Below, one piece after another: positions 1 to 64,000 of a DNA stretch of 64,000 nucleotides. The notes under the pieces were generated by a model. The model was not told the DNA's origin. It worked only from the letters and a program-made list of their open reading frames with translations, and made no database searches. The translations under genes and the position numbers were made by a program. How positions within the stretch are numbered: position 1 is the first letter of the stretch; the number at the start of each line of letters is the position of its first letter. Location: assembly GCA_040751795.1 (NCBI GenBank), contig JBFMHR010000004.1, positions 160,001 through 224,000 on the forward strand, read 5' to 3'. The DNA is from Thermoplasmatota archaeon (lineage in GTDB: Archaea; Thermoplasmatota; Thermoplasmata; UBA10834).

Positions 1-1625
1 ATGTCCTGGCCCTCCCAGTCGGTCCCGAGCGGGTAGTAGTTGCCCGACGGGTACGTCCCGGGCTCCAGGGGCGCTATGTTGACGCCGGTGAGCGTCTCCA
101 CGAACAGCTTGTTGTCCGCCGTGACGACGCCGAAGTAGTTGCCGCCCCTGGCCGTCTCGATGTAGATGTTGCCCAGGAACGACACCGGCGTCACGGCCCC
201 CCCGCCCGGCGCGGCGAAGGTGGCGTTGACCTTGAGCAGCGAGTTGGCGAGGTATATCGCACCCTCGTCCGTGCTGAAGACGTACATCAGCTGGCCTATG
301 ACGTACTCGGGGTCGCTGTTGAGGAAGCCGTCGACCGTCGTGTACATCGTGTTGTTCTCCTTCACCCTGCCCGTCACCTTGTCGAGCCCGGCCACGAGGC
401 CCATGGTGTCGACCTTCCCGACCGCCACTATGAAGTCGGGGGAGGAGTGCAGCGATGTTATCTCGAAGTCCCTGAGCCCCGTCATCAGGAGCTTGTTCGA
501 CCAGGTCGTGCTCCCGTCCACCCTGTCGAAGGCAACGACCTCCTGCTCGGTCGAGGCCACGACGACGTACTCCTTGCCCAGCTCGGTGGTGGGCATGGAC
601 GGGTACGGGAACGCCATCATGTTGTTCCCGGTGACCGGCTCGAAGGTCCTGTTGTCGATCGTGTAGTTGCGCGACCAGGCCATGTCCCCTATGGTGATGT
701 TGGTGACGGTCCCCGTGAGGCCCGACGCGGTGATGTTCAGGGCGTAGGCACGCACCCCGAGGTCCGTCGGGACGAACACCATGCTCCCGTTGTCGAAGTC
801 CCCGTCCACCACGAGGGGGTTCCCGATGATGGTGGCGTTGCCGAAGGTCATCCGGTTCACGAAGTCGACCGCGTCGACCCCCGCCTCGAAGACCGTGCCC
901 GGGCGCTTGCTGAGCATCCAGAGGTCGTGGTCGTCGGCGAACGCGATGGCCAGCCTCGCGCTCTGGACCACGAAGGAGAACCCGTTCCAGAGGTTGGAAC
1001 GGTACTCGGGCTCGAAGGGGAGGTCGTAGGTCTCTATGAGCTGGAACGGGGCGGCGGTCGGCGTGGCGATGTACGAGCTGTACTGGTAGAGCTTGGTGCC
1101 GTCCTCGGTCGTGTTCATGATGAACAGGAACGAGGTCGAGTAGTGGACCTGCTCGATGTAGCTCGCGTTCGCGGGCAGGCGTATCGTTATCGGGTTCCCG
1201 ACGACTATGCCCAGCTGCCCGGAGATCACGCTTATGCCCTCGGTGACAGGGTAGACGAGGCACGTGCCATCCTCGGAGTACGCCAGCACCCTCTCGAGCG
1301 GGTGGTCCCTCAGGTTCGAGGTGAGGCCGATCACCTTGGTCCAGTTGCCCTCGGCCGTGAGGTTCATGGACGCGTAGTCGGCTATGAAGGTGTCTATCGA
1401 CGGGGCCTTGAAGTCCTCGTCGTACGGCGCGAGCCAGGGCGCGAAGACCGCCACGATGCAGAACCCGAGGACGATGGCCAGCCCGGCCAGGCCGGTCTTG
1501 GACTGCCTGTAGAGCTTCCACGTGTTCGCGAAGCCCCTGCCGAACTTGCGGAGGGCCTTCTGCCCCATCTCCTGGAGGTCGGCCGCCTCCTGAGCCTTCG
1601 GTGCCGGCCCCTTGTCCTCGGTCAT
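1..1625 (-). CDS. Oligopeptide/dipeptide ABC permease (OppC/DppC type) with a large extracellular insertion; runs off the window start
   Basis: Not in the ORF track. My translation from ATG 1625, which overlaps the upstream stop as ATGA: MTEDKGPAPK...WKLYRQSKTGLAGLAIVLGFCIVAVFAPWLAPYD (OppC N-terminal helix). The frame stays open to position 3 and ends YYPLGTDWEGQD, the OppC LGTDxxGxD motif. Confidence 0.9.
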   Translation of the reverse strand, partial: MTEDKGPAPKAQEAADLQEMGQKALRKFGRGFANTWKLYRQSKTGLAGLAIVLGFCIVAVFAPWLAPYDEDFKAPSIDTFIADYASMNLTAEGNWTKVIGLTSNLRDHPLERVLAYSEDGTCLVYPVTEGISVISGQLGIVVGNPITIRLPANASYIEQVHYSTSFLFIMNTTEDGTKLYQYSSYIATPTAAPFQLIETYDLPFEPEYRSNLWNGFSFVVQSARLAIAFADDHDLWMLSKRPGTVFEAGVDAVDFVNRMTFGNATIIGNPLVVDGDFDNGSMVFVPTDLGVRAYALNITASGLTGTVTNITIGDMAWSRNYTIDNRTFEPVTGNNMMAFPYPSMPTTELGKEYVVVASTEQEVVAFDRVDGSTTWSNKLLMTGLRDFEITSLHSSPDFIVAVGKVDTMGLVAGLDKVTGRVKENNTMYTTVDGFLNSDPEYVIGQLMYVFSTDEGAIYLANSLLKVNATFAAPGGGAVTPVSFLGNIYIETARGGNYFGVVTADNKLFVETLTGVNIAPLEPGTYPSGNYYPLGTDWEGQD

Positions 1626-2602
1626 ATCCTCACCCTCGGGTCGAGATAGCTGTAGAGCATGTCGGCGACGAAGTTGCCCAGCAGCACCATGAGCGTTATG
1701 ATGTAGAGAGTGGCCTCGGCCACGGGGAAGTCGAGCTGGAACAGGGCCTGGATGTAGAGGGCACCCATCCCGGGGAAGCTGAACACGTTCTCGAGCACCA
1801 CGGCCCCGCCTATGGCGAACACGAAGGCTATGATGAACGAGGTGACCACGGGGAGCATCGCGTTCCTGGCCCCGTGCCTGAAGAGGACCTTCCTCTCGGG
1901 GAGGCCTATGGCCTTGGCCGTGATCATGTAGTTCTCGCCTATCACGTCCAGCATCGCCGTACGCATCAGGAGGACGGTGCCCGCCAGGGACAGCAGGAGC
2001 AGCACCAGCATGGGCAGGAACATGTGCCACGTGATGTCCAGGACCTTGAACAGGGTCGACCCGGGCTCGAGGCCGAATATGACGTCGGTCTCGTCGTACC
2101 ACCCCGTGAGCGGGAACCAGTCGAGCTCGGACGCGAAGACGACCAGGAATATGAGGCCTATCCAGAAGGAGGGCATGTTGTAGAACACGAGGCTGACCAC
2201 GACCGTGCTCCCGTCCAGGACGCCGCCCCTCTTCCACGCTATGAGGGCGCCGAGGTATATGCCGATGAGGTAGGCCAGTATGGTCGCCCCGCCGAAGAGG
2301 AGCATGGTGCGGGGTATCCTGTCGCCCAGGATGTCCCACACGTCCTGCGCCCTGCTGAAGGATATCCCGAAGTTGAAGGTCAGCATGTTGTACATGTATA
2401 TGCCGTACCTCGTCAGCGTGGTCTCGTTGTAGCCGTAGAGGTTGGACATGTACTCTATCTGCGAGGGCTGGATGTTCGGGTTGGTCCTCAGGAGGTCCTG
2501 CGGCCTCGCCGGCAGGGACTCGAACATTATGAAGATCAGGGTGAGGATTATCAGGAGGGTTATGAAGGTCTGGATGCTCCTTGCGATTATGTACCGGCTC
2601 AT
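1622..2602 (-). CDS. Oligopeptide/dipeptide ABC permease (OppB/DppB type)
   Basis: Motifs FNFGISF, MPSFWIG, EAA-loop ENYMITAKAIGL, ENVFSFPGMG, YSYLDPRVR. ATG 2602 chosen; TTG 2611 is an alternative. Confidence 0.95.
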   Translation of the reverse strand: MSRYIIARSIQTFITLLIILTLIFIMFESLPARPQDLLRTNPNIQPSQIEYMSNLYGYNETTLTRYGIYMYNMLTFNFGISFSRAQDVWDILGDRIPRTMLLFGGATILAYLIGIYLGALIAWKRGGVLDGSTVVVSLVFYNMPSFWIGLIFLVVFASELDWFPLTGWYDETDVIFGLEPGSTLFKVLDITWHMFLPMLVLLLLSLAGTVLLMRTAMLDVIGENYMITAKAIGLPERKVLFRHGARNAMLPVVTSFIIAFVFAIGGAVVLENVFSFPGMGALYIQALFQLDFPVAEATLYIITLMVLLGNFVADMLYSYLDPRVRI

Positions 2603-2773
2603 CCCTGCCAACGCGTCGCCCCCAAGCGAAAAGAGTTTGCCGCTTTGTGAACATTTAGTGTGCTATTAAAGCTTTGGTCAGTGGTGGTACGGGCTGGGCG
2701 ATGGCCCTGCCCCGCCATCAGGAATGAAAACCGCGAAAAGGTTTGCGGGAAGGGGTTTCGCGTCTCGGCCCGT

Positions 2774-5700
2774 CTACGCCTCAGGCTTCTCCTCGGGCGC
2801 CTCGGCCTCCTCGGCCGGGGCGGCTGGCTTCCTCATCTTCATGAGGAGCAGCACCGCGAGGACCACAGCGACGACCAGCATGGCTATGGCGACGATCCAC
2901 GGGAGCATGTCCGTCTCGGCCTCCTCCTCCGCCACGAGGGTGAAGGTCACGGAGACCTCGCTCTCCTGGCCTAGCGAGTCGGTGGCCGACACGACGACGG
3001 TGTGCTCGCCCTCGGCGAGGTCCTCCAGGACCTCCTCGATCGCCACGACGGTCGCGCCTGCCTCATCGAGCAGGTCTATCGGCGTCCCGCCGTCGACCGT
3101 GAGCGTCGCCTCGGAGAGCCCGTTCATGTCGTACACGCTGCCCAGAACCGTCGCGTTCGTCCCTGCGACCTCCTGGTCATCGGCCGGTACCGCGACCGCC
3201 ACCGTCGGGGCCTTGTTCACCATGGCGACCATCGCCCTGGCGCCGGAGGCCTCGTACGTTCCCTCGGTGGTGAGCTCGACCGCGACGAACGCCGCCGCCA
3301 CGTCCGACACCTCGGAGGTGTCGAGAGCGAAGGTGACGGTGCCGTCATCGGCCGTCACGGCCTCCGCGTTGAAGGCCATGCCGCCGCTGGTCGCTATCGT
3401 CACCGGCAGGCCGGCGACCGGGTCGCCGTTGAGGTCGACCACCGTCGCCGTCACCGTCGAGACGAACCCGAGCGGCTGGGGCGTCACTACCGCCTCGAAC
3501 GAGCCGAAGGCCACCCTGACGATGGGCTCGAACACGAGCTTCGTCTGGCTCAGCAGCGAGATCGTGCCGTCGACGTACGCCCTCATGTACAATATGGGGA
3601 CCGTCTCGTAGACCGGGATGTCGTACTCGCCGGAGGTCGTGTTGTAGGCCGCGCAGATTATCTCCCACTCCGCGGCCCCGTCCGCACCGGTCGCTATGGT
3701 GCTGTCAGGCGAGAGGCCGAAGTACCTCCAGTTCGCCTGGTACGCCGCAGCCTCGGCACCCTCCACGAGGTCGTTGTTCTCGTCGTAGACCCACATGTCG
3801 AGCGTGGTCGTGTCGAAGTCCGAGGTCTTGGCCTGCAGCACCGGGTCGGCTATCTCCCACCGTACCGCGGTGAACGCCATGGACCTGCCGTAGCCGTAGG
3901 AGCTCGATATGGTCGTCTGGCCCATGATCACGTGGTTGTAGGTGTTCCAGTCGAAGTCGGCCGTCGAGTCGGGGCAGAGGTAGACCATGAGCGCCTGGTC
4001 GAGGTGCGCAAGGTCGACGCCCTCGATGGTCATATCGTAGACACCGGCGACGATGTCGACGCCCTGCGCGTCGAGCGCAACGTAGTCGCCCACGTCGTCG
4101 TCCCAGACCCATCCGTCGAGGTACTCGGGCGCGGAGTACGACCCGGCCGACACTATGTTGACGCCGTCGGCATCGGTCAGTATGTTCATGCCCGCGTAGT
4201 CCCAGAGGGTGTTGTACTCGGAGCCGGACCAGTCCGTCATCTGGCCGTAGTCGGTGGCCGCGACGAGCACGCTGCCCGTGACCCCGTCCGCCGCGACGCC
4301 GTCAGAGTCGAACACGTGGAAGGTCAGGTCGACCGAGCCCAGCGCATCGATGAACTTCGAGGTCGCGTACTGCGCGTACCCTCCGAACATCGGCGCGGCC
4401 GGCGGGTCCGCCGGGTCCACGTAGGTGAAGGTGACCGTGTCCTCGATCACGTTGGGCTCGGTCAGCTTCCCTATGGTGACCCTCAGGGCGCCGGAGGCTC
4501 CGGTGTCGTCCATCGTGACGGTCAGGTCGGCCGTCCCGTCGGCTGCGGTGGTTATCTCGAAGTCCGGCGAGACGACCATCGCCTCGTCGCTGTAGACGAC
4601 GTCGAGCGTCTCACTGCCTATCGCCGTCCCTTCCACGTCCGTCAGGCTCACCGTTATGGTGGCCGAGTCGGTGGTCGGGCTCAGGGCGGTGGTTGTCACG
4701 GAGTCCACGCTCACGAGCATCCAGTCCGGTGCATCGTCGTTGTAGACGACCAGGCCCGCGGACGCCACGTTCGTGTACAGGTACCCTTCCATCGAGACGG
4801 AAGCGGATATCGACACGAGCATGTGCTGGTTGAGCAGGTCGGCCTCCGGGGCGGTGTACTGCATCACCACGGTGCCGTCTGCTCCGGTCGTGGCGATCTC
4901 GGGGTCGATCGTACCGTACCCTAGCAGGTACTTGTCGATCATGACCTCGGCCCCCTCGACCGGCCCGTCGGCATTGCCGACGAAGCACGTGACGTCTATC
5001 GTCTCGCCAGCGACCACCGATGTCTGATCGGGTGTCACGACGACACCCAGCCCGCCCTTGGTGTAGGTCCTGATCATGGCGGAGTCGGAGTCGGACGATG
5101 TGCCCATCGTGACGTCGGCCCTCACGGTCGACTCGCCGATCTCGGTGCCCGTCACGTCGAAGGTGAACACGCCTGCCGCGTCGGTCGTGCCCGAGGCGGG
5201 CGCCACTGTGACGCCTCCGCCGGTCACGTTGACCGCGACGGTCGCGCCTTCGACGACGTCCCCGAGGTTGTCGATGACGACCACGGTGGCCTCGACGGTC
5301 TCACCGGACCGGACCTTGCCCGGCAGGGTGAGCCCGGCGCTCACGTCCGTGACGGCACCGCCGCCGGAGGTCTCGCCGGCGCCGGCGTAGTCCAGCATGG
5401 CCAGGTTGAAGCCGTTCATGAGCGTCCCGTCGAACTGGGTCCAGTTCGTCCAGGCCCTGTTGTGGGCCTCGACGTTCACCCTGTAGTACAGGACGTTGCA
5501 CGGGATGGCCTGGGCGATGATCTCCTGGCCCTGCTTGGTCAGGTCGATCTGGTCGGCGGTTATGAAGCTGGCCCTCGCATCCTGCTCGATCTCGAAGAAC
5601 TCGTCGGCAAGTGCGATGGTCGCCTCGTCAGCGAGCGTGCTCACGCCGCCCAGCTCAGCGTACCAGGGGTTCTCGTGCGTCGGGGACCAGAAGGCCCACG

Positions 5701-7168
5701 AGTTCGAGCTCGCCATCGGGCCGTATATGTCGAACAGCACGCTGACGCACTCCGTGTAGCCCGTGAAGCTCCAGCCGAGCTCGAGCATCTGGTAGTCGAA
5801 CGCCGTCAGCTTCGCCACGAGGGTGTTGAAGTCGATCGGCTTCGCCTCGACGTTGATGCCGGCCGCCCTCATGTTGGTGGACAGCATCTCCCCCGCCTTG
5901 ATCCTGATCGGGTCGTAGTCCGCGGGCGGGGTCATCAGGGTGATCTTGTCCATCAGGCTGCCGTCGGGCATGTCCCTCCAGCCGTCCCCGTTGGAGTCGA
6001 TGTACCCTGCGTCGTCGAGCAGGTCGTTGGCGATGTCCATGTCGAAGGCGTACTTGGTGACCGCCGGGTTGTGCCACTCGCCGAAGAACGGCGAGACGGC
6101 CGCGGAGCCGGGCGTGCCGAAGCCGCCCATGTACACGTCGACGATCTGGTCCTTGTCTATCAGGTGCGAGACCGCCTTCCTGAAGGTCAGGTTGTTCATG
6201 GGCTCCTTCTTCATGTTGAACGCCAGGTAGAAGTAGCCTGCGTCGGACATGTACTCGAGCTGGATGTTCGGGTCGCTCTGGAGCGACGGGACACGGCCCG
6301 CCGTCACGGCCCAGGCGATGTAGTCGACGTCGCCGCCCTGGAGCGCCAGTATGGCGGTGTCGATGCTCGTGTAGATCTTGTAGTACACCTTGTCGAGCAC
6401 CTTCGGGAACAGGGGCATGCCCGCCGGGCTCATCTCGTCCTTGCCCCAGTAGTCGGGGAAGGTCGCGATGACCCTGTGGGAGTTGTCCACGCCGCTGTCG
6501 TACATGAACGCGCCGGTGCCGATGAGCATGAGCGGGTCGCTCACGGTCACGATGACCTTGTCGTCGACGTCGGTGAACCCGAGCCCGCTGATGTCGTCGT
6601 CCCATATCGCCTGCGGGACGATCGGCACGGAGAGCGTGCTCGAGAAGAACTGACCGTATGGCCTTGCCATTATGAACCTCACGGTCTCGTCGTCCACCCG
6701 GATGACGCTCGCGTCGAACTCGGCTGTGTCGACCGACCCGTCCTCGTCGATGTCGAACGCCTGCACGATCCTGTCCGAGTAGGTCGTGCCGTCCCTGGCC
6801 ATCCTGTAGGAGTAGATGACGTCGTCCACGGTCATCGTAGTCCCGTCATGGAACAGCACATCCTGTCTCACGGAGACGTCCACCGTCAGGGTGTCCTCGT
6901 CGAAGGTCCACCCGGTCGCCAGCAGCGGGAACGTGCTCAGATCGTAGTCAGTGGATGCAAGACCCTCGTAACAGTAGCTTATCACGTGGGCCTTCCATAC
7001 GCTGTTCGATCCGAGGTTGTAGTTGTTGAAGTCCGTCAGATCCGCCTGCATGGCAATATAGAAGACGTCTTCCTCTGCCGCCGCCGCTGCCGCCGGCGTC
7101 GCTACCGCGAACGCCGACAGAACGGTGACGAGCATCGCAAATCCTGCTATAATTGCCCTGTGTTTCAT
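2774..7168 (-). CDS. Family-5 ABC substrate-binding protein fused to a long Ig-like extension and a C-terminal TM anchor (1464 aa)
   Basis: Signal peptide MKHRAIIAGFAMLV after a GAGAGGA RBS. SBP5 motifs VRQDVLFHDG, IGTGAF, NLTFRKAVSHLIDKDQIV. Repeated TTDAAG/TGADG/TAADG/TADDG Ig-like motifs. Hydrophobic C-terminus followed by KMRK. Confidence 0.9.
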   Translation of the reverse strand: MKHRAIIAGFAMLVTVLSAFAVATPAAAAAAEEDVFYIAMQADLTDFNNYNLGSNSVWKAHVISYCYEGLASTDYDLSTFPLLATGWTFDEDTLTVDVSVRQDVLFHDGTTMTVDDVIYSYRMARDGTTYSDRIVQAFDIDEDGSVDTAEFDASVIRVDDETVRFIMARPYGQFFSSTLSVPIVPQAIWDDDISGLGFTDVDDKVIVTVSDPLMLIGTGAFMYDSGVDNSHRVIATFPDYWGKDEMSPAGMPLFPKVLDKVYYKIYTSIDTAILALQGGDVDYIAWAVTAGRVPSLQSDPNIQLEYMSDAGYFYLAFNMKKEPMNNLTFRKAVSHLIDKDQIVDVYMGGFGTPGSAAVSPFFGEWHNPAVTKYAFDMDIANDLLDDAGYIDSNGDGWRDMPDGSLMDKITLMTPPADYDPIRIKAGEMLSTNMRAAGINVEAKPIDFNTLVAKLTAFDYQMLELGWSFTGYTECVSVLFDIYGPMASSNSWAFWSPTHENPWYAELGGVSTLADEATIALADEFFEIEQDARASFITADQIDLTKQGQEIIAQAIPCNVLYYRVNVEAHNRAWTNWTQFDGTLMNGFNLAMLDYAGAGETSGGGAVTDVSAGLTLPGKVRSGETVEATVVVIDNLGDVVEGATVAVNVTGGGVTVAPASGTTDAAGVFTFDVTGTEIGESTVRADVTMGTSSDSDSAMIRTYTKGGLGVVVTPDQTSVVAGETIDVTCFVGNADGPVEGAEVMIDKYLLGYGTIDPEIATTGADGTVVMQYTAPEADLLNQHMLVSISASVSMEGYLYTNVASAGLVVYNDDAPDWMLVSVDSVTTTALSPTTDSATITVSLTDVEGTAIGSETLDVVYSDEAMVVSPDFEITTAADGTADLTVTMDDTGASGALRVTIGKLTEPNVIEDTVTFTYVDPADPPAAPMFGGYAQYATSKFIDALGSVDLTFHVFDSDGVAADGVTGSVLVAATDYGQMTDWSGSEYNTLWDYAGMNILTDADGVNIVSAGSYSAPEYLDGWVWDDDVGDYVALDAQGVDIVAGVYDMTIEGVDLAHLDQALMVYLCPDSTADFDWNTYNHVIMGQTTISSSYGYGRSMAFTAVRWEIADPVLQAKTSDFDTTTLDMWVYDENNDLVEGAEAAAYQANWRYFGLSPDSTIATGADGAAEWEIICAAYNTTSGEYDIPVYETVPILYMRAYVDGTISLLSQTKLVFEPIVRVAFGSFEAVVTPQPLGFVSTVTATVVDLNGDPVAGLPVTIATSGGMAFNAEAVTADDGTVTFALDTSEVSDVAAAFVAVELTTEGTYEASGARAMVAMVNKAPTVAVAVPADDQEVAGTNATVLGSVYDMNGLSEATLTVDGGTPIDLLDEAGATVVAIEEVLEDLAEGEHTVVVSATDSLGQESEVSVTFTLVAEEEAETDMLPWIVAIAMLVVAVVLAVLLLMKMRKPAAPAEEAEAPEEKPEA

Positions 7169-7394
7169 TCCTCTCTCATCCTCCGTTGTTGCCCCCAAAT
7201 CTACGGGGAGAATCTAGGCCCTACAAACGCTTTCACGGATATATCAATTTTGTTGGGCGCGCGCGCGAGTGACTGGATATATATACGCTCAGCGATGTTA
7301 AAATGGTCGGGTGTCCACTGACCGCGGGCCCCCGTCAGGACCCCCCTCCGCGCCCCCGCAGGGGGGCCGGCCTCCCCGCCCCAGGTTCGCCGTC

Positions 7395-7580
7395 TCACGC
7401 GCCTTCCCGGGCGGCCCTCTCGACCGACCGGGGGTCGGCGCAGTTCCACTCCCCGCAGAAGGGGCAGCGGGACTGGTTGTCGTCAAGGTCGATGTCCTCG
7501 ACCCTGCCCTCGTAGGTCACGTCCGCGGGGTAGGCGTTCCTGCACTTCCTGCAGACGTACTCGAGCTCCACCTTGGGCAT
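7395..7580 (-). CDS. Small CPxCG-type zinc-finger protein (61 aa)
   Basis: MPKVELEYVCRKCRNAY...SRCPFCGEWNC with two CxxC knuckles and host-like codons. AT-rich element about 25-35 nt upstream. Confidence 0.7.
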   Translation of the reverse strand: MPKVELEYVCRKCRNAYPADVTYEGRVEDIDLDDNQSRCPFCGEWNCADPRSVERAAREGA

Positions 7581-7693
7581 CGGGGCTCCGAGCCCCCTCA
7601 TCGGCCATAAACCTATACCGGCACATGTCCGGCCCCCGCCCCGAAGTTTAATCACCGGAGAGCCCGTTACCCGGCTTGGAGCGTGGACTGGCG

Positions 7694-8761
7694 ATGGCAG
7701 GGGAGGCGGTCGGGAAGGCGCTGCGCGAGGTGTCGGCCTCGGGCAGCCACTACAACATCGGTTCATCGATCGGGAAGCAGTGCAGGGACCAGGCCCTCAG
7801 GACCCAGAAGAGGTTCAAGGCCGCCCTCGACCGCACGCCCGGGATGACAGCCGAGAAGGCCAAGGCGGCCGGGAGGCTGAGCCTCCCCATCAGCAGGGAG
7901 TTCTGCCCCGAGTACGTCGAGGAGATGGAGGGGTACGCGGACGGCGCCGGGGTCGACTTCGACCTCCTCTACGCGGCGTTCAGCGACCTCCCCCTGGGCG
8001 GGGGGAAGGGGTGCACCGACATAGCGGTGAACGCGCAGTGGACCAAGGACGACGTCGTGTTCGCGGCCCACAACGAGGACCTGGAGCCCTACAACTACTC
8101 GGAGCTGTGCATCGTGAGGGTGTCGCCCAAGGACGGCCCCGGGCACATCGGCGTGAGCTACGGCGGCATCTACCCGACGGTCGGCATGAACTCGGCGGGC
8201 ATCAGCCTGACGGGGAACGCCCTGGTCCCGAACGACACCCGGACCGGGATCCCCAAGGTGTTCCCGGTCAGGAAGGTCCTGATGGCGAAGGGGCTCAACG
8301 ACGCCCTGACGTGGTCCATGCCCCCGGGGAGGGGGCACAGCTTCAACAACATCGTGTGCGACGCGAACGGGGAGATATACAGCATGGAGGGCTCGGCGAC
8401 CGAGTTCGACGCCCTCTACGGGCACGAGGGGTACCTCGTGCACACGAACCACTACCTCTCGCCGAGGATGTGGCGGTTCGAGGCGGACCTCCACACCCGG
8501 ATGTCGTCGATCATTAGGTACAACAGGGCCTCGAAACTGTTCAAGAGGCACCTCGGCCAGGTCGACGTCACGGCCTTCAAGGAGGTCTTCTCGGACCACG
8601 TGGGCTTCCCGGAGTCGATATGCAGGCACCCCGACCCGAGGCTGGGGGAGGAGGAGCAGGCCGCGACCATATTCTCGGCGGTCTTCGACCTCACCAGGAA
8701 GGCGATGTGGGCCTGCGCGGGGAACCCGTGCGAGGGGGAGTACAGGAAGTACGAGCTCTGA
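7694..8761 (+). CDS. Peptidase C45 family (Ntn-hydrolase, acyl-CoA:6-APA acyltransferase-like)
   Basis: Autocleavage site G|CTDIA, AHNED, VGMNSAGI, VHTNHY, SIIRYNRA, ESICRH. Confidence 0.9.
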   Translation: MAGEAVGKALREVSASGSHYNIGSSIGKQCRDQALRTQKRFKAALDRTPGMTAEKAKAAGRLSLPISREFCPEYVEEMEGYADGAGVDFDLLYAAFSDLPLGGGKGCTDIAVNAQWTKDDVVFAAHNEDLEPYNYSELCIVRVSPKDGPGHIGVSYGGIYPTVGMNSAGISLTGNALVPNDTRTGIPKVFPVRKVLMAKGLNDALTWSMPPGRGHSFNNIVCDANGEIYSMEGSATEFDALYGHEGYLVHTNHYLSPRMWRFEADLHTRMSSIIRYNRASKLFKRHLGQVDVTAFKEVFSDHVGFPESICRHPDPRLGEEEQAATIFSAVFDLTRKAMWACAGNPCEGEYRKYEL

Positions 8762-8767
8762 GCCCCG

Positions 8768-10414
8768 TCAGGGGTACCGGTGCCTCAGCACCTCCCCCGC
8801 CCTGGCCTTCGTCTGCCTGCCCTTGTCCACCGCGAGCTCGCCGTTCACCACGACGTAGGGTATGCCCTCGGGGTACCTGTGGGGCCAGTTCTCGTAGGGA
8901 TACCCGTGGGGCCACCTGTTGGTGGCCCTGTCCTTGACCCTCGGCAGGTCTATGATTGCGATGTCGGCCCTCATCCCGGGCCTGAGGAGGCCCCTGTCGA
9001 GCAGCCCGATCTTCTGCGCGGGGAAGCTCGTCATCTTGCGGATGCACTCCTGCAGCGTGAATATCGGCTCGTCCCTCACGTACCTCTGTATTATCCCCGG
9101 GTACTCCCCGAAGGCGCAGGGGATGTACGGCGGCGGGTCTGTCATCGGCCCCTCGGTCGACCACGTCGAGCAGTCGGACGAGACCATCATGAGGGGGTGG
9201 ACCATCAGCGCCGCGATGTCGTCCTCGCTTATGTAGTCGAATATCGCGATGACCTCGTCGTCCTCCTCGACCATGATGTCGAAGTAGGTGTCGAACGGGT
9301 CCTTCCTCCTCGCCAGCGCGACCTGGGCGACGGTCTTCCCCTCGAGCTCCCTGTGCTTCGGGCAGTGCATGAGGAAGATCCTGTCGAAGGCCCCGTGCTT
9401 CAGCAGCCCCGACGGCCCGAAGGCCGGGAGCCGGTCCTCGATTATCTCCGCCCTGATCCTCGCCCTGTTCGCGGGGTCGGACACGTGGGCCATCCTGTCC
9501 TTCTTCTCCATCTCGTGCAGGTACTGCGGGAGGGCCCCGCTGAGGTTGGGGGCGAGGTCGGTGTGCATGTCGTTGTCTATGGTGACGTCGAGGCCGCGCC
9601 TCATGGCGTCCTCCACGAGGCCCAGGGTCTCCCCGGTCCTGCCCCACGCCCCGTACTTGGGGCAGTTGTGGGATATCTGCACCCTGGCGCCGCTCCTCTC
9701 GCCTATGAGTATGGCCTCCTTGATGGCCTCGGCGATGGTCTCCCTCTCGCCCCTGATGTGCGAAGTGTACATGCCCCCGTGCTTGGCGACCACCTTGCAC
9801 AGTTCGACGATCTCGTCGGTCTTCCCGAAGCAGCTCGGGGGGTACACCAGGCCCGTGGACATGCCGAACGCCCCGGAGGTCATGGCCTCCTCCACCAGCC
9901 CCTTCATGTCCCTGAGCTGGGCCTTCGAGGGCTCGCCCCTGTCGGCGCCCATGACGGCGGTCCTGACGGCGCCGTGCCCGACCAGCGCAGCGATGTTGTG
10001 GCCGACCCCGCTCCTCTCGAGGGTGCGCAGGTACTGGCCGAAGGTGCGCCATGCGGGCCTGCTCATCTTCCCGGCCCACTCGCCCCAGTACCTCATCATC
10101 AGCTCGACGTTCGGCTCCCTGAGGGGGGCGACGGACGAGCCGCAGTTGCCTATCAGGTGCGTGGTCACGCCCTGCCTGACCGTGCTGTCGCAGCCCGGGA
10201 AGACGAGTGCCGTGAGGTCGGAGTGGGTGTGTATGTCGATGAAGCCGGGGCAGACGTAGAGCCCCTTCGCCTGGACGGACCTGGCGCAGTCGCCCTTCTC
10301 TATCCTGCCGATCTTGGCGATCCTCTTCCCCGATACGCCTATGTCCGCCCTGTACCAGGGGTTGCCCGCGCCGTCGACCACATGCCCGCCGAGGATGCCC
10401 AAGTCGTACTTCAT
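8768..10414 (-). CDS. N-acyl-D-amino-acid deacylase (D-aminoacylase, amidohydrolase family)
   Basis: VVDGAGNPWYRADIG, PGFIDIHTHSD, GVTT..GNCG, GMSTGLVYPP, SHIRGE, RKMTSFPA, RGLLRPGMRADI. True start MKYDLG at 10414. Confidence 0.92.
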   Translation of the reverse strand: MKYDLGILGGHVVDGAGNPWYRADIGVSGKRIAKIGRIEKGDCARSVQAKGLYVCPGFIDIHTHSDLTALVFPGCDSTVRQGVTTHLIGNCGSSVAPLREPNVELMMRYWGEWAGKMSRPAWRTFGQYLRTLERSGVGHNIAALVGHGAVRTAVMGADRGEPSKAQLRDMKGLVEEAMTSGAFGMSTGLVYPPSCFGKTDEIVELCKVVAKHGGMYTSHIRGERETIAEAIKEAILIGERSGARVQISHNCPKYGAWGRTGETLGLVEDAMRRGLDVTIDNDMHTDLAPNLSGALPQYLHEMEKKDRMAHVSDPANRARIRAEIIEDRLPAFGPSGLLKHGAFDRIFLMHCPKHRELEGKTVAQVALARRKDPFDTYFDIMVEEDDEVIAIFDYISEDDIAALMVHPLMMVSSDCSTWSTEGPMTDPPPYIPCAFGEYPGIIQRYVRDEPIFTLQECIRKMTSFPAQKIGLLDRGLLRPGMRADIAIIDLPRVKDRATNRWPHGYPYENWPHRYPEGIPYVVVNGELAVDKGRQTKARAGEVLRHRYP

Positions 10415-10470
10415 CGGAGTCCCCGTGCCCCGTATGCTGCGGGCCGTATTAGAGCCATTTCCCCGACGCG

Positions 10471-11718
10471 TCAGAACAGGTGGAGGAGCGTCCCCGACCA
10501 TATCTTCGGGAAGAAGTAGGTCGACTTCTGGGGCATCTTCTCCCCGGAGGAGGCGACCTCCATCACCTGGGCGGGGGTCGGGGGCTTGACGAAGAAGCAG
10601 GCCTGGTGCTCCCCCGAGGCCATGGCCGCCAGGGAGGCGTCGGTGCCCTTGACGTACTCTATGCCGACCTTCCCGTCGAGCATCTCCTGGGTGTAGCCGA
10701 GCATGCCCTTGAGCACCCTCTCCTGGAGGACCTGCACCGAGAGCCTCCCGAGCGGGTCGGCGGCCTCCTCCCTGGGGGTCGCGAGGACTGCGAGGCCGCT
10801 GCCCGGCGCCCACGCCCCGACCGCGTCCGGACGGGCCTGGGCGAGCGCGTCCGCGACCCCCTCGGGCCCCTCCTGGTCGGCGAGGTCGAAGGCCTCCCCG
10901 AGCTTGGCCCTGAGCCCGCCGAGGGCGGCGCCGTCCAGGCCGCGCACCAGCCTGTGGGTGGGGTAGATCACGAGGCCGGGGTTCCTGAAGCTGATGAGCG
11001 TGGCCATGATGAAGTCGTAGGGCATCTCCCCGTCGGGGCGCTCCTCCGCCCTCCTCGTGTCCCTGTACCTGAGGGCGGTCTCGTACCTGTGGTGGCCGTC
11101 CGCGATGAGCAGCCTGAGGGGCGCCAGCAGGGAGGAGATCCTCTCGACGTGCGCCCTCTCGCCGACCTTGAGGATCCTGTGATGAACCCCCTCCGGGTCG
11201 ACGAACCTGAGCTCCTCCCCGCGCTTCCTTAGCTCGAGGATGAGCCTCTCCAGATCGCCCGAGGGGTCGTCGTAGAGCATGAAGACCTGCTCGGCCTGGC
11301 CCCTGACGGCCTGCATGAGGGCGAGCCGGTCCGCCTTGTGCTTGGGGATGGTCCTCTCGTGCGGGAGCACCACCCCCTTCGAGAAGTCCTCGAGCCTGAC
11401 GAGGCCTATGATCCCTGTGCGCACCACGGGCGCCCCGTCCGGTGACTCGAACGTCTGCTCGTACAGGTAGAACGCGTCGTCCCCGTCGGCGACGAGGACC
11501 CCGTCGTCGAGCCAGGTGCGGAGGCGCTTCGCCGCCGTCGCGTAGGAGTCGCCCTCGTCCCCGAGCGTCACGTGGGTGATGTTCAGCCGGTCCTCCTTCA
11601 GGGCCTTCTCCGCGGGGCCGTCTATGACGTCGTAGGGCGGGGCCACGAACCTGGTGACGTCCTGGCCGAACCTGGACGTGTTGTAGCGGACGGCCTTGAA
11701 CGGGACGACCTTGGCCAA
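10471..11718 (-). CDS. DUF1015 family protein
   Basis: (M)AKVVPFKAVRYN, APPYDVI, VLPHERT, IADGHHRYETAL, PTHR, MPQKSTYFFPK. TTG start inferred. Confidence 0.9.
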   Translation of the reverse strand: MAKVVPFKAVRYNTSRFGQDVTRFVAPPYDVIDGPAEKALKEDRLNITHVTLGDEGDSYATAAKRLRTWLDDGVLVADGDDAFYLYEQTFESPDGAPVVRTGIIGLVRLEDFSKGVVLPHERTIPKHKADRLALMQAVRGQAEQVFMLYDDPSGDLERLILELRKRGEELRFVDPEGVHHRILKVGERAHVERISSLLAPLRLLIADGHHRYETALRYRDTRRAEERPDGEMPYDFIMATLISFRNPGLVIYPTHRLVRGLDGAALGGLRAKLGEAFDLADQEGPEGVADALAQARPDAVGAWAPGSGLAVLATPREEAADPLGRLSVQVLQERVLKGMLGYTQEMLDGKVGIEYVKGTDASLAAMASGEHQACFFVKPPTPAQVMEVASSGEKMPQKSTYFFPKIWSGTLLHLF

Positions 11719-11783
11719 CGAGGCAGCTCTCCTGGAGGGCCTTGATGCGGCCCGCGCATCAAAAAGGTTGGCCTCTTCCAGGC

Positions 11784-12272
11784 TCAGCCTTCCAGTATGG
11801 GAACATAGCCGAACCACGAGCCGTCGTTCTCGAGGTAGTGGAGGTTCTCCTGGAGGAGGCGGAGGTGCTCGCGCTCCATCCTCTCGAGCCTCCCGAAGAC
11901 CTCCTTCACCCCCGGCCCCGCGGCCGAGGCGTTCTCGGAGTAGTACTCTATGGAGCGCTCCTCGGTCCTGATCCCCAGCTTGATGGCGGATATGGAGTCC
12001 TTCACGGTCAGCTTCTTCTTCCTGCCTCCCTCGGGGAAGATCTTCGCCAGGCCTTTCTCGAGGTCCTTCTTCGCAGGGGCCTCAGCCTTGCCGCCGAGGG
12101 CCTGGAGCTGCCTGGTGAGTATAGCCGCGTGCTCCTCCTCGTCCGAGGCGAGGCTTGCCATTAGGGCCTTGGCCTCCTTGTCGGCCACGAGCTCCTTGAA
12201 CCTGAGGTAGTACTCCGCCCCGAACTTCTCGAACTCCACAGCTGCCGAGATAACCTTCCTCGCGTCGGCCAT
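11784..12272 (-). CDS. Ferritin-like / rubrerythrin-family di-iron protein
   Basis: Duplicated E..(x)n..ExxH pattern: EFEKFGAEYY...DEEEH and TEERSIEYY...MEREH. Confidence 0.85.
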   Translation of the reverse strand: MADARKVISAAVEFEKFGAEYYLRFKELVADKEAKALMASLASDEEEHAAILTRQLQALGGKAEAPAKKDLEKGLAKIFPEGGRKKKLTVKDSISAIKLGIRTEERSIEYYSENASAAGPGVKEVFGRLERMEREHLRLLQENLHYLENDGSWFGYVPILEG

Positions 12273-12484
12273 CCGAATCCTCCGACTCGGAGTCGGTCGG
12301 TCGATAGATAACGGTTGCGCCGTATCCGGCCCGGGCGGAGGCCAGTCGGCCGCGGGGCCCCGCCTCCCCCTGGGCGGCCCTGAATAGCGTTTTAATAGCG
12401 GCGAAGTCTATGCCTGCCGGGGAGCGCCGGGCGAGGGAATTGGCACGGAGCAGGCGCCGGTCCGGTCCCCGAGTGGTATGTCGC

Positions 12485-14941
12485 TTGTCGGGCTCGAAAC
12501 CGGCCTCATCGTCGCGTGAGGACCCGCAGGGGTCCATCGGCAGGGACGTCGTGTCGCGGATACACAAGGTGCTGGAGGCCGTGATGAGCAACAAGCCCAT
12601 CGAGGACGTCGTGAGGGCGACGGTGTCCACGATGCAGGCCGCCTTCGGGCTCCGCGGCCTCAGGTTCGTCGCCCACACCCAGGAGCTGGGCGCCGTCCAG
12701 GCGGCGGTGGAGAGGGATGGCCAGCGGGCGCCCGAACCGCCGCACCTGCGGGAGGGCGACCGCGTGTCGCCCAACGGCTACTTCACCCGCGCCGAGGACA
12801 TGCTCAGGTCCTTCGGGGGCGAGGCCTCGGACCCCGTGGCCCTCTGGCGCGAGGACGACTCACTCAGGTTCGTGATAAGGGGCCGCTCGGGCGAGGCCGT
12901 CGCATGCATCCACGCGTCGGGCACGCAGTCCGGGAGGCTGCCGTCGATGGCCGACGTCGAGTGCGCGGACCTCCTGACCCAGCTGATAGGGCTCGCTCTC
13001 CACAAGGAGCAGGAGCGCGCGGAGAGGGAGAGCAAGTCGTCGAGCATCGTCAGGAGGAGCGACCTGCTCGAGGACATCCTCAGGATCGCGTCGTCGGTCG
13101 TCTCGGAGAGGGACCTGGGGAAGGTCTCGGAGATGGTGCTGTCGTCGGTGTCGTCGCTCTTCGGCTTCGAGAGGGTCACCCTCGTGACCTACGACGAGGG
13201 GGCCGCCGCGTTCAAGTGGACGGCGCTGTTCGGCTACCCCGAGGACGCCGCCAGGAAGACCCGGCTCAGGACCATCCCGACGGAGGTCGTCCTCGAGGAC
13301 CTCAGGGAGAGCCGCAGGATCGCCAAGACGGTCTACTTCACGCCGGTCGAGGACCTGCCCAGGCGGAACATAGAGTACTTCGTCAACCCGGCCGAGTACG
13401 AGCGCGCCCCCGAGGACCCGCGCCCGAGGTCGCAGGGGGAGTTCAGGGAGGGCGACACCCTCGCCTTCGCCCTCCACGACTCCACGGGGAGGGTGGTCGG
13501 CGTCATATACACCTCGAAGCCGAAGGACGGGAAGGTCCCGGACAGGGAGACCCTCGACATGGTGGAGGTCTTCACCTACCTCGCCGAGGTGGCCATAGAG
13601 AACGCCAGGCTGGCTCACGACAGGGAGCAGGCCCTCAGGCTCAGCAGCCTGCGCATGGAGCAGATGTCCAGGATATTCGAGATCACATCGAACGTGCTCT
13701 ACCTGCGCGACATGGACGAGCTACTGCACGACGTCCTCAAGACCCTCGCGCAGCTCCTCGGCATAAGGAGGATGGTCCTCGGCCTGAGGTCCGAGGACGG
13801 CTCCGTGTTCAACGTCAGGGCCGTGTACGGCTTCACCGACGAGCGCGCCGCGGAGATAAGGAGGTACAGCTACCCGTACGAGAGCGTCGACCAGATCATC
13901 AACCCGGAGAAGTACAAGACCTCGAGCAGGCCGGTGAAGTGGAGCAAGAAGGTCGGCAGCATGACCTACTACATGCCCGCCGAGAGCCTGAAGCTCGAGA
14001 CCTGGGAGATGGTGTACTACCCCGACCCGGAGCTCCTGAGGCTCCCGAGGAGGACCAAGGAGCACTGGCACGAGATCGACTACATGGACACCTACATCAG
14101 GGACAGCGAGGGCTCCGTCGTCGCGTACATCGAGATACTGAAGCCCAGGGACGACCGCATCCCCGACCAGGAGACCATAGAGGTCATAGAGATCTTCGCG
14201 AGCCTCGTGGGGATAGCCCTCGAGAACTCGCGCATGGTCCAGGGGCACATAGAGAGCAGGAGGAACGCGGAGTTCTACACGGACCTCCTCTCTCACGACA
14301 TCAAGAACTTCAACCAGGCGATCATGGGCTACCTCGACCTCATCAAGGCCGGCCTCACCCGGCCGGACCAGGTCACCTACATCGAGAAGGTGAACGAGCA
14401 GGTCATGAACATCAACAGGCTCGCCGCGGACGTGAGGACCATGTCCAGGCTGACCTGGGGCGGGTCGAAGCTGGTGCAGGTCGACCTCGGGAGGACGCTC
14501 CTGGACGCCATGGCCGGGGTGCAGCAGTACTACCTCTCGCGCAACATCGCCTTCCACCACGCTGTCGAGGTCGGGCACCACCACGTGATGGCCGACGAGC
14601 TGGTCAGGGAGCTCTTCGTCAACATACTCACCAACGCGGTCAAGTACGACCCGGGCAACCCCGTGGAGGTCGACGTCTCCATGGAGAGGGTCGAGGGGAA
14701 GATCGGGCACAGGCTCCTCGTCTCCATCGCCGACCACGGCAGGGGGGTCCCGGACGACCTCAAGGAGGAGATCTTCGAGAGGTTCAACAAGGCCCCCAAG
14801 AAGAAGGGGACGGGCCTCGGCCTGCACATCGTCAGGACGCTGGCCAACAGGTACCACGGGAGGGCATGGGTCGAGGACAGGGTCCCGGGGGACCACTCCA
14901 AGGGCGCCGTGTTCAAGGTCGAGCTGCCCTCGGTCGACTGA
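12485..14941 (+). CDS. Cytoplasmic GAF-domain sensor histidine kinase
   Basis: Three GAF-like repeats (two ending AIENARL and ALENSRM). H-box LSHDIKN, N-box NILTNAVKY, DHGRGV, GTGLGL. No TM segment. TTG start inferred from an upstream GAGTGG; ATG 12410 is an alternative. Confidence 0.9.
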   Translation: MSGSKPASSSREDPQGSIGRDVVSRIHKVLEAVMSNKPIEDVVRATVSTMQAAFGLRGLRFVAHTQELGAVQAAVERDGQRAPEPPHLREGDRVSPNGYFTRAEDMLRSFGGEASDPVALWREDDSLRFVIRGRSGEAVACIHASGTQSGRLPSMADVECADLLTQLIGLALHKEQERAERESKSSSIVRRSDLLEDILRIASSVVSERDLGKVSEMVLSSVSSLFGFERVTLVTYDEGAAAFKWTALFGYPEDAARKTRLRTIPTEVVLEDLRESRRIAKTVYFTPVEDLPRRNIEYFVNPAEYERAPEDPRPRSQGEFREGDTLAFALHDSTGRVVGVIYTSKPKDGKVPDRETLDMVEVFTYLAEVAIENARLAHDREQALRLSSLRMEQMSRIFEITSNVLYLRDMDELLHDVLKTLAQLLGIRRMVLGLRSEDGSVFNVRAVYGFTDERAAEIRRYSYPYESVDQIINPEKYKTSSRPVKWSKKVGSMTYYMPAESLKLETWEMVYYPDPELLRLPRRTKEHWHEIDYMDTYIRDSEGSVVAYIEILKPRDDRIPDQETIEVIEIFASLVGIALENSRMVQGHIESRRNAEFYTDLLSHDIKNFNQAIMGYLDLIKAGLTRPDQVTYIEKVNEQVMNINRLAADVRTMSRLTWGGSKLVQVDLGRTLLDAMAGVQQYYLSRNIAFHHAVEVGHHHVMADELVRELFVNILTNAVKYDPGNPVEVDVSMERVEGKIGHRLLVSIADHGRGVPDDLKEEIFERFNKAPKKKGTGLGLHIVRTLANRYHGRAWVEDRVPGDHSKGAVFKVELPSVD

Positions 14942-14944
14942 GGC

Positions 14945-15868
14945 TCACAGGTAGGCGTGCCCCTCCATCATGCGCACGACCGACCCGCCGACCATCACCT
15001 GCTCTATCCGGTCCCCGTCGCTGACGACCTCGATGTCGATCCGGCTCGGCCTGCCGATCTCGTACCCCTGCTCGTTGACCACCTTGACCGACCTCCTCCG
15101 TGGGACGAGGCCGTGGTGCACCAGGTACGCGCCGAGGCACCCGCTCGCGCTCCCCGTGGCAGGGTCCTCCACGACGTTCCTCGCCACCAGCGAGAAGCCG
15201 CGCGAGTGGGTCGTCGACCCCCTCTTCAGCGGCTCGAGGCAGGTCACGTATATGTCGACCACGTTCCTCGGCAGCCCGCTCACGGCCTCCGCAAAGGCGG
15301 TGGCGTTGCCCGCGGCCCTCTCCACCGCCGCCTTGCTCCTGACGGGGGCGATGAGCCAGGGCAGGCCCGTGGACACGAGCCTGACGGGCATCCGCTCGGG
15401 GTCGAAGTCGGCCTCGTCGAGGGACAGGGCCCTCGCGACCACCCCGATGTCCTTCAGGGGCGGCCCGAACTCGGGCCTGTTCTGGTGGGTGACGACCCTC
15501 GTCACCTTCCCCTTCGTCGAGTGGATGTCCACGGGCATGACCCCGGCGATGGCCTCCATCCAGGCCCTCGTCACGGGTCCCTCGAGCTCGATCCTGCCCT
15601 CCTCCGCCAGGACGTAGAAGGTCCCGATCGTGGGGTGCCCGGCGTAGGGTATCTCGTTGTCCGGGACGAATATCCTGACCCTGAAGTCCGCCTTCGAGCC
15701 CCTGCTGGGCCTGACGACGAAGGTGGTCTCCGAGAGGTTCATCTCCTTGGCCAGCAGCTGCATCTGCCCCTTCGTCAGGGAGTCGGCCTCCGGGAACACA
15801 GCGAGGGGGTTCCCGCAGAAGGGCCGCTCCGAGAAGACGTCGACCCTGACGTACCTTGCCTTCTTCAT
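14945..15868 (-). CDS. PhzF family isomerase/epimerase
   Basis: VDVF...GNPLAVF, EMNLSETTFV, EIPYAGHPTIG, EDPATGSA, EQGYEIGRPS. Confidence 0.93.
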   Translation of the reverse strand: MKKARYVRVDVFSERPFCGNPLAVFPEADSLTKGQMQLLAKEMNLSETTFVVRPSRGSKADFRVRIFVPDNEIPYAGHPTIGTFYVLAEEGRIELEGPVTRAWMEAIAGVMPVDIHSTKGKVTRVVTHQNRPEFGPPLKDIGVVARALSLDEADFDPERMPVRLVSTGLPWLIAPVRSKAAVERAAGNATAFAEAVSGLPRNVVDIYVTCLEPLKRGSTTHSRGFSLVARNVVEDPATGSASGCLGAYLVHHGLVPRRRSVKVVNEQGYEIGRPSRIDIEVVSDGDRIEQVMVGGSVVRMMEGHAYL

Positions 15869-15887
15869 GGGGATCGCTGACCGTAAC

Positions 15888-16532
15888 TCATTCCCTGCAC
15901 TTAACCAGAGTGCAGAGGTGCCCGCGCGCCCTCCCCTTCCCGAGGTCGAAGGCCCTGAGGTTCACGTCGACGGCCTTCCTCGGCACGTTCTCGGCGACCG
16001 ACGCCCGCAGGGCGTCCTCCGGGACGGGGAACGCCCCGACGGTGCCGAGCGCCCCGAGCATCACGATGTTCTCGGCCATGGGGCTACCCGCCTCCCTCGC
16101 GAGGGCCAGGGCATCCAGCACGGACACCTTGTCCGTGACCTGCAGTAGCCTCGACCTGACCTCCTCGGCGGAGAAGTACCTCGCCTGCTTGTCCCTCATG
16201 TGCCCCGCGGTCTCCGAGACAGGGTGCTGGACCCTGGAGTTCATCAGGACTATGCCGCCCGGCCTGAGGTACTCCACGTACCTCAGAGCCTCGAGAGCCT
16301 CCAGCGCGAGGATCGCGTCCGCCCCCCCGATCGGGATCAGCGGGGACCTCACCCGCTCCCCTATCCTCATGTGCACGTTTATCGAGCCGCTCCTCTGGGA
16401 CAGGCCGTGCTGCTCCCCGGTGATGGCCCTGACCCCCGCGCGCGCGCAGGCGGCGCCTATTATGTTCGAGAGCAGGACCAGCCCCTGCCCTCCCACGCCG
16501 GACATGTACACGCTGAACTCCCCGTCGGCCAT
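15888..16532 (-). CDS. iorB: Indolepyruvate:ferredoxin oxidoreductase beta subunit
   Basis: GVGGQG, EQHGLSQRSGS, ALEALEALR, NIVMLGAL. Start MADGEF directly follows iorA. Confidence 0.93.
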   Translation of the reverse strand: MADGEFSVYMSGVGGQGLVLLSNIIGAACARAGVRAITGEQHGLSQRSGSINVHMRIGERVRSPLIPIGGADAILALEALEALRYVEYLRPGGIVLMNSRVQHPVSETAGHMRDKQARYFSAEEVRSRLLQVTDKVSVLDALALAREAGSPMAENIVMLGALGTVGAFPVPEDALRASVAENVPRKAVDVNLRAFDLGKGRARGHLCTLVKCRE

Positions 16533-16534
16533 GC

Positions 16535-18424
16535 TCAGCCCCCCTCCCTGCGCCTGATGGACCCGAACGGGCACAGCTTCGCGCACACATCGCACCTGTC
16601 GCACAGCTCCTGCGAGATGACGGTCTTGCGGTCGCCGTCGTCGATGGATATCGCGGGGCAGTGGAAGTCGCGGACGCAGGTGTAGGGCCTCCTGCAGGCC
16701 TCCTTGCTGACCTCGTTCGACTCGATCCTCTCGCCGCGCCTCCTCTTCAGCCTGTCGGAGTGGAGGGCGCACGCCCTCCTCATGATCACGACGTTCGGCC
16801 CCTTCCTCGACAGCGCCTCCTTGAGCTTCGATGCGGCGCCCTTGACGTCGTACGGGTCCGCGATGGTGAGGTCCTCGACCCCGAATCCCCTGACGACGTC
16901 CTCGAGCACGAGCGGCTTGGCCGGCCTGTCGCCGGCGTCCACCGAGGAGCCGGGGTTGGGCTGCTGGCCGGTCATGGCCGTGACCTCGTTGTCGAGTATC
17001 AGGAGGGTGAAGTCGTCCCCGTGGTGCACCGCGTTGACCAGCCCCGGGAGGCCCGCGTGGTAGAAGGTCGAGTCGCCGATTATGGCGACGACCTTCCTGT
17101 CGACCGCGTACTGGAGGCCTGCCGCCACCCCGAGGGACGCCCCCATGCACAGGAGGGTGTCGCCGTAGTTGACCGGGTCCAGGAAGCTCATGGAGTAGCA
17201 CCCAATGTCCGTGGCGACGACGTGCTTGACCCCCTTGAGAGCCTGCCTCAGGGCGTGCAGGGACGCCCTGTGCGGGCAGCCGGGGCAGAACGTGGGCCAC
17301 CTCTCGGCGAGCCCCTGCTTCAGCTCCTTGGCCTTCGCCATGACGGCCGCGTGGTCCACGGGGGGCGCCACGCCGAGGGCCCTCGCGATGCCGTCGACGA
17401 CCATGTCGGGGCTGTACTCGAACGCCTCGCTGAAGTGCCCGGAGGACTTCCCGACCACGCGGACCGACGGGTTCGCGTCCTTGGCGATGGCCGTGACGTG
17501 GAGCTCCAGGTAGGGAGACAGCTCCTCGACCACGATCACCGTCCTGAGGTCCTTCAGGAACCGCGCGATGAGCTTCCTGGGGAGCGGGTAGGTGGTGCCC
17601 AGCTTCAGGACGGACGGCTCGATGCCGAGCTCCCTGCACGCGTCGACCGCGTAGTTGTACCCGGCCCCGCTGGTGACCACGCCCGTGTCGGAGCCGGTGC
17701 CGCTGAGGGCGTTCAGGTCGGAGCCCTCGAACTCCCCCTCCAGCCTCCTGGCCCTCTCCAGCATGGCGAGCTTGAAGTTGCGGGCGGACTCCGCGACGGT
17801 GACGAACCTCCCGGGCGGGTGGTCCCACGGGACCTTGGCGAAGGGCCTCCTGGAGACCGGCCCCATCTCGACGACCCCGCTCTGGTGGTTCACCCTCGTA
17901 GTGGTCCTGAGGAGGACGGGCACGCCGTGCCTCTCGGAGATGTCGAAGGCGGCCTTGACCATCCTCATCGCCTCCGTAGGGTCCGAGGGCTCGAGCATCG
18001 GGACGTACGCGGTCGGCCCGAAGTACCTCCCGTCCTGCTCGCTCTGGGAGGAGTGGGCCTGCGGGTCGTCCGCGACGGCGATGACCAGCCCCCCCTTCAC
18101 GCCGGTGTAGGCGAGCGAGTAGAACGCGTCGGAGGCGACGTTCAGGCCGACGCTCTTCATGCTGGTGATGCTCCTCAGCCCGGCCATCGACGCGCCCGCG
18201 CAGGTCTCGAGGGCGACCTTCTCGTTGGCGGAGATCTCCATCCTGTAGTCGAAGGAGGGCGCGATGGCGGAGAAGGTGTCGAGGATCTCGGTCGTGGGGG
18301 AGCCAGGATACGCGGACACGACCTTGACGTCCGCCTCGATCGCTCCCCTGACTATGGCCTCGTTGCACAGCATGAAGGCCCTGGCGGGCCCATCCCTGAC
18401 GACATCGGACGCTACCACGCTCAC
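16535..18424 (-). CDS. iorA: Indolepyruvate:ferredoxin oxidoreductase alpha subunit
   Basis: NEAIVRGA, AYPGSPTTEI, NEKVALE, MKSVGLNVASD, FCPGCPHR, DIGCY, TPP motif GDSTFYHAG...LDN, C-terminal ferredoxin Cys. GTG start approximate. Confidence 0.95.
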   Translation of the reverse strand: MSVVASDVVRDGPARAFMLCNEAIVRGAIEADVKVVSAYPGSPTTEILDTFSAIAPSFDYRMEISANEKVALETCAGASMAGLRSITSMKSVGLNVASDAFYSLAYTGVKGGLVIAVADDPQAHSSQSEQDGRYFGPTAYVPMLEPSDPTEAMRMVKAAFDISERHGVPVLLRTTTRVNHQSGVVEMGPVSRRPFAKVPWDHPPGRFVTVAESARNFKLAMLERARRLEGEFEGSDLNALSGTGSDTGVVTSGAGYNYAVDACRELGIEPSVLKLGTTYPLPRKLIARFLKDLRTVIVVEELSPYLELHVTAIAKDANPSVRVVGKSSGHFSEAFEYSPDMVVDGIARALGVAPPVDHAAVMAKAKELKQGLAERWPTFCPGCPHRASLHALRQALKGVKHVVATDIGCYSMSFLDPVNYGDTLLCMGASLGVAAGLQYAVDRKVVAIIGDSTFYHAGLPGLVNAVHHGDDFTLLILDNEVTAMTGQQPNPGSSVDAGDRPAKPLVLEDVVRGFGVEDLTIADPYDVKGAASKLKEALSRKGPNVVIMRRACALHSDRLKRRRGERIESNEVSKEACRRPYTCVRDFHCPAISIDDGDRKTVISQELCDRCDVCAKLCPFGSIRRREGG

Positions 18425-18527
18425 CACTTCCTTCCCGGGGCTTGAACGGTCCCCGGGTTGATTGCGTTTGCGGTGATGGGGGTGCGTGGGCGCCCCTTTT
18501 CCCCGAACCACTCAGGTGGGGGCGGCG

Positions 18528-19091
18528 TCACAGCTTCGGCTTGACCCTCGTGTCCATTACCTCTTGGATCTTGCTCCGGACCTTCAGAGGGTCGGGGACC
18601 GCCTCCCACTTTATGGTGCCGGTCCGTCCCTGCATGCTCTGGGTCGCGAAGTTGATCGTCCCGTACCCGAGCATGCGCTTGCCGATCGACTGGGAGACGT
18701 TCATGTTGGTGACCATCCCCAGGGGGATGTCCTCGTAGCTCTTGTTGAGGATCCCCTTCTGCGTGATGATCCTCTCGTCGGTGACGGCGTAGACCGTGCT
18801 GCCCCACCTGAACCACTTGACGATGAAGTACAGGAGGCACAGGACGAAGATGCCCAGGGCGACCCACTCGATGTACTGCCCGTACTCGCCGTCCAGGTAC
18901 TCCTGTATGTAGGGCAGGTCGGGCGCGTCGGGGATGTACCTCCAGAGGTACACGAGCAGCGCGAGGAGCCCGATGACGATCGCCACGGACGCGGATATCA
19001 TGTAGATGATCGCGCTCGGGCGCGACTCGTACACCATGCGCTCGTCGCTGGAGAGCATGCTCCTTGTGATGTGCTTGGCCTTCTTCGCCAT
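18528..19091 (-). CDS. Membrane protein with a bacterial PH (bPH_2-like) domain
   Basis: Two TM helices, then YAVTDERIITQKGIL...QSIGKRMLGYGTI...VPDP. Confidence 0.8.
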   Translation of the reverse strand: MAKKAKHITRSMLSSDERMVYESRPSAIIYMISASVAIVIGLLALLVYLWRYIPDAPDLPYIQEYLDGEYGQYIEWVALGIFVLCLLYFIVKWFRWGSTVYAVTDERIITQKGILNKSYEDIPLGMVTNMNVSQSIGKRMLGYGTINFATQSMQGRTGTIKWEAVPDPLKVRSKIQEVMDTRVKPKL

Positions 19092-19301
19092 GGTAAGGAC
19101 CAGTTGGGTGCAATGCCCGTGGAGGGTATTAAGACTTGACCGGGGGGCCCGCGCGCGCCCGCGCGCACTTGCGCCTGGCGTGGCCACGGGGCGGAATCAG
19201 GAAATCATATATATAGCGGCCAAACGCCTATCCATCCAGAAGCGGCCCGCCAGTGTACCCCCGAGGCGTAGCCGTTGACAACGAGCTAGAGGAGATTCTG
19301 A

Positions 19302-22300
19302 ATGTACGCTAGAGAGCGCTTTATGGGAGCAGTCTTGGCCGTGGCGCTGTGCGTCGCGATGTTCGCCGGCGCCATGGTGATCGTGCCTGATGGGACGGAA
19401 GCCCTGCCCGAGGATGCCTGGGTCAGGGGCGTGGTGGACGACGGCACCGACCCGTTGGCCGACGTCTACATCAAGGTGATGATGTTCACCGCCGGCGCGG
19501 TGGACGCTGGCTACGCGTTCACCGACGCGTCCGGCGAGTACATGATCGGCCTCCCGGGAGGCTTCGACTACATGGTCATCGCCGCGAACGGGAGCTACTA
19601 CATGAGCATGGGCATGGTCTCCGTGGACATCGGGGAGACCGCCTGGGCCAACTTCACGCTCGACCCGATCTCGCCGGCCGTGGCTGACATCACGATCAAG
19701 GGCTATGTCAAGGACGAGTACGGCGTCCCCGCGACCGGCGGGCACGTGCTCGGGATATCGAACGACCCGATGAGCGGGGACATGCCGATGTACGCGAACG
19801 TCACGGCCCCGGACGGCACGGGCTACTTCGAGGTCAACGTCATCGAGAGCACGGCCGGCGGAGGCGCGGTCGCGTTCGACAACCCAGGGTATTCGATGGT
19901 CGACAACACCACCGAGACCGCGATCCTGAGCGGTGAGACCTACTGGTTCAACATCACCCTCACCTCCACGTCGTCCATGGACGACGCCAGGATATACGGA
20001 CAGGTGACCGATGCGGCGACAGGGCTCGGCATAGAGGGCGTCTTCGTCAGCGCCGAGATCTGGAGCGAGTCCCTGGGCACCGGGTACTCCAACTTCACCT
20101 TCACCGACTCAGAGGGCAACTACGAGATGAACGTCACCAGCGGCGAGGGCAGGATCACGATGGTGAGGTCGGGCTACACGATGGCGATGTTCGAGGACGA
20201 GGTCATCGGGCCTGGCGACGACCTCCAGTACGACGCGGCCCTCAGGCAGCTCAACTGCGTGGTGAGGGGCAACGTGACGGACCTCAAGTCCGCCCTGCCC
20301 CTCGAGATGGCAAGGGTCGTCCTCATGGACATGGAGGGCAGCATGGCGATGACCTCCACCGACTCCTCCGGAGCATACGAGCTCGACGCCTTCGACGGGG
20401 AGGACATGTACCTCTTCGCCCAGGCCGACGGCTACTCCCAGAACTTCACCGTCGTCACGCTGTCGCCATCGGAAGAGGCCTGGTACGACTTCGGCCTCCT
20501 CCCGGTGTCCGCATGGCTCGAGGGCACTGTCACCGACGCCGTCACCGGCCTGCCGGTGGAGGGCGCGTGGGTGAACGCGCAGATGGACTCGGGAGGGTAC
20601 TCCGACGATGACCAGACCGACGCATCGGGCGCCTACAACATCTCCCTCGTCCCCGGGCACTACAGCGTCTACGTGAACGCTATGGACTACCGGCAGACCG
20701 AGGCGGAGGTCGACGTCGCCGACGGGGCGACCGTCGTCCAGGACTTCTCCATCGTCCGGTGGGACGTCGAGGAGACGTGTTTCGTTCACGGGTTCGTCAC
20801 GGACTCCGGCTCCGGCGACCCCATAGTCGACGCCTGGGTCACTGTCGCCTTCGGGGACCTCTCGTACCAGAACCGGACGCAGACCGATGACGCTGGCCTG
20901 TACGAGGTGTACGTGCCCCCGGTCGACGGGATGCTCATCGGCGCCACGGCCTACGCGCACGCGCCCGCCTACGACGCCCTCGACTGCTTCGGCCTGGCGG
21001 ACCTCTCGCTCGACATGCAGTTGGACCCGGACCCGTACTCCCCGAACCTCACGTACGTCCAGCAGCCGCTCGAGAACGTCAGCTGGACCAACCCGATGAC
21101 CATCGACGCCGAGGTCGAGGACCTCTACCTGAGGCAGATGATCCTCTTCAACTTCATGCACTGGTACACGAACAGCACCCACGAGGTCCTGTACATGATG
21201 GAGGGGGCGTCGGTCTCCTTCGACCCGTTCTCGCCGTCCGAGGGCCTCGAGTACGTCCAGGACGGGGACAACTACACGGTGCACGACGAGTTCAACGGGA
21301 CCATTGACGACGCCTCCATGATCGCCGGATGGGTCGGGGACGGCGTGGCGGACCCGTCCTACGTCGCCGCTTACAAGCAGTGGTGGGGGCCCGAGCTCCA
21401 GTACGGCATCAGGGCCTACTACTCGAACGACACGCTCACCGACATGCCTGGCGGGGCGTACTTCGACGCGGAGACGGGCGAATACCTGCTGTTCCACTTC
21501 GACTGGGGCATGGAGGAGGCCTACCCCGAGGACACCTCGGGCGTGGTGACGCTGATGGTCAACCAGATGTCCATCAACCTCACCAACCCCAGTGAGTGGA
21601 GGTGGGAGGGGCAGACGTCCATCGGGGACTACGGCGTCGCAGGCCTGACGTTCTCCGAGGACCCATTGGTCCCGAGCGTCGGGTGGGCGACCCTCTTCGG
21701 CGTCAACGACTTCGGCGACCAGGGCCAGTGGTTCGTGACGCAGTTCACCGTCGACAACGGGGTGCCGGCCGCAGACGCCGGCGCCGACCAGACCGTCGTC
21801 GTGGACACCGTCTGTGGCATCGACGGGAGCGGCTCCTCCGACGACGTGGGCATAGCGAACTACACGTGGGAGTTCGAGGACGATGGCGTCCCCGTCGCCC
21901 GGTACGTGGAGTCGTTCGACTACACCTTCACCGTTGTCGGGAGCTACGACCTGACGCTGACGGTCACCGACGGGGCAGGGCACACGTCCTCCGATTCCGT
22001 CACCGTGGAGGTCCTCGCGGACGGGGCGCCTTCGGCCGACGCGGGCCCGGACCAGACGGTCGACGAGGACACGCTGGTCACGTTCGACGGGGCCGGGTCG
22101 ACCGACGACATCGGCATAGACAACTGGACGTGGACGATAACCGACCTGTCGGCCGAGATGTACGGCGGGTCCCCGGAGTACACGTTCCCGGAGCCGGGTG
22201 AGTACACGGTCGAGCTGGTGGTCACGGACACGGTCGGCCAGGAGTCCGCACCGGACTCGATGGTCGTCACGGTCCTCGACGTGACTGACCCGGTCGCGGA

Positions 22301-23261
22301 CGCGGGCGCCGACCAGGACGTGTCGTTCGGCGACCTCGTCAGCTTCGACGGGTCCGACTCCTCCGACAACGTGGCCGTAGACGCGTACGTGTGGAGCTTC
22401 GACGACGGCGGGACGGTGACCCTCACGGGCGTGTCGCCGTCCCACACCTTCACCGCGCCGGGCGAGTTCACGGTGACCCTCACCGTCGACGATGCCGCCG
22501 GCAACGAGGACTCGGACACGATGGTCGTGACGGTGGTCGACGACGAGGCCCCGGTGGCCGACGCCGGCGCTGACCCGGTCGGCGTGGTGGTGGGCGACCT
22601 CGTGGTGCTGGACGCCTCGGCATCGAGCGACAACGTGGGCATAGACAACTACACCTGGAACTTCACGGACGGGGACGAGGTGTTCCTGTACGGCGGCACG
22701 GTCAACCACCTCTTCGAGAGCTCCGGCGAGTTCACCGTCACCCTGACGGTGACCGACGCCGCCGGCCTGAGCGACACCGACACCGTGGTCGTAAGGGTCT
22801 CCGAGGAGGCCAACGAGGGCCCCGATGCGGACGCGGGCGACGACATAGACGCCGAGGAGGGCGACACGGTCGCCTTCGACGGCTCCGGCTCGTCGGACGA
22901 CGTCGGGATCGAGGACTACACATGGACCTTCGAGTACGACGACGAGGTGCGGACGCTCACCGGCGTCTCCCCGGAGTTCGTGTTCGACATCGCCGGCACC
23001 TACATCGTCACGCTGAACGTGACGGACGCCGAGGGCGAGTGGGACACGGACACGGTAGTGGTGATAGTCGGAGAGAAGGCCTCGACGTTCTTCACCGAGT
23101 ACTGGTGGCTCCTGGCGGCCGTGGCGGCGATCGTGGTGATAGCGGTCCTGGCGCTCCTGATGAGGGGCGGCAGGGCCAGCGCGGCCTCCACCAAGCCCGA
23201 GGACGAGGGCGACGAGCTCGAGGAGGAGGAGCTGCCCCCGCCCGACGACGAGGAGGTCTGA
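19302..23261 (+). CDS. Large acidic cell-surface protein: carboxypeptidase-regulatory-like beta-sandwich repeats, five PKD domains, C-terminal TM
   Basis: Signal peptide. Repeats GxVTD..TG.P..GA.V and TD..G.Y. Five PxADAG.D...DG/DAS.SSD..I..Y/WTW.F PKD units. TM YWWLLAAVAAIVVIAVLALLM and an acidic tail. Confidence 0.88.
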   Translation: MYARERFMGAVLAVALCVAMFAGAMVIVPDGTEALPEDAWVRGVVDDGTDPLADVYIKVMMFTAGAVDAGYAFTDASGEYMIGLPGGFDYMVIAANGSYYMSMGMVSVDIGETAWANFTLDPISPAVADITIKGYVKDEYGVPATGGHVLGISNDPMSGDMPMYANVTAPDGTGYFEVNVIESTAGGGAVAFDNPGYSMVDNTTETAILSGETYWFNITLTSTSSMDDARIYGQVTDAATGLGIEGVFVSAEIWSESLGTGYSNFTFTDSEGNYEMNVTSGEGRITMVRSGYTMAMFEDEVIGPGDDLQYDAALRQLNCVVRGNVTDLKSALPLEMARVVLMDMEGSMAMTSTDSSGAYELDAFDGEDMYLFAQADGYSQNFTVVTLSPSEEAWYDFGLLPVSAWLEGTVTDAVTGLPVEGAWVNAQMDSGGYSDDDQTDASGAYNISLVPGHYSVYVNAMDYRQTEAEVDVADGATVVQDFSIVRWDVEETCFVHGFVTDSGSGDPIVDAWVTVAFGDLSYQNRTQTDDAGLYEVYVPPVDGMLIGATAYAHAPAYDALDCFGLADLSLDMQLDPDPYSPNLTYVQQPLENVSWTNPMTIDAEVEDLYLRQMILFNFMHWYTNSTHEVLYMMEGASVSFDPFSPSEGLEYVQDGDNYTVHDEFNGTIDDASMIAGWVGDGVADPSYVAAYKQWWGPELQYGIRAYYSNDTLTDMPGGAYFDAETGEYLLFHFDWGMEEAYPEDTSGVVTLMVNQMSINLTNPSEWRWEGQTSIGDYGVAGLTFSEDPLVPSVGWATLFGVNDFGDQGQWFVTQFTVDNGVPAADAGADQTVVVDTVCGIDGSGSSDDVGIANYTWEFEDDGVPVARYVESFDYTFTVVGSYDLTLTVTDGAGHTSSDSVTVEVLADGAPSADAGPDQTVDEDTLVTFDGAGSTDDIGIDNWTWTITDLSAEMYGGSPEYTFPEPGEYTVELVVTDTVGQESAPDSMVVTVLDVTDPVADAGADQDVSFGDLVSFDGSDSSDNVAVDAYVWSFDDGGTVTLTGVSPSHTFTAPGEFTVTLTVDDAAGNEDSDTMVVTVVDDEAPVADAGADPVGVVVGDLVVLDASASSDNVGIDNYTWNFTDGDEVFLYGGTVNHLFESSGEFTVTLTVTDAAGLSDTDTVVVRVSEEANEGPDADAGDDIDAEEGDTVAFDGSGSSDDVGIEDYTWTFEYDDEVRTLTGVSPEFVFDIAGTYIVTLNVTDAEGEWDTDTVVVIVGEKASTFFTEYWWLLAAVAAIVVIAVLALLMRGGRASAASTKPEDEGDELEEEELPPPDDEEV

Positions 23262-23305
23262 GCCGGTCCAGGCAGGGAAACCCCGCAAACCCCTTGCAGC
23301 GTTTT

Positions 23306-24163
23306 CTACCGCTTCGCCAGCATGGGCACCAGCTCGTCGAGGCTCAGCGGGCGCCTCCTGGAACCGTCGTCGAGGCCCAGCTGCCTGAACAGCTTGGCGA
23401 CCGTCGGGAGGTCGAGCCCGGCCGACGAGAGCAGCGCCTCGTCGTAGAGGATCTCCTCCGGCCTCCCCTCGGCGACTATGCCCCCTCCCTTGACCACGCA
23501 CACCCTGTCCGCCAGCCTCGCGGCCATGTCCATGTCGTGGAGGGCTATGACCACGCTGATCCCGTGCTCCTCCTTGAGGGACCTCAGGACCGCCTCGATC
23601 CTGCGGGAGTTGGAGGGGTCGAGGTCGCCCGTGGGCTCGTCCACGGCGAGTATCCGCGGCTGCATGGCGAGGATGCCCGCGATGGCGACGAGCCTCTTCT
23701 GGCCGCCGCTCAGGTAGTGCGGGATCTTCCCCGTCTCGCCCATGCCGACGACCCCTAGGGCCCACTCGGCCCTCCTCCTCGCCTCCTCGGCGGGGAGCCC
23801 GAGGTTCATCGGCCCGAACATCACGTCCTCGAGGACCGTGGGAGAGAAGAGCTGCGAGTCCGCGTCCTGGAAGACGAGCCCGACGAGCTTCCTGATGTCC
23901 GAGACGTTCCTCTTGTCGATGTCCTTCCCGAATATCCTCACGCGCCCGACGTCGGGCATCATCAGCCCGTTCAGGTGCTCGACGAGGGTGGACTTGCCCG
24001 CCCCGTTGGGGCCGCAGAGGGCGACTATCTCCCTGGGGTAGACCCTGAAGCACATCCTGTGGATGCCCTCGGTCCCGTCGGGGTACCTGTGCGTGACGCA
24101 GTCGACGTGTACGATGGCCTCCCCGGCCTCCGGGCAAGATACGCAGTTCTCATCCTGTGCCAT
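23306..24163 (-). CDS. cbiO: ECF transporter ATPase (CbiO/NikO)
   Basis: GPNGAGKST, VFQDADSQLF.PTV.EDV.FGP.N, LSGGQKR, DEPT. Confidence 0.92.
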   Translation of the reverse strand: MAQDENCVSCPEAGEAIVHVDCVTHRYPDGTEGIHRMCFRVYPREIVALCGPNGAGKSTLVEHLNGLMMPDVGRVRIFGKDIDKRNVSDIRKLVGLVFQDADSQLFSPTVLEDVMFGPMNLGLPAEEARRRAEWALGVVGMGETGKIPHYLSGGQKRLVAIAGILAMQPRILAVDEPTGDLDPSNSRRIEAVLRSLKEEHGISVVIALHDMDMAARLADRVCVVKGGGIVAEGRPEEILYDEALLSSAGLDLPTVAKLFRQLGLDDGSRRRPLSLDELVPMLAKR

Positions 24164-24165
24164 GT

Positions 24166-24996
24166 CTACCACCAGACCATGAGGTCCCCGTCGAAGTACC
24201 TCGAGTATACCGAGAGGGCGACGGCCGCACCCGCGAGCGCGAGAACGGCGACGCCGCCGGCCGATGGGCGAGGCGTCCTCTCGGCGACCGGGAACTCCCC
24301 GGTGAACGCGCGCGACTCCATCGCCTTCGAGATCCTCTCCGCGCGCTCGAACGCGTGGATGAACGCGTGCCCGAATATCCCGGCGAAGAGCCTCGACTGG
24401 CGGGTCGCGCCCTTGACCAGGCCGCCGTTCCTCGCGTGCATCGCGTCGAGGACGTCGGTCACCTCGTCCGAGGTGACGAAGAGGAACCGGTAGGAGAGCA
24501 GGAACATGGTTGCGAGGGGGCGTGGCAGGGTCCTCTGCGCGATGCCGGCTATCTGCGCGTACCTGGTCGTCATGAAGACCGTCAGGGAGAAGGTGACCAC
24601 CGCGAGGGCCCTGAGCAGCAGCTTGGCCATGAGGACCAGCCCGTTGTCGGTCACGGAGACCCTGGTCCCGCCCAGGGTCAGCCCTGCGACCTCCGTCCCC
24701 GGCTCAGTGAACACGAAGAGCAAGGTCAGGGTGACCACGAACATCGCCGGGAGCGTGTACCAGCCGATTAGGACCCGGAGGGGGAGCCTGGCGAGCGCGT
24801 ACACGGCCAGCATCGCCACGAGGAGCAGCGCGAGGGACAGGATGTCGGTCAGCACGGTCGCCAGCGTGACGACGGCCCCGAGCAGGGCTGCCTTCGTCCA
24901 CGGGCTGGCCGAGTGGACCGCGCTCCTCCCGGTCTCCCCGAAGTGGGTCACGAGCCTGAAGTCCGGTATGTGCCTGGAGTAGGACCGCCTGGACAT
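24166..24996 (-). CDS. cbiQ: ECF transporter T component (CbiQ/NikQ)
   Basis: SAVHSASPWTK, SYRFLF, AMHARNG, RAERISKAMESRAF. Confidence 0.9.
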   Translation of the reverse strand: MSRRSYSRHIPDFRLVTHFGETGRSAVHSASPWTKAALLGAVVTLATVLTDILSLALLLVAMLAVYALARLPLRVLIGWYTLPAMFVVTLTLLFVFTEPGTEVAGLTLGGTRVSVTDNGLVLMAKLLLRALAVVTFSLTVFMTTRYAQIAGIAQRTLPRPLATMFLLSYRFLFVTSDEVTDVLDAMHARNGGLVKGATRQSRLFAGIFGHAFIHAFERAERISKAMESRAFTGEFPVAERTPRPSAGGVAVLALAGAAVALSVYSRYFDGDLMVWW

Positions 24997-25002
24997 GGCA
25001 CC

Positions 25003-25215
25003 TCACGCCCCCTCCCCCGGCCTCTTCGCCAGGTAGACGAACGAGACCAGCGCGACCACCGCCAGCGCGCCGCCCACGACCGCCACCTTGACCAGGTCCC
25101 CCGCGATGAGCCCCTCATCCTCGTGCTCCTCCCCCATGGCGAGGTAGGCGACGGCCCCCGCGACGACGGCGACCCCTGCGGCGAGGTATATGACCGCCCT
25201 CGGTCCGAGCCCCAT
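25003..25215 (-). CDS. Small two-TM protein, probable ECF accessory subunit (CbiN/NikN-like position)
   Basis: Two hydrophobic helices around an acidic His loop (EEHEDE); lies between the cbiM- and cbiQ-like genes. Confidence 0.6.
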   Translation of the reverse strand: MGLGPRAVIYLAAGVAVVAGAVAYLAMGEEHEDEGLIAGDLVKVAVVGGALAVVALVSFVYLAKRPGEGA

Positions 25216-25219
25216 GCGC

Positions 25220-25906
25220 TCACGCCCCCGCCGCCGGGGTGCCCTCCGGCTCGGGGTCCCCCTCGGCCTCGCCCAGGAGGTCCGGCCTCACCCTGCCGAT
25301 GAACCTCACGATGTAGCCGGTGACCACGCCCTCTATGACGCCCACGGCCACGTTGACCACGGCGATGACGGCCATGTTGGCGAGGATCTCCTCCTTCGTC
25401 TGCTCGGAGTCCTGTATCCCCGACACGGCGACTATGGCCACGATCGCGAGCGCGCTCACGGACAGGGCGGCGATGGCAGCGCCCAGTCCGGACGTGAAGC
25501 GGTCGAGCCTGAACCTGTTCCTGACCAGCCTGTAGACGTAGTAGGCCACCACGACCTCGGTCATGTTGACGACGGTGTTCGCGCCTATCATGCCCCACCC
25601 GCCGTGGCCCACGGCGGCGCTGAAGAAGTTGATGAGGAGCACGGCGAGGCTCCCGAGCCCCGGCCCCGCGAGGATGCCTATGATCGGGGTGAGGTTGAGG
25701 TGGATCCCGCCGAAGACCGGGATGCTCACCTGGAAGACGGCGAAGCCCACGGACGTGCACATGGCCGCTATCGCGAGCTTCCTCGGGGAGGCCTCCCTCC
25801 TCCCGACCAGGAACAGCGCCAGGGCGACCAGCCCTGCGGCCGCGAGGGACCATACGATGACCCAGAACGGGGAGAACGCCCCGTCCTCCAGATGTATGTG
25901 CGCCAC
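25220..25906 (-). CDS. cbiM: ECF Co/Ni S component (CbiM/NikM family)
   Basis: GTG start after GGAG giving MAHIHLEDG; GIHLNL, GILAGP, GHGGWG.IGAN, GVIEGVVT. Confidence 0.88.
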   Translation of the reverse strand: MAHIHLEDGAFSPFWVIVWSLAAAGLVALALFLVGRREASPRKLAIAAMCTSVGFAVFQVSIPVFGGIHLNLTPIIGILAGPGLGSLAVLLINFFSAAVGHGGWGMIGANTVVNMTEVVVAYYVYRLVRNRFRLDRFTSGLGAAIAALSVSALAIVAIVAVSGIQDSEQTKEEILANMAVIAVVNVAVGVIEGVVTGYIVRFIGRVRPDLLGEAEGDPEPEGTPAAGA

Positions 25907-26055
25907 TTGACTCCGCCAATCCACCGCGGATTTGTTTAATAAAATCTTCGTCGCAGTTAATAACCACCTGGGCGGCAGGCGGGGCCGTTAATAACGCGCA
26001 TGAGGCGAAACAGAGAGATACCCCTGGGGCCAGTATCCTTACCCAGGTCCTGCAG

Positions 26056-26583
26056 ATGCTCACCCCGACGCACCTCATGGTGGTTGTACTCGCGGCGATG
26101 GCCATGAGGCTCAACAGGGACGAGTGGTTCATCGCGCTGATGTTCGGCGTCGTGGTCGATGCCGACCACCTCTTCGCCCTGCCCAGGTACGTCTCCGACA
26201 ACGGCTGGGACGCGGTCCTGAGGCAGTCATGGGACGACGCCTCCGGCCTCCCATGGAAGTCCTGGTTCCACTACCCAGTTTCGGCCATCGTCGTCGGGTA
26301 CCTCTCCGTGGGGTGGAGGCTGGCCCTCCCGCTGGCGTTCTGGTCCGCGCACCTGGGCATGGACTGGCTCCAGCTGCAGCTCGCGGGCTACAACACCGTC
26401 GGGGAGTCGGCGATCCTCGCAGGCTCGACGGCAGGGGCATTGTACATCGGCTACTCCAGGTGGTCCGTCAGGACGGGCGGGTCCGGGCTCCCCGGGTACG
26501 CGGGGAGCCTCAGGGAGTCGGCGAGGTCCTCGGTCTCCGGGCTCGGGTCCGTCATCTCCGGGCTCGTCTGTAGAAGCCGCTGA
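26056..26583 (+). CDS. Membrane-bound metal-dependent hydrolase-like protein (YdjM-like)
   Basis: N-terminal TH, DADH, WFH and AHLGMD motifs in a hydrophobic protein. Confidence 0.6.
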   Translation: MLTPTHLMVVVLAAMAMRLNRDEWFIALMFGVVVDADHLFALPRYVSDNGWDAVLRQSWDDASGLPWKSWFHYPVSAIVVGYLSVGWRLALPLAFWSAHLGMDWLQLQLAGYNTVGESAILAGSTAGALYIGYSRWSVRTGGSGLPGYAGSLRESARSSVSGLGSVISGLVCRSR

Positions 26584-27448
26584 GGAATATCACCCAGACG
26601 ACCTCGAACACGATGCATATCGTCGCGGGGACCGCGACCCTCGGCTCGAAGAGGGCGATGGCCAGCGTCGCCGTGAGCCCGAGGTTCTTGTAGCTGGCGA
26701 AGAGCACATTCGCTATCCTGTCCTCCTTGGGGACCTTCATGGCCCTGAGGGCGTACTCCGTCCCGAGGCCCGTCCCGAACGTCCTGACCATCGAGGCGGC
26801 CGCCACGGCGAGCACGACCCATGGCTCGTCGAAGAACGCCTCCCTGTTCGAACCGGCCACGGCGAAGATGAGGATCGCGAACGAGAGGTTCATCGCCACG
26901 GACTTCGTCCGCTTCTGGATGTCCACGCGCATCACTGCCCGGGAGAGCGCCATCGGGAGGACGATGAGGACCAGGAGCGAGACGACGAGGCTGTCCACGG
27001 AGACGGCGGAGCCGATGAACGCGAGCGAGACCAGGGGCATCAGGCCCAGGGCGGCGATGTAGTTAACCGAGGTGGAGAAGAGGGCCTTGGAGGTCCTCCC
27101 GCCCAGGATCGAGGTGAACGGCACGACCGACACCGCCGACGGGGCCGCGGCCATCAGCACCCAGCCCCACCAGAGGTCGTCGGAGAACATGCTGCCCAGG
27201 AGCAGTATGACCGCCGTGAGCATCCCGTAGTTCAGGGCGAGAGCCACGGCGGCGTCCTTCGCGTGGTCCCTGCTCCTCGCCTCGCTCAGCCTCACGTTGG
27301 AGAGGGAGAGGGTCATGAGGACCGCGAGGGAGGCCATCGAGACCTCCTTGGTCAGCACGGGCAGCCCCCCGGAGGCCACCCCGAGCGCGAGCCCCAGCGC
27401 CATCATGGCGCTGTAGCTCTCCAGCACCTTCGTCAGGCCCATCGCCAT
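26552..27448 (-). CDS. Bile acid:sodium symporter (BASS/Acr3-like) family transporter
   Basis: About 9-10 TM helices; LMAAAPSA...FTSILGG and SYKNLGL motifs. Confidence 0.8.
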   Translation of the reverse strand: MAMGLTKVLESYSAMMALGLALGVASGGLPVLTKEVSMASLAVLMTLSLSNVRLSEARSRDHAKDAAVALALNYGMLTAVILLLGSMFSDDLWWGWVLMAAAPSAVSVVPFTSILGGRTSKALFSTSVNYIAALGLMPLVSLAFIGSAVSVDSLVVSLLVLIVLPMALSRAVMRVDIQKRTKSVAMNLSFAILIFAVAGSNREAFFDEPWVVLAVAAASMVRTFGTGLGTEYALRAMKVPKEDRIANVLFASYKNLGLTATLAIALFEPRVAVPATICIVFEVVWVIFLSGFYRRARR

Positions 27449-27535
27449 TCCGAGCACAGTGCCGGTACAAATATGCTTCCCGTCGCGCGGGAGGGCACCT
27501 AATGGTTTTTATGCAGGCTCCCTCATCGGTGGGCG

Positions 27536-28201
27536 ATGAGCCTGGTGGAGTGGGGCACCGACCTCATACTCGACTGGATATCGACCCTCGGCTACCCGGG
27601 CATAGTCCTCCTGATGGCGCTGGAGAGCGCGTGCATGCCGGTGCCGAGCGAGATCGTCATGCCCTTCGCCGGGTACCTCGTCTACCAGGCCGAGCTGCCA
27701 GGGTACGACGGCACGGTCATGTCGCTGGTCGGGGTGTCCCTCGCAGGCGCGCTCGGCTGCACGATAGGGTCGGTCCTCGCGTACGCGGTGGGGAAGCACT
27801 GGGGCAGGCCGTTCATCCTGAGGTACGGGAAGTACATCCTCATCCGCAAGAAGCACATGGACATGGCCGACGCGTGGTTCGAGAAGTACGGGGACGTCGC
27901 CACCTTCGTCGCAAGGCTCCTCCCCATAGTGCGCACGGTGATATCGCTCCCCGCCGGCATCGCCAGGATGAACTTCAAGAGGTTCGTGTTCTACAGCTTC
28001 GTGGGCTCCCTCCCCTGGACCGCCCTCCTGGCCTACATCGGCTACTGGCTCGGCCCGAGCTGGGAGGACATAATAGAGTGGTTCCACGGGCTGGACGTCG
28101 TGGTCGTGGCGGTGGTGGCCGCGCTGATAGTCTGGTACGCCTACAAGCTGAGGAAGGACAACGGGTCGGACGATGCGCGGAGCGGGCCCGCTCAGCCGTA
28201 G
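27536..28201 (+). CDS. DedA family membrane protein
   Basis: LMALESACMPVPSEIVMPFAG, WFEKYG, ARLLPIVRTVISLPAG. Confidence 0.93.
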   Translation: MSLVEWGTDLILDWISTLGYPGIVLLMALESACMPVPSEIVMPFAGYLVYQAELPGYDGTVMSLVGVSLAGALGCTIGSVLAYAVGKHWGRPFILRYGKYILIRKKHMDMADAWFEKYGDVATFVARLLPIVRTVISLPAGIARMNFKRFVFYSFVGSLPWTALLAYIGYWLGPSWEDIIEWFHGLDVVVVAVVAALIVWYAYKLRKDNGSDDARSGPAQP

Positions 28202-29958
28202 TAGTACTCGCCCCTGTTCTTCTGCTCCCGGTCGAGCCTCGAGTCCTTCTTGTTGATCCTGGGCCTCGAGGTGTCCTGGTCGCGCCTGAAGGTGATGTCC
28301 ACGTCCTTCAGGAACCTGTTCATCCCGTCGCGCATCTCCATCGGGCCGTTCGCCTGGCCTTTCGAAGAGGCGACCCCGGAGAACACCATGAGCGAGTCGG
28401 ATATGAGGTCTATCATGTAGACGTCGTGGTCCACGACCACCGCCGACTTCCCGAGCTTCTCGATGACCCTCCTGATCGTCTTAGAGGTCGTCATCCTCTG
28501 GGACGAGTCCAGGTACGCGGAGGGCTCGTCGATGAGGTATATGTCCGCCTGGCGGCCGAGGCACTCGGCGATGGCGACCCTCTGCAGCTCCCCGCCGGAG
28601 AGGGTGTCGACGTCCTTGTCCATGAGGTACTTGAGGCTGAGCGGGTGGGCGACCTCCGCCTGGAAGAAGCCCGCCTCGAAGTCCTTGCCCAGCGAGGTCC
28701 TCAGCATGTCCCTGACCGTCCCCTCGAACTCGGGCTTGATGTACTGGGGCTTGTAGCTCACCGCGGCCTCGCCGGTGACCTCGCCGGAGCTGGGCGCGAT
28801 CTCGCCGGCGAGGACCTTGACGAAGGTGGTCTTGCCGGTCGCGTTCGGACCGACGGCGCCGACCACCTCGCCCCGCCTGATGGCGCCCGGCGACACATGG
28901 AGACTGAAGCTCTTGAAGCGTTTGCTGAGGGCGGTGAACGTGACGAGCGCATCCGACTGCCAGTCGCTCCTCGGCGGCCTCCTCTCGAACTTGATCTCGG
29001 TGTCCCTGAACCTGATGTTCTCCTCCCTGAGGTAGCCCTCGAGGTAGACATTGATCGCGGTCCTCACGGGCCTCGGTTGCGCCATGACGCCGTAGGCTCC
29101 CTCCGACCCGTACATGATGTGGACGAGGTCGGCGAGGAAGTCCATGATGGCGAGGTCGTGCTCTATCACCACGACCTGCTTCCTGGTGCTGAGGTCCTGC
29201 ACCACGTTCGCGACCTTGAGCCGCTGGAATATGTCGAGGTACGAGGACGGCTCGTCGAAGAAGTAGACGTCCGCGTCCTTCAGCATCGTGGCCGCGATGG
29301 CCACCCTCTGGAGCTCCCCTCCCGAGAGCTTCGCGACGTCCCTGTTGAGTATGTTGGATATGCCGAGGAGCTCGGCCGTCTCCCCGAGCCTCGGGGAGTC
29401 ATCCACCTTCGCGAGGAGCCCCCTGACCTCGCCCTTGTGGACCGCCGGGAGCTTGTCCACGTACTGGGGCTTCAGGGCGGTCCTGGTCTTGCCGTCCGCG
29501 AGGCCCTTGAAGTACTCGTGCAGCTCCGTCCCCGCGTACTTCGCGAGCACCTTCCCCCAGTCGCCCGGCCCCTTGAACTCGCCGAGGTTGGGCACGACCT
29601 GCCCCGAGAGGATCGATATCGCCGTGGTCTTCCCGATGCCGTTCGGTCCCAGGAGCCCGATGACCTGCCCGGCCCTCGGGGCCGGGAGCCGGTACAGCCT
29701 GAACGCGTTCTTGCCGTACTGGTGGACGAGCTCGCCCTCCAGCTCCTGCGGCAGGCCGATGATCTTGATCGCCTCGAAGGGGCACTTGTGGACGCAGATG
29801 CCGCAGCCGACGCAGAGGTTCTCCGCTATGACGGGCTTGCCGGAGTCGCCCATGGCGATGGCCTCGACGCCCGTGCGCACCGGAGGGCAATAGCGTATGC
29901 ACTCCTGGCTGCAGCGCTTGGGCTGGCACCTGTCCTTCAGGAGCACCGCGATCCTCAT
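28192..29958 (-). CDS. Ribosome recycling ATPase ABCE1 (RLI)
   Basis: N-terminal Fe-S domain (C.PK.C..EC..CP; CVGCGICVHKCPF), two ABC domains with LSGGELQRVAIA, C-terminal RPRINK...GEYYY. Confidence 0.97.
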   Translation of the reverse strand: MRIAVLLKDRCQPKRCSQECIRYCPPVRTGVEAIAMGDSGKPVIAENLCVGCGICVHKCPFEAIKIIGLPQELEGELVHQYGKNAFRLYRLPAPRAGQVIGLLGPNGIGKTTAISILSGQVVPNLGEFKGPGDWGKVLAKYAGTELHEYFKGLADGKTRTALKPQYVDKLPAVHKGEVRGLLAKVDDSPRLGETAELLGISNILNRDVAKLSGGELQRVAIAATMLKDADVYFFDEPSSYLDIFQRLKVANVVQDLSTRKQVVVIEHDLAIMDFLADLVHIMYGSEGAYGVMAQPRPVRTAINVYLEGYLREENIRFRDTEIKFERRPPRSDWQSDALVTFTALSKRFKSFSLHVSPGAIRRGEVVGAVGPNATGKTTFVKVLAGEIAPSSGEVTGEAAVSYKPQYIKPEFEGTVRDMLRTSLGKDFEAGFFQAEVAHPLSLKYLMDKDVDTLSGGELQRVAIAECLGRQADIYLIDEPSAYLDSSQRMTTSKTIRRVIEKLGKSAVVVDHDVYMIDLISDSLMVFSGVASSKGQANGPMEMRDGMNRFLKDVDITFRRDQDTSRPRINKKDSRLDREQKNRGEYYYG

Positions 29959-30001
29959 CGGGTTGGGTTAAGGCGGGGTCCGTTCAAAAACATATCTGAG
30001 G

Positions 30002-31498
30002 CTAGTCCTCGAGGCCCGCCTCGATCTCCTGCACCAGGGGCTCGATGTCGAGCTCTATGAACCCGACGGTCTGCACCAGCTCGTCCGCCCTGAACTTCTG
30101 CCCGTAGGACCAGAGCTCCCTCAGGTAGCCCCCGGCCCTCTCGTCCGCGAACCACTCCTCCCCGAACTTCTCCTTCATGGCGGCCCTGAGCTGCCCCTCG
30201 AACACCCACGCGCGCAGGTACTCCGCGCAGTAGAACCCGTCGTCGACGTCCTCGAGGAAGTGCTTCTCGGTGTGCCGGAACCTGAGCCCCCTCTGGAGGG
30301 TGGTCCTGTATACCTCCGCGAGGTCGGGCGACACCCTCCCCTGGTGCAGCTTCATCTCGTAGACGAGCTTGCACGCGTACCTGCGCAGGAACATGAGCTT
30401 GTTGAGCAGGGCGAAGCGGACGAAGGGCTTGGGGTCCCCGAGGCCGAGCCGCCCCTTGAGCCAGTTCGGGTCCGTGACGAGGTAGTTGAAGAGGAACGCG
30501 AACGCCTCGGTCACCGAGTTGTCCCCGAGGTACCTGTACTCCGCCGGGAGCTGCCTCTTCGTGCTGCCGAAGTGCCACGCGTGCCCGCCCTCGTGGAAGA
30601 AGGACTCGTAGTCCCTCCATCCGCCCATGGGCTTGATGACGAGCTTGACGTCCTCCGGCACCCTGACGGGCGCGCAGAAGGCCCTCGGGGTCTTCTTCTC
30701 GCGGTCCTCGGTGTCCATGGTGATGTTGGTATAGGAGCCGGGGTCTATCCCCATGCCCTTCAGAGTCTCCCGGAACGCGCCGACCAGCCGGTCCTTCGAG
30801 AAGTAGGCGTCGTACTCGTCCCCCTTGAACGCGTAGGGGATGTCGCAGCTCCAGGCGTCGGCCAGGGGCAGCTTCGCCCTCTCCTGCAGCACTGAGTCCA
30901 TCTCCCGCACGTACAGCGCCTCGGTCCTGTGGAGGAGCTCCTCCATCCCCGCCTCGAAGGCCTTGTAGTCAATCCCCTTGAGCGTCGAGCACATGTCCCG
31001 GTAGCTCTTGAAGCCGAGCTCCGCGGCGGTGTCGTGGACCGTGCCCATCCTCTCCATGAGGATGGGGTTCAGCTCGGCCATCGCCTCGACCTTCGCCTCA
31101 AGGAGCCGGTGCCTCGCGCCGGCGACGGCCTCGTTCCTGAGCCTCACCGGGACCATCCTGTACGGGATGTCCTCGCCGTCGAACCTCACGACGGCCTTCG
31201 CCTCCCAGGTGTTGACCCTGTCCGTGAGGGACTTCACCGCGCTGTCGACGTAGCCCATGGTCGAGAAGGCCCTGAGGTACCTCTGCCAGCGCATGTCCCC
31301 GTCCGTCGCCTCCTCCTCGGCGGCGCCCGCGACAGCCTCGATGGCCTCGGCGGTGAACAGGTGGGCGTACTTCTCGTAGATGGGGACGGTGCTCAGGTCG
31401 TCCTTCAGGCCGGCGTAGTTGCCGTAGAACTCCTCCATGAGCGCGCTCTGGAACGGCTCCAGATCTCCCCTGACCCGGCTGAGAAGGGGCGAGGCCAT
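30002..31498 (-). CDS. Gluzincin metallopeptidase (M3/M2-like)
   Basis: HEGGH zinc motif, downstream VTEAFA third ligand, and R..K.PRAFC upstream. Confidence 0.75.
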   Translation of the reverse strand: MASPLLSRVRGDLEPFQSALMEEFYGNYAGLKDDLSTVPIYEKYAHLFTAEAIEAVAGAAEEEATDGDMRWQRYLRAFSTMGYVDSAVKSLTDRVNTWEAKAVVRFDGEDIPYRMVPVRLRNEAVAGARHRLLEAKVEAMAELNPILMERMGTVHDTAAELGFKSYRDMCSTLKGIDYKAFEAGMEELLHRTEALYVREMDSVLQERAKLPLADAWSCDIPYAFKGDEYDAYFSKDRLVGAFRETLKGMGIDPGSYTNITMDTEDREKKTPRAFCAPVRVPEDVKLVIKPMGGWRDYESFFHEGGHAWHFGSTKRQLPAEYRYLGDNSVTEAFAFLFNYLVTDPNWLKGRLGLGDPKPFVRFALLNKLMFLRRYACKLVYEMKLHQGRVSPDLAEVYRTTLQRGLRFRHTEKHFLEDVDDGFYCAEYLRAWVFEGQLRAAMKEKFGEEWFADERAGGYLRELWSYGQKFRADELVQTVGFIELDIEPLVQEIEAGLED

Positions 31499-31652
31499 GT
31501 GCCGATAATCACGCTCATCCGGTATATTCGTTTGCCTCTGGGGGCCCCCTGGCACGTGCTGGCCGACGGTGGCCGCGTCAATATCATCAAATATCCACCC
31601 AGGTCTTACTCAGGCGGCGGTCGGCCAGAGGGCCGGGCTGGTGCTTCGAGAG

Positions 31653-32936
31653 ATGGACACAATCACGACCTTCATCGCGATCGGTGCCATCATCTTCATA
31701 GGCTTCTTCGGGAACGTCCTGTTCAACAGGTACAGGATACCCGATGTCCTGATCCTGATCTTCCTCGGGATGGCGATCGGGCCGGACATCCTGGGCGACA
31801 GGTTCGGCTTCGTCGACACGGGCACGCTGAACTACATCAACACGTTCAGGGACGTCTTCCTCTCCGCCGCCCTCGTGATCATACTCTTCGACGGCGGCCT
31901 CTCCCTGGACGTCAGGGCCGTGATCGAGTCGATGCGGCTGACCGCCCTCATGTCGGTGCTCACATTCGTCATCGAGATGTCGGCGGTCGCGGCCCTGCTG
32001 CACCTCGTCATGGACATAGACCTCATGGTCTCGCTCATCCTCGGCGCGATCGTGGGCGGGACGACGGGGGCGGTGGTCATCCCCCTCGCCTGCAGGATGC
32101 GGATCAAGCCCGGCACCAAGTCCATGCTCATCATGGAGAGCGTCATAACCGACGTGCTGGTCATCGTGACGGCCCTCACCCTGATCTCGGTGGCCGAGAA
32201 GGGCGAGGTCAGCCTGCTGTCCGTGAGCACGGAGCTCGCGGTGAAGTTCCTGGTCGGCGGCGCGGTCGGCCTGGTCGCCGGGGTAGCTTGGCTCTACGTC
32301 CTCCAGAAGCTCCACAACCAGCCCCTGGCCTACATGATCACCGTCGCCGCGCTGTTCGTCATAGCCGGCGTGGTCGAGCTCCCGCCCGTGAGCAGCTCCG
32401 GCGCGGTCGCGGCCCTCGCGTTCGGGCTGGCCATCGGCAACAGGAAGTACATGAAGAACAGGCTCGCGTCCCTGTCGCTGACGATGCTCACGGAGGAGCA
32501 CATCCACCACTTCCACACCGAGATAACGTTCTTCGTCAGGACCTTCTTCTTCGTCTACCTGGGCCTCTCCTTCAGGTTCGACACCTTCACCGCGACGCAC
32601 CTGGTGGCCGGCCTGCTCGTCATAAGCGTCATAGTCCTGGCCCGCCGGTTCACGTCCCTGCTCGTGTGGAAGGTCTCCGAGATGGACGAGGAGGACGCGG
32701 GCGCGGTCTTCTCGATGATGCCGAAGGGCCTGTCGGCCGCCGTGCTCGCGACGCTCCCGGCTGTGGCGCTCGCCGGGACAGCGCTCTGGCAGGAGGAGTA
32801 CGGACCCCTGTTCATCAACGTGACCCTGCTCGTCATACTTGGCACCACGGCCCTCGCGACGGTCCTCTCCTTCGCGACCGAGAGGGGCATCGACAGGAGG
32901 AACAGGATGGCCCTCCGCAGGCGGCTCATGGAGTAG
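31653..32936 (+). CDS. Cation:proton antiporter (CPA1/NhaP type)
   Basis: IPDVLILI, ILFDGG, ESVITD, FFVRTFFFVYLG, MPKGLSAAVLA. Confidence 0.9.
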   Translation: MDTITTFIAIGAIIFIGFFGNVLFNRYRIPDVLILIFLGMAIGPDILGDRFGFVDTGTLNYINTFRDVFLSAALVIILFDGGLSLDVRAVIESMRLTALMSVLTFVIEMSAVAALLHLVMDIDLMVSLILGAIVGGTTGAVVIPLACRMRIKPGTKSMLIMESVITDVLVIVTALTLISVAEKGEVSLLSVSTELAVKFLVGGAVGLVAGVAWLYVLQKLHNQPLAYMITVAALFVIAGVVELPPVSSSGAVAALAFGLAIGNRKYMKNRLASLSLTMLTEEHIHHFHTEITFFVRTFFFVYLGLSFRFDTFTATHLVAGLLVISVIVLARRFTSLLVWKVSEMDEEDAGAVFSMMPKGLSAAVLATLPAVALAGTALWQEEYGPLFINVTLLVILGTTALATVLSFATERGIDRRNRMALRRRLME

Positions 32937-33011
32937 CCCGCCCGCCGACTCCCGCCGGGCCGACGCGCTACATTTAATAGCGGTGCTTTCCATGGTGGAC
33001 GGCTGGTCCAC

Positions 33012-35216
33012 ATGTCAAGGGTGCTGGTGTGCGTCGCTTGGCCCTACGCGAACGGGCCCATACACGTCGGCCACGTCACGGGCTCCATCCTCCCGGCGGA
33101 CATATTCACGAGGTACAACAGGCTGGCCGGGAACGAGACCGTGATGGTCTCGGGCTCCGACATGCACGGCGCCCCCATCACCGTGAGCGCGGAGAAGGAG
33201 GGCGTCCCGCCGGAGGCCATAGCGAACAGGTACCACGAGGCCAACGCGAAGGCCATCGCCGACCTGGGGATCGACTTCGACCTCTACACCCACACCCACA
33301 CGCTCAACCACCAGGAGACGGTCCACGAGATCTTCCTCAGGCTGCTGGAGAAGGGGCACCTGGAGAAGAAGTCCACGCCGCAGTTCTTCTGCGCGAGCTG
33401 CGGCAGGTTCCTCCCCGACAGGTACGTCGAGGGGACGTGCCCCCACTGCAGGTACGAGCGCGCGAGGGGCGACCAGTGCGACTCGTGCGGCATGGACCTC
33501 AACGCGGAGGAGCTCCTCGACGCGCGGTGCCAGCTCTGCGGCGGAAGGCCGGAGCTGCGCGATACCGAGCACTACTTCCTCAAGCTCTCCCACTTCACCG
33601 ACGGGCTCATCAGGTACGCCGAGGCCAGCTCCCACTGGCGACCCCACGTCAGGGCGTTCACGGTCAACGTCCTCAAGGAGGGCCTCGTGGACCGGCCGAT
33701 AACCAGGGACCTGTCGTGGGGCGTCCCGGTCCCCGTCCCCGGCTTCGAGGGGAAGAGGATTTACGTGTGGTTCGAGGCGGTCATGGGGTACCTGTCCGCG
33801 ACCAAGGAGTGGGCCAACACCGAGGGGACGCCGGACGGCTGGCGCAGGTTCTGGGATGACCCGTCATGCAGGTCATACTACTTCCTCGGGAAGGACAACA
33901 TAGTGTTCCACACGATCATCTGGCCGGCCATACTGATGGGCCACGGCGGCCTCAACCTCCCGTACGACGTCCCGGCGAACCAGTTCATGAACCTCGGAGG
34001 GCAGAAGTTCTCCAAGAGCATGGGCGTCAGCATCGACATCCCCTCGCTCCTCCAGAAGTTCAGGCCCGACGTGGTCCGGTACTACCTCTCCGCGAACATG
34101 CCGGAGACCAAGGACTCGGAGTTCTCGTGGGAGGACTTCGCCCAGAGGGTCAACAACGAGCTCGTCGCGACATACGGCAACTTCCTCCACAGGGCCCTGT
34201 CGTTCACTTACAAGAACTTCGGCAAGGTGCCGGAGAAGGGGGGGCTGGACGACCGGGACAGGGCGGCGCTGAAGCGGATCGACGAGGCGGCCAAGGAGGT
34301 CGGCGACGCTTTCGCCACGTGCGAGTTCCGGCGCGCCCTCAAGGGCGTGATGGACCTCGCCCAGTTCGGCAACCAGTACTTCGACGCGGTGGCGCCGTGG
34401 TCCCTGGTGGGCACCGACAGGGCCCGCTGCGGCACCGTCCTGCACGTGAGCCTCCTGATATGCAAGGCGCTCTCGGTCATGGCGTGGCCGTTCATGCCCT
34501 TCTCGTCCGAGGCGGTGTGGAGGCAGCTCTGCATGGGCTCGACCATAGCGGAGACGGGGTGGGGGGCGATCGCGCTCCCGCTGGACGAGGGCAGGGACAT
34601 GGAGAGGCCGTCGCCCCAGTTCGCCAAGGTCGAGGCGTCCTCGTCGGGCGAGTTCCAGAGGTACGCGGCCCTCAACCTCAAGGTCGGGAAGGTCCTCGAC
34701 GTCCGGCAGCACCCCAACGCCGACAAGCTCTACCTGATGACGGTCGACGTGGGGAGGCCGATCACCATCGTCAGCGGCCTCAAGGAGTTCTACACCGCCG
34801 ACGAGCTGAAGGCGAAGACCCTGGTCATAGTGACCAACCTGGAGCCCGCGACCCTGAGGGGCGTGAAGTCCGAGGGCATGCTCCTCGCAGCCGAGGCCGG
34901 CGGCAAGCTGGCGCTCCTCACGCCCGAGAGGGATCTGCCAGCGGGGACGCAGGTGTCGAGCGGCCTCGAGGCCGGGCATAAACTGCTCACGTTCAAGGAG
35001 TTCCAGAAGCTGGACATCAAGGCCGGCGCGCTCGAGGCGGGCCAGGCCCCGGTGCTGGATGTCGGCGGGAGGAAGGTCCAGTGCACAGTCGAGAAGGGTG
35101 AGCCGGGGAGGACATATCCCGCCTTCATCGCGGGGGACAGGGCGCTGGTCATCTCCGCGGAGGGGGCGAACATGGTCTTCGACAGGGAGATCGCCGCGGG
35201 CGCCAAGATAAGATGA
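33012..35216 (+). CDS. metG: Methionyl-tRNA synthetase
   Basis: AWPYANG..HVGH, GSDMHG, zinc knuckles, YVWFEA, GKDNIVFH, KFSKS, C-terminal tRNA-binding domain HPNADKL...GVKSEGMLLAA. Confidence 0.98.
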   Translation: MSRVLVCVAWPYANGPIHVGHVTGSILPADIFTRYNRLAGNETVMVSGSDMHGAPITVSAEKEGVPPEAIANRYHEANAKAIADLGIDFDLYTHTHTLNHQETVHEIFLRLLEKGHLEKKSTPQFFCASCGRFLPDRYVEGTCPHCRYERARGDQCDSCGMDLNAEELLDARCQLCGGRPELRDTEHYFLKLSHFTDGLIRYAEASSHWRPHVRAFTVNVLKEGLVDRPITRDLSWGVPVPVPGFEGKRIYVWFEAVMGYLSATKEWANTEGTPDGWRRFWDDPSCRSYYFLGKDNIVFHTIIWPAILMGHGGLNLPYDVPANQFMNLGGQKFSKSMGVSIDIPSLLQKFRPDVVRYYLSANMPETKDSEFSWEDFAQRVNNELVATYGNFLHRALSFTYKNFGKVPEKGGLDDRDRAALKRIDEAAKEVGDAFATCEFRRALKGVMDLAQFGNQYFDAVAPWSLVGTDRARCGTVLHVSLLICKALSVMAWPFMPFSSEAVWRQLCMGSTIAETGWGAIALPLDEGRDMERPSPQFAKVEASSSGEFQRYAALNLKVGKVLDVRQHPNADKLYLMTVDVGRPITIVSGLKEFYTADELKAKTLVIVTNLEPATLRGVKSEGMLLAAEAGGKLALLTPERDLPAGTQVSSGLEAGHKLLTFKEFQKLDIKAGALEAGQAPVLDVGGRKVQCTVEKGEPGRTYPAFIAGDRALVISAEGANMVFDREIAAGAKIR

Positions 35217-35875
35217 GGCTCGACCTGCACGTCCACTCCACCCACTCCCGTGACGGGACCGCGTCCCCCGGTGACATCGTCCATATGTGCCGGCGGCTCG
35301 GCCTCGCAGGCCTGGCGATCACCGACCACAACGCCATAGACGGCTCGCTCGCCGCGCAGGCGCTGGGCAGGGCCGAGGGGCTGCTGGTGGTGACCGGCGT
35401 GGAGGTCTCCACCTCCGAGGGGCACGTGCTCGCGTACGGTGTCAAGGAGCTGGTACCCCGCGGCCTCACCGCGGCCGAGACGGTCGAGAGGGTCAGGGCC
35501 GCGGGGGGCGTGGCGGTCGCCGCGCACCCCAGGAGGTTCCCGTCCGGCGTGGGGCTGGCCGCCGCAGGGGCGGTGCCCTTCGACGCGGTGGAGGTCCTGA
35601 ACGGGGGGAGCTCCAGCGGGGCGAACAGGGCGGCGCTCAGGCTCGCGCAGGGGCTGGGGAAGTCGCAGACCGGCGGCAGCGACGCCCACAGGCTGGACGA
35701 GGTGGGGCGGGCCTACACCGAGGCCGAGTCGGTCTTCACGGAGGACCAGGTCCTCGATGCGATAAGGAAGGGGGCCACCAGGGCCGGGGGCAGGAGCAGG
35801 ACCCTGAGGGAAGGCGTCGTCTACACGGTCGAGACCACAGTGGAATGGCTGCGCGGCGGGATGAACAGGCTGTGA
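35213..35875 (+). CDS. PHP-domain phosphoesterase
   Basis: DLHVHS..S.DG, ITDHN, GHVL, AHP, GGSDAH. ATGA overlap with metG. Confidence 0.92.
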   Translation: MRLDLHVHSTHSRDGTASPGDIVHMCRRLGLAGLAITDHNAIDGSLAAQALGRAEGLLVVTGVEVSTSEGHVLAYGVKELVPRGLTAAETVERVRAAGGVAVAAHPRRFPSGVGLAAAGAVPFDAVEVLNGGSSSGANRAALRLAQGLGKSQTGGSDAHRLDEVGRAYTEAESVFTEDQVLDAIRKGATRAGGRSRTLREGVVYTVETTVEWLRGGMNRL

Positions 35876-35878
35876 GGC

Positions 35879-36238
35879 TCAGAGCTTCCCCGCTATGTGC
35901 TCCCCGATCTCCATCAGCCTGCCGGCGAGCTCGGTCGTCTGCATCTCGTGGCTGGCCGTGACGACCAGGAGGGCCCTGTTCCCCGCGCTCGTGAGGAGCA
36001 TCTTCCCGCGGCTGAGCTCCACGGAGACGTACTGCAGCTTGTCCTTCATCTCCGCGGTCGCGGTCTCCGCCGCTCCGAGGAGGATGGCCGACATCGCCAC
36101 GTAGGTCTCGAGGTGCACGCCCTTCGGGCTGTCCCCCGCGATGTGCATGCCGCTCCTCGAGACGACGGTCGCCTCGTACACGGACGGGATCGCCCTCACT
36201 TCGTCTAGAATCTTGTCTATGGCAATGTACTCCGGCAT
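35879..36238 (-). CDS. Roadblock/LC7 domain protein
   Basis: 119 aa; VVSRSGMHIAG and AMSAILLGAAETA pattern. Confidence 0.88.
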   Translation of the reverse strand: MPEYIAIDKILDEVRAIPSVYEATVVSRSGMHIAGDSPKGVHLETYVAMSAILLGAAETATAEMKDKLQYVSVELSRGKMLLTSAGNRALLVVTASHEMQTTELAGRLMEIGEHIAGKL

Positions 36239-36385
36239 GGTTCGGGCAGCCCCCTCTGACTAGCGGAGTGAGCATGACCCAGAGAGAATATAAACTTTGG
36301 GCGGCAGCCTTCAGGCCCTGCGACACCACTGACCTCCCCCTCGATGGGTTGATATCCGCATAGCCCAATCAAGCAGGCGGAACCG

Positions 36386-37423
36386 ATGAGGATTCTCCAC
36401 CAGGACGCCAGGAGCAACGAGATCAAGCTCATGCCGCAGAACATCGACGACCTGTGGCACCTCTCCAACCTGATAGACGAGAGGGACATGGTCTTCGCCA
36501 CCACCTACCGGAGGAAGGAGGAGCAGTCCGACAAGCTCCGCAACGAGAGGATGGAGAAGGTCCGCATGCGGCTGGGGATCAGGGTGGAGAAGGTCGAGTT
36601 CCACGAGTCGGACGACAGGCTCCGAATCCTCGGGAGGATCGAGTCGGGCCCGCAGGACATAGGCGAGCACCACACCCTGATGGTCTCCCCGGGAGAGGAC
36701 ATCACGATCATCAAGCCGGAGTGGAGGACGCACCACTTCGACAGGATCAAGAGGGCCGTCGCCGCGGCGGAGAAGCCGTCGCTCGTGTTCGTGTCGATAG
36801 AGGACACCGAGGCGGTGGTCGCGGCCGCGAGGGAGTACGGCATCAAGGAGCATGCGACCATAACCCGCAACCCGGGCGGCAAGATGTACGACGCGAAGTC
36901 GAACGAGGCGGAGTACCTGGACGAGGTGGTGGAGAAGCTGAGGACGGTCCACAGGGACGAGCCCCTCCTCGTCCTGGGGCCGGGCTTCGTCAAGGAGGCG
37001 CTGGCGAAGCGCGTGAGGGAGAAGCTCCCCGAGGCCGCCCGGCACATGTCCGTCCACTCGACGGGCCAGGCCGGCATGGCCGGCATCCACGAGCTGATGA
37101 AGAAGGGCGTCGCGGGGAAGCTCCTGGACGACACCAGGGTCGCCCATGAGACGCGGATGGTCGAGGAGCTCTTCACCGAGATCGCCAAGGACGGCATGTT
37201 CGCATACGGGGAGGCGTCGGTCGCGAACGCGGTCGCTGCGGGCGCGGTCCGCGTCCTGCTGGTCCTGGACACGAAGGTCCGAAGCAGGGCCGTCGAGGGG
37301 ATGCTGAGGACCGTCGAGGGGGCGAGGGGCGAGTTCGCGATAATCAGCTCGATGCACGAGGCCGGCAGGAGGCTCGAGTCACTGGGCGGCGTGGCCGCGC
37401 TCCTGAGGTACAGGATGGAGTAG
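36386..37423 (+). CDS. pelA: Archaeal Pelota (ribosome rescue factor)
   Basis: DDLWHL, RLRILGRI, GEHHTL, GPGF.K, AYG, HEAGRRLESLGGVAALLRY. Confidence 0.96.
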   Translation: MRILHQDARSNEIKLMPQNIDDLWHLSNLIDERDMVFATTYRRKEEQSDKLRNERMEKVRMRLGIRVEKVEFHESDDRLRILGRIESGPQDIGEHHTLMVSPGEDITIIKPEWRTHHFDRIKRAVAAAEKPSLVFVSIEDTEAVVAAAREYGIKEHATITRNPGGKMYDAKSNEAEYLDEVVEKLRTVHRDEPLLVLGPGFVKEALAKRVREKLPEAARHMSVHSTGQAGMAGIHELMKKGVAGKLLDDTRVAHETRMVEELFTEIAKDGMFAYGEASVANAVAAGAVRVLLVLDTKVRSRAVEGMLRTVEGARGEFAIISSMHEAGRRLESLGGVAALLRYRME

Positions 37424-37428
37424 CCTGC

Positions 37429-37833
37429 TCAGTGCATCCTCTTCCTCGCGTTGACGATGTCCATCGTCGCGTCGATGAGCATCGATATCGGGAAGGGCTT
37501 CGTCCAGAAGGACACCGCCCCCGCCCTTATGGCCTGCTCGCGGACGGTCTCGTCCGCGCTGGAGAATATGATCGGTATGCTCGGGTCGATGCTCTTGATC
37601 GCCTTGGTGGTCTCGATGCCGTCCTTCCCGGGCATCCTGTGGTCCATGATGATGGCGTCGGGCTTCGAGGGCATGTCGCGTATCAGCCGCACGGCCTCGT
37701 CGCCGTCCCTGGCCGCGAAAACCGTGTGCCCCCTGGACTCGAACATGTCCTTGTAGAGCTCGCGTATGAAGTCCTCATCGTCCACTACGAAGACGCGGGC
37801 CGGCATGCCTTCGGCTCGCCTCTGCTCCCTCAT
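37429..37833 (-). CDS. Single-domain response regulator (receiver)
   Basis: VVDDE, MDHRMPGKDG, SAD, KPF. Start could be 37806. Confidence 0.92.
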   Translation of the reverse strand: MREQRRAEGMPARVFVVDDEDFIRELYKDMFESRGHTVFAARDGDEAVRLIRDMPSKPDAIIMDHRMPGKDGIETTKAIKSIDPSIPIIFSSADETVREQAIRAGAVSFWTKPFPISMLIDATMDIVNARKRMH

Positions 37834-38026
37834 GGTCGTATAGCCTCCTGACATGTTCGCCAGTGCTCGCAAACCAGGCCCGTAGTATGCCATTGCATGT
37901 ACCCTGGTCAGGTACTGCGCGCATATGTGGCACGCTCATCCCGTAGCCATGCCACTAGTGCATCCCAGCTATCCCGATGCGCCGTCATCTCCCTCGGCCT
38001 AATTAAACTCTTGTGCCGGGGGCGGT

Positions 38027-38311
38027 TCACTGTCCATCGTGCTGGTGCTTCGCCTTGAGCGCGCGCAGCTCCTCGGAGATCTTCCTGAGGGTCGGGAAGG
38101 ATATGGCTCCCGACTCGCACTTGCCCTGGCAGCCAGTGCATCCGACGACGCAACTGTACGGGCTAGACACGGCCGGCGCGCCGTCGACCCAGCTGTACAC
38201 CTTCCTGTGACAGAACTCCACGCAGACGCCGCAGCCGCTGCACTTCTCGCGGTCGATCGTCGGGAACCACTGGATCTCCTCCCGCGGTATCCCGTGGTAC
38301 TTCTCGCCCAT
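38027..38311 (-). CDS. 2x[4Fe-4S] ferredoxin
   Basis: CSGCGVCVEFC and CVVGCTGCQGKC; N-terminal GIPREEIQWFPTID. Confidence 0.9.
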   Translation of the reverse strand: MGEKYHGIPREEIQWFPTIDREKCSGCGVCVEFCHRKVYSWVDGAPAVSSPYSCVVGCTGCQGKCESGAISFPTLRKISEELRALKAKHQHDGQ

Positions 38312-38312
38312 C

Positions 38313-38627
38313 TCACGCGCCCCCCGGCCCGGTCTCCCCGCACCTGCACTTCGGCTCGCGGTCCAGGAGCCCCTTCATCCTCCGGTCCCTGACCTCGGCG
38401 AAGGCGGCCCATACGCCGTCCTCGTACTCCTTCTCCGACCCGCGGGGGACGTAGTTGCGGCCCTTGAGCTCGGCCATCATCGCCTCCCTTATGGCCGCCT
38501 CGGGGGCGAACCCCAGCATGAAGCCTGTCTCAAGGATGTCGTCGAGGCCGGCGATCCCGACCTCCCTCCCGCCGACGGATATCCGCTTCGTGACCGTCCT
38601 GCCCGGGCAGCATGGTTCGGTTACCAT
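38313..38627 (-). CDS. Conserved-looking hypothetical protein with N-terminal Cys-Cys
   Basis: EPCCP...VGG.EVGI.GLD.I...NYVP...E..Y pattern; coupled to the ferredoxin with a 1-nt gap. Confidence 0.7.
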   Translation of the reverse strand: MVTEPCCPGRTVTKRISVGGREVGIAGLDDILETGFMLGFAPEAAIREAMMAELKGRNYVPRGSEKEYEDGVWAAFAEVRDRRMKGLLDREPKCRCGETGPGGA

Positions 38628-38716
38628 CTTATCGACCTGTCAGCGGCGTATGAGCGCGGCCGTTCTAAAATAGTTGCCACCGCATCGCGGCGGCAGTCAG
38701 GACAAGTAGGGATTGG

Positions 38717-38765
38717 TCCCGGGGTTGATAGGTAGGCGGGAGCATCCGATCCTACCTATCCGGGA
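38717..38765. repeat. Inverted repeat / stem-loop
   Basis: GATAGGTAGG (38727-38736) pairs with CCTACCTATC (38751-38760) as a perfect 10 bp; extended by TCCCG/CGGGA. Confidence 0.8.
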
Positions 38766-38770
38766 TGGCG

Positions 38771-38857
38771 TTAATAGTCAGCGGCGGCCTCGATCTCGGT
38801 CTCGCACCCGAGCAGGTCGTAGACCTCCTCCCAGCTGTAGTGGTCCGCGTCAACCAT
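38771..38857 (-). CDS. Unannotated 28-aa acidic small protein MVDADHYSWEEVYDLLGCETEIEAAADY
   Basis: AAGGTGA RBS 5 nt before ATG, TATA-like CTTATTAA at 38897-38904, mostly G/C-ending codons, TAA stop followed by a stem-loop. Confidence 0.65.
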   Translation of the reverse strand: MVDADHYSWEEVYDLLGCETEIEAAADY

Positions 38858-38952
38858 TCTCTTCACCTTCGCAGGAACCTCTACGGGAAACCGGGGTTAA
38901 TAAGCTCATATCCAGAGGTCGGCGAAAGTAGTCTGGCCGTGCGAAAATGCGC

Positions 38953-40662
38953 TCACGCGGCGTGCCTTATGTGGACCGCCTCTCCCCTCTCCGCGAGGGC
39001 CATCTCAGCGGCGCACATCCTCGCGACGCCCACGGCCCTGACGTCCCCCTTGTGCACCACGGCGACGTCGTCCCCGATCCTCACCTCGGGGCTGGAGCCC
39101 TCGACGCCCACCGCGAACAGGTTCCCCTTGGGCCTGAAGTCCTCTATCTCGACGCAGTACGCGCCCGAGCGCGCGAGCGCCTGCCCGCCGTGCAGGGTGA
39201 GGGAGACCATCCCCCTGTCGGCGGTGAGCATCCCGAGCTGGGAGCCGTCCCTGGAGAGCTTGACGTATGGCCACCGTCCGTGCACGCGCGCCCCCTCGCA
39301 CAGGTCGTCCCCGGCGCGCCCGAACTGGAACCTGCAGACCGACCTGATGTCCTGGAAGGCCCTCTCTCCCCTGCCCTGGTCCCTCGGCTCGGGGCACCGC
39401 TCCCTGAGCGTCTCCTCGAGTCGGTCCAGGCTCTTCCGCGAGCCGGGCTCGCCCATGGACGAATCGACATGGTCCCCGAGGGCGGGGGCGACCGCGTCCC
39501 TCTCGTCGCCGAGGTGCGATATGACCAGGTCGTAGCGCTGCGTCCCCACGAGCCACGAGACCATGTCCCGGACGAGCCGCTGCTCGTCCATGTCCCAGTG
39601 GCCCGTGACGGGGATGTCGTAGTCCTGCGCGGGGTAGAACATCTCCAGCTCCCTGGGCACGATCCCGAGGGGCGACGTGACGACGACCTCGTGGACCGTC
39701 TGCGCCCTCCCGCTGGATAAGAGTGCGTCCCTGAACCTCATGTGCGACTGCGACAGCGAATATGGCTTCTTGGCCGAGCACGGGATCAGGAGGAGGACGG
39801 AGGCGCCCTCGGGGCGCCTGTACCTCTCCCTCAGCCTGTCCTGCCACCTGAGTATCTCGGGCCTCGACAGCGACTCCTTGGAGCCAGCGTGGAACGGCGC
39901 CCCCTTCACCGGGGCGTGCATCTCCTGCAGCGCGCGCGCGTCCATGTCCATGAGCCTCAGGTCCTGCACCAGCCACGGGTCGGACCTCACCCTCGACTCG
40001 ACGAGCTCCCTGAGCCGCCCCTGCGAGACCGCATGGGAGACGAGCCTCAGCTCCGCCTCGGCCGCCGCGATGTTGTGCCTCAGCAGCTCCTCCTTCCCCC
40101 TCGCCCCGGACCTGCACGCCTCGCAGTGGCAGGGGAGGTCCGTCAGCCTCGAGTAGTCCAGCGGCCCGGTCGCGGTCAGGTACATGCCGGACTCGGAGGC
40201 CATGACGAGCGGGACCGAGTCGAAGACGTCGATGCCGCAGTAGACGAGGAGCGCGAGCCTGTGCGGCATCCCCGCCAGCGAGCAGAACACCGGCCTCAGG
40301 AGGTCCGGCCCGGACTTCGCCCCCTTGACCGCGTCGACGAAACTGGGCGAGTCGAGGAGCCTCTTGGCCACGGCGTCGATGACGGCGAACCCGCCCTGCG
40401 GCCTCCCGGCCCCGTGGGGGGAGCCGCGGAACCCCGGGTCCAGGCCGCCTTCGACAGGTCCTGCGTCGCACGAGAACCCGGAGGGCAGGACCTTGAGGTC
40501 GCCCCTGCCCGCGGCATCCGCGTTCGACAGCCGGAGGCCCGTGACCGACGCGGGCGTCCGGTCCGCTACGAGGGCCACGGCAGGGGTCCTGTGCCTGACC
40601 CCGTCCACCTCGAGTATGCCGGTCCTCGCCAGCCCGTCGCGCTCGACGATCTCGAATCTCAC
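38953..40662 (-). CDS. arcS: Archaeosine synthase alpha subunit (ArcS/TgtA2)
   Basis: TGT-like N-terminus (RDGLARTG), PCSAKKPYSLSQSH, TSPLGIVPRELE, YDIPVTGHW, C-terminal PUA domain. Confidence 0.93.
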   Translation of the reverse strand: MRFEIVERDGLARTGILEVDGVRHRTPAVALVADRTPASVTGLRLSNADAAGRGDLKVLPSGFSCDAGPVEGGLDPGFRGSPHGAGRPQGGFAVIDAVAKRLLDSPSFVDAVKGAKSGPDLLRPVFCSLAGMPHRLALLVYCGIDVFDSVPLVMASESGMYLTATGPLDYSRLTDLPCHCEACRSGARGKEELLRHNIAAAEAELRLVSHAVSQGRLRELVESRVRSDPWLVQDLRLMDMDARALQEMHAPVKGAPFHAGSKESLSRPEILRWQDRLRERYRRPEGASVLLLIPCSAKKPYSLSQSHMRFRDALLSSGRAQTVHEVVVTSPLGIVPRELEMFYPAQDYDIPVTGHWDMDEQRLVRDMVSWLVGTQRYDLVISHLGDERDAVAPALGDHVDSSMGEPGSRKSLDRLEETLRERCPEPRDQGRGERAFQDIRSVCRFQFGRAGDDLCEGARVHGRWPYVKLSRDGSQLGMLTADRGMVSLTLHGGQALARSGAYCVEIEDFRPKGNLFAVGVEGSSPEVRIGDDVAVVHKGDVRAVGVARMCAAEMALAERGEAVHIRHAA

Positions 40663-40718
40663 GCCAGGGCATCGCCTGGAGGGTAATAAAATGAATCGAA
40701 GGGAACGGGTTTGCGGAT

Positions 40719-41075
40719 TCAGAAGGTCGTGACGACGGAGTGCTCCTCGACCAGCGCCTTCACGCCCGAGGCGGGCATGACCCTGAGCCCCTCGAAGAGG
40801 GCGGACTCGGGGATGCCCCGCGCGTCGAGGTCCTCCCTGACCACGTACACGGGGACCTCGAAGTCGTACAGCTCCTTGGTCGCGTCCATGTTGGAGGGCA
40901 TCCTGACGGCCTCCGCCCTCTGTGCGGCGACGGCGTTGTAGACGCCGTCCTCCATGAGGACCACGGACGTCTTCATGCCGTTCACGGCCATCGCCAGCGC
41001 GAGCCTCAGCCCGGCGAAGGCCTCCTCGAGCCCGTACGGGGACCTCGTCACCAGGACCAGTGTGGATTCTGCCAT
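40719..41075 (-). CDS. DsrF/TusC-like protein
   Basis: RSPYG.E.AF.GLRLAL, MEDGVY, EDLDARG; no Cys. Confidence 0.85.
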   Translation of the reverse strand: MAESTLVLVTRSPYGLEEAFAGLRLALAMAVNGMKTSVVLMEDGVYNAVAAQRAEAVRMPSNMDATKELYDFEVPVYVVREDLDARGIPESALFEGLRVMPASGVKALVEEHSVVTTF

Positions 41076-41079
41076 GTGG

Positions 41080-41439
41080 TCACCTCGCGATGGTCACGAG
41101 CCTGTCGGACTCGGACACGAACTTGAACAGGTTGTTGGTCAGGCTGCCCACCTTCGCCGTGGGGATCTCCTCCCCGCGCTCGAAGCCCCTCGCGGCGTAG
41201 CAGGTCTCGCATATCGCCTGCTCGACGCCGTCCTTGCCCAGGGCCTCCAGCTCGTTCCCCACGTTGGGGAACCGCTTCGGGTTCTGCCCCTTCTTGACCG
41301 CGGTGACGCCCTCTCCGTAGCCGAACATGCGGACATCGTAGCCCTTGGCCCTGGCGGCCGCCGCGAGCTTGGACGCCACGTTGGCGTCCATGGCCATCAT
41401 CGACCCGGACCTCCAGAGTATGGTAAGCTTCTTCGCCAT
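41080..41439 (-). CDS. DsrE/TusD-like sulfurtransferase
   Basis: F.YGEGV and ICETCYAARG, which contains the DsrE catalytic-Cys region. Confidence 0.85.
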   Translation of the reverse strand: MAKKLTILWRSGSMMAMDANVASKLAAAARAKGYDVRMFGYGEGVTAVKKGQNPKRFPNVGNELEALGKDGVEQAICETCYAARGFERGEEIPTAKVGSLTNNLFKFVSESDRLVTIAR

Positions 41440-41448
41440 GCGCCCACC

Positions 41449-41748
41449 TCAGACCGTGACGGTCCTCTCCGTCCTCTCCATGATGCAGTCGACTATCTCG
41501 CCGTATGCCACGGCCCTGCCGACCCTGAGGTCCTTCTGGGAGAAGCCCCTCGCCTCGAGGTCGTCGGCCGCGACAAGGACCTCGTGCGCCGCCTTCCCGA
41601 GCCGCTCGGCCGGCCCGGCCTGCAGTGCGTTGTACACGGCATCCTCGAAGAGGACCGCGCTCGCCTCGTCCCTCCCTGCCACCCGGTGCATCATGTGCGT
41701 CGGGTCGAGCTCCTGGGGGGACCTGATCACTATGAATGCGGTCTTCAT
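41449..41748 (-). CDS. DsrH/TusB-like protein
   Basis: RSP, LFEDAVY, DDLEARG, YGEIVD. Confidence 0.85.
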   Translation of the reverse strand: MKTAFIVIRSPQELDPTHMMHRVAGRDEASAVLFEDAVYNALQAGPAERLGKAAHEVLVAADDLEARGFSQKDLRVGRAVAYGEIVDCIMERTERTVTV

Positions 41749-41758
41749 GGTACCAACT

Positions 41759-42163
41759 TCAGCCGATGAAGAGCGTGACCTTCGAGTCCGCCGCGAGGTC
41801 GAGGAACTTCGACGCGCCGATGACCTTGGCCCCTTCGACGAGGTCCTCCTGCTTGACGCCCATGAGGCTCATCGAGGTGCTGCACGCATAGAAGTTTACG
41901 CCCAGCTCCTTGGCCTGCCTCATCATCTCGTCGTAGCCGGGCACCTTCAGCTTCATCATCTTCTTGATCATCATCCCGGTCCCGATCCTCCACAGCCCAG
42001 GCAACTTCGGTCTCACGCCCTTCTTGAGCAGCTTCAGGCCGAAGAAGGTGTAGAAGACGTGCACCTCCATACCCATGCTCGCGGCCGTGTTGCCCATTAT
42101 CAGTGGCATCATGGCCTTGTCGAAGCTGCCCTCGCTAACCACCATACAGAACTTGTCTGCCAT
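41759..42163 (-). CDS. DsrE2-type (DsrE/DsrF/DrsH-like) protein
   Basis: EVHVFYTFFGL and YACSTSMSLMG motifs. Confidence 0.85.
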   Translation of the reverse strand: MADKFCMVVSEGSFDKAMMPLIMGNTAASMGMEVHVFYTFFGLKLLKKGVRPKLPGLWRIGTGMMIKKMMKLKVPGYDEMMRQAKELGVNFYACSTSMSLMGVKQEDLVEGAKVIGASKFLDLAADSKVTLFIG

Positions 42164-42176
42164 TCCATCTCACCTC

Positions 42177-42410
42177 TCACTTCATCCTGATGTAGAACCT
42201 GAAGACCTTGCCTTCCTCTTCCTGCCCCACCAGCTGGTGCCCCGTCCTGTTGCACCATGCGGGCACGTCGTCCTTGGCCCCCACGTCGTCGGCTATCAGC
42301 TCCAGCACCTGCCCCGACTTCAGCTCCTTGACCTTCTTGGCCAGCTGGACTATCGGCATCGGGCACATGAGGCCCTTCGCGTCTAGCGTCGCGTCCTTCT
42401 CCAAAGCCAA
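42177..42410 (-). CDS. tusA: TusA-family sulfurtransferase
   Basis: LDAKGLMCPMPIV, ADD, DVPAWC...G. TTG start after GGAG (42410 or 42404). Confidence 0.92.
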   Translation of the reverse strand: MALEKDATLDAKGLMCPMPIVQLAKKVKELKSGQVLELIADDVGAKDDVPAWCNRTGHQLVGQEEEGKVFRFYIRMK

Positions 42411-42424
42411 CCACTCCTGCGGTA

Positions 42425-42548
42425 TTGTCACTACCGTGCAAACCCGATTACGCTGTTGATTAATAAACATTTTCACGTTCGCCCCCGGGAGGGCCTGGCC
42501 GACGCGGTCGGCATAACGGTTAAGTATAAAAATGGCAATACCGTGCAA
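42425..42548. promoter_or_regulatory. Divergent promoter region with two TATA boxes and two TACCGTGCAA boxes
   Basis: Minus-strand TTTATTAA 42460-42467; plus-strand TTAAGTATAAA 42520-42530; identical TACCGTGCAA at 42432-42441 and 42539-42548. Confidence 0.7.
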
Positions 42549-42549
42549 C

Positions 42550-42909
42550 ATGGTCGAGCCACAGAAGATACTGTCCGGCCAGGCCACCTGCAGGGACATA
42601 GTCAAGTGCGTCTACGGCCTGTCGGATTTCGAACTGCTGATCTACAAGAGGCTTGCGAAGCAAGGCCCGCTGAAGGCGGACGACCTCGCGCCCTCGCTCA
42701 AGAAGGACCGCAGCACGGTCTACCGGGCCCTCCAGCGGCTCGTGACCTCGGGCCTCGCCTTCAGGGAGACGAAGACCATCGAGAGGGGCGGGTACTACCA
42801 CGTCTACACAGCCGTGCCGCCGGCCCAGCTCAAGGAGCGCCTCAGGAAGTGCGCCGACGACTGGTTCGAGAACATGCGCGGCGCCATCGACGACTTCGAC
42901 CTGGTCTAG
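42550..42909 (+). CDS. TrmB-family HTH regulator, OxsR-like
   Basis: N-terminal C.DIVKCVYGL, HTH KDRSTVYRALQRL, GGYYHVY, C-terminal W...M...ID.F. ATG 42550 fits the TATA spacing. Confidence 0.85.
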   Translation: MVEPQKILSGQATCRDIVKCVYGLSDFELLIYKRLAKQGPLKADDLAPSLKKDRSTVYRALQRLVTSGLAFRETKTIERGGYYHVYTAVPPAQLKERLRKCADDWFENMRGAIDDFDLV

Positions 42910-42951
42910 GCCCCCTCAAACCTTATATCCCGACAGCCGATTTGGTGGACG

Positions 42952-43887
42952 ATGTCAGAAGGCTTCAGGGGGATGGACATCGTCTCCATCCGGGACTTTT
43001 CGCGGGAGAGGATCGAGCGCGTCCTCGACGTCGCCGAGGGGATGCTCCCGGTCGCAAAGGGGGAGGAGAAGAGCAAGCTCCTGGACGGGAAGGTGCTCGG
43101 CTCGCTGTTCTACGAGCCGTCCACGAGGACGAGGCTGTCCTTCGAGGCGGCGATGACCCGCCTGGGCGGGAGGACCCTCGGGTTCGACGAGCCCAAGGGG
43201 TCGTCCGTGGCCAAGGGGGAGACCCTCGCCGACACGATAAGGATGGTCGACTCCTACTGCGACGTCATCGTCCTGAGGCACCCGCAGGAGGGCGCCGCCA
43301 GGCTCGCCGGGCACTTCGCGGAGAAGCCCGTCCTCAACGCGGGCGACGGGGCGGGGCAGCACCCGACTCAGACCATGCTCGACCTCTTCACCATCAAAAA
43401 GTCCAAGGGGAGGATAGACGGCAACAAGGTCGTCATCGTCGGCGACCTCAAGTACGGCAGGACCGTCCACTCGCTCTCCGAGGCCCTCGCCATGTTCGGG
43501 GCGGAGCTCACCTTCGTCGCCCCGCCCACGCTCCAGATGCCGAAGGAGCACCTGAAGCACATACAGTCCCTGGGCAGCAAGCCCAAGAGCGGGAGCGACC
43601 TGGCGGAGGCGGTCAAGGACGCGGACGTGCTCTACGTGACGCGCATCCAGAAGGAGCGGTTCCCCGACCCGGCGGAGTACCAGAAGGTCGCGGGCGCCTA
43701 CACGATAGACAACGAGCTGCTCAAGGGGGCGAAGGAGGACCTCATAGTCATGCACCCGCTGCCGCGGGTGACGGAGATATCGCCGGAGGTGGACAGGACC
43801 CCGCACGCGAAGTACTTCGAGCAGGCGTTCAACGGGGTGCCGGTCAGGATGGCCCTCCTGGCCATGGTCCTGGGGGCGGTCGAATGA
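42952..43887 (+). CDS. pyrB: Aspartate carbamoyltransferase catalytic subunit
   Basis: FYEPSTRTRLSF, NAGDG..QHPTQ, GDLKYGRTVHS, MHPLPR. Confidence 0.98.
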   Translation: MSEGFRGMDIVSIRDFSRERIERVLDVAEGMLPVAKGEEKSKLLDGKVLGSLFYEPSTRTRLSFEAAMTRLGGRTLGFDEPKGSSVAKGETLADTIRMVDSYCDVIVLRHPQEGAARLAGHFAEKPVLNAGDGAGQHPTQTMLDLFTIKKSKGRIDGNKVVIVGDLKYGRTVHSLSEALAMFGAELTFVAPPTLQMPKEHLKHIQSLGSKPKSGSDLAEAVKDADVLYVTRIQKERFPDPAEYQKVAGAYTIDNELLKGAKEDLIVMHPLPRVTEISPEVDRTPHAKYFEQAFNGVPVRMALLAMVLGAVE

Positions 43888-44339
43888 AGGAGTTCAAGGT
43901 CACGCCCATACGCAACGGCACGGTCATAGACCACATCGAGGTCGGGACGGCCCTGAAGGTCCTGAGGATCATCGGGGTCAAGGAGGACGTCAGCTCCACC
44001 GTGAGCGTCCTGATGCACGTCCCGAGCAAGAAGGCCGGGTGGAAGGACATAGTCAAGATCGAGGACAGGGAGCTGGACCCGAAGGAGCTCGACAAGATCG
44101 CTCTGATATCGCCCGACGCCACGATCAACATCATCAGGGACTACAACGTGGCCGAGAAGTTCGTCGTCGAGGTCCCCTCGAGGATCGTCGGGATAATGAG
44201 GTGCTCCAACCCTGGCTGCATCACGAACAAGAACGAGCCGGTCGAGGCCGAGTTCGTCGTCGAGTCGAAGAAGCCCGTGACGCTCAGGTGCGTCTACTGC
44301 GACCGCACGACGACGGAGGTCTCGGAGAACATCCTCTAG
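43884..44339 (+). CDS. pyrI: Aspartate carbamoyltransferase regulatory subunit
   Basis: IRNGTVIDHI, KDIVKIE, CSNPGCIT, CVYC. ATGA overlap with pyrB. Confidence 0.97.
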   Translation: MKEFKVTPIRNGTVIDHIEVGTALKVLRIIGVKEDVSSTVSVLMHVPSKKAGWKDIVKIEDRELDPKELDKIALISPDATINIIRDYNVAEKFVVEVPSRIVGIMRCSNPGCITNKNEPVEAEFVVESKKPVTLRCVYCDRTTTEVSENIL

Positions 44340-44345
44340 ACCCCG

Positions 44346-44684
44346 GTGGCGGCCTTGAGGCTCGGACTCGAACCCCTGAAGTGCGTCGCGTGCGGACTCT
44401 GCGAGACGGTCTGCAGCCTCAACAGGGACTCCGTCCTGACGCCGATGAGCTCCAGCATCATCCTCCACGTCGAGGACAGGGCGGACTACTTCGGCCTGGT
44501 ACTCAAGACCGAGGGCGAGGGACTCGTCGTCGCGAGGCCAGAGGGAGGCGCCGCAGACCAGCAGGGCACCTCGACCGGCCCCGGGGCGAAGCCCATACTC
44601 CTCAGGGAGCCGTGCGACCTCTGCGGCGGGGACCCGAGGTGCGCGAAGGTGTGCCCCACGGGCTGCATCACGGTGGTGGTCTGA
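44346..44684 (+). CDS. 4Fe-4S ferredoxin-like protein (AOR-associated type)
   Basis: CVACGLCETVC and CDLC...CAKVCPTG. Confidence 0.8.
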   Translation: MAALRLGLEPLKCVACGLCETVCSLNRDSVLTPMSSSIILHVEDRADYFGLVLKTEGEGLVVARPEGGAADQQGTSTGPGAKPILLREPCDLCGGDPRCAKVCPTGCITVVV

Positions 44685-44685
44685 G

Positions 44686-45840
44686 GTGTACCTGCGCAAC
44701 GGCAGGGCCTGCGTCGTCGACCTCGCCGCCGGCGACGCTTCTGAGCAGGAGCTGGCGGAGGAGGCCCTCGCTGGCCCGTCATCCCTCGCCGTCGCCGAGT
44801 CGCTCCGCCGGGAGCACGGGGACGCCGTCGTGCTGGGCACGGGCGTGCTTACGGGCAGCCTCGTGCCCGCCGCCTGCGCGGGGTTCGTCTCGTCCTCGAA
44901 GGGCGTGATGCCGCTGCTCGGCCTCGCGGGCGTCGAGCTGAAGCTCACGGGCTTCGACTTCGTCGTCGTCAAGGGGGAGTGCCCCGTCCCGTCCTACCTC
45001 TGGGTCCGCGACGGGCTCGCGGAGGTCGTGCCGTACGAGGGCATGGCCCCCATGGACTCGTGGGCCAGGACCGAGAGGATACGGGCGGACCAGGGCGACA
45101 GGAGGATCCAGGTCATCGCGGCGGGGCTCTGGGGCGACTCGCAGGGGCCGGCCTCGTCCCTCGCCGTGAGCCACTGGCTGGGCGAGGACGACGTCCACAC
45201 GGCGGCCGAGTTCGGGAGGAGGCGGCTCGCGGCCGTCGCCTTCAGGGGGATGGGCGAGCTCGAGGTCTCCGACCCCGACGGGCACCTGTCCGCCTCGGTC
45301 GAGCTGCGGGCGGAGCACTCGTCCAGGCTCGGCCCGAGCTCCGGGCTCGCCTCATACTGGGAGGGGGCCCGCGCGTCGGGCTTCTCCAGCCTATTGCACA
45401 GGAACGTGGCATGCTTCGGCTGCCCGCACCCGTGCAGGTCGTACCTGAAGGTCAACGAGGAACCGGGGCACATGGCCCTGTCGGCGAAGGAGCCCGGGTA
45501 CATGCACTTCGACGTCCCCTCGCTCGAGAGGGCCGCCGCCGCGGGCATGGGGTTCGGGGACGCGACCCACGCCTTCATGGAGTGCGCAAAGGCCGGCGCG
45601 GACCCTGCGTCCGTCATCGGGCCGAGCGCCCGGGACCTCGGGTCGGTCAGGAGGCTGCTGGCATCGGGCGGGGACGAGCCGTTCGACAGGTCCTCCGCGA
45701 AGGGCTCGTTCAGGTCCCTCCCGGCCTTCGACGAGTGCGTCGGCCTGGGCCTCTGCCCGAGGTACTGGACCAAGGCGGGGCTCGACATGGACGCGGTCTC
45801 CGCGTGCGCCGAGCCCGCCCTCGGCCGCGGCCTCCGGTGA
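44686..45840 (+). CDS. Divergent, shortened aldehyde:ferredoxin oxidoreductase-like protein
   Basis: VDL, G.LTG, ELKLTGFD.VVVKG...PSYLW, and CFGCPHPC; only 384 aa. Confidence 0.7.
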   Translation: MYLRNGRACVVDLAAGDASEQELAEEALAGPSSLAVAESLRREHGDAVVLGTGVLTGSLVPAACAGFVSSSKGVMPLLGLAGVELKLTGFDFVVVKGECPVPSYLWVRDGLAEVVPYEGMAPMDSWARTERIRADQGDRRIQVIAAGLWGDSQGPASSLAVSHWLGEDDVHTAAEFGRRRLAAVAFRGMGELEVSDPDGHLSASVELRAEHSSRLGPSSGLASYWEGARASGFSSLLHRNVACFGCPHPCRSYLKVNEEPGHMALSAKEPGYMHFDVPSLERAAAAGMGFGDATHAFMECAKAGADPASVIGPSARDLGSVRRLLASGGDEPFDRSSAKGSFRSLPAFDECVGLGLCPRYWTKAGLDMDAVSACAEPALGRGLR

Positions 45841-45891
45841 GGGCCGGAAAGGTTTTTGACGGCCTGGCGCATCTACACCCAGGGTGTAGCG

Positions 45892-46434
45892 TTGAAGATA
45901 CTAGTCACGACCGGGATGCCTGGCTGCGGCAAGGAGGAGTTCCTGAAGTGCTGCATGGCGCGCGGGGCCAAGGTCATCCGGATGGGGGACCTCGTCAGGG
46001 AGAGGGCGAAGGAGTTCGGGATCGACCACTCCGACGCGAACCTGGGCGACCTCGCCAACGAGGAGAGGCAGAGGTTCGGGATGGACATCTGGGCGAAGAG
46101 GGTCATACCTCTCGTCGGCGGGGACCTCGTGGCCATAGACGGCACCAGGGGCCCGGACGAGATCAGGGCCTTCAGGCACGCGTTCGGCGCGGACCTCCAG
46201 GTCGTGGCGATACACACGTCCCCGAGGACCAGGTTCGAGCGGCTGAAGGCGCGGGGGAGGGCCGACTCCCCGGCCGCGCTGGCCGAGTTCGAGAGGCGCG
46301 ACAGGCGCGAGCTGGACTGGGGCCTCGGCGACGCGATTGCCCTCGCGGACCACATGGTCGTCAACGAGGGCACCCTGGAGGAGCTGAAGTCGCAGGTCGA
46401 CTCCCTCCTCGACAGGATCCTGCCCAAGGGGTGA
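45892..46434 (+). CDS. P-loop kinase, UPF0200/dephospho-CoA-kinase-like
   Basis: TGMPGCGK, MGDLVRE, IDGTR, RFERL..RGR.D, RD.REL.WG.G.AIA.AD. Confidence 0.85.
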   Translation: MKILVTTGMPGCGKEEFLKCCMARGAKVIRMGDLVRERAKEFGIDHSDANLGDLANEERQRFGMDIWAKRVIPLVGGDLVAIDGTRGPDEIRAFRHAFGADLQVVAIHTSPRTRFERLKARGRADSPAALAEFERRDRRELDWGLGDAIALADHMVVNEGTLEELKSQVDSLLDRILPKG

Positions 46435-46447
46435 GCCCCTGGACTTC

Positions 46448-46705
46448 GTGACGGTCAGGCCCTGCAGGTTCGAGGCCTTCGAGGCCGTTCCCAGGGAGCG
46501 CCTGGACCTGGACCTGGACGACTGCGAGCGCAGGCTGAGGTCGGCGGGGTACGAGGTCGTGACGAACGCCGGCGTGATGCTGGTCGTGAGGAAGCAGGTG
46601 GAGGTCACCGTCTACCCGCACGGCCGCCTCCTGATCCACCCGGTCAAGGACAAGGCCGCAGCCGAGGGCGCCGCGAGGGAGCTCTACTCGTCCCTCGGCA
46701 TGTGA
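46448..46705 (+). CDS. Small hypothetical protein
   Basis: Host-like codon usage, fills the gap; EVTVYPHGRLLI motif. May start at CTG 46439. Confidence 0.65.
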   Translation: MTVRPCRFEAFEAVPRERLDLDLDDCERRLRSAGYEVVTNAGVMLVVRKQVEVTVYPHGRLLIHPVKDKAAAEGAARELYSSLGM

Positions 46706-46775
46706 GGCGGGCGGGGTTTCCGGGGTTCCGTTTTAATACACCATGGCGATTCGATACCGTCGCGGAGGCTCACTC

Positions 46776-47702
46776 ATGATAGAGTTGCAGAAGCTCACCA
46801 AGTCGTTCGGGCCGATCAAGGCCGTGGACGGGCTGGACCTCAAGGTCGGCAGGGGCACGACCGTCGGCTTCCTCGGGCCCAACGGCGCGGGCAAGACCAC
46901 GACGATCAAGATCCTCACCCACCTGATCGGCGCGACGGACGGGCGCGCCCTCCTGAACGGCGTGGACGTGCTCAGCGACCCGAAGGCCGCCCTCGCCCAC
47001 GTGGGCGCGGTGGTGGAGACCCCCGAGTTCTACCCGTACCTGACGCCCCTAGAGACCCTTGCATACCTCGGCAGGGTCAGGGGGATGCACCACGAGGACA
47101 TAGTGAGGCGCTCGGACGAGGTCCTGCACCAGGTCAAGATGGAGCAGTGGCGCACCACGCGCATAGGCAAGTTCTCGAAGGGCATGAAGCAGCGCCTGGC
47201 CATAGGACAGGCCCTGCTCCACGAGCCCGACATACTCATATTCGACGAGCCGACCAGCGGCCTCGACCCGAGGGGCATGGTCGAGGTCAGGGAGATCATC
47301 AAGCAGCTCAAGAAGGAGCACTACACCATATTCATGAGCTCCCACCTCCTCGGCGAGGTCCAGGAGACGTGCGACAGGGCCGCGCTCATAGACCACGGGA
47401 AGCTGCTGGTCTACGACGACATAGAGAACCTGGGCAAGCTCACGAAGGTCACCAAGCTCGAGGTCGTGGGCTCGTCCCCGCTGGGGGACCCGCTGGTCGA
47501 GGGCATATCGCGGATGCCGAGCGTCGTCCGGGTCGACAGGGCCAACGGCCGGACGCTGGTGGTCACATACGAGGGCAGCGTCGAGTCGAGGGGGGACCTG
47601 CTCAGGGCGATACAGGCCCTGGGCGTGAACGTGGTCTCGTTCAGCCCCGTCGGCCTCCCACTGGAGATGATGTACATGGACCTCGTGAAGGAGTCGAGGT
47701 GA
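46776..47702 (+). CDS. ABC-2 type exporter ATPase
   Basis: GPNGAGKTT, FSKGMKQR, DEPTSGLDP, SSHLL.EV. Confidence 0.95.
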   Translation: MIELQKLTKSFGPIKAVDGLDLKVGRGTTVGFLGPNGAGKTTTIKILTHLIGATDGRALLNGVDVLSDPKAALAHVGAVVETPEFYPYLTPLETLAYLGRVRGMHHEDIVRRSDEVLHQVKMEQWRTTRIGKFSKGMKQRLAIGQALLHEPDILIFDEPTSGLDPRGMVEVREIIKQLKKEHYTIFMSSHLLGEVQETCDRAALIDHGKLLVYDDIENLGKLTKVTKLEVVGSSPLGDPLVEGISRMPSVVRVDRANGRTLVVTYEGSVESRGDLLRAIQALGVNVVSFSPVGLPLEMMYMDLVKESR

Positions 47703-47704
47703 TC

Positions 47705-48805
47705 ATGGTGTCCGAGGAGCTCAAGGCGCAGCACAATATCCCTTCGGACCTGGAGCAGCTGCCGGTCATCTGGAGGTACGAGCTGCTGAGGTACCTCAGG
47801 TCCTGGAGGCTCTACGCGTCGATAGTGATAGTCGTGGCGGTCATGGCGCTGCTGTACCTCCTGCCGCCCCTGCTGGGGGAGGGGTACAGCGGCACCGACA
47901 CCGAGACGCTGCTGTGGGTCACCCCTACCGGCGGCCTGCCGGACGACCCCGTCCCGGTCTACGCAGTCGGCATGATCAACCGGAGCCAGATAGACACCGC
48001 CTCCCTGACCCTCTACAGGGACGGGGCGGAGTACGCCTCCGCGGGCGGGACGGTGTGGTCCCTGACCGAGGTCGAGTACGGCAGCGCGACCGTCTACACG
48101 ATAGTGTTCCTGGAGGACGTGACGGGCAGCGAGATCACCGCCACCTACGACTGGTACATCTCGCCGGAGAGCTTCGAGACACTGTTCCTCAACTTCGCGA
48201 GCTTCCTCATCATCATCTGCGCCACGTTCTTCGGCGCCGACGCGATAGTGGGCGAGTTCCAGAACAGGACGGGGTACCTCGTGTTCCCCAACCCGATGAG
48301 GAGGTCGGTCCTCTTCGCGGGGAAGTTCATGGCGAGCATAACCGCCGGACTGATGGTGGTGGTGTTCTTCTACGCTGTCCTCGCGGGGCTGTCGCTCGTG
48401 TCCGCCAGGGGCCTCGACGACGACCTCCTGCTCTCCTTCCTGTACGCGGTCGAGTTCCTCCTTGCCGCCATGGCCGTGGCCTACCTGGTCAGCTCCCTGC
48501 TCAAAGGGACCACGGGCGCGACCGTCCTGACCTTCTTCCTGTTCATCATGATCCTGCCGATCGTGGACAGCGTGTCCATGTTCTCGGGCGTGAAGCTAGA
48601 GGGCTCGGTGACGTTCTCCGCGGGGGCGATGATCTACGTGCTCACCGACCCGTACCCGGCGGACGAGGTGCAGGACTACGGGGCGTTCAGGATGACCATG
48701 TTCTACCCGGACCCGGCCCTCGCCCACGTGGTGATGCTCGGGTACGCGTTGGCCGCGACGGCCCTCGGCATCTGGCTCTTCAACCGTAAGCAGCTGGCGG
48801 GCTAG
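47705..48805 (+). CDS. ABC-2 type permease with an extracellular insertion
   Basis: YELLRYLR, TM1, ~100-aa polar loop, GADAIVGEFQNRTG...NP.RR....GKF, further TM helices. Confidence 0.88.
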   Translation: MVSEELKAQHNIPSDLEQLPVIWRYELLRYLRSWRLYASIVIVVAVMALLYLLPPLLGEGYSGTDTETLLWVTPTGGLPDDPVPVYAVGMINRSQIDTASLTLYRDGAEYASAGGTVWSLTEVEYGSATVYTIVFLEDVTGSEITATYDWYISPESFETLFLNFASFLIIICATFFGADAIVGEFQNRTGYLVFPNPMRRSVLFAGKFMASITAGLMVVVFFYAVLAGLSLVSARGLDDDLLLSFLYAVEFLLAAMAVAYLVSSLLKGTTGATVLTFFLFIMILPIVDSVSMFSGVKLEGSVTFSAGAMIYVLTDPYPADEVQDYGAFRMTMFYPDPALAHVVMLGYALAATALGIWLFNRKQLAG

Positions 48806-49982
48806 GCGGAGGCGGCGGGGGCGGGACCTGCCCCGGAGGGCGCTGGTACTGCCAGGCCGCGCCACGTCTCCTCGCGAGCATGATGTCGACGGCCCTCAGG
48901 AAGTCCTTCTTCGTCACTATCCCGACGAGCCTGCCGCGGTCCACCACCAGGAGCCTGCCGATGTTGCGGCCGGTCATCAGCATCAGCGCCTGGGCGGCGT
49001 CCATCTCCGGGGGCACGCTCACGACGTCCCTGATCATGATGTCCCCGACCTTCGTGGAGGGCACCGACTCCTTGGGCACCTTCTGCGCGTCGGTGAGCGT
49101 GACGACGCCGACCACGCCGTAGTCGACGACGGGGAACCCCATGTGGTGCGTCGAGAACATGAGGTCCAGGAGCTGCTGGAGGGAGGTGTCGGGGTGCACG
49201 ACCTGGACGGCGTCGGTCATTATCTGGCGGACGCTGAGCCCCTCGAGGCTGTCCGTGATGACGGTCGCCCGCTCCTCCTCCTGGGCCCCTGTGTAGACGA
49301 AGAACGCGATGAGTATCAGGAAGATCTGGAAGGTGAATATCCCGAAGATCCCCATCGCGATGGCTATGTACCTCCCTGCCCTGGCGGCCTTCCTGGTGGC
49401 CTCGAGGTGTGACATCCTCGTGGCGAGGTACGACCTCAGCATCCGCCCCCCGTCCATGGGGAAGGCGGGCAGGAGGTTGAAGCCCGCGAGGAGGACGTTG
49501 TAGAACGCCATGAGCCCGAGGAGGAGCGCCGTCCCCTCGAGCAGGACGGAGTCGGACGGCCCGAGGTCCATGAGCAGCATCGCGGCGTAGGAGGCGCCGC
49601 CGATGCCGAGGCTGGTGAGGGGCCCGGCGAAGGCCATGACGAGCTCCTGGCGCGGCTTCCTCGGTATCTCCTCGAGCGAGGCGACCCCGCCGAAGAGCAT
49701 CAGGGTGATGCTCTTGATCCGTACGCCGTATCTTATAGCGACGTATGAATGGGCGAGCTCGTGAGCGAGTATCGTGGCGAAGAAGACGACCGCCCCGACT
49801 ATGCCGAAGGCGTACCTCTCCACCCACCATGCGTCGAGGTCCCCGAAGCCGAGGGTGAACCCGACCATGGAGCCGGTGCCCACGGCGAATGCGAACGCGA
49901 AGAGCGGCAGGATTATCAGGAAGGTGACGTGCAGGTGTATCGGGATGCCGAGCACCGTGCCTATCCTCACAGACGCCGCCAT
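48780..49982 (-). CDS. Site-2 protease (M50) with a CBS pair
   Basis: HELAH, AGP, FNLLPAFPMDGGR, two CBS domains, Pro-rich tail. Confidence 0.95.
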   Translation of the reverse strand: MAASVRIGTVLGIPIHLHVTFLIILPLFAFAFAVGTGSMVGFTLGFGDLDAWWVERYAFGIVGAVVFFATILAHELAHSYVAIRYGVRIKSITLMLFGGVASLEEIPRKPRQELVMAFAGPLTSLGIGGASYAAMLLMDLGPSDSVLLEGTALLLGLMAFYNVLLAGFNLLPAFPMDGGRMLRSYLATRMSHLEATRKAARAGRYIAIAMGIFGIFTFQIFLILIAFFVYTGAQEEERATVITDSLEGLSVRQIMTDAVQVVHPDTSLQQLLDLMFSTHHMGFPVVDYGVVGVVTLTDAQKVPKESVPSTKVGDIMIRDVVSVPPEMDAAQALMLMTGRNIGRLLVVDRGRLVGIVTKKDFLRAVDIMLARRRGAAWQYQRPPGQVPPPPPPPSPPAAYG

Positions 49983-50108
49983 ACGCCACGGATTATGCGC
50001 CGTCCCTATTTAAGGATTGGACAGGAATCCGGCTGTCTGGCAGGCGGATTTTTTCCGAAAGCATCATATAAAAGTAAAGATACTGTCTTTTCACGGGATG
50101 GGTACCAC

Positions 50109-53100
50109 TTGCGGCGCGGCGTGGCAATCGCATTGCTGGCGGTCATCATCGTCTCTCTCGTCCTGCCCATGCAGTCCGCCCGCTCGTTCAGGGACGCCGC
50201 GGCGGTGACGGACCTCTCCGAGCCGGCACCTCTCTCCTACACCCCGCTCCTCGAAGCGGTCTCCTTCCCCAGCCCCATCGACACCGCGTCGACCGTGCCC
50301 GAGTTCCCGTTGGTGTCGCGCGCGCTGATGCTCGGGGGCGGGTCCGTCGACGCGATCCTCGAGGACCTCAACGGGGACGGCGCGAGCGACCTCGCCGTGG
50401 CCGTGTCCGGGGCGAACCTCCTCTCCATCTTCTTCAGGCAGGCGGACGGCAGCTTCCTGAGCTGGCCGACGCTCAACGTGACGCTTGACTCCCCGCCCGT
50501 CGACATCGAGGCCATAGACAGGTACGGGGATGAGGACCACCACATCGTTGTTCTTCAGAGCAAGGCTACACCAACCGACTATGACCATTTCGTAGTAGTC
50601 AATATCACCTCTGACACCACCTTCACAAAGACCTCGGCAGTGACATTGACCACAGGTGTGTGTGGCCTAATCACGGGCAACCTGCGTGGAGATACTCGAT
50701 ATGACATCGGAATAGTCTCAGCGGGACCTAATCCAGAATCTGAAACCGGAACGGTCGAGATCTTCACAGGACCGCTATTTGACACCTCTATGCAACTCTA
50801 TGCTGGACTGGGCACTAGCTCGATAGCTTGCGGGGACTTCGACACGAATGGCCTGCTCGATCTGGCGATATCCAACCGCTACGACTCGGACATCGATGTC
50901 TTCCTCGCCCCATTCGTCCCTCCGGTCTCCTCTCCCAATTGGACCCTCAGCGCGCCTGGAGAGCCACGGTCTCTGGCTGTGGGCAACTTCAATGGCGATA
51001 CGACCGTCGACCTGGCGGTGTCCTGCGAATCGCCCGACACAATCCATCTGTTCTATCAGTCGAGCGGGCAGCTGCCCGCTACCGCGTCCCAGAGCATGCC
51101 CACGGAGGCCCCTTGCTCCAGGATCGTCTCGGGGGACATGAGCGGCGACGGCATGGCGGACCTGCTGGCCCTCTCAGAGGAGATGAACGCAGCATACGGC
51201 TACTACCAGAGGGCCGTGGCGCCGCTATGGGTCTCCATCGCGGACGCCGCATTCCCGACTGGTGCATCCCCTGGGGGAGCGGTCATCGGCGACCTCACGG
51301 GGGACGGGGTGGCGGACCTGGCGGTCGCGAGCGCCGGGCAGGACCTCGACGGTTCGAGCATCGCGCTGTATCCATCGAACCCGTACGGCTTCTCCAACTC
51401 CAACAGCACGACGTGGACCTACCTGTACTACGAGGCGTCCGTCATCGCGGTCGGCGACATCGACGGCGACGACTCCGAAGACCTGGTCCTGGGGTACCCC
51501 GAGACCAACTCGTTCGGCTACATGCTCGGGTTCTCCGGCGACATGAGCTTCGTCGGCCTCGGCTACGCCCCGCTCGACATCGTCGTGACCGACGTCAACG
51601 GCGACTCGTTCGCGGACGTGCTCACCTCGAACGGCACCCACCCGTACGGGCTGTTCTACCTGGGAGACCCGTCGGACCCGGGCTCCCTGGTCATGTCGAT
51701 GTTCAACTGCTCCGGCAACCTCACGGACATCGCGACCGGCGACCTCAACGACGACGGCATGGTCGACGTCGTGGCCTCCACCTCGAACGGCACCGTCGAG
51801 ATCATGCTCAACAGCGGCTCGTCACCGGTCTACCCGGACTCCGTCGTCCTGGACGCCACCCCGGGCGTCGGCATACCGTCGGTCGCGGTCGGCGACTTCG
51901 ACTCGGACGGCCTCGACGACATCGCCTACCCGCAGTCCCCGAACAGGATAGAGATACTGCTCCAGGACGAGGGCGCCACCCCGTTCTCGCTGCCGGCCGA
52001 CATCGAGCTGAGCGCGAGCGTGGCATCGCCATTCGTGAGGCTCTGGAGCGGGGACGTGACCGGCGACTTCGAGGCCGACATCGTGGCGATGGTGGGGGAC
52101 GACGAGCGTCTCTTCCTGTTCGACCACGACCAGTTCACGACCACCACCATCCCGTTCGACGAGGTCTCGCTGCCCGAGGTGCCCAGCTTCGTCTCCGTCA
52201 CCGACGTAACGGACGACGGGCACGCGGACGTCGTGGCGGCCTTCCCGTCCGCCGACCTCCTGTTCCTCTACCGCCAGTCTGGATCGTCCCTGCCTCCGTC
52301 CCCGTCGATGACGTTCGTCACCGGCGCCCTCCCCTCGTGCGCTATCCTGGGGGACGGGACGGGCGACCACCGGGGCGACCTCCTCGTGGTCGACTCCGGC
52401 TCGCACAGCGTCTCCGCGTGGGAGCTCATCAACTCCCCGCCTGTCGCGCACTCCGGCGGCCCCTACGTCGCGGGCCAGGGTGACCCGCACCAGTTCAACG
52501 GCTCCGTCACGACATCGTTCTCCGAGCTCCCGTACATCGAGTACATGTGGGACTTCGGGGACGGCAACGTGACCGACTGGGCTAGGGACCCATCCCCAGT
52601 CCACCAGTACCTGGAGCTGGGCAACTTCACGGTCACGCTCACCGTCAGGGACCCCGCGGGTTCGGCCGACAGCGACGCCACCTGGATCGAGGTCGTCGAC
52701 AGCCACCCCTTCGCGGACTTCACATGGTCCCCCCTGAACCCGACCGAGGGCGAGGACGTGGTGTTCACGGACGCCACGTACTCCTTCGACCCCCTGGAGA
52801 CCATCTGGTGGATCGTCGACGGGGTGGTCGTCTCCTCAGGCCTCGAGCACACGGTCACGATGTCCTTCGACGACGGTTCCCACTACGCCAACCTCACCGC
52901 GGTGGACTCCGACGGCTCCGCGGATTCTGTCATCAAGTACTTCTTCGTCCAGCCGCTCGACCCCGAGCTCAGCCTCGTCGCGCCGCTCCTGGTCGACGAG
53001 GGCGACACGGTGCCGTTCGAGGTCATCGTCGACGAGCGCTTCGGCGGCGAGGTGGACGAGGTCGTCGGCTACGAGTGGGACTTCTCCTACGACGGCGCGT

Positions 53101-55163
53101 TCTCCGTGGACGAGGTGACCTCGTCCAACTCCACCACGCACGTGTTCGGCTCCACCGGCGACTCCGAGGTCTACACGGTCGCCGTCAGGGTCACCGATGT
53201 GGACGGCGACGCCAACACCACCATGGCGAGCGTGGAGGTTGCTGACATAGGCCCATCGGCCCAGATTTCCCTGTCCGTGCCGGCCGCGGAGGAGGGGGCG
53301 CCCTTCTCCTTCGTCGACGGCACAAACACATACGACGGGATCGCGTCGTGGGAATGGACCCTCAGGTACCCCGACTCCTCGACTGACACATGGTCCATCC
53401 CGTCCGATGAGATGGCCGCGCTGGAGTTCGAGCTCGGGGACGGCGACTACAGCATGAGGCTCGAGGTGTCCGAGGCCGACGGCGACAGCGACCAGTTCGT
53501 CCTCAACTTCGCGGTCGGGGAGGTCGCGCCGTCCGTCACGCTGACGCTCGACCCGGCCGCGGGCCCGTACATGGAGTTCCAGACGATAGCGTTCACCGTC
53601 CAGGCCGAGAGCTACGACCCCGTCGAGTCGTACGAGTGGGACTTCGTGTCGCCCGGCGCGCAGTTCATACCCGACCTCCGGACCGACGCCGGGGAGGCCT
53701 CCCACTCGTACAGCTGGGTGGGCAACTACACGGCCAAGGTCCGCATCAACGACACGGACGGCTCCTCCGCCGTCGTGGAGGTGGACATAGAGGTCGTCGA
53801 CGCGGGCCTCGAGGGGTCCTTCGATTCCGACGTGGCCGTCCTGCGGGACGACCCGAACAGCACAGGCACCGTCACGTTCGACGCCAGCTCCCTCGCCGAG
53901 GCGTACCCAGACATAGCCTACACGGTCTGGGAGTTCGGTGACGGCGGGACGGAGTTCCTCCTCAACCCGCCCGCGGACCCGGTCACGCACGAGTACTCGC
54001 CCACGCGCGACTACGTGGTGAACGTGACCCTCGCGGACGACGACGGCAACAGCCTCGACATGTCGGGCACCCTGCGCATGGTGGAGCCCGCGATCGACCT
54101 CTCGGGATGGGAGAGCGGGGACGTCGTCAACTCCGGCACGCCCCTCAGGTTCACGGTCGGGGACGACTCGCCGCCGCTGGTCTACGTCATGTACTCGGTC
54201 GACGGCGCCCCGTACCAGGACTTCGAGACGATGTACTCCATCAGCACGGTCGGCTGGGAGGACGGGGCGTACACCGTGGACGTCGTCGCGGAGGACAAGG
54301 ACGGGAACATCGCCCGCGAGACGGGCCTGGAGGTCACGATCGACGACACGGCCCCCTCGGTCACGGTTCTCACAGAGGCGACCGCCGTGTACGGAGGCGA
54401 CAAGGTCAACATCACCATCATGGTCGAGGACGACAACATCGGCGAGGGGGACGTCGTGCTGTTCCTCACGTTCCCCGGGGACGACTCCCCGACCTCGTAC
54501 CTGATGCACCCCGCGGGGGGCGGGGTGTACTACGTCCTGGTCGAGTTGCCCAAGAGGGCGGGCCAGATGGAGTCGTACTACGAGGCCACGGACCTCGCGG
54601 GCAACTCGTTCACCTCCGAGGTCTACACCACGGCGGTCGAGATCCGCTTCATCGACGCGGCCTGGCCGTACCTCCTCCTCATGGCGGTGGCCGCCGCGCT
54701 CGGCACGGCCGCCTACTTCATGCGCGAGGCCTCCATCGCGGTCGACGAGACCTTCGTGATATACAGCGACGGCAGGCTCCTGGCCCACAACACCAGGAGG
54801 CTCAAGCCCGGGATGGACGACCAGGTCCTGAGCGGCATGTTCGTCGCCATACAGGACTTCATCATGGACTCCTTCAAGGACGAGACCTCCTTCCGCCTCC
54901 GCAAGCTCGACTTCGGGGAGAAGTCGGTGCTCATAGAGAAGGGCGAGCACCTCTTCCTCGCGGTGGTCCTGCACGGGAAGGCCTCCAGGAAGGTGTCGAG
55001 GAGGATGAAGGGCGTGCTCGACGACATAGAGGGCGCCTTCTCCGAGCACCTCAGGGACTGGGACGGCGACCTGGACAAGGTCAGGGGGGTAAACGAGCGA
55101 GTGAAGAGGCTCTACTCCAAGGCCCCTCTCCTCCTTGGCCCGCCCCGGAAGAGGGGGAAGTAG
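50109..55163 (+). CDS. Large surface protein: FG-GAP repeats, PKD/Ig domains, TM, cytoplasmic longin-like domain
   Basis: Signal peptide after a TTG start. More than a dozen GDxxGDGxxD-type repeats (DLNGDGASDL, GDFDTNGLLDL, GDLTGDGVADL). PKD motifs YMWDFGDG and YEWDF. TM WPYLLLMAVAAALGTAAYF, then a ~145-aa tail. Confidence 0.88.
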   Translation: MRRGVAIALLAVIIVSLVLPMQSARSFRDAAAVTDLSEPAPLSYTPLLEAVSFPSPIDTASTVPEFPLVSRALMLGGGSVDAILEDLNGDGASDLAVAVSGANLLSIFFRQADGSFLSWPTLNVTLDSPPVDIEAIDRYGDEDHHIVVLQSKATPTDYDHFVVVNITSDTTFTKTSAVTLTTGVCGLITGNLRGDTRYDIGIVSAGPNPESETGTVEIFTGPLFDTSMQLYAGLGTSSIACGDFDTNGLLDLAISNRYDSDIDVFLAPFVPPVSSPNWTLSAPGEPRSLAVGNFNGDTTVDLAVSCESPDTIHLFYQSSGQLPATASQSMPTEAPCSRIVSGDMSGDGMADLLALSEEMNAAYGYYQRAVAPLWVSIADAAFPTGASPGGAVIGDLTGDGVADLAVASAGQDLDGSSIALYPSNPYGFSNSNSTTWTYLYYEASVIAVGDIDGDDSEDLVLGYPETNSFGYMLGFSGDMSFVGLGYAPLDIVVTDVNGDSFADVLTSNGTHPYGLFYLGDPSDPGSLVMSMFNCSGNLTDIATGDLNDDGMVDVVASTSNGTVEIMLNSGSSPVYPDSVVLDATPGVGIPSVAVGDFDSDGLDDIAYPQSPNRIEILLQDEGATPFSLPADIELSASVASPFVRLWSGDVTGDFEADIVAMVGDDERLFLFDHDQFTTTTIPFDEVSLPEVPSFVSVTDVTDDGHADVVAAFPSADLLFLYRQSGSSLPPSPSMTFVTGALPSCAILGDGTGDHRGDLLVVDSGSHSVSAWELINSPPVAHSGGPYVAGQGDPHQFNGSVTTSFSELPYIEYMWDFGDGNVTDWARDPSPVHQYLELGNFTVTLTVRDPAGSADSDATWIEVVDSHPFADFTWSPLNPTEGEDVVFTDATYSFDPLETIWWIVDGVVVSSGLEHTVTMSFDDGSHYANLTAVDSDGSADSVIKYFFVQPLDPELSLVAPLLVDEGDTVPFEVIVDERFGGEVDEVVGYEWDFSYDGAFSVDEVTSSNSTTHVFGSTGDSEVYTVAVRVTDVDGDANTTMASVEVADIGPSAQISLSVPAAEEGAPFSFVDGTNTYDGIASWEWTLRYPDSSTDTWSIPSDEMAALEFELGDGDYSMRLEVSEADGDSDQFVLNFAVGEVAPSVTLTLDPAAGPYMEFQTIAFTVQAESYDPVESYEWDFVSPGAQFIPDLRTDAGEASHSYSWVGNYTAKVRINDTDGSSAVVEVDIEVVDAGLEGSFDSDVAVLRDDPNSTGTVTFDASSLAEAYPDIAYTVWEFGDGGTEFLLNPPADPVTHEYSPTRDYVVNVTLADDDGNSLDMSGTLRMVEPAIDLSGWESGDVVNSGTPLRFTVGDDSPPLVYVMYSVDGAPYQDFETMYSISTVGWEDGAYTVDVVAEDKDGNIARETGLEVTIDDTAPSVTVLTEATAVYGGDKVNITIMVEDDNIGEGDVVLFLTFPGDDSPTSYLMHPAGGGVYYVLVELPKRAGQMESYYEATDLAGNSFTSEVYTTAVEIRFIDAAWPYLLLMAVAAALGTAAYFMREASIAVDETFVIYSDGRLLAHNTRRLKPGMDDQVLSGMFVAIQDFIMDSFKDETSFRLRKLDFGEKSVLIEKGEHLFLAVVLHGKASRKVSRRMKGVLDDIEGAFSEHLRDWDGDLDKVRGVNERVKRLYSKAPLLLGPPRKRGK

Positions 55164-55171
55164 GCGGTACC

Positions 55172-55954
55172 ATGACGCTCCCCCTCCCCGAGTGGCCGAC
55201 CCTCCTTGGCGTGACCGCCTTCTGCACCGTGATGGCCCTCCTCGCCTACAGGCGGAGGATATTCAACCTCTCGGGCTCGGTCGGCGCATTCGTCGTCGGG
55301 ATGGTCATAGGCGTATGCGGGAACGTGCTCTGGCTGTTCCTCCTCCTCGTGTTCCTGCTCACGAGCTTCGGGGCCACCAGGTACAGGTTCGACTGGAAGA
55401 AGAAGCAGGGTTTCCAGGAGGGCGCGAAGGGGGAGCGCTCGTGGAGGAACATCGCGGCCAACGGCGCCATCCCCACCGTCATAGCCTTCGCGAGCTTCGT
55501 CGGCGAGGCGATGGCAGGCGGGGACGTGTCGTCCAACCCGTTCCCGAAGGACATCGCCAGCTACGCGTTCGTCGCGTCGATAGCCGTCGCGGCCTCCGAC
55601 ACCGCCGCGAGCGAGATAGGCATCATCGACCCCAGGGTGTACATGATCACCACCTTCAAGAGGGCCAGGAGGGGGGTCGACGGGGGCGTGTCGCTGACGG
55701 GCCAGCTCATAGCCTTCGTCGCCGCGGCCTACACGTCGGCCGTGGCGTACGTGCTCTTCTCGCTCTTCGACCCGGGCCTCATCGCGGGGCCGCCCACGGT
55801 CTTCGTGCCGATGCTCTGCGGCTTCTTCGGCTGCCAGGTCGACAGCCTCATCGGCGCCACATGGGAGACGCGCGGCAGGATAGGCAAGCTGGGCAACAAC
55901 TTCGCCTCGATAGCGATAGGCACGGGCCTCGCGCTGTTGCTGGCCCTCGCCTAG
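55172..55954 (+). CDS. DUF92 (TMEM19/COG1836) membrane protein
   Basis: RSWRNIAANG, SDTAASEIG, ITTFK...G.DGGVS..G, DSLIGA. Confidence 0.92.
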   Translation: MTLPLPEWPTLLGVTAFCTVMALLAYRRRIFNLSGSVGAFVVGMVIGVCGNVLWLFLLLVFLLTSFGATRYRFDWKKKQGFQEGAKGERSWRNIAANGAIPTVIAFASFVGEAMAGGDVSSNPFPKDIASYAFVASIAVAASDTAASEIGIIDPRVYMITTFKRARRGVDGGVSLTGQLIAFVAAAYTSAVAYVLFSLFDPGLIAGPPTVFVPMLCGFFGCQVDSLIGATWETRGRIGKLGNNFASIAIGTGLALLLALA

Positions 55955-56667
55955 GCCTTGGTGAGGGCGCAGACGTAGAGGGGGCCGTCCCAAGGGTACT
56001 GGAACGTCTCCGACACCCTCCACCCGGTCCTCTCCGCGAGGAGCCTCATCTCCGTCGGCGTCACGAGGAGGAGATCGAACCAGTCGTCCGCCCGCCCCTT
56101 GTACACGAACCTCAGCCTCACCTGCCCTGGCATGAGGCCCGCGGACCTGTTCCTCTCGTGGTACGCCCTGTGCGCGGGCAGGGTCGTGCAGAGCGGGTCG
56201 ATGGACTCGGCGAGGAAGACGCCGTCGTCGGCGAGGACCTCCCTCAGCCGCAGCAGCATGGACATCACCCCTCCGGGCGAGCCGCACAGGCCGAAGTTGT
56301 TCCCGAAGGCGACGGCGGTGCCGAAGTGCCCCTTGGGGAAGTCCAGGTCGCACACGGACATCCTGACGGCGTTCTCCACGCCCCTCCTCCTGGCGACATC
56401 GACCATGCCCTCGCTGATGTCGACGCCCACGGCCTCGAGCCCCATGTCCTGGACGTGGAGCGAGACCCTCCCCGGGCCCATGCCGAGGTCGAGGACCCTC
56501 CCCTTGCAGAGGTTCAGGGCCCTCCTCTCGCACTCCGGGAACGCCTCGAACCCGGCGAAGTAGGAGACCAGGTCGTCGGTGTCCATGTGCCCGTCGTCCC
56601 TCTCGATCGTCAGGGGCTCGCCCGCCCCGGCCATCCTGTCCCTGACGGCGTCCCCGAACGCGTCCAT
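55951..56667 (-). CDS. Class I SAM-dependent methyltransferase
   Basis: MDAFG, IERDDG, VLDLGMGPGR, GVDIS, GNNFGLCG. Confidence 0.88.
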   Translation of the reverse strand: MDAFGDAVRDRMAGAGEPLTIERDDGHMDTDDLVSYFAGFEAFPECERRALNLCKGRVLDLGMGPGRVSLHVQDMGLEAVGVDISEGMVDVARRRGVENAVRMSVCDLDFPKGHFGTAVAFGNNFGLCGSPGGVMSMLLRLREVLADDGVFLAESIDPLCTTLPAHRAYHERNRSAGLMPGQVRLRFVYKGRADDWFDLLLVTPTEMRLLAERTGWRVSETFQYPWDGPLYVCALTKA

Positions 56668-56699
56668 GGAACGTGTGAGGGCTTCTCCGCACAAAAGCC

Positions 56700-57440
56700 T
56701 TACCCGAGCGCGTCGAGGGCGTCGGGGACGCCCTCCATGGTCCCGACCCTGGCGTCCGCCTCGGTGGAGGGCTCCGACGCGTGGGCCATGACCTGGACCG
56801 CGTGCATCCCGACCCTCTTCGCCCCGGCCACGTCCTTCTCCGGGTCGTCGCCGACGTGCGCGGCCGCCTTGGGGAGCGTCCTGAGGCCCTCCAGCGTCAC
56901 CCTGAAGGCCGCCTCGGCCGGCTTCCTCACCATGATCTCGTTCGAGAACGTCGTGACGTCGAAGTGCTCCAGGATGCCCATGCGCCCCATCAGGACCCTG
57001 AGCGCGGAGCCGGGGGTCTTGCCGGTGTTGGATATGAGCCCGAGCCTGTAGCCCTTCTCGGCGACCGCCCTGAGGGCCTCCCTGGCGCCGGGGAGGAGCT
57101 CCGGCGGGTGGTCGAGCAGGCTGTCGGAGTAGGCCCTCTCCACCCGGGAGATCTCCTCGTCGGCCATCTTCCCCGGGAGCCTGCACTCGATGCAGCTCAG
57201 CATGAACAGCACATGGTCCCTGACGGGCATGTCCCTGGCCTTGCCCCAGGTGAGCTCCAGGAAGGTCCCGGTCTTCCTGTAGGCCTCCTCGACCTCCCAG
57301 AGGTCGTGGGGGCGGCCTATCCCCTCAAGGATGTCCGCGATCCTGTGGACCCTGAGCGACGCGACCCTCTCCGCCCCCCCCGGGACCTCCCTGACGAGGG
57401 TGTCCCAGAGGTCGAAGGTCACCGCGATTATCTTCCTCAT
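56700..57440 (-). CDS. HAD-superfamily hydrolase
   Basis: FDLWDTL, ISN, RKP...F, HVGDD...DV.GA...GM. Confidence 0.92.
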   Translation of the reverse strand: MRKIIAVTFDLWDTLVREVPGGAERVASLRVHRIADILEGIGRPHDLWEVEEAYRKTGTFLELTWGKARDMPVRDHVLFMLSCIECRLPGKMADEEISRVERAYSDSLLDHPPELLPGAREALRAVAEKGYRLGLISNTGKTPGSALRVLMGRMGILEHFDVTTFSNEIMVRKPAEAAFRVTLEGLRTLPKAAAHVGDDPEKDVAGAKRVGMHAVQVMAHASEPSTEADARVGTMEGVPDALDALG

Positions 57441-57527
57441 CCTCTGCGCGGCCCCGTAGGCGCAGGGGCGTAATGAACCCTGGGCCTAGCGGCCGTTCAT
57501 CGCCCTCCCCGACGGGGTGGGCAATGC

Positions 57528-57535
57528 TTATATAC
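57528..57535 (+). promoter_or_regulatory. TATA box of the 5S rRNA gene
   Basis: TTATATAC about 30 nt upstream of helix I. Confidence 0.7.
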
Positions 57536-57563
57536 GACATCGTAATTAGACGGGCTCAGAGAA

Positions 57564-57786
57564 TGGTTTGACGGCCATAGTGGCGGGGCCACACCTGGTC
57601 TCATTCCGAACCCAGAAGTTAAGCCCGCCTACGTTCTCTGTGGTACTGAGGTGCGCGAGCCCTCGGGAAGCCCAAGGCCCTTGAGGCCTCTCGGGCATAA
57701 CGGCTAGGTGCGCTAGCCAGGTACCTTCGGGTACAGGGTGAACCGCACCGCTTGAACCCGTTATGCTCGTGGAACGCCGTCAGCCA
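57564..57786 (+). rRNA. rrf: 5S rRNA with a ~95-nt expansion segment
   Basis: Canonical archaeal 5S elements: GACGGCCATAG, ACACCTGGTCTCATTCCGAACCCAGAAGTTAAGC, GTACTGAGG-TGCGCGAGC-CCTCGGGAA. Helix I TGGTTTGACGGC/GCCGTCAGCCA closes 223 nt apart. Confidence 0.93.
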
Positions 57787-57811
57787 CTCTCTTCTCCACC
57801 TCCACTCCCTT
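57787..57811 (+). terminator. Pyrimidine-rich tract downstream of 5S rRNA
   Basis: CTCTCTTCTCCACCTCCACTCCCTT immediately after helix I. Confidence 0.45.
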
Positions 57812-57880
57812 GCGGTCCGCGCGACCCGTTTGGTAGGTTTTATAAGAGCACAGGGTGCTAGGCGGGCCGGAGCTGGTCGC

Positions 57881-58777
57881 ATGGCGCTGACCGAGGGCGA
57901 GAAGATCATCCTTTTGGCCGTCCTCGCGGTGCTCATGGTCTTCGTCCTCTACTTCGAGTTCAGGATCATGCGGGGCAAGGCCAAGGGCGCGCGCAGGCTG
58001 GCTGTCCGCAAGGACGAGGCGTACAACGCGATACTCACGTGCAGGTCGGTCATGAACGTGCTCGAGAGGCAGGGCTCGGACGTGTCGGAGGCCCGCTCCC
58101 TCGTGAACAAGGCGAAGTCCCACATGGAGCGGGGAGAGCACGAGACCGCCATCGACCTCTGCGAGAGGGCGAGGGACGAGCTCACCAAGGCGCGGAAGTC
58201 CCCGGCGGGGGAGGCCGCGCCCCGCGCATCGAAGGAGGACAGGTACGGCCTCGAGGCCCTGGCGGAGGAGATCGTCACGTCCGACGGGCCGGGGCCGGCG
58301 AAGGACACCTACTCCGGGTCGAAGCTCGAGGTCCAGGGCGGCCCGAGCTACCTCGTCGCCAAGTTCGAGCTGAACACGGCGAGGGAGGAGATCTCCAAGG
58401 CCAGCAGGTCTGGGAAGGACACGGGCGAGGCGTCCGAGCTGCTGAGGAGGGCGCAGGCCGAGTTCGACGCGGGCAACTACACGAAGTCCCTCTCCATGTC
58501 AGTCAAGGCGAAGAAGGCGGCTTCCCCGGAGGGCGCGGGGGAGGCCATACCCCTCAGGTCCAGGCAGCCGCACGAGCGCCCGTCCGATGCGGTGGACGGC
58601 GAGGCGGAGGACGTGGTGGACGTCTGCTCCTCGTGCGGGTCCGACATAGACGCGGAGGACGCGTTCTGCGGGTCGTGCGGGGCCAAGCGCAGGAGGGAGC
58701 GCGCGTGCCCGTCGTGCGGCCGCGCCGCCTCCGAGAGCGACAAGTTCTGCAGGAAGTGCGGCGCGAAGGTCCCCTGA
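57881..58777 (+). CDS. Membrane-anchored helical protein with a C-terminal double zinc ribbon
   Basis: N-terminal TM, two similar helical segments (G.D..EA..L...A.....G), CxxCG..FCxxCG twice. Confidence 0.85.
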   Translation: MALTEGEKIILLAVLAVLMVFVLYFEFRIMRGKAKGARRLAVRKDEAYNAILTCRSVMNVLERQGSDVSEARSLVNKAKSHMERGEHETAIDLCERARDELTKARKSPAGEAAPRASKEDRYGLEALAEEIVTSDGPGPAKDTYSGSKLEVQGGPSYLVAKFELNTAREEISKASRSGKDTGEASELLRRAQAEFDAGNYTKSLSMSVKAKKAASPEGAGEAIPLRSRQPHERPSDAVDGEAEDVVDVCSSCGSDIDAEDAFCGSCGAKRRRERACPSCGRAASESDKFCRKCGAKVP

Positions 58778-58783
58778 GCCGGT

Positions 58784-59545
58784 CTAGCGCCCGGAGTACT
58801 TGTTCCTGACGATGAGGGCGGCCAGCGCGCCCGCGCCGAAGCCGTTGTCGATGTTGACCACGCCTATCCCGCTGGAGCAGCTGGAGAGCATCCCGAGGAG
58901 GGCGGCCATCCCGCCGAAGCTCGCGCCGTATCCGACGCTGGTCGGGACCGCCACGACGGGCTTGTCGGTGAGCCCCGCGACCACGCTCGGCAGCGCCCCC
59001 TCCATGCCGGCTATGACTATGATGATGTCCGAGGACTCGAGCTGCCTCAGGTTGGAGGTGAGCCTGTGGACGCCGGCGACGCCCACGTCGTAGAGCCTCT
59101 CGACATCGCACCCCAGCATGTCGCACGTGACCGCTGCCTCCTCGGCCACGGGGATGTCCGATGTGCCGGCCGTGACGACCGCCACCCTGCCGACCCTCCC
59201 CCTCGGCTCCGTCCCCACGGCGGCGATCCTCGCCTCCGGGAACCAACGGACCCCGCCGCCCAGCTCCCGCGCGAGCATCCTGTAGGTGTCCTCCGGGACG
59301 CGGGTGAAGACGGCCTCCCCCTTCCTCGCGAGGGTCCTCCTGGCTATCTCGAGGACCTGCGCGTCGGTCTTCCCGGGCGTGTAGATGGCCTCGGGGATCC
59401 CGCGCCTGAGCTCACGGTGGTGGTCAAGCTTGGCGAAGTCGAGGTCCTCGTAGGGCATCCCCCTGAGGCGCTCCAGCGCATCGGCGACCGTGATGTCGCC
59501 CCTCGCCAGCTCCGAGAGGGTCCTCTCGATGCTCTCCCTGTTCAT
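58784..59545 (-). CDS. larB: Nickel-pincer cofactor biosynthesis protein LarB
   Basis: DHHRELRRG.PEAI, TAGTSDIPVAEEA, DVGVAG.HRL, AGMEGALPSVV, PTSVGYG, VVNIDNGFGA. Confidence 0.95.
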   Translation of the reverse strand: MNRESIERTLSELARGDITVADALERLRGMPYEDLDFAKLDHHRELRRGIPEAIYTPGKTDAQVLEIARRTLARKGEAVFTRVPEDTYRMLARELGGGVRWFPEARIAAVGTEPRGRVGRVAVVTAGTSDIPVAEEAAVTCDMLGCDVERLYDVGVAGVHRLTSNLRQLESSDIIIVIAGMEGALPSVVAGLTDKPVVAVPTSVGYGASFGGMAALLGMLSSCSSGIGVVNIDNGFGAGALAALIVRNKYSGR

Positions 59546-60348
59546 ATGTCGAGCACCTCGTCCATGCTCCCCGCCCTGTACCCCTCCAGGTCGACCGTGA
59601 CGTACGTGAACCCCAGGCCCTTCAGCCTCCTGACGAGCTCGTCCCTCCGCCCGCCACTCGCGAGCGCCGCGACCTCCGTCCTCGGCACCTCGATCCTGGC
59701 GACGGTCCCGTGCGCGCGGACCCTGGCCTGGGCGAACCCCAGGGACGCGAGCAGCTCCTCCGCCCGCTCGATCCTGTGGAGCAGCCTGGGGGTCAGCTCG
59801 TCGCCGTAGGGCACCCTGGTGGCCAGGCAGGGGCTCGGGGCCCTCGCGTGGGCGGCCAGGCCGAGGCGCTTGGATATCCTGACGACGTCCTTCTTCCCGA
59901 GGCCGGCCTCGGCCAGCGGGCTCCTGACCCCGAGCTCCCTCTTAGCCTCGAGCCCGGGCCTGAAGGAGAGCTCGTCGTCGGCGTTGGAGCCGTCCAGGAT
60001 GTGTGCGAGCGAGCGCTCGTCAGCGACCTTCCTGATCTCGGTGAACCCCGCCAGCTTGCACTTGTAGCACCTGTCCGGCGGGTTCGCGGAGAACGAGGGG
60101 TCCCTGAGGAGGTCCATCCTGACCAGGACGTGCGCTATGCCGATCCCCTTCGCGGTGGCCTTGGCCCAGCGGAGGTCGCCCCTCGGGTAGAGGGGTGAGT
60201 CGATCGTCACCGCCAAGGCCCCGTCCCCCAGCTCGTCCCGGGCGACCTTCGCCACGAGGGTGGAGTCGGCGCCGCCTGAGAAGGCGACCGCCGCGGAGCC
60301 CGCCGACCGTACGGTGGAGCGGAGCCTGTCGAGCTTCTTGTCGGTCAC
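59542..60348 (-). CDS. larE: ATP-dependent sulfur transferase LarE
   Basis: PP-loop AFSGGADS, NPPDRCYKCK, DGSN.DD...RPG, SPCLATR.PYG, RVRAHG..ARIE, DLEGYR.GSM. GTG start inferred. Confidence 0.93.
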   Translation of the reverse strand: MTDKKLDRLRSTVRSAGSAAVAFSGGADSTLVAKVARDELGDGALAVTIDSPLYPRGDLRWAKATAKGIGIAHVLVRMDLLRDPSFSANPPDRCYKCKLAGFTEIRKVADERSLAHILDGSNADDELSFRPGLEAKRELGVRSPLAEAGLGKKDVVRISKRLGLAAHARAPSPCLATRVPYGDELTPRLLHRIERAEELLASLGFAQARVRAHGTVARIEVPRTEVAALASGGRRDELVRRLKGLGFTYVTVDLEGYRAGSMDEVLDI

Positions 60349-60509
60349 GGCACCGGACTCTAACGGCGGGTGCTTATTTCTAGTTTCGCGGCGCGCGCGG
60401 TGGCGTCCGCCGCTCGCCAGAATCCTTGGGCGCCGCGGCAACGGGGTGGAACATTATATATAGCGAGGCGAGAGGTAGTGAACGTGGGCTGGGCTTCCGG
60501 AGGAATAGC

Positions 60510-60782
60510 ATGGCCGAGGAGAACGTCATCTACATCGGGAAGAAGGCAACGATGAACTACGTCCTCGCGGTCGTGTCCCAGATCAATGGCGGGTGCAACG
60601 ACGTTTGCATCAAGGCCAGGGGCAGGGCCATCAGCAGGGCGGTAGACGTCGCGGAGATCGTTCGGAACAGGTTCGTCAAGGACCTCGGGTACAAGGACGT
60701 CAAGATAGAGACCGAGGTACTGCCAGGCGAGCACGGCGAGAGCGCCAATGTCTCCTCGATAGAGATCTACATGGAACGGTAG
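60510..60782 (+). CDS. albA: DNA/RNA-binding protein Alba
   Basis: [36 protein letters not shown]; GGAGG RBS; TATA 60454-60462. Confidence 0.97.
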
Positions 60783-60907
60783 GGCGCGTTGCCCGGTCGC
60801 GACAGGCGGAGCACGGATGGGCCCAGTGCGCACCCTAGCCCCTCCGTCGGTTTTATCAGCGGGTAACCTAATCGTCCGGCGGGGCCTACGGCAACCAGGG
60901 TGCTGAT

Positions 60908-61684
60908 GTGATACTAGTCAAGCTAGGCGGCAGCGTCATCACGGACAAGTCGCGCCTCAGGTCGTTCAGGGCGAGCGCGTGCGAGAGGCTGGCGAAGGAG
61001 ATGCGGCCGGCGCTGCGCGAGGGCCTGCTCGTCGTCCACGGCGCGGGCTCCTTCGGCCACATAGTGGCGAAGCGGCACGCGCTCCACAAGGGGTTCAGGA
61101 GGCGCTCCCAGCTGGAGCACGTCGCGGGCGTCCAGAGGGACGTGCGCGAGCTGAACCTCAGGGTGCTCGGGGCGCTGATAGACAACGGCGTGAGCGCCGT
61201 TTCGGTGCCCCCGGCCGCCGCCTCTACCTTCGACGGCGGCGCGGTCACGAGCTTCTCCGACGAGGCCTTCGCGTCCCTCGTGGGGCTGGGCCTCGTCCCG
61301 GTCACGTTCGGGGACGTCGTGCCGGACGCGTCCATGGGGTTCTCGATCTGCTCCGGCGACCTCATGATGCTCGAGCTGGCCAAGGCCTTCAGGCCCAGGT
61401 TGGCGGTGTTCTGCGCCGACGTGGACGGCGTCTTCGACAGGGACCCGAAGCTGCACCGGGACGCGAGGCTCCTCGCGACCGTGGGCCCGTCCGACCTCTC
61501 CGATCTCTCCGGCCGGTCGGTGAACGCCGATGTCACCGGGGGCATGAGGGGCAAGCTGGAGCGCATGCTGGCCATCTCGTCCCACTGCGAAAAGTGTATG
61601 ATAGTGAACGGCAATGTGCGGGGGAGGCTGGAAGGCGCGGTCAGGGGCAGGAAGGTCCCCTCGACGGCGGTAGTGTCCAGGTAG
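60908..61684 (+). CDS. ipk: Isopentenyl phosphate kinase
   Basis: KLGGSVITDK, VHGAGSFGH, GDVV, SGD, DVDGVF..DP, DVTGGM.GK. Confidence 0.93.
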   Translation: MILVKLGGSVITDKSRLRSFRASACERLAKEMRPALREGLLVVHGAGSFGHIVAKRHALHKGFRRRSQLEHVAGVQRDVRELNLRVLGALIDNGVSAVSVPPAAASTFDGGAVTSFSDEAFASLVGLGLVPVTFGDVVPDASMGFSICSGDLMMLELAKAFRPRLAVFCADVDGVFDRDPKLHRDARLLATVGPSDLSDLSGRSVNADVTGGMRGKLERMLAISSHCEKCMIVNGNVRGRLEGAVRGRKVPSTAVVSR

Positions 61685-61694
61685 GTGCGGTCCA

Positions 61695-62774
61695 ATGGCG
61701 GGCGACGGCGAAGGGCGGCTCATAGAGAGGCGGAAGAGCGACCACATCGAGATCTGCGCCAGCGCGGACCTGGGGGTCGGCTACTCCTACTGGGACGACA
61801 TAAGGCTCATGCACAACGCGCTCCCGGAGGTGGACCTGGACGACATCGACACCTCCACGACCCTCTTCGGCAGGGAGCTCGGCGCACCCATCGTCATCTC
61901 GGCCATCACGGGCGGCTACGGCAAGGCCGAGGAGATCAACCGGACGCTCGCCTCCGTCGCCGAGCACTTCGGCCTCGGCATGGGCGTGGGCAGCCAGAGG
62001 GCGGCCCTGGAGAACCCGGAGCTGGCCTGCACCTACTCGGTCATCAAGGAGTTCGACGTCCCCCTCAGGATAGGCAACCTCGGCGCCCCCCAGCTGGTGA
62101 AGCAGGGGCTCAGGCCGCCCCTCACGGTGGAGGACGGCCGCGCGGCCATGGAGATGGTCGACGCCCACATCCTCGCGGTCCACCTCAACTTCCTCCAGGA
62201 GGTGGTCCAGCCAGAGGGCGACACGAGGGCCAAGGGCTGCCTCAGGGCGATCGAGGGCTTCGCGTCATCGCTCCCGGTGATGGCCAAGGAGACGGGCGCG
62301 GGCATATCCAGGGGCGTGGCCACGAGGCTGAGGCGCGCGGGCGTCAGGGGCATCGACGTGGGCGGCCTCGGGGGCACGAGCTTCTCCGCGGTCGAGTACT
62401 ACCGCGCGAGGTCCGTAGGCGACATGACGAGGGCCAACCTGGGCGAGACCTTCTGGGACTGGGGCGTCCCGACGCCGGTGTCGGTCGTCCTCGCGTCGGT
62501 CGGGCTCCCGGTCGTGGCGACGGGCGGCGTCAGGTCAGGGCTGGACGTGGCGAGGGCCGTGGCCATCGGGGCGGCCTCGGCCGGGCTGGCTGGCAGGCTG
62601 CTGCCCGCCGCGCTCGAGGGCGAGGAGGCCCTGGCCGCGGAGGTCGGGACGATCATACACGAGCTCAAGGCCGCCATGTTCCTGGTGGGGACGAGGAGCA
62701 TCGAGGAGCTCGGCGCAGCCAACGCCCTCGTGACCGGAAGGTCGAGGGAGTGGCTCGACAACGTCATGGAGTGA
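61695..62774 (+). CDS. fni: Type 2 isopentenyl-diphosphate isomerase
   Basis: RKSDHI, HNALPE, TGG, GVGSQR, HLNFLQE..QPEGD, KETG.G, GGT, WGVPT. Confidence 0.96.
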   Translation: MAGDGEGRLIERRKSDHIEICASADLGVGYSYWDDIRLMHNALPEVDLDDIDTSTTLFGRELGAPIVISAITGGYGKAEEINRTLASVAEHFGLGMGVGSQRAALENPELACTYSVIKEFDVPLRIGNLGAPQLVKQGLRPPLTVEDGRAAMEMVDAHILAVHLNFLQEVVQPEGDTRAKGCLRAIEGFASSLPVMAKETGAGISRGVATRLRRAGVRGIDVGGLGGTSFSAVEYYRARSVGDMTRANLGETFWDWGVPTPVSVVLASVGLPVVATGGVRSGLDVARAVAIGAASAGLAGRLLPAALEGEEALAAEVGTIIHELKAAMFLVGTRSIEELGAANALVTGRSREWLDNVME

Positions 62775-62779
62775 ACTGG

Positions 62780-63763
62780 ATGGGATTCCCGGACGACTAC
62801 AAGGACAGGGTCAGGCGCATCAACGAGAGGCTCATGGGGAGCCTCGACGTGATGGAGGAGAAGAGGCTCCGCGAGGCCATGGCCCACTACCCCGCCGCGG
62901 GCGGGAAGAGGCTCAGGCCGCTCCTGGCGACGATGGTCTCCGAGGCGGTCGGCGGGAAGGCCGACGCGGCGATGCCCTTCGGGGTGGCCCTCGAGATGGT
63001 CCACAACTTCACCCTCGTCCACGACGACGTCATGGACGAGGACGACACGAGGAGGGGCCTGAAGACGGTCCACTCCCTCTACGGCGTCCCGGAGGCGATA
63101 CTCGCGGGCGACGCCATGTTCGCGCGCGCCTTCGAGATGGTCCTTGAGTCGGATTCGCCCTCCTCCGACCTCGTCGAGCTCACGGACATCCTCGCCCGCT
63201 CGGTGCGCCTGCTCGCCGAGGGCCAGCAGATGGACATGGACTTCGAGAGGAGGGAGGAGGTCTCCTCCGACGAGTACCTCAAGATGATAGAGCGCAAGAC
63301 CGCGGTCCTCTACTCGGCCGCCGCCCAGGGCGGCGCCATAGCCGGCGGGGGGACCGAGGCCCAGCAGGAGGCGCTCTTCGAGTACGGGAGGCTCATCGGC
63401 CTGGCGTTCCAGATCTGGGACGACGTCCTGGACCTCAGGTCCGACCAGAAGACCTTCGGCAAGCCCGTCCTGAACGACATCAGGAACGGGAAGAAGACCC
63501 TCATCGCGGTCCACGCGCTCGAGAACCTCAGGGGGCGCGAGCGCGAGGAGTTCCTCGCCGTCCTGGGGAAGAAGGACGCGGAGGAGAAGGAGCTCCGGAG
63601 GGCCCGGGACATCCTCGAGGCGGCCGGCTCGGTCGACCACGCGAGCAGGGTGTCCATGGAGCTGGTGGCCAAGGCGAAGGACAGGCTGGGAGTGCTCAAG
63701 GACTCGGTGCACAAGGACGCGCTCAGGGCGTTCGCGGACTACATGGTCGCGAGGAAGACCTAG
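62780..63763 (+). CDS. Geranylgeranyl/polyprenyl diphosphate synthase
   Basis: GGKRLRP, HNFTLVHDDVMDED..RRG, GQQMD, KTA, FQIWDDVLD, GKKT. Confidence 0.95.
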   Translation: MGFPDDYKDRVRRINERLMGSLDVMEEKRLREAMAHYPAAGGKRLRPLLATMVSEAVGGKADAAMPFGVALEMVHNFTLVHDDVMDEDDTRRGLKTVHSLYGVPEAILAGDAMFARAFEMVLESDSPSSDLVELTDILARSVRLLAEGQQMDMDFERREEVSSDEYLKMIERKTAVLYSAAAQGGAIAGGGTEAQQEALFEYGRLIGLAFQIWDDVLDLRSDQKTFGKPVLNDIRNGKKTLIAVHALENLRGREREEFLAVLGKKDAEEKELRRARDILEAAGSVDHASRVSMELVAKAKDRLGVLKDSVHKDALRAFADYMVARKT

Positions 63764-64000
63764 ACCACGCCGTTCCGGGTGAGCTTGAAGTCGGCCCTCT
63801 TGCCCTCCTCGAGGTGCCGGTGCTTGATTATCACGGCGCGACGGCTGCTGGCGCCGACCTTGTCGAGCCTTATGATCGCCTTGGCGTTGTGCAGGAGCAC
63901 GTGCCCGCCGAGGGGCTCGAAAGTCCCCTTCTCTATGTCGGTGTAGACCTGCGATGTGAGGAGCACGGGCATGCCCTTGTTCCTGGCGACCATCAGGAGC
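63760..64000 (-). CDS. radB: DNA repair/recombination protein RadB, C-terminal part (5' end outside the window)
   Basis: VLLTSQVY, PLGGH.L.H..K.IIRL, R.A...KHR (RadB basic patch). Confidence 0.85.
   Translation of the reverse strand, partial: LLMVARNKGMPVLLTSQVYTDIEKGTFEPLGGHVLLHNAKAIIRLDKVGASSRRAVIIKHRHLEEGKRADFKLTRNGVV

Follow-up and report, generated by a model that had tools for sequence, protein, structure and literature searches.

An expressed, undescribed and clade-wide expansion segment in the 5S rRNA of Thermoplasmatota, with the site and shape of the Halococcus type

The 5S rRNA gene in the 64,000-nt stretch of Thermoplasmatota DNA analysed here (the window) raises the question of whether the additional 95 nt that it carries belong to the working ribosomal RNA, and how such a segment arose. 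Large insertions are considered rare among prokaryotic 5S rRNAs, and those of Archaea limited to a few haloarchaeal genera; the main text of a 2021 survey (PMC7812874) gives expanded archaeal 5S genes for four haloarchaeal genera only. The 5S rRNA of the Halococcus type in Halobacteriales is lengthened by 108 nt at core positions 104.1-105 (Luehrsen 1981, as cited in PMC7530397 and PMC7812874), a site described in the latter's main text as permitting unhindered expansion, and the H. morrhuae insert is retained in the ribosome (PMC7530397).

Reading of the sequence places the end of GGGAAGCCCA, and with it the first part of the core, at 57674, and its continuation, TGGAACGCCGTCAGCCA, at 57770-57786, with 95 bases (57675-57769) in between. 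The gene and its surroundings comprise the following features, with the basis of each in brackets:

57528-57534, + strand: TTATATA, a TATA-like promoter box some 30 nt before the 5S gene (sequence reading)
57564-57786, + strand: complete expanded 5S rRNA gene, 223 nt (fold, helix I and V pairing, lengths in relatives, RNA contig ends)
57564-57674, + strand: 5' core with the 5' strand of helix I, loop A, helices II-III, loop C, the 5' strand of helix V, loop E, helix IV and loop D (RF00001 alignment)
57675-57769, + strand: expansion segment, 95 nt, interrupting the 3' strand of helix V at a point flanked by loop E and the three-way junction (covariance model R1, absence in normal 5S)
57675-57689, + strand: short arm, hairpin 1, of 5 bp with a 5-nt loop (folds, covariation)
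57677-57686, + strand: stretch of hairpin 1 used by Rfam/Infernal as the 3' end, a false helix I strand (RF00001 alignment)
57692-57769, + strand: long arm, with a 12-bp basal stem of 57692-57703 and 57758-57769 (folds, covariation)
57704-57706, + strand: asymmetric internal loop, 5' side, CUA (column conservation)
57707-57712, + strand: inner 6-bp stem, 5' strand (pairs with 57744-57749)
57716-57739, + strand: distal hairpin with a UUCG tetraloop at 57726-57729 (folds, helices 4 and 5 of the covariation analysis)
57740-57743, + strand: second internal loop, 3' side, GAAC (column conservation)
57744-57749, + strand: inner 6-bp stem, 3' strand (covariation)
57750-57757, + strand: asymmetric internal loop, 3' side, GCUUGAAC (column conservation)
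57770-57786, + strand: 3' core with the 3' strands of helix V (proximal part) and helix I (pairing counts, adapter in RNA contig X16)
57787-57815, + strand: pyrimidine-rich tract 3' of the gene, a likely terminator region (sequence reading)

The locus belongs to the 5S family, with an RF00001 match (57567-57686, model positions 1-120) of 79.5 bits against a gathering score of 38 and with helices II-V and loops A, C and E all present. Its core columns are mostly invariant or nearly so in 40 relatives, in line with the preliminary description, which had found no decay in the core. The 3' end of that match, 57686, was rejected as the true end of the gene. In the RF00001 alignment 57677-57685 stands in as the helix I strand, and the proximal helix so formed is 73.4% paired, a level matched by 498 of 500 shuffles, with two positions unpaired in 28 and 37 of 39 rows. 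The distal strand (57776-57786), by contrast, pairs in 98.9% of cells among 40 related expanded genes, three pairs having changed on both sides, a value equalled by none of 500 shuffles; the base of helix V is 87.7% paired with its distal strand in the related expanded genes. Helix I is thus formed from the two ends of the molecule solely with the distal strand. In the minimum free energy fold of 57564-57790, likewise, 57770-57786 is the partner of the 5' end and the insert folds separately (-103.8 kcal/mol, z -3.09; one of 200 shuffles was as good). The RF00001 match ends inside the insert and annotation therefore truncates the gene, as had been anticipated; the error is systematic, with Infernal/Rfam misplacing the 3' end and reporting 120 nt for the gene in every insert-bearing genome.

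The gene does have the TATA box and pyrimidine tract that the preliminary description assigned to it, and relatives share them: most of 23 related loci show a comparable A/T box at equal distance upstream, and T/C-rich tracts follow the distal end in the same 23. The locus is the sole RF00001 match in its genome (53 contigs, 92.8% complete), in which a search for a second, canonical 5S copy found none, although one could lie in the unassembled part; the single-contig relatives G017, G018 and G020 each have a single match, in all three cases expanded. The coordinates, the fold and the pairing of distal helix I uphold the original reading of an insert of about 95 nt in helix V of a gene of about 223 nt, and confirm 57564-57786 as a real, intact 5S rRNA gene with a structured insert.

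RNA evidence came from assembled contigs of four RNA libraries from four studies, which record the presence of RNA and not the shares of different molecules or exact mature ends. The contigs of all four libraries run from core through insert to core, crossing both insert borders:

57614-57781: RNA contig X15, 0 differences
57618-57779: RNA contig X19, 2 differences
57648-57779: RNA contig X17, 4 differences
57648-57786: RNA contig X16, 13 differences, with adapter directly after 57786

Depth over the flanks (57450-57561 and 57802-57900) was zero in all four runs, and no joint skipping the insert was found among their contigs. The segment is kept in stable RNA, and the locus, as the only 5S match in its genome and one represented among RNA contigs with silent flanks, has the attributes of a functional gene.

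The insert has a defined architecture of its own. Covariance model R1 matches 57675-57770 with 104 bits, and the insert folded by itself reaches -50.1 kcal/mol (z -4.18; none of 200 shuffles was as good). Folds and covariation agree on a V-shaped module, one arm being a short hairpin and the other long, unbranched and broken by internal loops. In relatives, changes on both sides were seen for all five pairs of hairpin 1, all 12 pairs of the basal stem and five of the six pairs of the inner stem, where 97.4% of cells pair. Because RNAalifold recovered the consensus only in part from a MAFFT alignment of inserts (A2), the window's own minimum free energy structure was mapped onto the columns instead. 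In a structure-blind MAFFT alignment with 105 unique inserts, and against controls with slid partners, which this mapping tilts somewhat in favour of the mapped structure, 78.5% of insert cells pair (38-49% in controls), the covariation score is 0.508 (0.12-0.18) and 614 cells show double changes (195-314). None of 500 shuffles equalled the pairing and covariation values in this alignment, and a model-fitted alignment of the inserts agrees with the MAFFT result. The covariation test that the preliminary description proposed on related 5S loci thus came out in favour of the fold, and the insert helices are under structural selection.

Conservation extends to bases outside the helices. Among 96 aligned inserts, U57705 (94%) and A57706 (100%), followed by G57707, are conserved on one side of the asymmetric loop, G57750 (100%), U57752 (96%), A57755 (96%) and A57756 (95%) on the other, and A57741 (98%) in the second loop; a few unpaired bases of the insert are under sequence selection. 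Compared by eye with consensus motifs, neither a kink-turn, nor a sarcin-ricin/loop-E motif, nor UAA/GAN gave a clean fit to the conserved loops. An Rfam search with the insert alone returned only three chance matches (CRISPR-DR23, htlv_FSE and Teg23; E 1.7-4.2) and no known family.

Introns occur in archaeal rRNA and tRNA genes, and the insert resembles the bulge-helix-bulge introns of such genes in being an additional, self-folding stretch within a stable RNA gene. If it were transcribed and then spliced out, the mature 5S rRNA would measure about 125 nt, and a spliced or cleaved form would be compatible with the assembled contigs. The borders and the interior make this very unlikely. Near 57675 and 57769 there are no bulges of a canonical bulge-helix-bulge motif: a scan of 57540-57810 for two 3-nt bulges flanking a 4-bp helix gave 12 minimal matches, all away from the insert ends, and only six of the 737 relaxed matches in the region lie near those ends, which is the level of noise. 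The RNA contigs cross both borders in four of four runs with no skipping joint and no spliced form among them, the three Rfam matches (all E > 1) include no intron family, and an interior conserved across classes, with covarying pairs and invariant loop bases, would be unusual for an excised spacer.

Fragmentation by excised intervening sequences is known for bacterial 23S rRNA, and the near-perfect 12-bp stem of the long arm could serve as a target for a double-strand RNase, leaving, without religation, a 5S rRNA in pieces that base pairing keeps together. Such excision is extremely improbable here, given RNA contigs from four studies that are unbroken across both junctions and the insert of H. 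morrhuae, which stays in the ribosome from the same site (PMC7530397). An assembly artefact or a decaying pseudogene might be suspected in a draft assembly of 53 contigs; this can practically be dismissed, however, as the architecture is repeated in over 130 independent loci, some of them in single-contig genomes or in records labelled 'chromosome', and 14 runs marked 'DNA?' or '?' (11 coded studies) contain 70-91% of the sampled words. The almost invariant core, the lack of another 5S match in the genome and the presence in RNA libraries speak against it as well. Very probably, then, 57564-57786 is the cell's functional 5S rRNA, a stand-alone molecule of about 223 nt with a retained, two-armed expansion segment that is ancient within Thermoplasmatota.

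The expansion postulated in the preliminary description is real, but it is not peculiar to one genome. The insert was present in 41 of 57 archaeal 5S loci from 56 related genomes (two 5S places, G048:C14:4-125 and G056:C7:3809-3930, were left out of the fetched loci), the expanded genes measuring 222-239 nt; the other 16 loci have a normal 5S gene without it. Model R1 matched 59 of 151 genomes sampled from the class and 14 of 151 genomes from the phylum, including nine of nine in family f41 of another class; these are counts by a model that misses divergent inserts (L054 and L175 at E <= 0.01) and that scored G044 (f7) as 0 of 1 although an insert is visible in its sequence. The pattern by family is nearly all-or-none (f1 15/15, f16 15/17 and f8 9/10 versus f6 0/16, f11 0/15 and f19 0/12). 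A pattern scan of named genomes, with false positives at L088, L090, L105, L163 and L178, showed the insert in at least 96 of the 120 loci listed. These records, at least 96 in number, are Thermoplasmata MAGs such as UBA10834, RBG_16_67_27 and Ca. Halarchaeoplasma. The segment is therefore a conserved trait of many families in at least two Thermoplasmatota classes, including halophilic lineages (Ca. Halarchaeoplasma, Saliniplasma and Natronoplasma). The lineage of the window itself appears non-halophilic, because near-identical DNA occurs in runs labelled freshwater sediment, wetland, soil and sediment; together with the Thermoplasmata records that carry the same type of insert, this fits the non-halophilic, Thermoplasmatota-like host first proposed.

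Distances between cores and between inserts are correlated (Spearman 0.52; none of 999 Mantel permutations), and the insert is inherited together with the core. It evolves 2.3-3.5 times faster than the core, as weak constraint beyond the helices and a few invariant bases would allow. On an aEF-2 tree, the insert-bearing lineages do not form one clade (p-AU 0.0006), and several losses or transfers are therefore needed; this is a single-gene tree from a quick search with a midpoint root and two partial rows (G135 and G044), covering 60 of the 153 genomes with a match, one to five per family, picked before the tree was seen. The segment probably originated long ago within Thermoplasmatota and was later lost or exchanged in several lineages.

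The preliminary description regarded the expansion as independent of that in Halococcus. Side by side with haloarchaeal loci (L107, L113, L172 and others), the Thermoplasmatota insert lies at the same site, between loop E and the three-way junction on the 3' strand. The two types are also alike in size (94-112 nt in Thermoplasmatota and about 104-111 nt in the haloarchaeal loci fetched), in their two-armed V shape at a four-way junction, in being the only 5S type of the genome and in part of the asymmetric loop of the long arm. They differ in that the Thermoplasmatota are another phylum of mostly non-halophilic, uncultured lineages, and in that similarity by sequence and by covariance model is not significant. 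The distal element is a UUCG hairpin in Thermoplasmatota and an invariant GUCCCGGUGGA block in haloarchaea, whose long arm has an additional basal internal loop. The Thermoplasmatota insert is spread far wider and deeper, across 12 of the 29 families of the class sample plus other classes, as compared with the four haloarchaeal genera of the survey's main text.

It is conceivable, though we lean against it, that the two inserts share an ancestor, through ancient inheritance or horizontal transfer of a 5S segment. The insertion point is identical: in both, 4 nt separate loop-E GGGAA(A/G) from the short hairpin, and the end of the long arm lies 0-1 nt from the start of the GG..CGC strand. The V architecture is common to both (main text of PMC7812874), the Halalkalicoccus-type asymmetric loop, CA-GG opposite G-U-U-A-C-A-A, fits the Thermoplasmatota invariants A, G / G, U, A, A, and halophilic Thermoplasmata also carry the insert. 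With filters off, the top two of 20 R1 matches in 66.6 kb were haloarchaeal inserts at full length, but neither score is significant (best 12.5 bits, E 0.69; top two E 0.69-0.93), and with default filters R1 found nothing in 206 kb of haloarchaeal and control loci. Similarly, 11 of 24 matches of the haloarchaeal model R2 in 64.5 kb fell on Thermoplasmatota inserts, in register, but the best of these reached 14.9 bits (E 0.11) and the overall top match was false. Such matches may reflect a generic shape of hairpin plus long hairpin, and related sequences are not independent. An nhmmer profile of the Thermoplasmatota insert found none of 16 haloarchaeal inserts, while 17 of 960 dinucleotide shuffles gave weak matches, and the invariant haloarchaeal distal element has no Thermoplasmatota counterpart. 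Homology to the Halococcus type therefore lacks a significant score by nhmmer, R1 or R2 as well as the distal block, and convergence is favoured because the site is, according to the main text of PMC7812874, the sole sterically free one in archaeal 5S rRNA. The independence first proposed is not established: site and architecture agree, as do some loop bases, but similarity by sequence and by covariance model is not significant.

Bacterial 5S expansion segments are known from Thermoanaerobacterales, Clostridiales, Halanaerobiales and Alteromonadales (main text of PMC7812874) and are likewise structured, internally paired modules on an intact core that databases and annotation have overlooked. 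As described there, they occupy other sites, for example loop C, helix III or helix IV, often beside normal copies and patchily at strain level, whereas the Thermoplasmatota insert has one site, a single copy and family-level conservation. The large-subunit expansion segments of eukaryotes and Asgard archaea, as presented in PMC7594248, are comparable as lineage-specific additions to the ribosome surface around an intact common core, but sit in 23S/28S rRNA rather than 5S rRNA. We found no published account of the Thermoplasmatota insert, consistent with the earlier suggestion that it may be undescribed; archaeal cases in the main text of PMC7812874 are from Halobacteriales only, and its supplements may list more. 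The insert is an expressed, undescribed, clade-wide expansion segment with the site and shape of the known Halococcus type.

How would such a molecule work? Transcription from its own promoter would yield a stand-alone RNA of about 223 nt, in which the canonical core would fold normally and the 95-nt segment would branch off from the 3' strand of helix V, at a point between loop E and the three-way junction that would become a four-way junction. The segment would consist of the short hairpin and a long arm built from basal stem, asymmetric internal loop, 6-bp stem, second loop and UUCG-capped hairpin, and by analogy with Halococcus morrhuae it would be placed on the central protuberance. The near-invariant loop bases (UA-G opposite G-N-U-N-N-A-A, plus one A) may form a tertiary motif for docking a partner, be it a protein or another RNA element; the existence of such a partner we consider a real prospect at somewhat less than even chances. 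That the appendage is tolerated and structurally constrained but otherwise functionless seems unlikely. Also doubtful as a whole is the bolder proposal of one ancient module that arose early in Thermoplasmatota, with the Halococcus insert as a distant, horizontally exchanged relative and with loop bases docking a lineage-specific partner on the central protuberance; if true, it would imply a ribosome with a functional, and not merely tolerated, extra 5S domain.

A large share of a phylum whose members are mostly uncultured and non-halophilic thus carries a stable 5S insertion at family level. Its more than 100 distinct sequences constitute a natural, deeply sampled data set on the birth, upkeep, remodelling and loss of rRNA expansions, and the finding puts forward two questions: whether the segment has a partner at the central protuberance and, once again, where the Halococcus insert came from.

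The 5S rRNA gene occupies 57564-57786 on the plus strand; its conserved core can be read in the sequence up to GGGAAGCCCA (end 57674) and again in TGGAACGCCGTCAGCCA at 57770-57786. The Rfam search of the window returned one 5S match (RF00001) at 57567-57686, with 79.5 bits against a gathering score of 38, in which helix I was closed with 57677-57685, i.e., within the insert. In the lowest-energy structure predicted for 57564-57790 (-103.8 kcal/mol, z -3.09) the 5' end was paired with 57770-57786, and 57675-57769 formed a separate module; folded alone, this module reached -50.1 kcal/mol (z -4.18), equaled by none of 200 shuffles. Across 40 related expanded genes, helix I built with the distal strand was paired in 98.9% of cells and had double-sided changes in three pairs (reached by 0 of 500 shuffles), versus 73.4% for the Rfam-style pairing, which was not above chance (498 of 500 shuffles were as high) and left two positions nearly always unpaired in relatives. 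The fold and the helix I statistics therefore uphold the expanded gene and the coordinates proposed in the preliminary description, and its expectation of truncated annotation was borne out by an Rfam match that stops at 57686 and takes a false 3' strand from the insert.

Features of the expanded 5S rRNA gene
57528-57534, plus strand: TATA-like box by sequence reading, in the same place in most of 23 related loci
57675-57689, plus strand: arm 1 of the insert, a 5-bp hairpin, followed by a 2-nt linker
57692-57769, plus strand: arm 2, the long arm, comprising in order a basal stem (12 bp), asymmetric loop, inner stem (6 bp), second loop and hairpin with UUCG cap
3' of 57786, plus strand: pyrimidine tract, in the same place in most of 23 related loci

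The gene is flanked by two ORFs that leave a 440-bp gap, one on the minus strand (end 57440) and one on the plus strand (start 57883), and no other Rfam family exceeded its threshold in the 64-kb window; it is therefore a stand-alone gene, as Thermoplasmata rRNA genes are described in passages of a review (PMC8339473). The TATA box and pyrimidine tract reported earlier are both present, and a terminator-like tract invariably followed the distal 3' end in the 23 related loci inspected. As to a second, normal 5S copy, a question raised at the outset, this was the sole RF00001 match in its own genome (92.8% complete, 53 contigs); 56 of 61 genomes of the same class had a match, and three single-contig relatives (G017, G018, G020) carried exactly one 5S each, each expanded. 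An extra, bacterial-looking 5S match in a genome of family f1 (locus L007, G028:C83:1-557), on a contig of 557 bp, probably reflects contamination and not a second canonical copy. Two insert-bearing 5S copies stand 2.5 kb apart on contig C128 (5916-6011 and 8452-8547) of G286 (family f62, another class), against one in every other genome searched. A conserved TTTATAA box occurs at 57838-57846, with equivalents some 50-90 nt past the 5S gene and before the next gene in family-f1 loci. The next gene in the window (57883-58777, plus strand) encodes a membrane-anchored protein whose C terminus bears zinc-ribbon-like CxxC pairs; the 5S gene and this neighbor therefore appear to be syntenic across the family. 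The upstream neighbor (56700-57440, minus strand), an ORF of 246 aa, shows HAD-hydrolase-like motifs on inspection of its translation by eye.

The two arms of the insert and both halves of helix V form a four-way junction, and the asymmetric loop of the long arm is CUA facing GCUUGAAC. When 105 unique inserts were aligned with MAFFT, blind to structure, 78.5% of cells were paired (38-49% with slid partners), the covariation score was 0.508 (0.12-0.18 when slid) and 614 cells were double-change (195-314 when slid); the observed values were reached by 0 of 500 shuffles, which answers in the affirmative the earlier question of covariation among relatives. The 6-bp stem of the long arm was paired in 97.4% of cells, and a model-fitted alignment of 96 sequences gave the same picture. 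Several unpaired positions were near-invariant across classes, namely C57690, U57705, A57706 (100%), A57741 (98%), G57750 (100%), U57752, A57755 and A57756. The insert changed at 2.3 to 3.5 times the rate of the core, and distances in the two were correlated (Spearman 0.52; Mantel 0/999). This pattern is the mark of an RNA domain inherited vertically and kept under structural selection.

Contigs from four RNA libraries of four studies crossed the entire insert unbroken, starting in the core before it and reaching the 3' core beyond; being assembled contigs, they show presence and not proportions of molecules.

RNA library contigs spanning the insert
X15, 57614-57781: 0 differences
X19, 57618-57779: 2 differences
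X17, 57648-57779: 4 differences
X16, 57648-57786: 13 differences (a relative); sequence immediately beyond 57786 is Illumina adapter

The flanks at 57450-57561 and 57802-57900 had zero depth in all four runs and served as a silent-stretch control against DNA carry-over. Splicing of the insert from the 5S rRNA as an intron is very unlikely, since contigs spanned it in four of four runs with no joint skipping it among them, a scan found no bulge-helix-bulge motif with bulges at its borders, and the insert alone matched no Rfam family. Excision without ligation is likewise very unlikely in view of the unbroken core-insert-core contigs of the four libraries. The same observations favor a retained expansion segment, which the insert very probably is.

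Among 58 of the 60 RF00001 places from class genomes that were inspected, 57 were archaeal and one (L007) was bacterial-looking; the insert occupied the same site in 41 of the 57 (genes of 222-239 nt), the other 16 being normal (124-127 nt). A covariance model of the insert only, with the core trimmed off (R1; 97 positions, 31 pairs, from 105 unique inserts), matched 59 of 151 genomes drawn evenly across the class, in a split by family that was nearly all-or-none. Positive families were f1 (15/15), f2 (2/2), f8 (9/10), f15 (3/4), f16 (15/17), f17, f21, f23, f25, f27 and f29; R1 had no match in f6 (0/16), f9 (0/8), f10 (0/7), f11 (0/15, possibly including one genome flagged as unpublished, G127), f19 (0/12) and twelve smaller families, one of which (f7, G044) has a divergent insert overlooked by the model. 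In a phylum-wide sample it matched 14 of 151 genomes, outside the class in f41 (9/9), f61 and f62. An alignment-derived sequence pattern, which recognized 39 of the 41 expanded local loci and none of the 17 normal ones, found at least 120 loci in a scan of one genome per prokaryotic species; once 5 false positives were dropped, at least 96 Thermoplasmatota-type and at least 19 haloarchaeal-type loci stood among the matches listed, all these counts being lower bounds. Record titles among the former include 'Thermoplasmata archaeon isolate UBA10834', 'Euryarchaeota archaeon RBG_16_67_27', 'RBG_19FT_COMBO_56_21' and Methanomassiliicoccales-labelled MAGs, as well as the halophiles Ca. Halarchaeoplasma, Saliniplasma, Haladaptatiplasma and Natronoplasma. 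The insert type of the window groups with the UBA10834 and RBG_19FT_COMBO_56_21 records, which a preprint, in the part covered, places in UBA10834, a non-methanogenic order of Thermoplasmata (bioRxiv 10.1101/2020.03.09.984617). Runs with near-identical DNA carried the labels freshwater sediment, wetland, soil and sediment.

An aEF-2 tree of 60 genomes (29 with and 31 without the insert; one gene, quick search) showed strong clustering of the trait, with 7 changes where shuffles averaged 20; at least three changes of state were forced by branches with good support. A single clade of all insert-bearing genomes was rejected (p-AU 0.0006). The insert-free families f6 and f26 adjoin insert-bearing f8, inside an otherwise mostly insert-bearing clade. 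The Thermoplasmatota inserts are mutually homologous by R1 (E-values 1e-22 to 3e-4); given this homology and the tracking of the core, the simplest reading of this single-gene tree is an old gain followed by several precise losses. Alternatively, insert-free lineages may have arisen by recombination, their 5S being replaced by foreign genes. Separately, the aEF-2 open frame is 868-1067 aa, versus about 735, in f8 and others (G045, G057, G077, G095, G103, G111, G118, G125; G071, G098, G159), and in most of these eleven genomes the match does not begin until model position 20-32, suggestive of an extension at the N terminus, a fusion or an intein.

Archaeal expanded 5S rRNAs in the Stepanov and Fox survey, as far as its text was covered, are confined to Halobacteriales and a single site, 104.1-105, with an insert shaped as an asymmetric V of short hairpin and long arm (PMC7812874). 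By cryo-EM, the H. morrhuae insert forms a four-way junction with the core intact and is flexible and outward-pointing (PMC7530397). Haloarchaeal loci (Halalkalicoccus, Halomarina, Halodesulfurarchaeum and others) resemble those of Thermoplasmatota in insertion point and layout, and the Halalkalicoccus-type asymmetric loop, CA-GG facing GUUACAAC, agrees with the Thermoplasmatota invariants. Although these likenesses would be consistent with a common origin, similarity stayed below significance throughout: R1 with default filters matched no haloarchaeal locus, and with filters off its best two of 20 matches were haloarchaeal inserts at 12.5 and 12.0 bits (E 0.69 and 0.93, not significant); of 24 weak matches to a model of haloarchaeal inserts (R2), 11 fell on Thermoplasmatota inserts, with a maximum among these 11 of 14.9 bits (E 0.11), and the top R2 match overall was false; and nhmmer found no match between the two sets. 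Common origin is thus possible but somewhat doubtful. Halococcus-type expanded 5S genes also occur at loci L100, L101, L170, L095, L133 and L076, titled Salinirubellus litoreus, Actinarchaeum halophilum (chromosomes 1 and 2), Halobacteriales archaeon YIM A00013 and Halobacteriaceae archaeon GCM10025711, which extend beyond the four genera that the 2021 survey names in its main text, as covered. Another haloarchaeal-type expanded 5S lies on a contig of 'Bacteroidetes bacterium QS_9_68_14' (L154), which is probably haloarchaeal and mis-binned in a bacterial MAG.

The full-text literature searched, with most subscription journals and supplements outside its scope, contained no description of a Thermoplasmatota 5S expansion, in keeping with the initial suggestion that it may be undescribed. 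The 5S expansions found there came from two Fox-laboratory papers only (PMC7812874, PMC7530397, in the parts covered). Within the portions covered, the UBA10834 preprint nowhere mentions 5S rRNA, and two reviews (PMC8339473, PMC8997704) contain 5S rRNA and Thermoplasmata terms with no link between them. The survey was based, according to its covered text, on annotated RefSeq genes of more than 129 nt and targeted searches in affected orders, and would therefore miss MAG lineages whose annotation is truncated. A large 5S expansion at 104.1-105 is already known; what is new is the sequence family, together with the phylum and the breadth of its occurrence.

What the first reader, a model, noticed from the sequence alone, without database searches (positions are those of the whole stretch)
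57675..57769. The 5S insert folds as a cloverleaf-like four-way junction with complementary kissing loops, or as an alternative rod
Seen: a short hairpin AGGCC/GGCCT (57675-57689), then a closing stem CGGGCATAAC/GTTATGCTCG (57692-57701/57760-57769, one G-U). Inside are three arms. GGCTAG-[GTGCG]-CTAGCC spans 57702-57718. GTACC-[TTCG]-GGTAC spans 57721-57734 and gives a C(UUCG)G tetraloop. GGGT-GA...GA-ACCC spans 57736-57759 with possible tandem G-A pairs, and its loop contains CGCAC. The loops GUGCG (57708-57712) and CGCAC (57744-57748) are exactly complementary. Inference: a loop-loop pseudoknot giving a compact tRNA- or Alu-like domain, or a mutually exclusive long rod using GGTGCG/CGCACC, which could be a conformational switch on the ribosome. 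This much structure argues for selection. I saw no clear bulge-helix-bulge splice motif at the junctions.
Basis: partly seen in the sequence, partly recalled or inferred. Interest (0 to 1): 0.85.

Follow-up and report, generated by a model that had tools for sequence, protein, structure and literature searches.

The report
5S rRNA expansion: rod, not cloverleaf
The extra 96 bases in this archaeon's only 5S ribosomal RNA gene are a conserved, expressed expansion segment that folds as a short hairpin plus a long straight rod, not a tRNA-like cloverleaf, and it is shared by many uncultured Thermoplasmata relatives.

Summary
The sequence features are all at the stated coordinates.

**What it is.** Window 57566-57786 (+) is the genome's single 5S rRNA gene. 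It carries a ~96-nt insert (57675-57770) in the 3' strand of helix V.

**Fold.** The GUGCG/CGCAC complementarity is real and covaries. However, it is an ordinary nested helix in an unbranched rod:
- a 12-bp closing stem;
- internal loop CUA/GCUUGAAC;
- the 6-bp helix GGUGCG/CGCACC;
- internal loop CUA/GAAC;
- a 10-bp hairpin capped by C(UUCG)G.

A 5-bp hairpin lies beside the rod.

**Comparative evidence.** In 84 distinct homologues, 89% of rod cells pair and 31 of 33 pairs show compensatory change. The two cloverleaf-only arms show one compensatory cell (arm 1) and break outside the window's own family: each is complete in 1 of 36 sequences.

**Distribution.** A covariance model finds the insert in 53 of 151 genomes sampled from the class. 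It also finds it in 13 genomes of other classes of the phylum.

**Expression.** Contigs from four RNA libraries run through the insert, no spliced form was seen, and there is no depth outside the gene.

**Closest known.** Site and shape match the text description of the Halococcus-type 5S expansion ("asymmetric V"). Sequence homology could not be tested. I found no paper describing it in Thermoplasmata.

**Function.** Unknown. I infer a solvent-exposed ribosomal appendage with a conserved docking loop.

The parts
57528..57534 (+). TTATATA, a TATA-box-like element upstream of the 5S gene
   Evidence: Read directly from the sequence. Inferred to be the archaeal promoter of a stand-alone 5S gene; not tested.
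57566..57674 (+). 5S rRNA core, 5' part: helix I 5' strand, helices II-III, helix V 5' strand, loop E, helix IV and the distal helix V 3' strand (GCCCA)
   Evidence: RF00001 match at 79.5 bits. Fold. RNAalifold consensus. It is the only 5S gene in the genome.
57675..57689 (+). Expansion arm a: 5-bp hairpin AGGCC/GGCCU with a 5-nt loop
   Evidence: All 5 pairs show both-side changes in 84 sequences, with 98.1% of cells paired. An RNA-library variant, C57678T with G57686A, is compensatory.
57692..57703 (+). Rod closing stem, 5' strand (pairs with 57758-57769; 12 bp)
Evidence: The inner four pairs are 92.9% paired and 4 of 4 are compensatory (for example GC:41, CG:32).
57704..57706 (+). Internal loop 1, 5' strand: CUA
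   Evidence: Among 84 sequences: C 67 / U 17, U 78, A 83. The following G57707 is 84 of 84.
57707..57712 (+). Middle helix, 5' strand GGUGCG (pairs with 57744-57749, CGCACC).
   Evidence: 97.6% of cells paired, 5 of 6 pairs compensatory, and at least 5 of 6 pairs formed in 84 of 84 sequences.
57713..57715 (+). Internal loop 2, 5' strand: CUA
   Evidence: It is replaced by GAG, GGA or UUA in some families, and the 3' strand changes with it.
57716..57739 (+). Distal hairpin: 10-position stem GCCAGGUACC/GGUACAGGGU, with tandem A-G/G-A mismatches at 57719-57720 and 57735-57736, capped by the UUCG tetraloop 57726-57729
   Evidence: The base pairs GCC/GGU covary (GU:55, GC:8, UA:4; CG:64, UA:6). The two mismatched positions are Watson-Crick or wobble pairs in 36 and 45 of 84 sequences. 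The C-G pair closing the loop is 81 of 81.
57740..57743 (+). Internal loop 2, 3' strand: GAAC
   Evidence: A57741 is 81 of 84 and A57742 is 73 of 84.
57744..57749 (+). Middle helix, 3' strand CGCACC
57750..57757 (+). Internal loop 1, 3' strand GCUUGAAC. With loop 1's 5' strand, this is the most conserved unpaired part of the insert.
   Evidence: Of 84 sequences: G 83, U 79, U 77, G 64, A 82, A 80. Position 57757 varies freely (C 32 / A 32 / G 20), although the cloverleaf would pair it.
57758..57769 (+). Rod closing stem, 3' strand
57771..57786 (+). 5S rRNA core, 3' part: proximal helix V 3' strand (GGAACG) and helix I 3' strand (GCCGUCAGCC)
   Evidence: Folds. An Illumina adapter directly follows 57786 in an RNA-library contig.

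Best explanation
**What it is.** This is a constitutive expansion segment of 5S ribosomal RNA. About 96 nt (57675-57770) are inserted into the 3' strand of helix V, between loop E and the loop A three-way junction. This turns the site into a four-way junction and leaves the 5S core fold intact.

**How it folds.** The insert is an 'asymmetric V'. One arm is a 5-bp hairpin. The other is a long unbranched rod of three helices (12, 6 and 10 positions) separated by two asymmetric internal loops (CUA opposite GCUUGAAC, and CUA opposite GAAC) and capped by a C(UUCG)G tetraloop. The GUGCG/CGCAC complementarity is the middle helix of this rod.

**What happens to it.** It is transcribed with the 5S gene from its own promoter, is not removed, and enters the ribosome as part of a roughly 220-nt 5S rRNA.

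**Shown:**
- the gene context;
- the rod fold, by covariation;
- its wide conservation;
- that it is the only 5S copy in the genome;
- its presence in RNA libraries.

**Inferred, by analogy with Halococcus morrhuae:**
- It projects into solvent from the central protuberance.
- Its near-invariant loop 1 (YUAG / GYUUGAA) and stiff UUCG-capped tip serve as a docking surface for a protein or another rRNA element.
For: **Gene context**
- RF00001 matches at 79.5 bits.
- It is the only 5S gene in a genome that is 92.8% complete.
- The whole molecule folds with core helices, hairpin and rod.

**Rod fold from alignments not fitted to a model**
- RNAalifold on a MAFFT alignment of 32 full-length sequences predicts the rod by itself.
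- On MAFFT alignment A1 (35 sequences), 90.3% of cells pair and 23 pairs show both-side changes.

**Rod fold from model-fitted alignments**
- 70 sequences: 89.3% paired, 31 of 33 pairs compensatory, covariation score 0.664 against at most 0.143 for slid partners.
- 84 sequences: 89.0% paired, 31 of 33 pairs compensatory, 0.717 against at most 0.117.
- Six rod-specific pairs are at least 5 of 6 formed in 34 of 34 f1 sequences and 46 of 50 others.

**Loops facing each other**
- Loop 2 CUA->CCA occurs together with GAAC->CAAC (L030/L084).
- Loop 1 CUA->CCA occurs together with UGAAC->UUAAC (L027/L085).

**Distribution**
- 20 of 30 relatives' 5S loci read carry the insert.
- 53 of 151 genomes sampled from the class carry it.
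- 15 of 151 genomes sampled from the phylum carry it, 13 of them in other classes.

**RNA evidence**
- Four RNA-library runs from three studies were laid.
- X15 has a 168-nt contig, 57614-57781, with 0 differences.
- X16 has a contig over 57648-57786, and X17 one over 57648-57779. Each is followed directly by adapter sequence.
- Adapters also directly precede 57572, 57573 and 57584.
- Depth is zero in the bins 57540-57569 and 57790-57810 in all four runs.
- No joints were reported.

**Analogy**
- The halobacterial 5S expansion lies at the same place and has the same shape (PMC7812874, passages seen).
- Cryo-EM shows a four-way junction and an outward, flexible insert (PMC7530397, passages seen).
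Against: - Function is not shown. No partner was identified, and a look at uL18 open frames gave no expansion-linked difference.
- The RNA evidence comes from assembled contigs, not raw reads. The tool warns that DNA can be present in RNA libraries and that contigs cannot show RNA ends or levels.
- The 3' junction cannot be bridged by 31 nt on both sides, because only about 17 nt follow it.
- A2, A3, A4 and A6 are fitted to models and lean towards them.
- The measure 'pairs with a change on both sides' is reached by 4 of 500 shuffles and 33 of 500. That single measure is therefore weak; the other four measures are 0 of 500.
- Two middle positions of the distal stem are mismatched in 48 and 39 of 84 sequences.
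- In genus g2 the proximal helix V 3' strand reads GGUAAG. RNAalifold did not predict proximal helix V in the consensus.
- In the window's own sequence a cloverleaf plus kissing helix is roughly iso-energetic with the rod under a generous estimate.
Confidence: 0.85

Rival explanations
1. The insert is a compact tRNA- or Alu-like domain: a cloverleaf four-way junction (closing stem plus three arms) locked by a 5-bp kissing interaction between the GUGCG and CGCAC loops.
For: - All arms can be drawn in the window's sequence.
- In family f1, arm 1 is 6 of 6 paired in 34 of 34 sequences, and arm 3 is 4 of 4 paired in 16 of 34.
- The loop complementarity covaries.
- The cloverleaf at -41.5 kcal/mol plus a kissing duplex at about -6.0 comes close to the rod at -48.0.
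Against: - In an alignment fitted to this model, arm 1 has one compensatory cell and is 75.2% paired. Arm 3 is 66.4% paired, with 15, 31, 41 and 7 of 70 cells unpaired per pair.
- Outside f1 each arm is complete in 1 of 36 sequences.
- Position 57757 (C 32 / A 32 / G 20) varies while its proposed partner stays G in 72 of 84.
- The same bases covary with their rod partners.
- Families f16 and f41 lack a second CUAG, so arm 1 cannot form there.
- A 5-nt loop with all five bases in a kissing helix is sterically demanding (established knowledge; not computed here).
- ARAGORN and Rfam find nothing tRNA- or Alu-like.
Confidence: 0.04
2. A conformational switch. In the window's own family the insert alternates between the rod and the cloverleaf/kissing form, for example in response to Mg2+, temperature or a ligand on the ribosome.
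For: - Both folds can be drawn in f1, and they are roughly iso-energetic under a generous estimate for the kissing helix.
- Arm 1 complementarity is intact in 34 of 34 f1 sequences.
Against: - No compensatory change supports the alternative arms.
- Arm 3 is broken at one pair in 18 of 34 f1 sequences.
- The alternative complementarity follows automatically from two copies of a palindromic loop module flanked by G-C pairs, so it needs no selection.
- The pseudoknot-free ensemble gives the cloverleaf pairs a probability of 0.0002 or less.
Confidence: 0.07
3. An intervening sequence or intron. It would be transcribed and then excised, by the splicing endonuclease or by RNase III-like cleavage, leaving a normal or fragmented 5S rRNA.
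For: - Stepanov and Fox warn that insertions in 5S genes might be excised (PMC7812874, passage seen).
- Deleting 57675-57770 would leave a near-normal helix V (read from the sequence).
Against: - RNA-library contigs run through the insert. The 5' junction is bridged with 61 and 107 nt in X15.
- No joints were reported in four RNA runs.
- Strong purifying selection acts on unpaired loop bases and the UUCG cap across the phylum. That is not expected of a discarded spacer.
- No bulge-helix-bulge arrangement is visible in the folds.
- The analogous Halococcus insert is retained in ribosomes (PMC7530397).
Confidence: 0.03
4. An assembly artefact, a pseudogene or a recently inserted mobile element.
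For: - The genomes are metagenome-assembled.
- One relative's locus (L066) has an N-filled gap inside its 5S gene.
Against: - The same insert, at the same site, occurs in 84 distinct sequences from independent assemblies, including single-contig genomes.
- It is the only 5S gene in the genome, and the model finds a single copy of the insert there.
- DNA and RNA runs from 16 studies hold the stretch.
Confidence: 0.01

Closest known systems
Halococcus-type (halobacterial) 5S rRNA expansion segment: Luehrsen et al. 1981 (recalled through the papers below); Stepanov and Fox 2021, PMC7812874; Tirumalai et al. 2020, PMC7530397
   Same: - It is an insertion in the 3' strand of helix V, between loop E and the three-way junction. 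Halobacterial site: core 104.1/105, equal to bacterial 108/109. Here: after Rfam model position 107.
- It nearly doubles 5S length.
- It is the only 5S type in the genome.
- It is described as an 'asymmetric V', with a short hairpin arm and a long unbranched arm of helices separated by internal loops. That is the fold found here.
- It forms a four-way junction with the parent helix.
- The gene's 3' end is misplaced by standard 5S models.
   Different: - Length: 96 nt here (about 94 to 112 among relatives), against 108 nt.
- Host: non-halophilic, uncultured Thermoplasmata and other classes of the same phylum, against the order Halobacteriales.
- Sequence homology could not be tested, because no Halococcus sequence was reachable with these tools.
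- In halobacteria the distal stem-loop is reported as the most conserved part. Here the proximal internal loop and the UUCG cap are the most conserved.
Bacterial 5S expansion segments (Thermoanaerobacterales, Clostridiales and others; PMC7812874)
   Same: These are independent structured modules added to an intact 5S core, typically extended helices.
   Different: They sit at other insertion sites (for example the helix III bulge), often coexist with normal 5S copies, and are in bacteria.
tRNA-like or SRP Alu-like compact domains with loop-loop tertiary pairs
   Same: In the window's own sequence a cloverleaf with complementary loops can be drawn.
   Different: The extra arms are not conserved. 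ARAGORN gives no match and Rfam gives no match.
5S rRNA loop E (bulged-G / S-turn) motif; the motif consensus is recalled, not tested
   Same: Both internal loops of the rod read xUA on the 5' strand and GAA on the 3' strand. This is the same strand orientation as the gene's own loop E (GUA / GAA, 57642-57644 and 57667-57669).
   Different: The position of the bulged G is a pyrimidine (C or U). Some families have UAA or AAA in place of GAA. No 3D test was possible.

Membership tests
Prokaryotic 5S rRNA expansion segment (sensu Stepanov and Fox 2021) | The insertion lies inside a genuine 5S rRNA gene whose conserved core can still fold | tested here: met
   RF00001 at 79.5 bits. Core helices I-IV and distal helix V are recovered. 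Relatives without the insert have a normal 5S of about 120 nt.
Prokaryotic 5S rRNA expansion segment (sensu Stepanov and Fox 2021) | The insert folds as an independent module that does not disturb the core | tested here: met
   Insert alone: -48.0 kcal/mol, z = -4.42. The same fold appears in the whole molecule. Covariation.
Prokaryotic 5S rRNA expansion segment (sensu Stepanov and Fox 2021) | The insert is retained in the mature RNA, not excised | tested here: inconclusive
   Contigs from four RNA libraries run through the insert, with no joints and no depth outside the gene. These are contigs rather than raw reads, and the 3' junction has fewer than 31 nt on its far side.
Prokaryotic 5S rRNA expansion segment (sensu Stepanov and Fox 2021) | The expanded gene is the functional 5S, with no normal copy beside it | tested here: met
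   One RF00001 match in G000. One match in each of the 22 family-f1 relatives with a hit; the other 2 of 24 had none.
Halococcus-type 5S expansion | Site between loop E and the three-way junction (archaeal core 104.1/105; bacterial 108/109) | tested here: met
   The last core base before the insert aligns to RF00001 model position 107. It lies four bases after the GGGAAG loop E strand. Uncertainty is about 1-2 nt, because numbering systems differ.
Halococcus-type 5S expansion | Asymmetric V: a short hairpin plus a long unbranched arm of helices and internal loops | tested here: met
   compared with the text description in PMC7812874. The figure was not seen.
Halococcus-type 5S expansion | 108-nt insert and sequence similarity to the Halococcus insert | not testable with these tools
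   The length here is 96 nt. No Halococcus, Halalkalicoccus, Halomarina or Halodesulfurarchaeum 5S sequence could be reached. The plasmid search gave only normal haloarchaeal 5S genes. A locus cannot serve as a centre, and record handle W01 has no relatives.
Halococcus-type 5S expansion | Host in the order Halobacteriales | tested here: not met
   Record titles name Thermoplasmata / Thermoplasmatota MAGs.
   Arm 1 is 75.2% paired with one compensatory cell. Arm 3 is 66.4% paired. Each arm is complete in 1 of 36 sequences outside f1.
   At least 5 of 6 pairs formed in 84 of 84 sequences, and 5 of 6 pairs are compensatory. The pairing is equally, and better, explained as a nested helix.
   ARAGORN: 0 genes in the window. 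Rfam on 57670-57775: best E 1.7-4.2, at 10-14 bits, against gathering scores of 45 or more.
Archaeal bulge-helix-bulge intron | Two 3-nt bulges separated by a 4-bp helix at the exon-intron boundaries | tested here: not met
   By inspection of the folds, both boundaries lie in a four-way junction with linkers of 0-2 nt. No dedicated motif search was run.
Archaeal bulge-helix-bulge intron | A spliced product is present in RNA | tested here: not met
   No joints in four RNA-library runs. These were contigs only.
Kink-turn or loop E type internal loop | Tandem sheared G-A pairs, or a bulged-G S-turn geometry | not testable with these tools
   This is a sequence resemblance only (xUA / GAA). Families with UAA or AAA in place of GAA argue against a strict kink-turn.

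The most novel reading that the evidence does not exclude
The Thermoplasmatota insert and the halobacterial 5S expansion are the same element. They share the insertion site, the short-hairpin-plus-rod shape and the four-way junction.

Either the expansion is ancient and was lost many times, or an rRNA module moved between archaeal phyla.

Its near-invariant loop (YUAG opposite GYUUGAA), built like a second copy of 5S loop E, would be the docking site of a dedicated, still unknown ribosome-associated factor. The rod would have grown by duplication of a loop-E-like module.
Probability: 0.2. Interest if true: 0.75.

Novelty: new member of a known kind. Interest (0 to 1): 0.55.

Why it matters
Large expansions of prokaryotic rRNA are rare. 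The Halococcus 5S insert has stood for forty years as a curiosity confined to a few haloarchaeal genera. Its authors wrote that no other post-LUCA insertion nearly doubles an rRNA (PMC7530397).

Here a second archaeal lineage carries an insert of the same kind at the same site:
- It is common in sediments, wetlands and soils.
- It spans many families and more than one class.
- It carries 84 distinct sequences' worth of covariation, far more than was available for Halococcus.

This gives three things:
- a well-determined secondary structure for a 5S expansion;
- a set of conserved unpaired bases that point to where function lies;
- a direct test of whether 5S expansions arose once or repeatedly.

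There is also a practical warning. Standard 5S models end the gene about 100 nt too early in these genomes.

Tried and rejected
**Leads that went nowhere**
- **Cloverleaf with kissing loops.** Rejected on comparative grounds.
- **tRNA, SRP-Alu or any other Rfam family for the insert alone.** Nothing found.
- **Origin of the insert by duplication of the 5S helix IV / loop D hairpin.** 57706-57718 matches 57649-57661 at 12 of 13 bases, but 21 of 1000 dinucleotide shuffles score as well. The matching bases lie in the covarying middle helix and differ in other families. This is a weak hint only.
- **Kink-turn reading of loop 1.** Not pursued. Several families have U or A where the critical G would be.
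- **uL18 extension linked to the insert.** PF17144 open frames (stop to stop) range from about 165 to over 300 aa in genomes with and without the insert. That makes them uninformative.
- **Neighbouring genes.** A HAD hydrolase, an AIR-carboxylase-like protein and a PP-loop ATPase are unrelated to the 5S gene. Two ORFs had no Pfam match.
- **Comparison with Halococcus.** Not possible. The blastn search of plasmids found only normal haloarchaeal 5S genes, covering 45-47% of the query.
- **RNA depth.** Regions without depth in RNA contigs, and the relative depths of parts of the gene, were not used as evidence of level.
- **Shares below 0.2.** Not used.
- **Literature.** Five searches listed no paper describing a 5S expansion in Thermoplasmata. 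This covers only the held library.
- **Papers seen.** I saw passages of PMC7812874, PMC7530397 and PMC4153887, not whole texts or figures. Supplementary files were not opened. Supplemental Fig. S6 of PMC7812874 would show the halobacterial structures.

**Unpublished genome.** The class samples include genome G116, flagged unpublished. It is one of the 98 genomes without a match. It enters only the tallies 53 of 151 and f11 0 of 15.
Full report
**1. The observation**

These include the exact complementarity of GUGCG (57708-57712) and CGCAC (57744-57748).

Rfam finds one family in the whole 64-kb window: 5S rRNA at 57567-57686, 79.5 bits. ARAGORN finds no tRNA.

The Rfam match forces the last 25 model positions onto the start of the insert. 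Reading the sequence, the true partners of the helix I 5' strand (57566-57575) and of CGUUC (57632-57636) are GCCGUCAGCC and GGAACG at 57771-57785. The gene therefore runs from about 57566 to 57786 and carries roughly 96 extra bases (57675-57770).

It is the only 5S gene in the genome, which is 2.05 Mb, 53 contigs and 92.8% complete.

The insert alone folds at -48.0 kcal/mol, z = -4.42, and 0 of 200 shuffles fold as well. The whole molecule has z = -3.89. In both, the minimum-energy fold is the small hairpin plus a rod, not a cloverleaf.

**2. Relatives**

A 5S search of 41 related genomes split the hits into two groups:
- All family f1 and f2 genomes with a hit, plus one other family, scored 68-80 bits.
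- Most other class relatives scored 91-114 bits.

Reading 30 loci explained the split. Twenty carry an insert at the same place, and ten have a normal 5S of about 120 nt.

A pattern scan of one-genome-per-species contigs found 36 more loci. Their titles name uncultured Thermoplasmata / Thermoplasmatota MAGs (one search was a mistyped version that found nothing).

A covariance model of the insert, built with a structure neutral between the two hypotheses (R1), found it in 53 of 151 genomes sampled from the class:

| Family | With insert / sampled |
|---|---|
| f1 | 15/15 |
| f2 | 2/2 |
| f8 | 3/10 |
| f15 | 3/4 |
| f16 | 15/17 |
| f17 | 1/1 |
| f21 | 4/4 |
| f23 | 3/3 |
| f25 | 4/4 |
| f27 | 1/1 |
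| f29 | 1/1 |

It found none in the other 18 families sampled.

A second model found the insert in 15 of 151 genomes sampled from the phylum. Thirteen of these are in other classes (f41 9/9, f62 2, f61 1, f39 1/2). These are samples. Absence means 'not found in those searched'.

**3. Rod or cloverleaf**

The two models share the small hairpin, ten pairs of the closing stem, the UUCG hairpin core and the GUGCG/CGCAC pairs. They differ in three places:
- whether GG 57702-57703 pairs with CC 57758-57759 (rod) or with CC 57717-57718 (arm 1);
- whether GCC 57716-57718 pairs with GGU 57737-57739 (rod) or belongs to arm 1;
- whether GGGU 57736-57739 pairs with ACCC 57756-57759 (arm 3).

*MAFFT alignment of 35 distinct sequences (A1), not fitted to either model.* The shared helices covary strongly. 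The cloverleaf-only arms show no compensatory change, and arm 3 is broken at one pair in 16 of 35. One rod-only pair shows GC:32 / CG:3.

RNAalifold on 32 full-length sequences, also aligned without a model, predicts the rod on its own.

*Best-case test for each hypothesis.* I built one covariance model per hypothesis from the same 70 distinct sequences (R2 rod, R3 cloverleaf without the pseudoknot). I realigned all sequences to each and counted pairs.

| Measure | Rod | Cloverleaf |
|---|---|---|
| Cells paired | 89.3% | 84.3% overall |
| Pairs with both-side change | 31 of 33 | 23 of 30 |
| Covariation score | 0.664 (slid partners at most 0.143) | 0.538 |
| Model-specific helices | inner closing stem 92.9% paired, 4 of 4 compensatory; middle helix 97.1% paired | arm 1 75.2% paired, one compensatory cell, 7 to 31 of 70 unpaired per pair; arm 3 66.4% paired, 7 to 41 of 70 unpaired per pair |

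For the rod, the base of the distal stem also covaries (for example CG:46, UG:16, UA:5).

*Adding 14 sequences from other classes (84 distinct).* This gives 89.0% paired, 31 of 33 pairs compensatory, and a score of 0.717 against at most 0.117 for slid partners.

The weakest measure is 'pairs with a change on both sides'. It is reached by 4 of 500 shuffles and 33 of 500. The other four measures are 0 of 500.

*Per-sequence counts.*

| Element | Family f1 | Outside f1 |
|---|---|---|
| Arm 1, 6 of 6 pairs | 34 of 34 | 1 of 36 |
| Arm 3, 4 of 4 pairs | 16 of 34 | 1 of 36 |
| Six rod-only pairs, at least 5 of 6 | 34 of 34 | 46 of 50 |

The middle helix has at least 5 of 6 pairs in 84 of 84 sequences.

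Families f16 and f41 have no second CUAG at all.

Position 57757, which arm 3 would pair, varies freely (C 32, A 32, G 20). Its proposed partner stays G in 72 of 84.

Changes in the loop strands that face each other in the rod co-occur. CUA->CCA appears with GAAC->CAAC in one lineage and with UGAAC->UUAAC in another. That is two events only.

*Why the cloverleaf can be drawn.* The rod contains two copies of one module: a G-C-closed internal loop with CUA-G on the 5' strand and GAAC-C on the 3' strand. CUAG is a palindrome, so the two copies are complementary to each other, and so are the G-C pairs flanking them. The alternative arms come free with the repetition.

In the window's own sequence the rod is -48.0 kcal/mol. 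The cloverleaf without the pseudoknot is -41.5, and a free GUGCG/CGCAC duplex is worth about -6.0. A switch is therefore not excluded energetically in family f1, but nothing comparative supports it.

**4. Is it in the RNA**

The stretch is held by runs of 16 studies. Six rows are on record as RNA.

I laid four RNA-library runs from three studies on 57540-57810. All are assembled contigs.
- X15 has one 168-nt contig, 57614-57781, with no differences. It bridges the 5' junction with 61 and 107 nt.
- X16 has a contig over 57648-57786 (13 differences, so a relative), followed directly by Illumina adapter.
- X17 has a contig over 57648-57779, also followed by adapter.
- Adapters also directly precede 57572, 57573 and 57584.
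- All four runs have zero depth in the bins 57540-57569 and 57790-57810.
- No joint was reported.
- The X16 variant C57678T with G57686A is a compensatory change in the small hairpin.

The limits are these. Contigs cannot show RNA ends or levels. DNA can contaminate RNA libraries. The 3' junction has only about 17 nt beyond it.

Even so, the pattern (cover confined to the gene, short library fragments ending at the gene's ends, no spliced form) fits a retained insert. It does not fit an intron or excised spacer.

**5. What is conserved besides the helices (84 sequences)**

| Element | Bases (count of 84 unless stated) |
|---|---|
| Loop 1, 5' strand | Y (C 67 / U 17), U 78, A 83, then G 84 |
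| Loop 1, 3' strand | G 83, Y, U 79, U 77, G 64, A 82, A 80 |
| Pair closing the UUCG cap | C-G, 81 of 81 |
| Tetraloop letters | 66-79 |
| Loop 2 adenines | 81 and 73 |

Unpaired bases this conserved across classes point to a specific contact. Both loops read xUA / GAA in the same strand orientation as the gene's own loop E (GUA / GAA). That resemblance is recalled motif knowledge and was not tested.

**6. Comparison with what is known**

Passages of Stepanov and Fox 2021 (PMC7812874) state:
- Archaeal expanded 5S rRNAs were found only in Halobacteriales.
- The insert there is 108 nt, between core positions 104.1 and 105, next to loop E.
- Such genes are routinely misannotated as shorter.

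Passages of Tirumalai et al. [quoted passage not shown] The insert is outward-pointing and flexible, and the 5S core is undisturbed.

The insert here follows RF00001 model position 107 and has the same shape. It works like, and may be, the same kind of element in a different phylum.

Membership of the Halococcus type in the strict sense (108 nt, sequence homology) could not be tested. No Halococcus sequence was reachable.

Five literature searches listed no description of a 5S expansion in Thermoplasmata.

**7. Mechanism and verdict**

*Shown:*
- a conserved, single-copy, RNA-retained expansion of 5S rRNA helix V;
- a fold consisting of a hairpin plus a rod.

*Inferred by analogy:* it protrudes from the central protuberance into solvent.

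*Inferred from conservation:* loop 1 and the capped tip are contact surfaces for a partner that remains unknown.

A look for an insert-linked difference in uL18 was uninformative. The neighbouring genes are unrelated.

Its headline model (cloverleaf with kissing loops) is not supported, and its fallback (rod) is.

The feature is a new member of a known but very rare kind. It is of moderate interest to ribosome evolution.

Noticed in passing
window 57567-57686: The Rfam 5S model ends the gene about 100 nt too early, forcing helix I's 3' strand onto the start of the insert. Automatic annotation of these genomes will give a truncated 5S gene, as Stepanov and Fox reported for haloarchaea.
   Followed up: yes
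window 57649-57661 and 57706-57718: A 12-of-13 base identity (AGGTGCGC[G/T]AGCC) links the 5S helix IV / loop D region and the insert. 21 of 1000 dinucleotide shuffles score as well. It is a weak hint of origin by internal duplication, and it is not seen in families whose middle helix has a different sequence.
   Followed up: partly
L133 and L134 (G277, contig C128, 5906-6026 and 8442-8562): One genome of another class carries two insert-bearing 5S genes about 2.5 kb apart on one contig. They are nearly identical in the printed alignment. Every other insert-bearing genome had a single match.
   Followed up: no
L085, L088, L089 (f15); L111, L112, L116, L117 (f21); L119 (f23): In these lineages the distal hairpin of the rod is lengthened by about 12-16 nt. 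The extension carries its own small stem-loop (for example a GCAA or UUCG cap). The expansion therefore keeps growing at its tip while the loop 1 region stays fixed.
   Followed up: partly
L066 (public MAG contig, 5S locus): The 5S gene is interrupted by a run of C followed by an N-filled gap and a second partial 5' half. This is a scaffolding artefact in that assembly, not a biological variant.
   Followed up: no
genus g2 loci, e.g. L013, L014, L028: The proximal helix V 3' strand reads GGUAAG instead of GGAACG, with no matching change in the 5' strand (CGUUCU). That leaves two mismatches next to the four-way junction. RNAalifold did not predict this helix in the consensus.
   Followed up: no
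window 56700-57440 (-), 58784-59545 (-), 59542-60441 (-), 57883-58777 (+), 55112-56692 (-): Neighbours of the 5S gene are a HAD-family hydrolase, an AIR-carboxylase-like protein and a PP-loop ATPase-like protein. Two further ORFs (298 and 526 aa) have no Pfam match. The 5S gene stands alone, away from any 16S/23S gene in this window.
   Followed up: partly
window 49749-57186: There are very long overlapping open frames on both strands, for example 1804 aa on + and 737 aa on -. This is as expected in G+C-rich DNA. Which of them are real genes was not examined.
   Followed up: no
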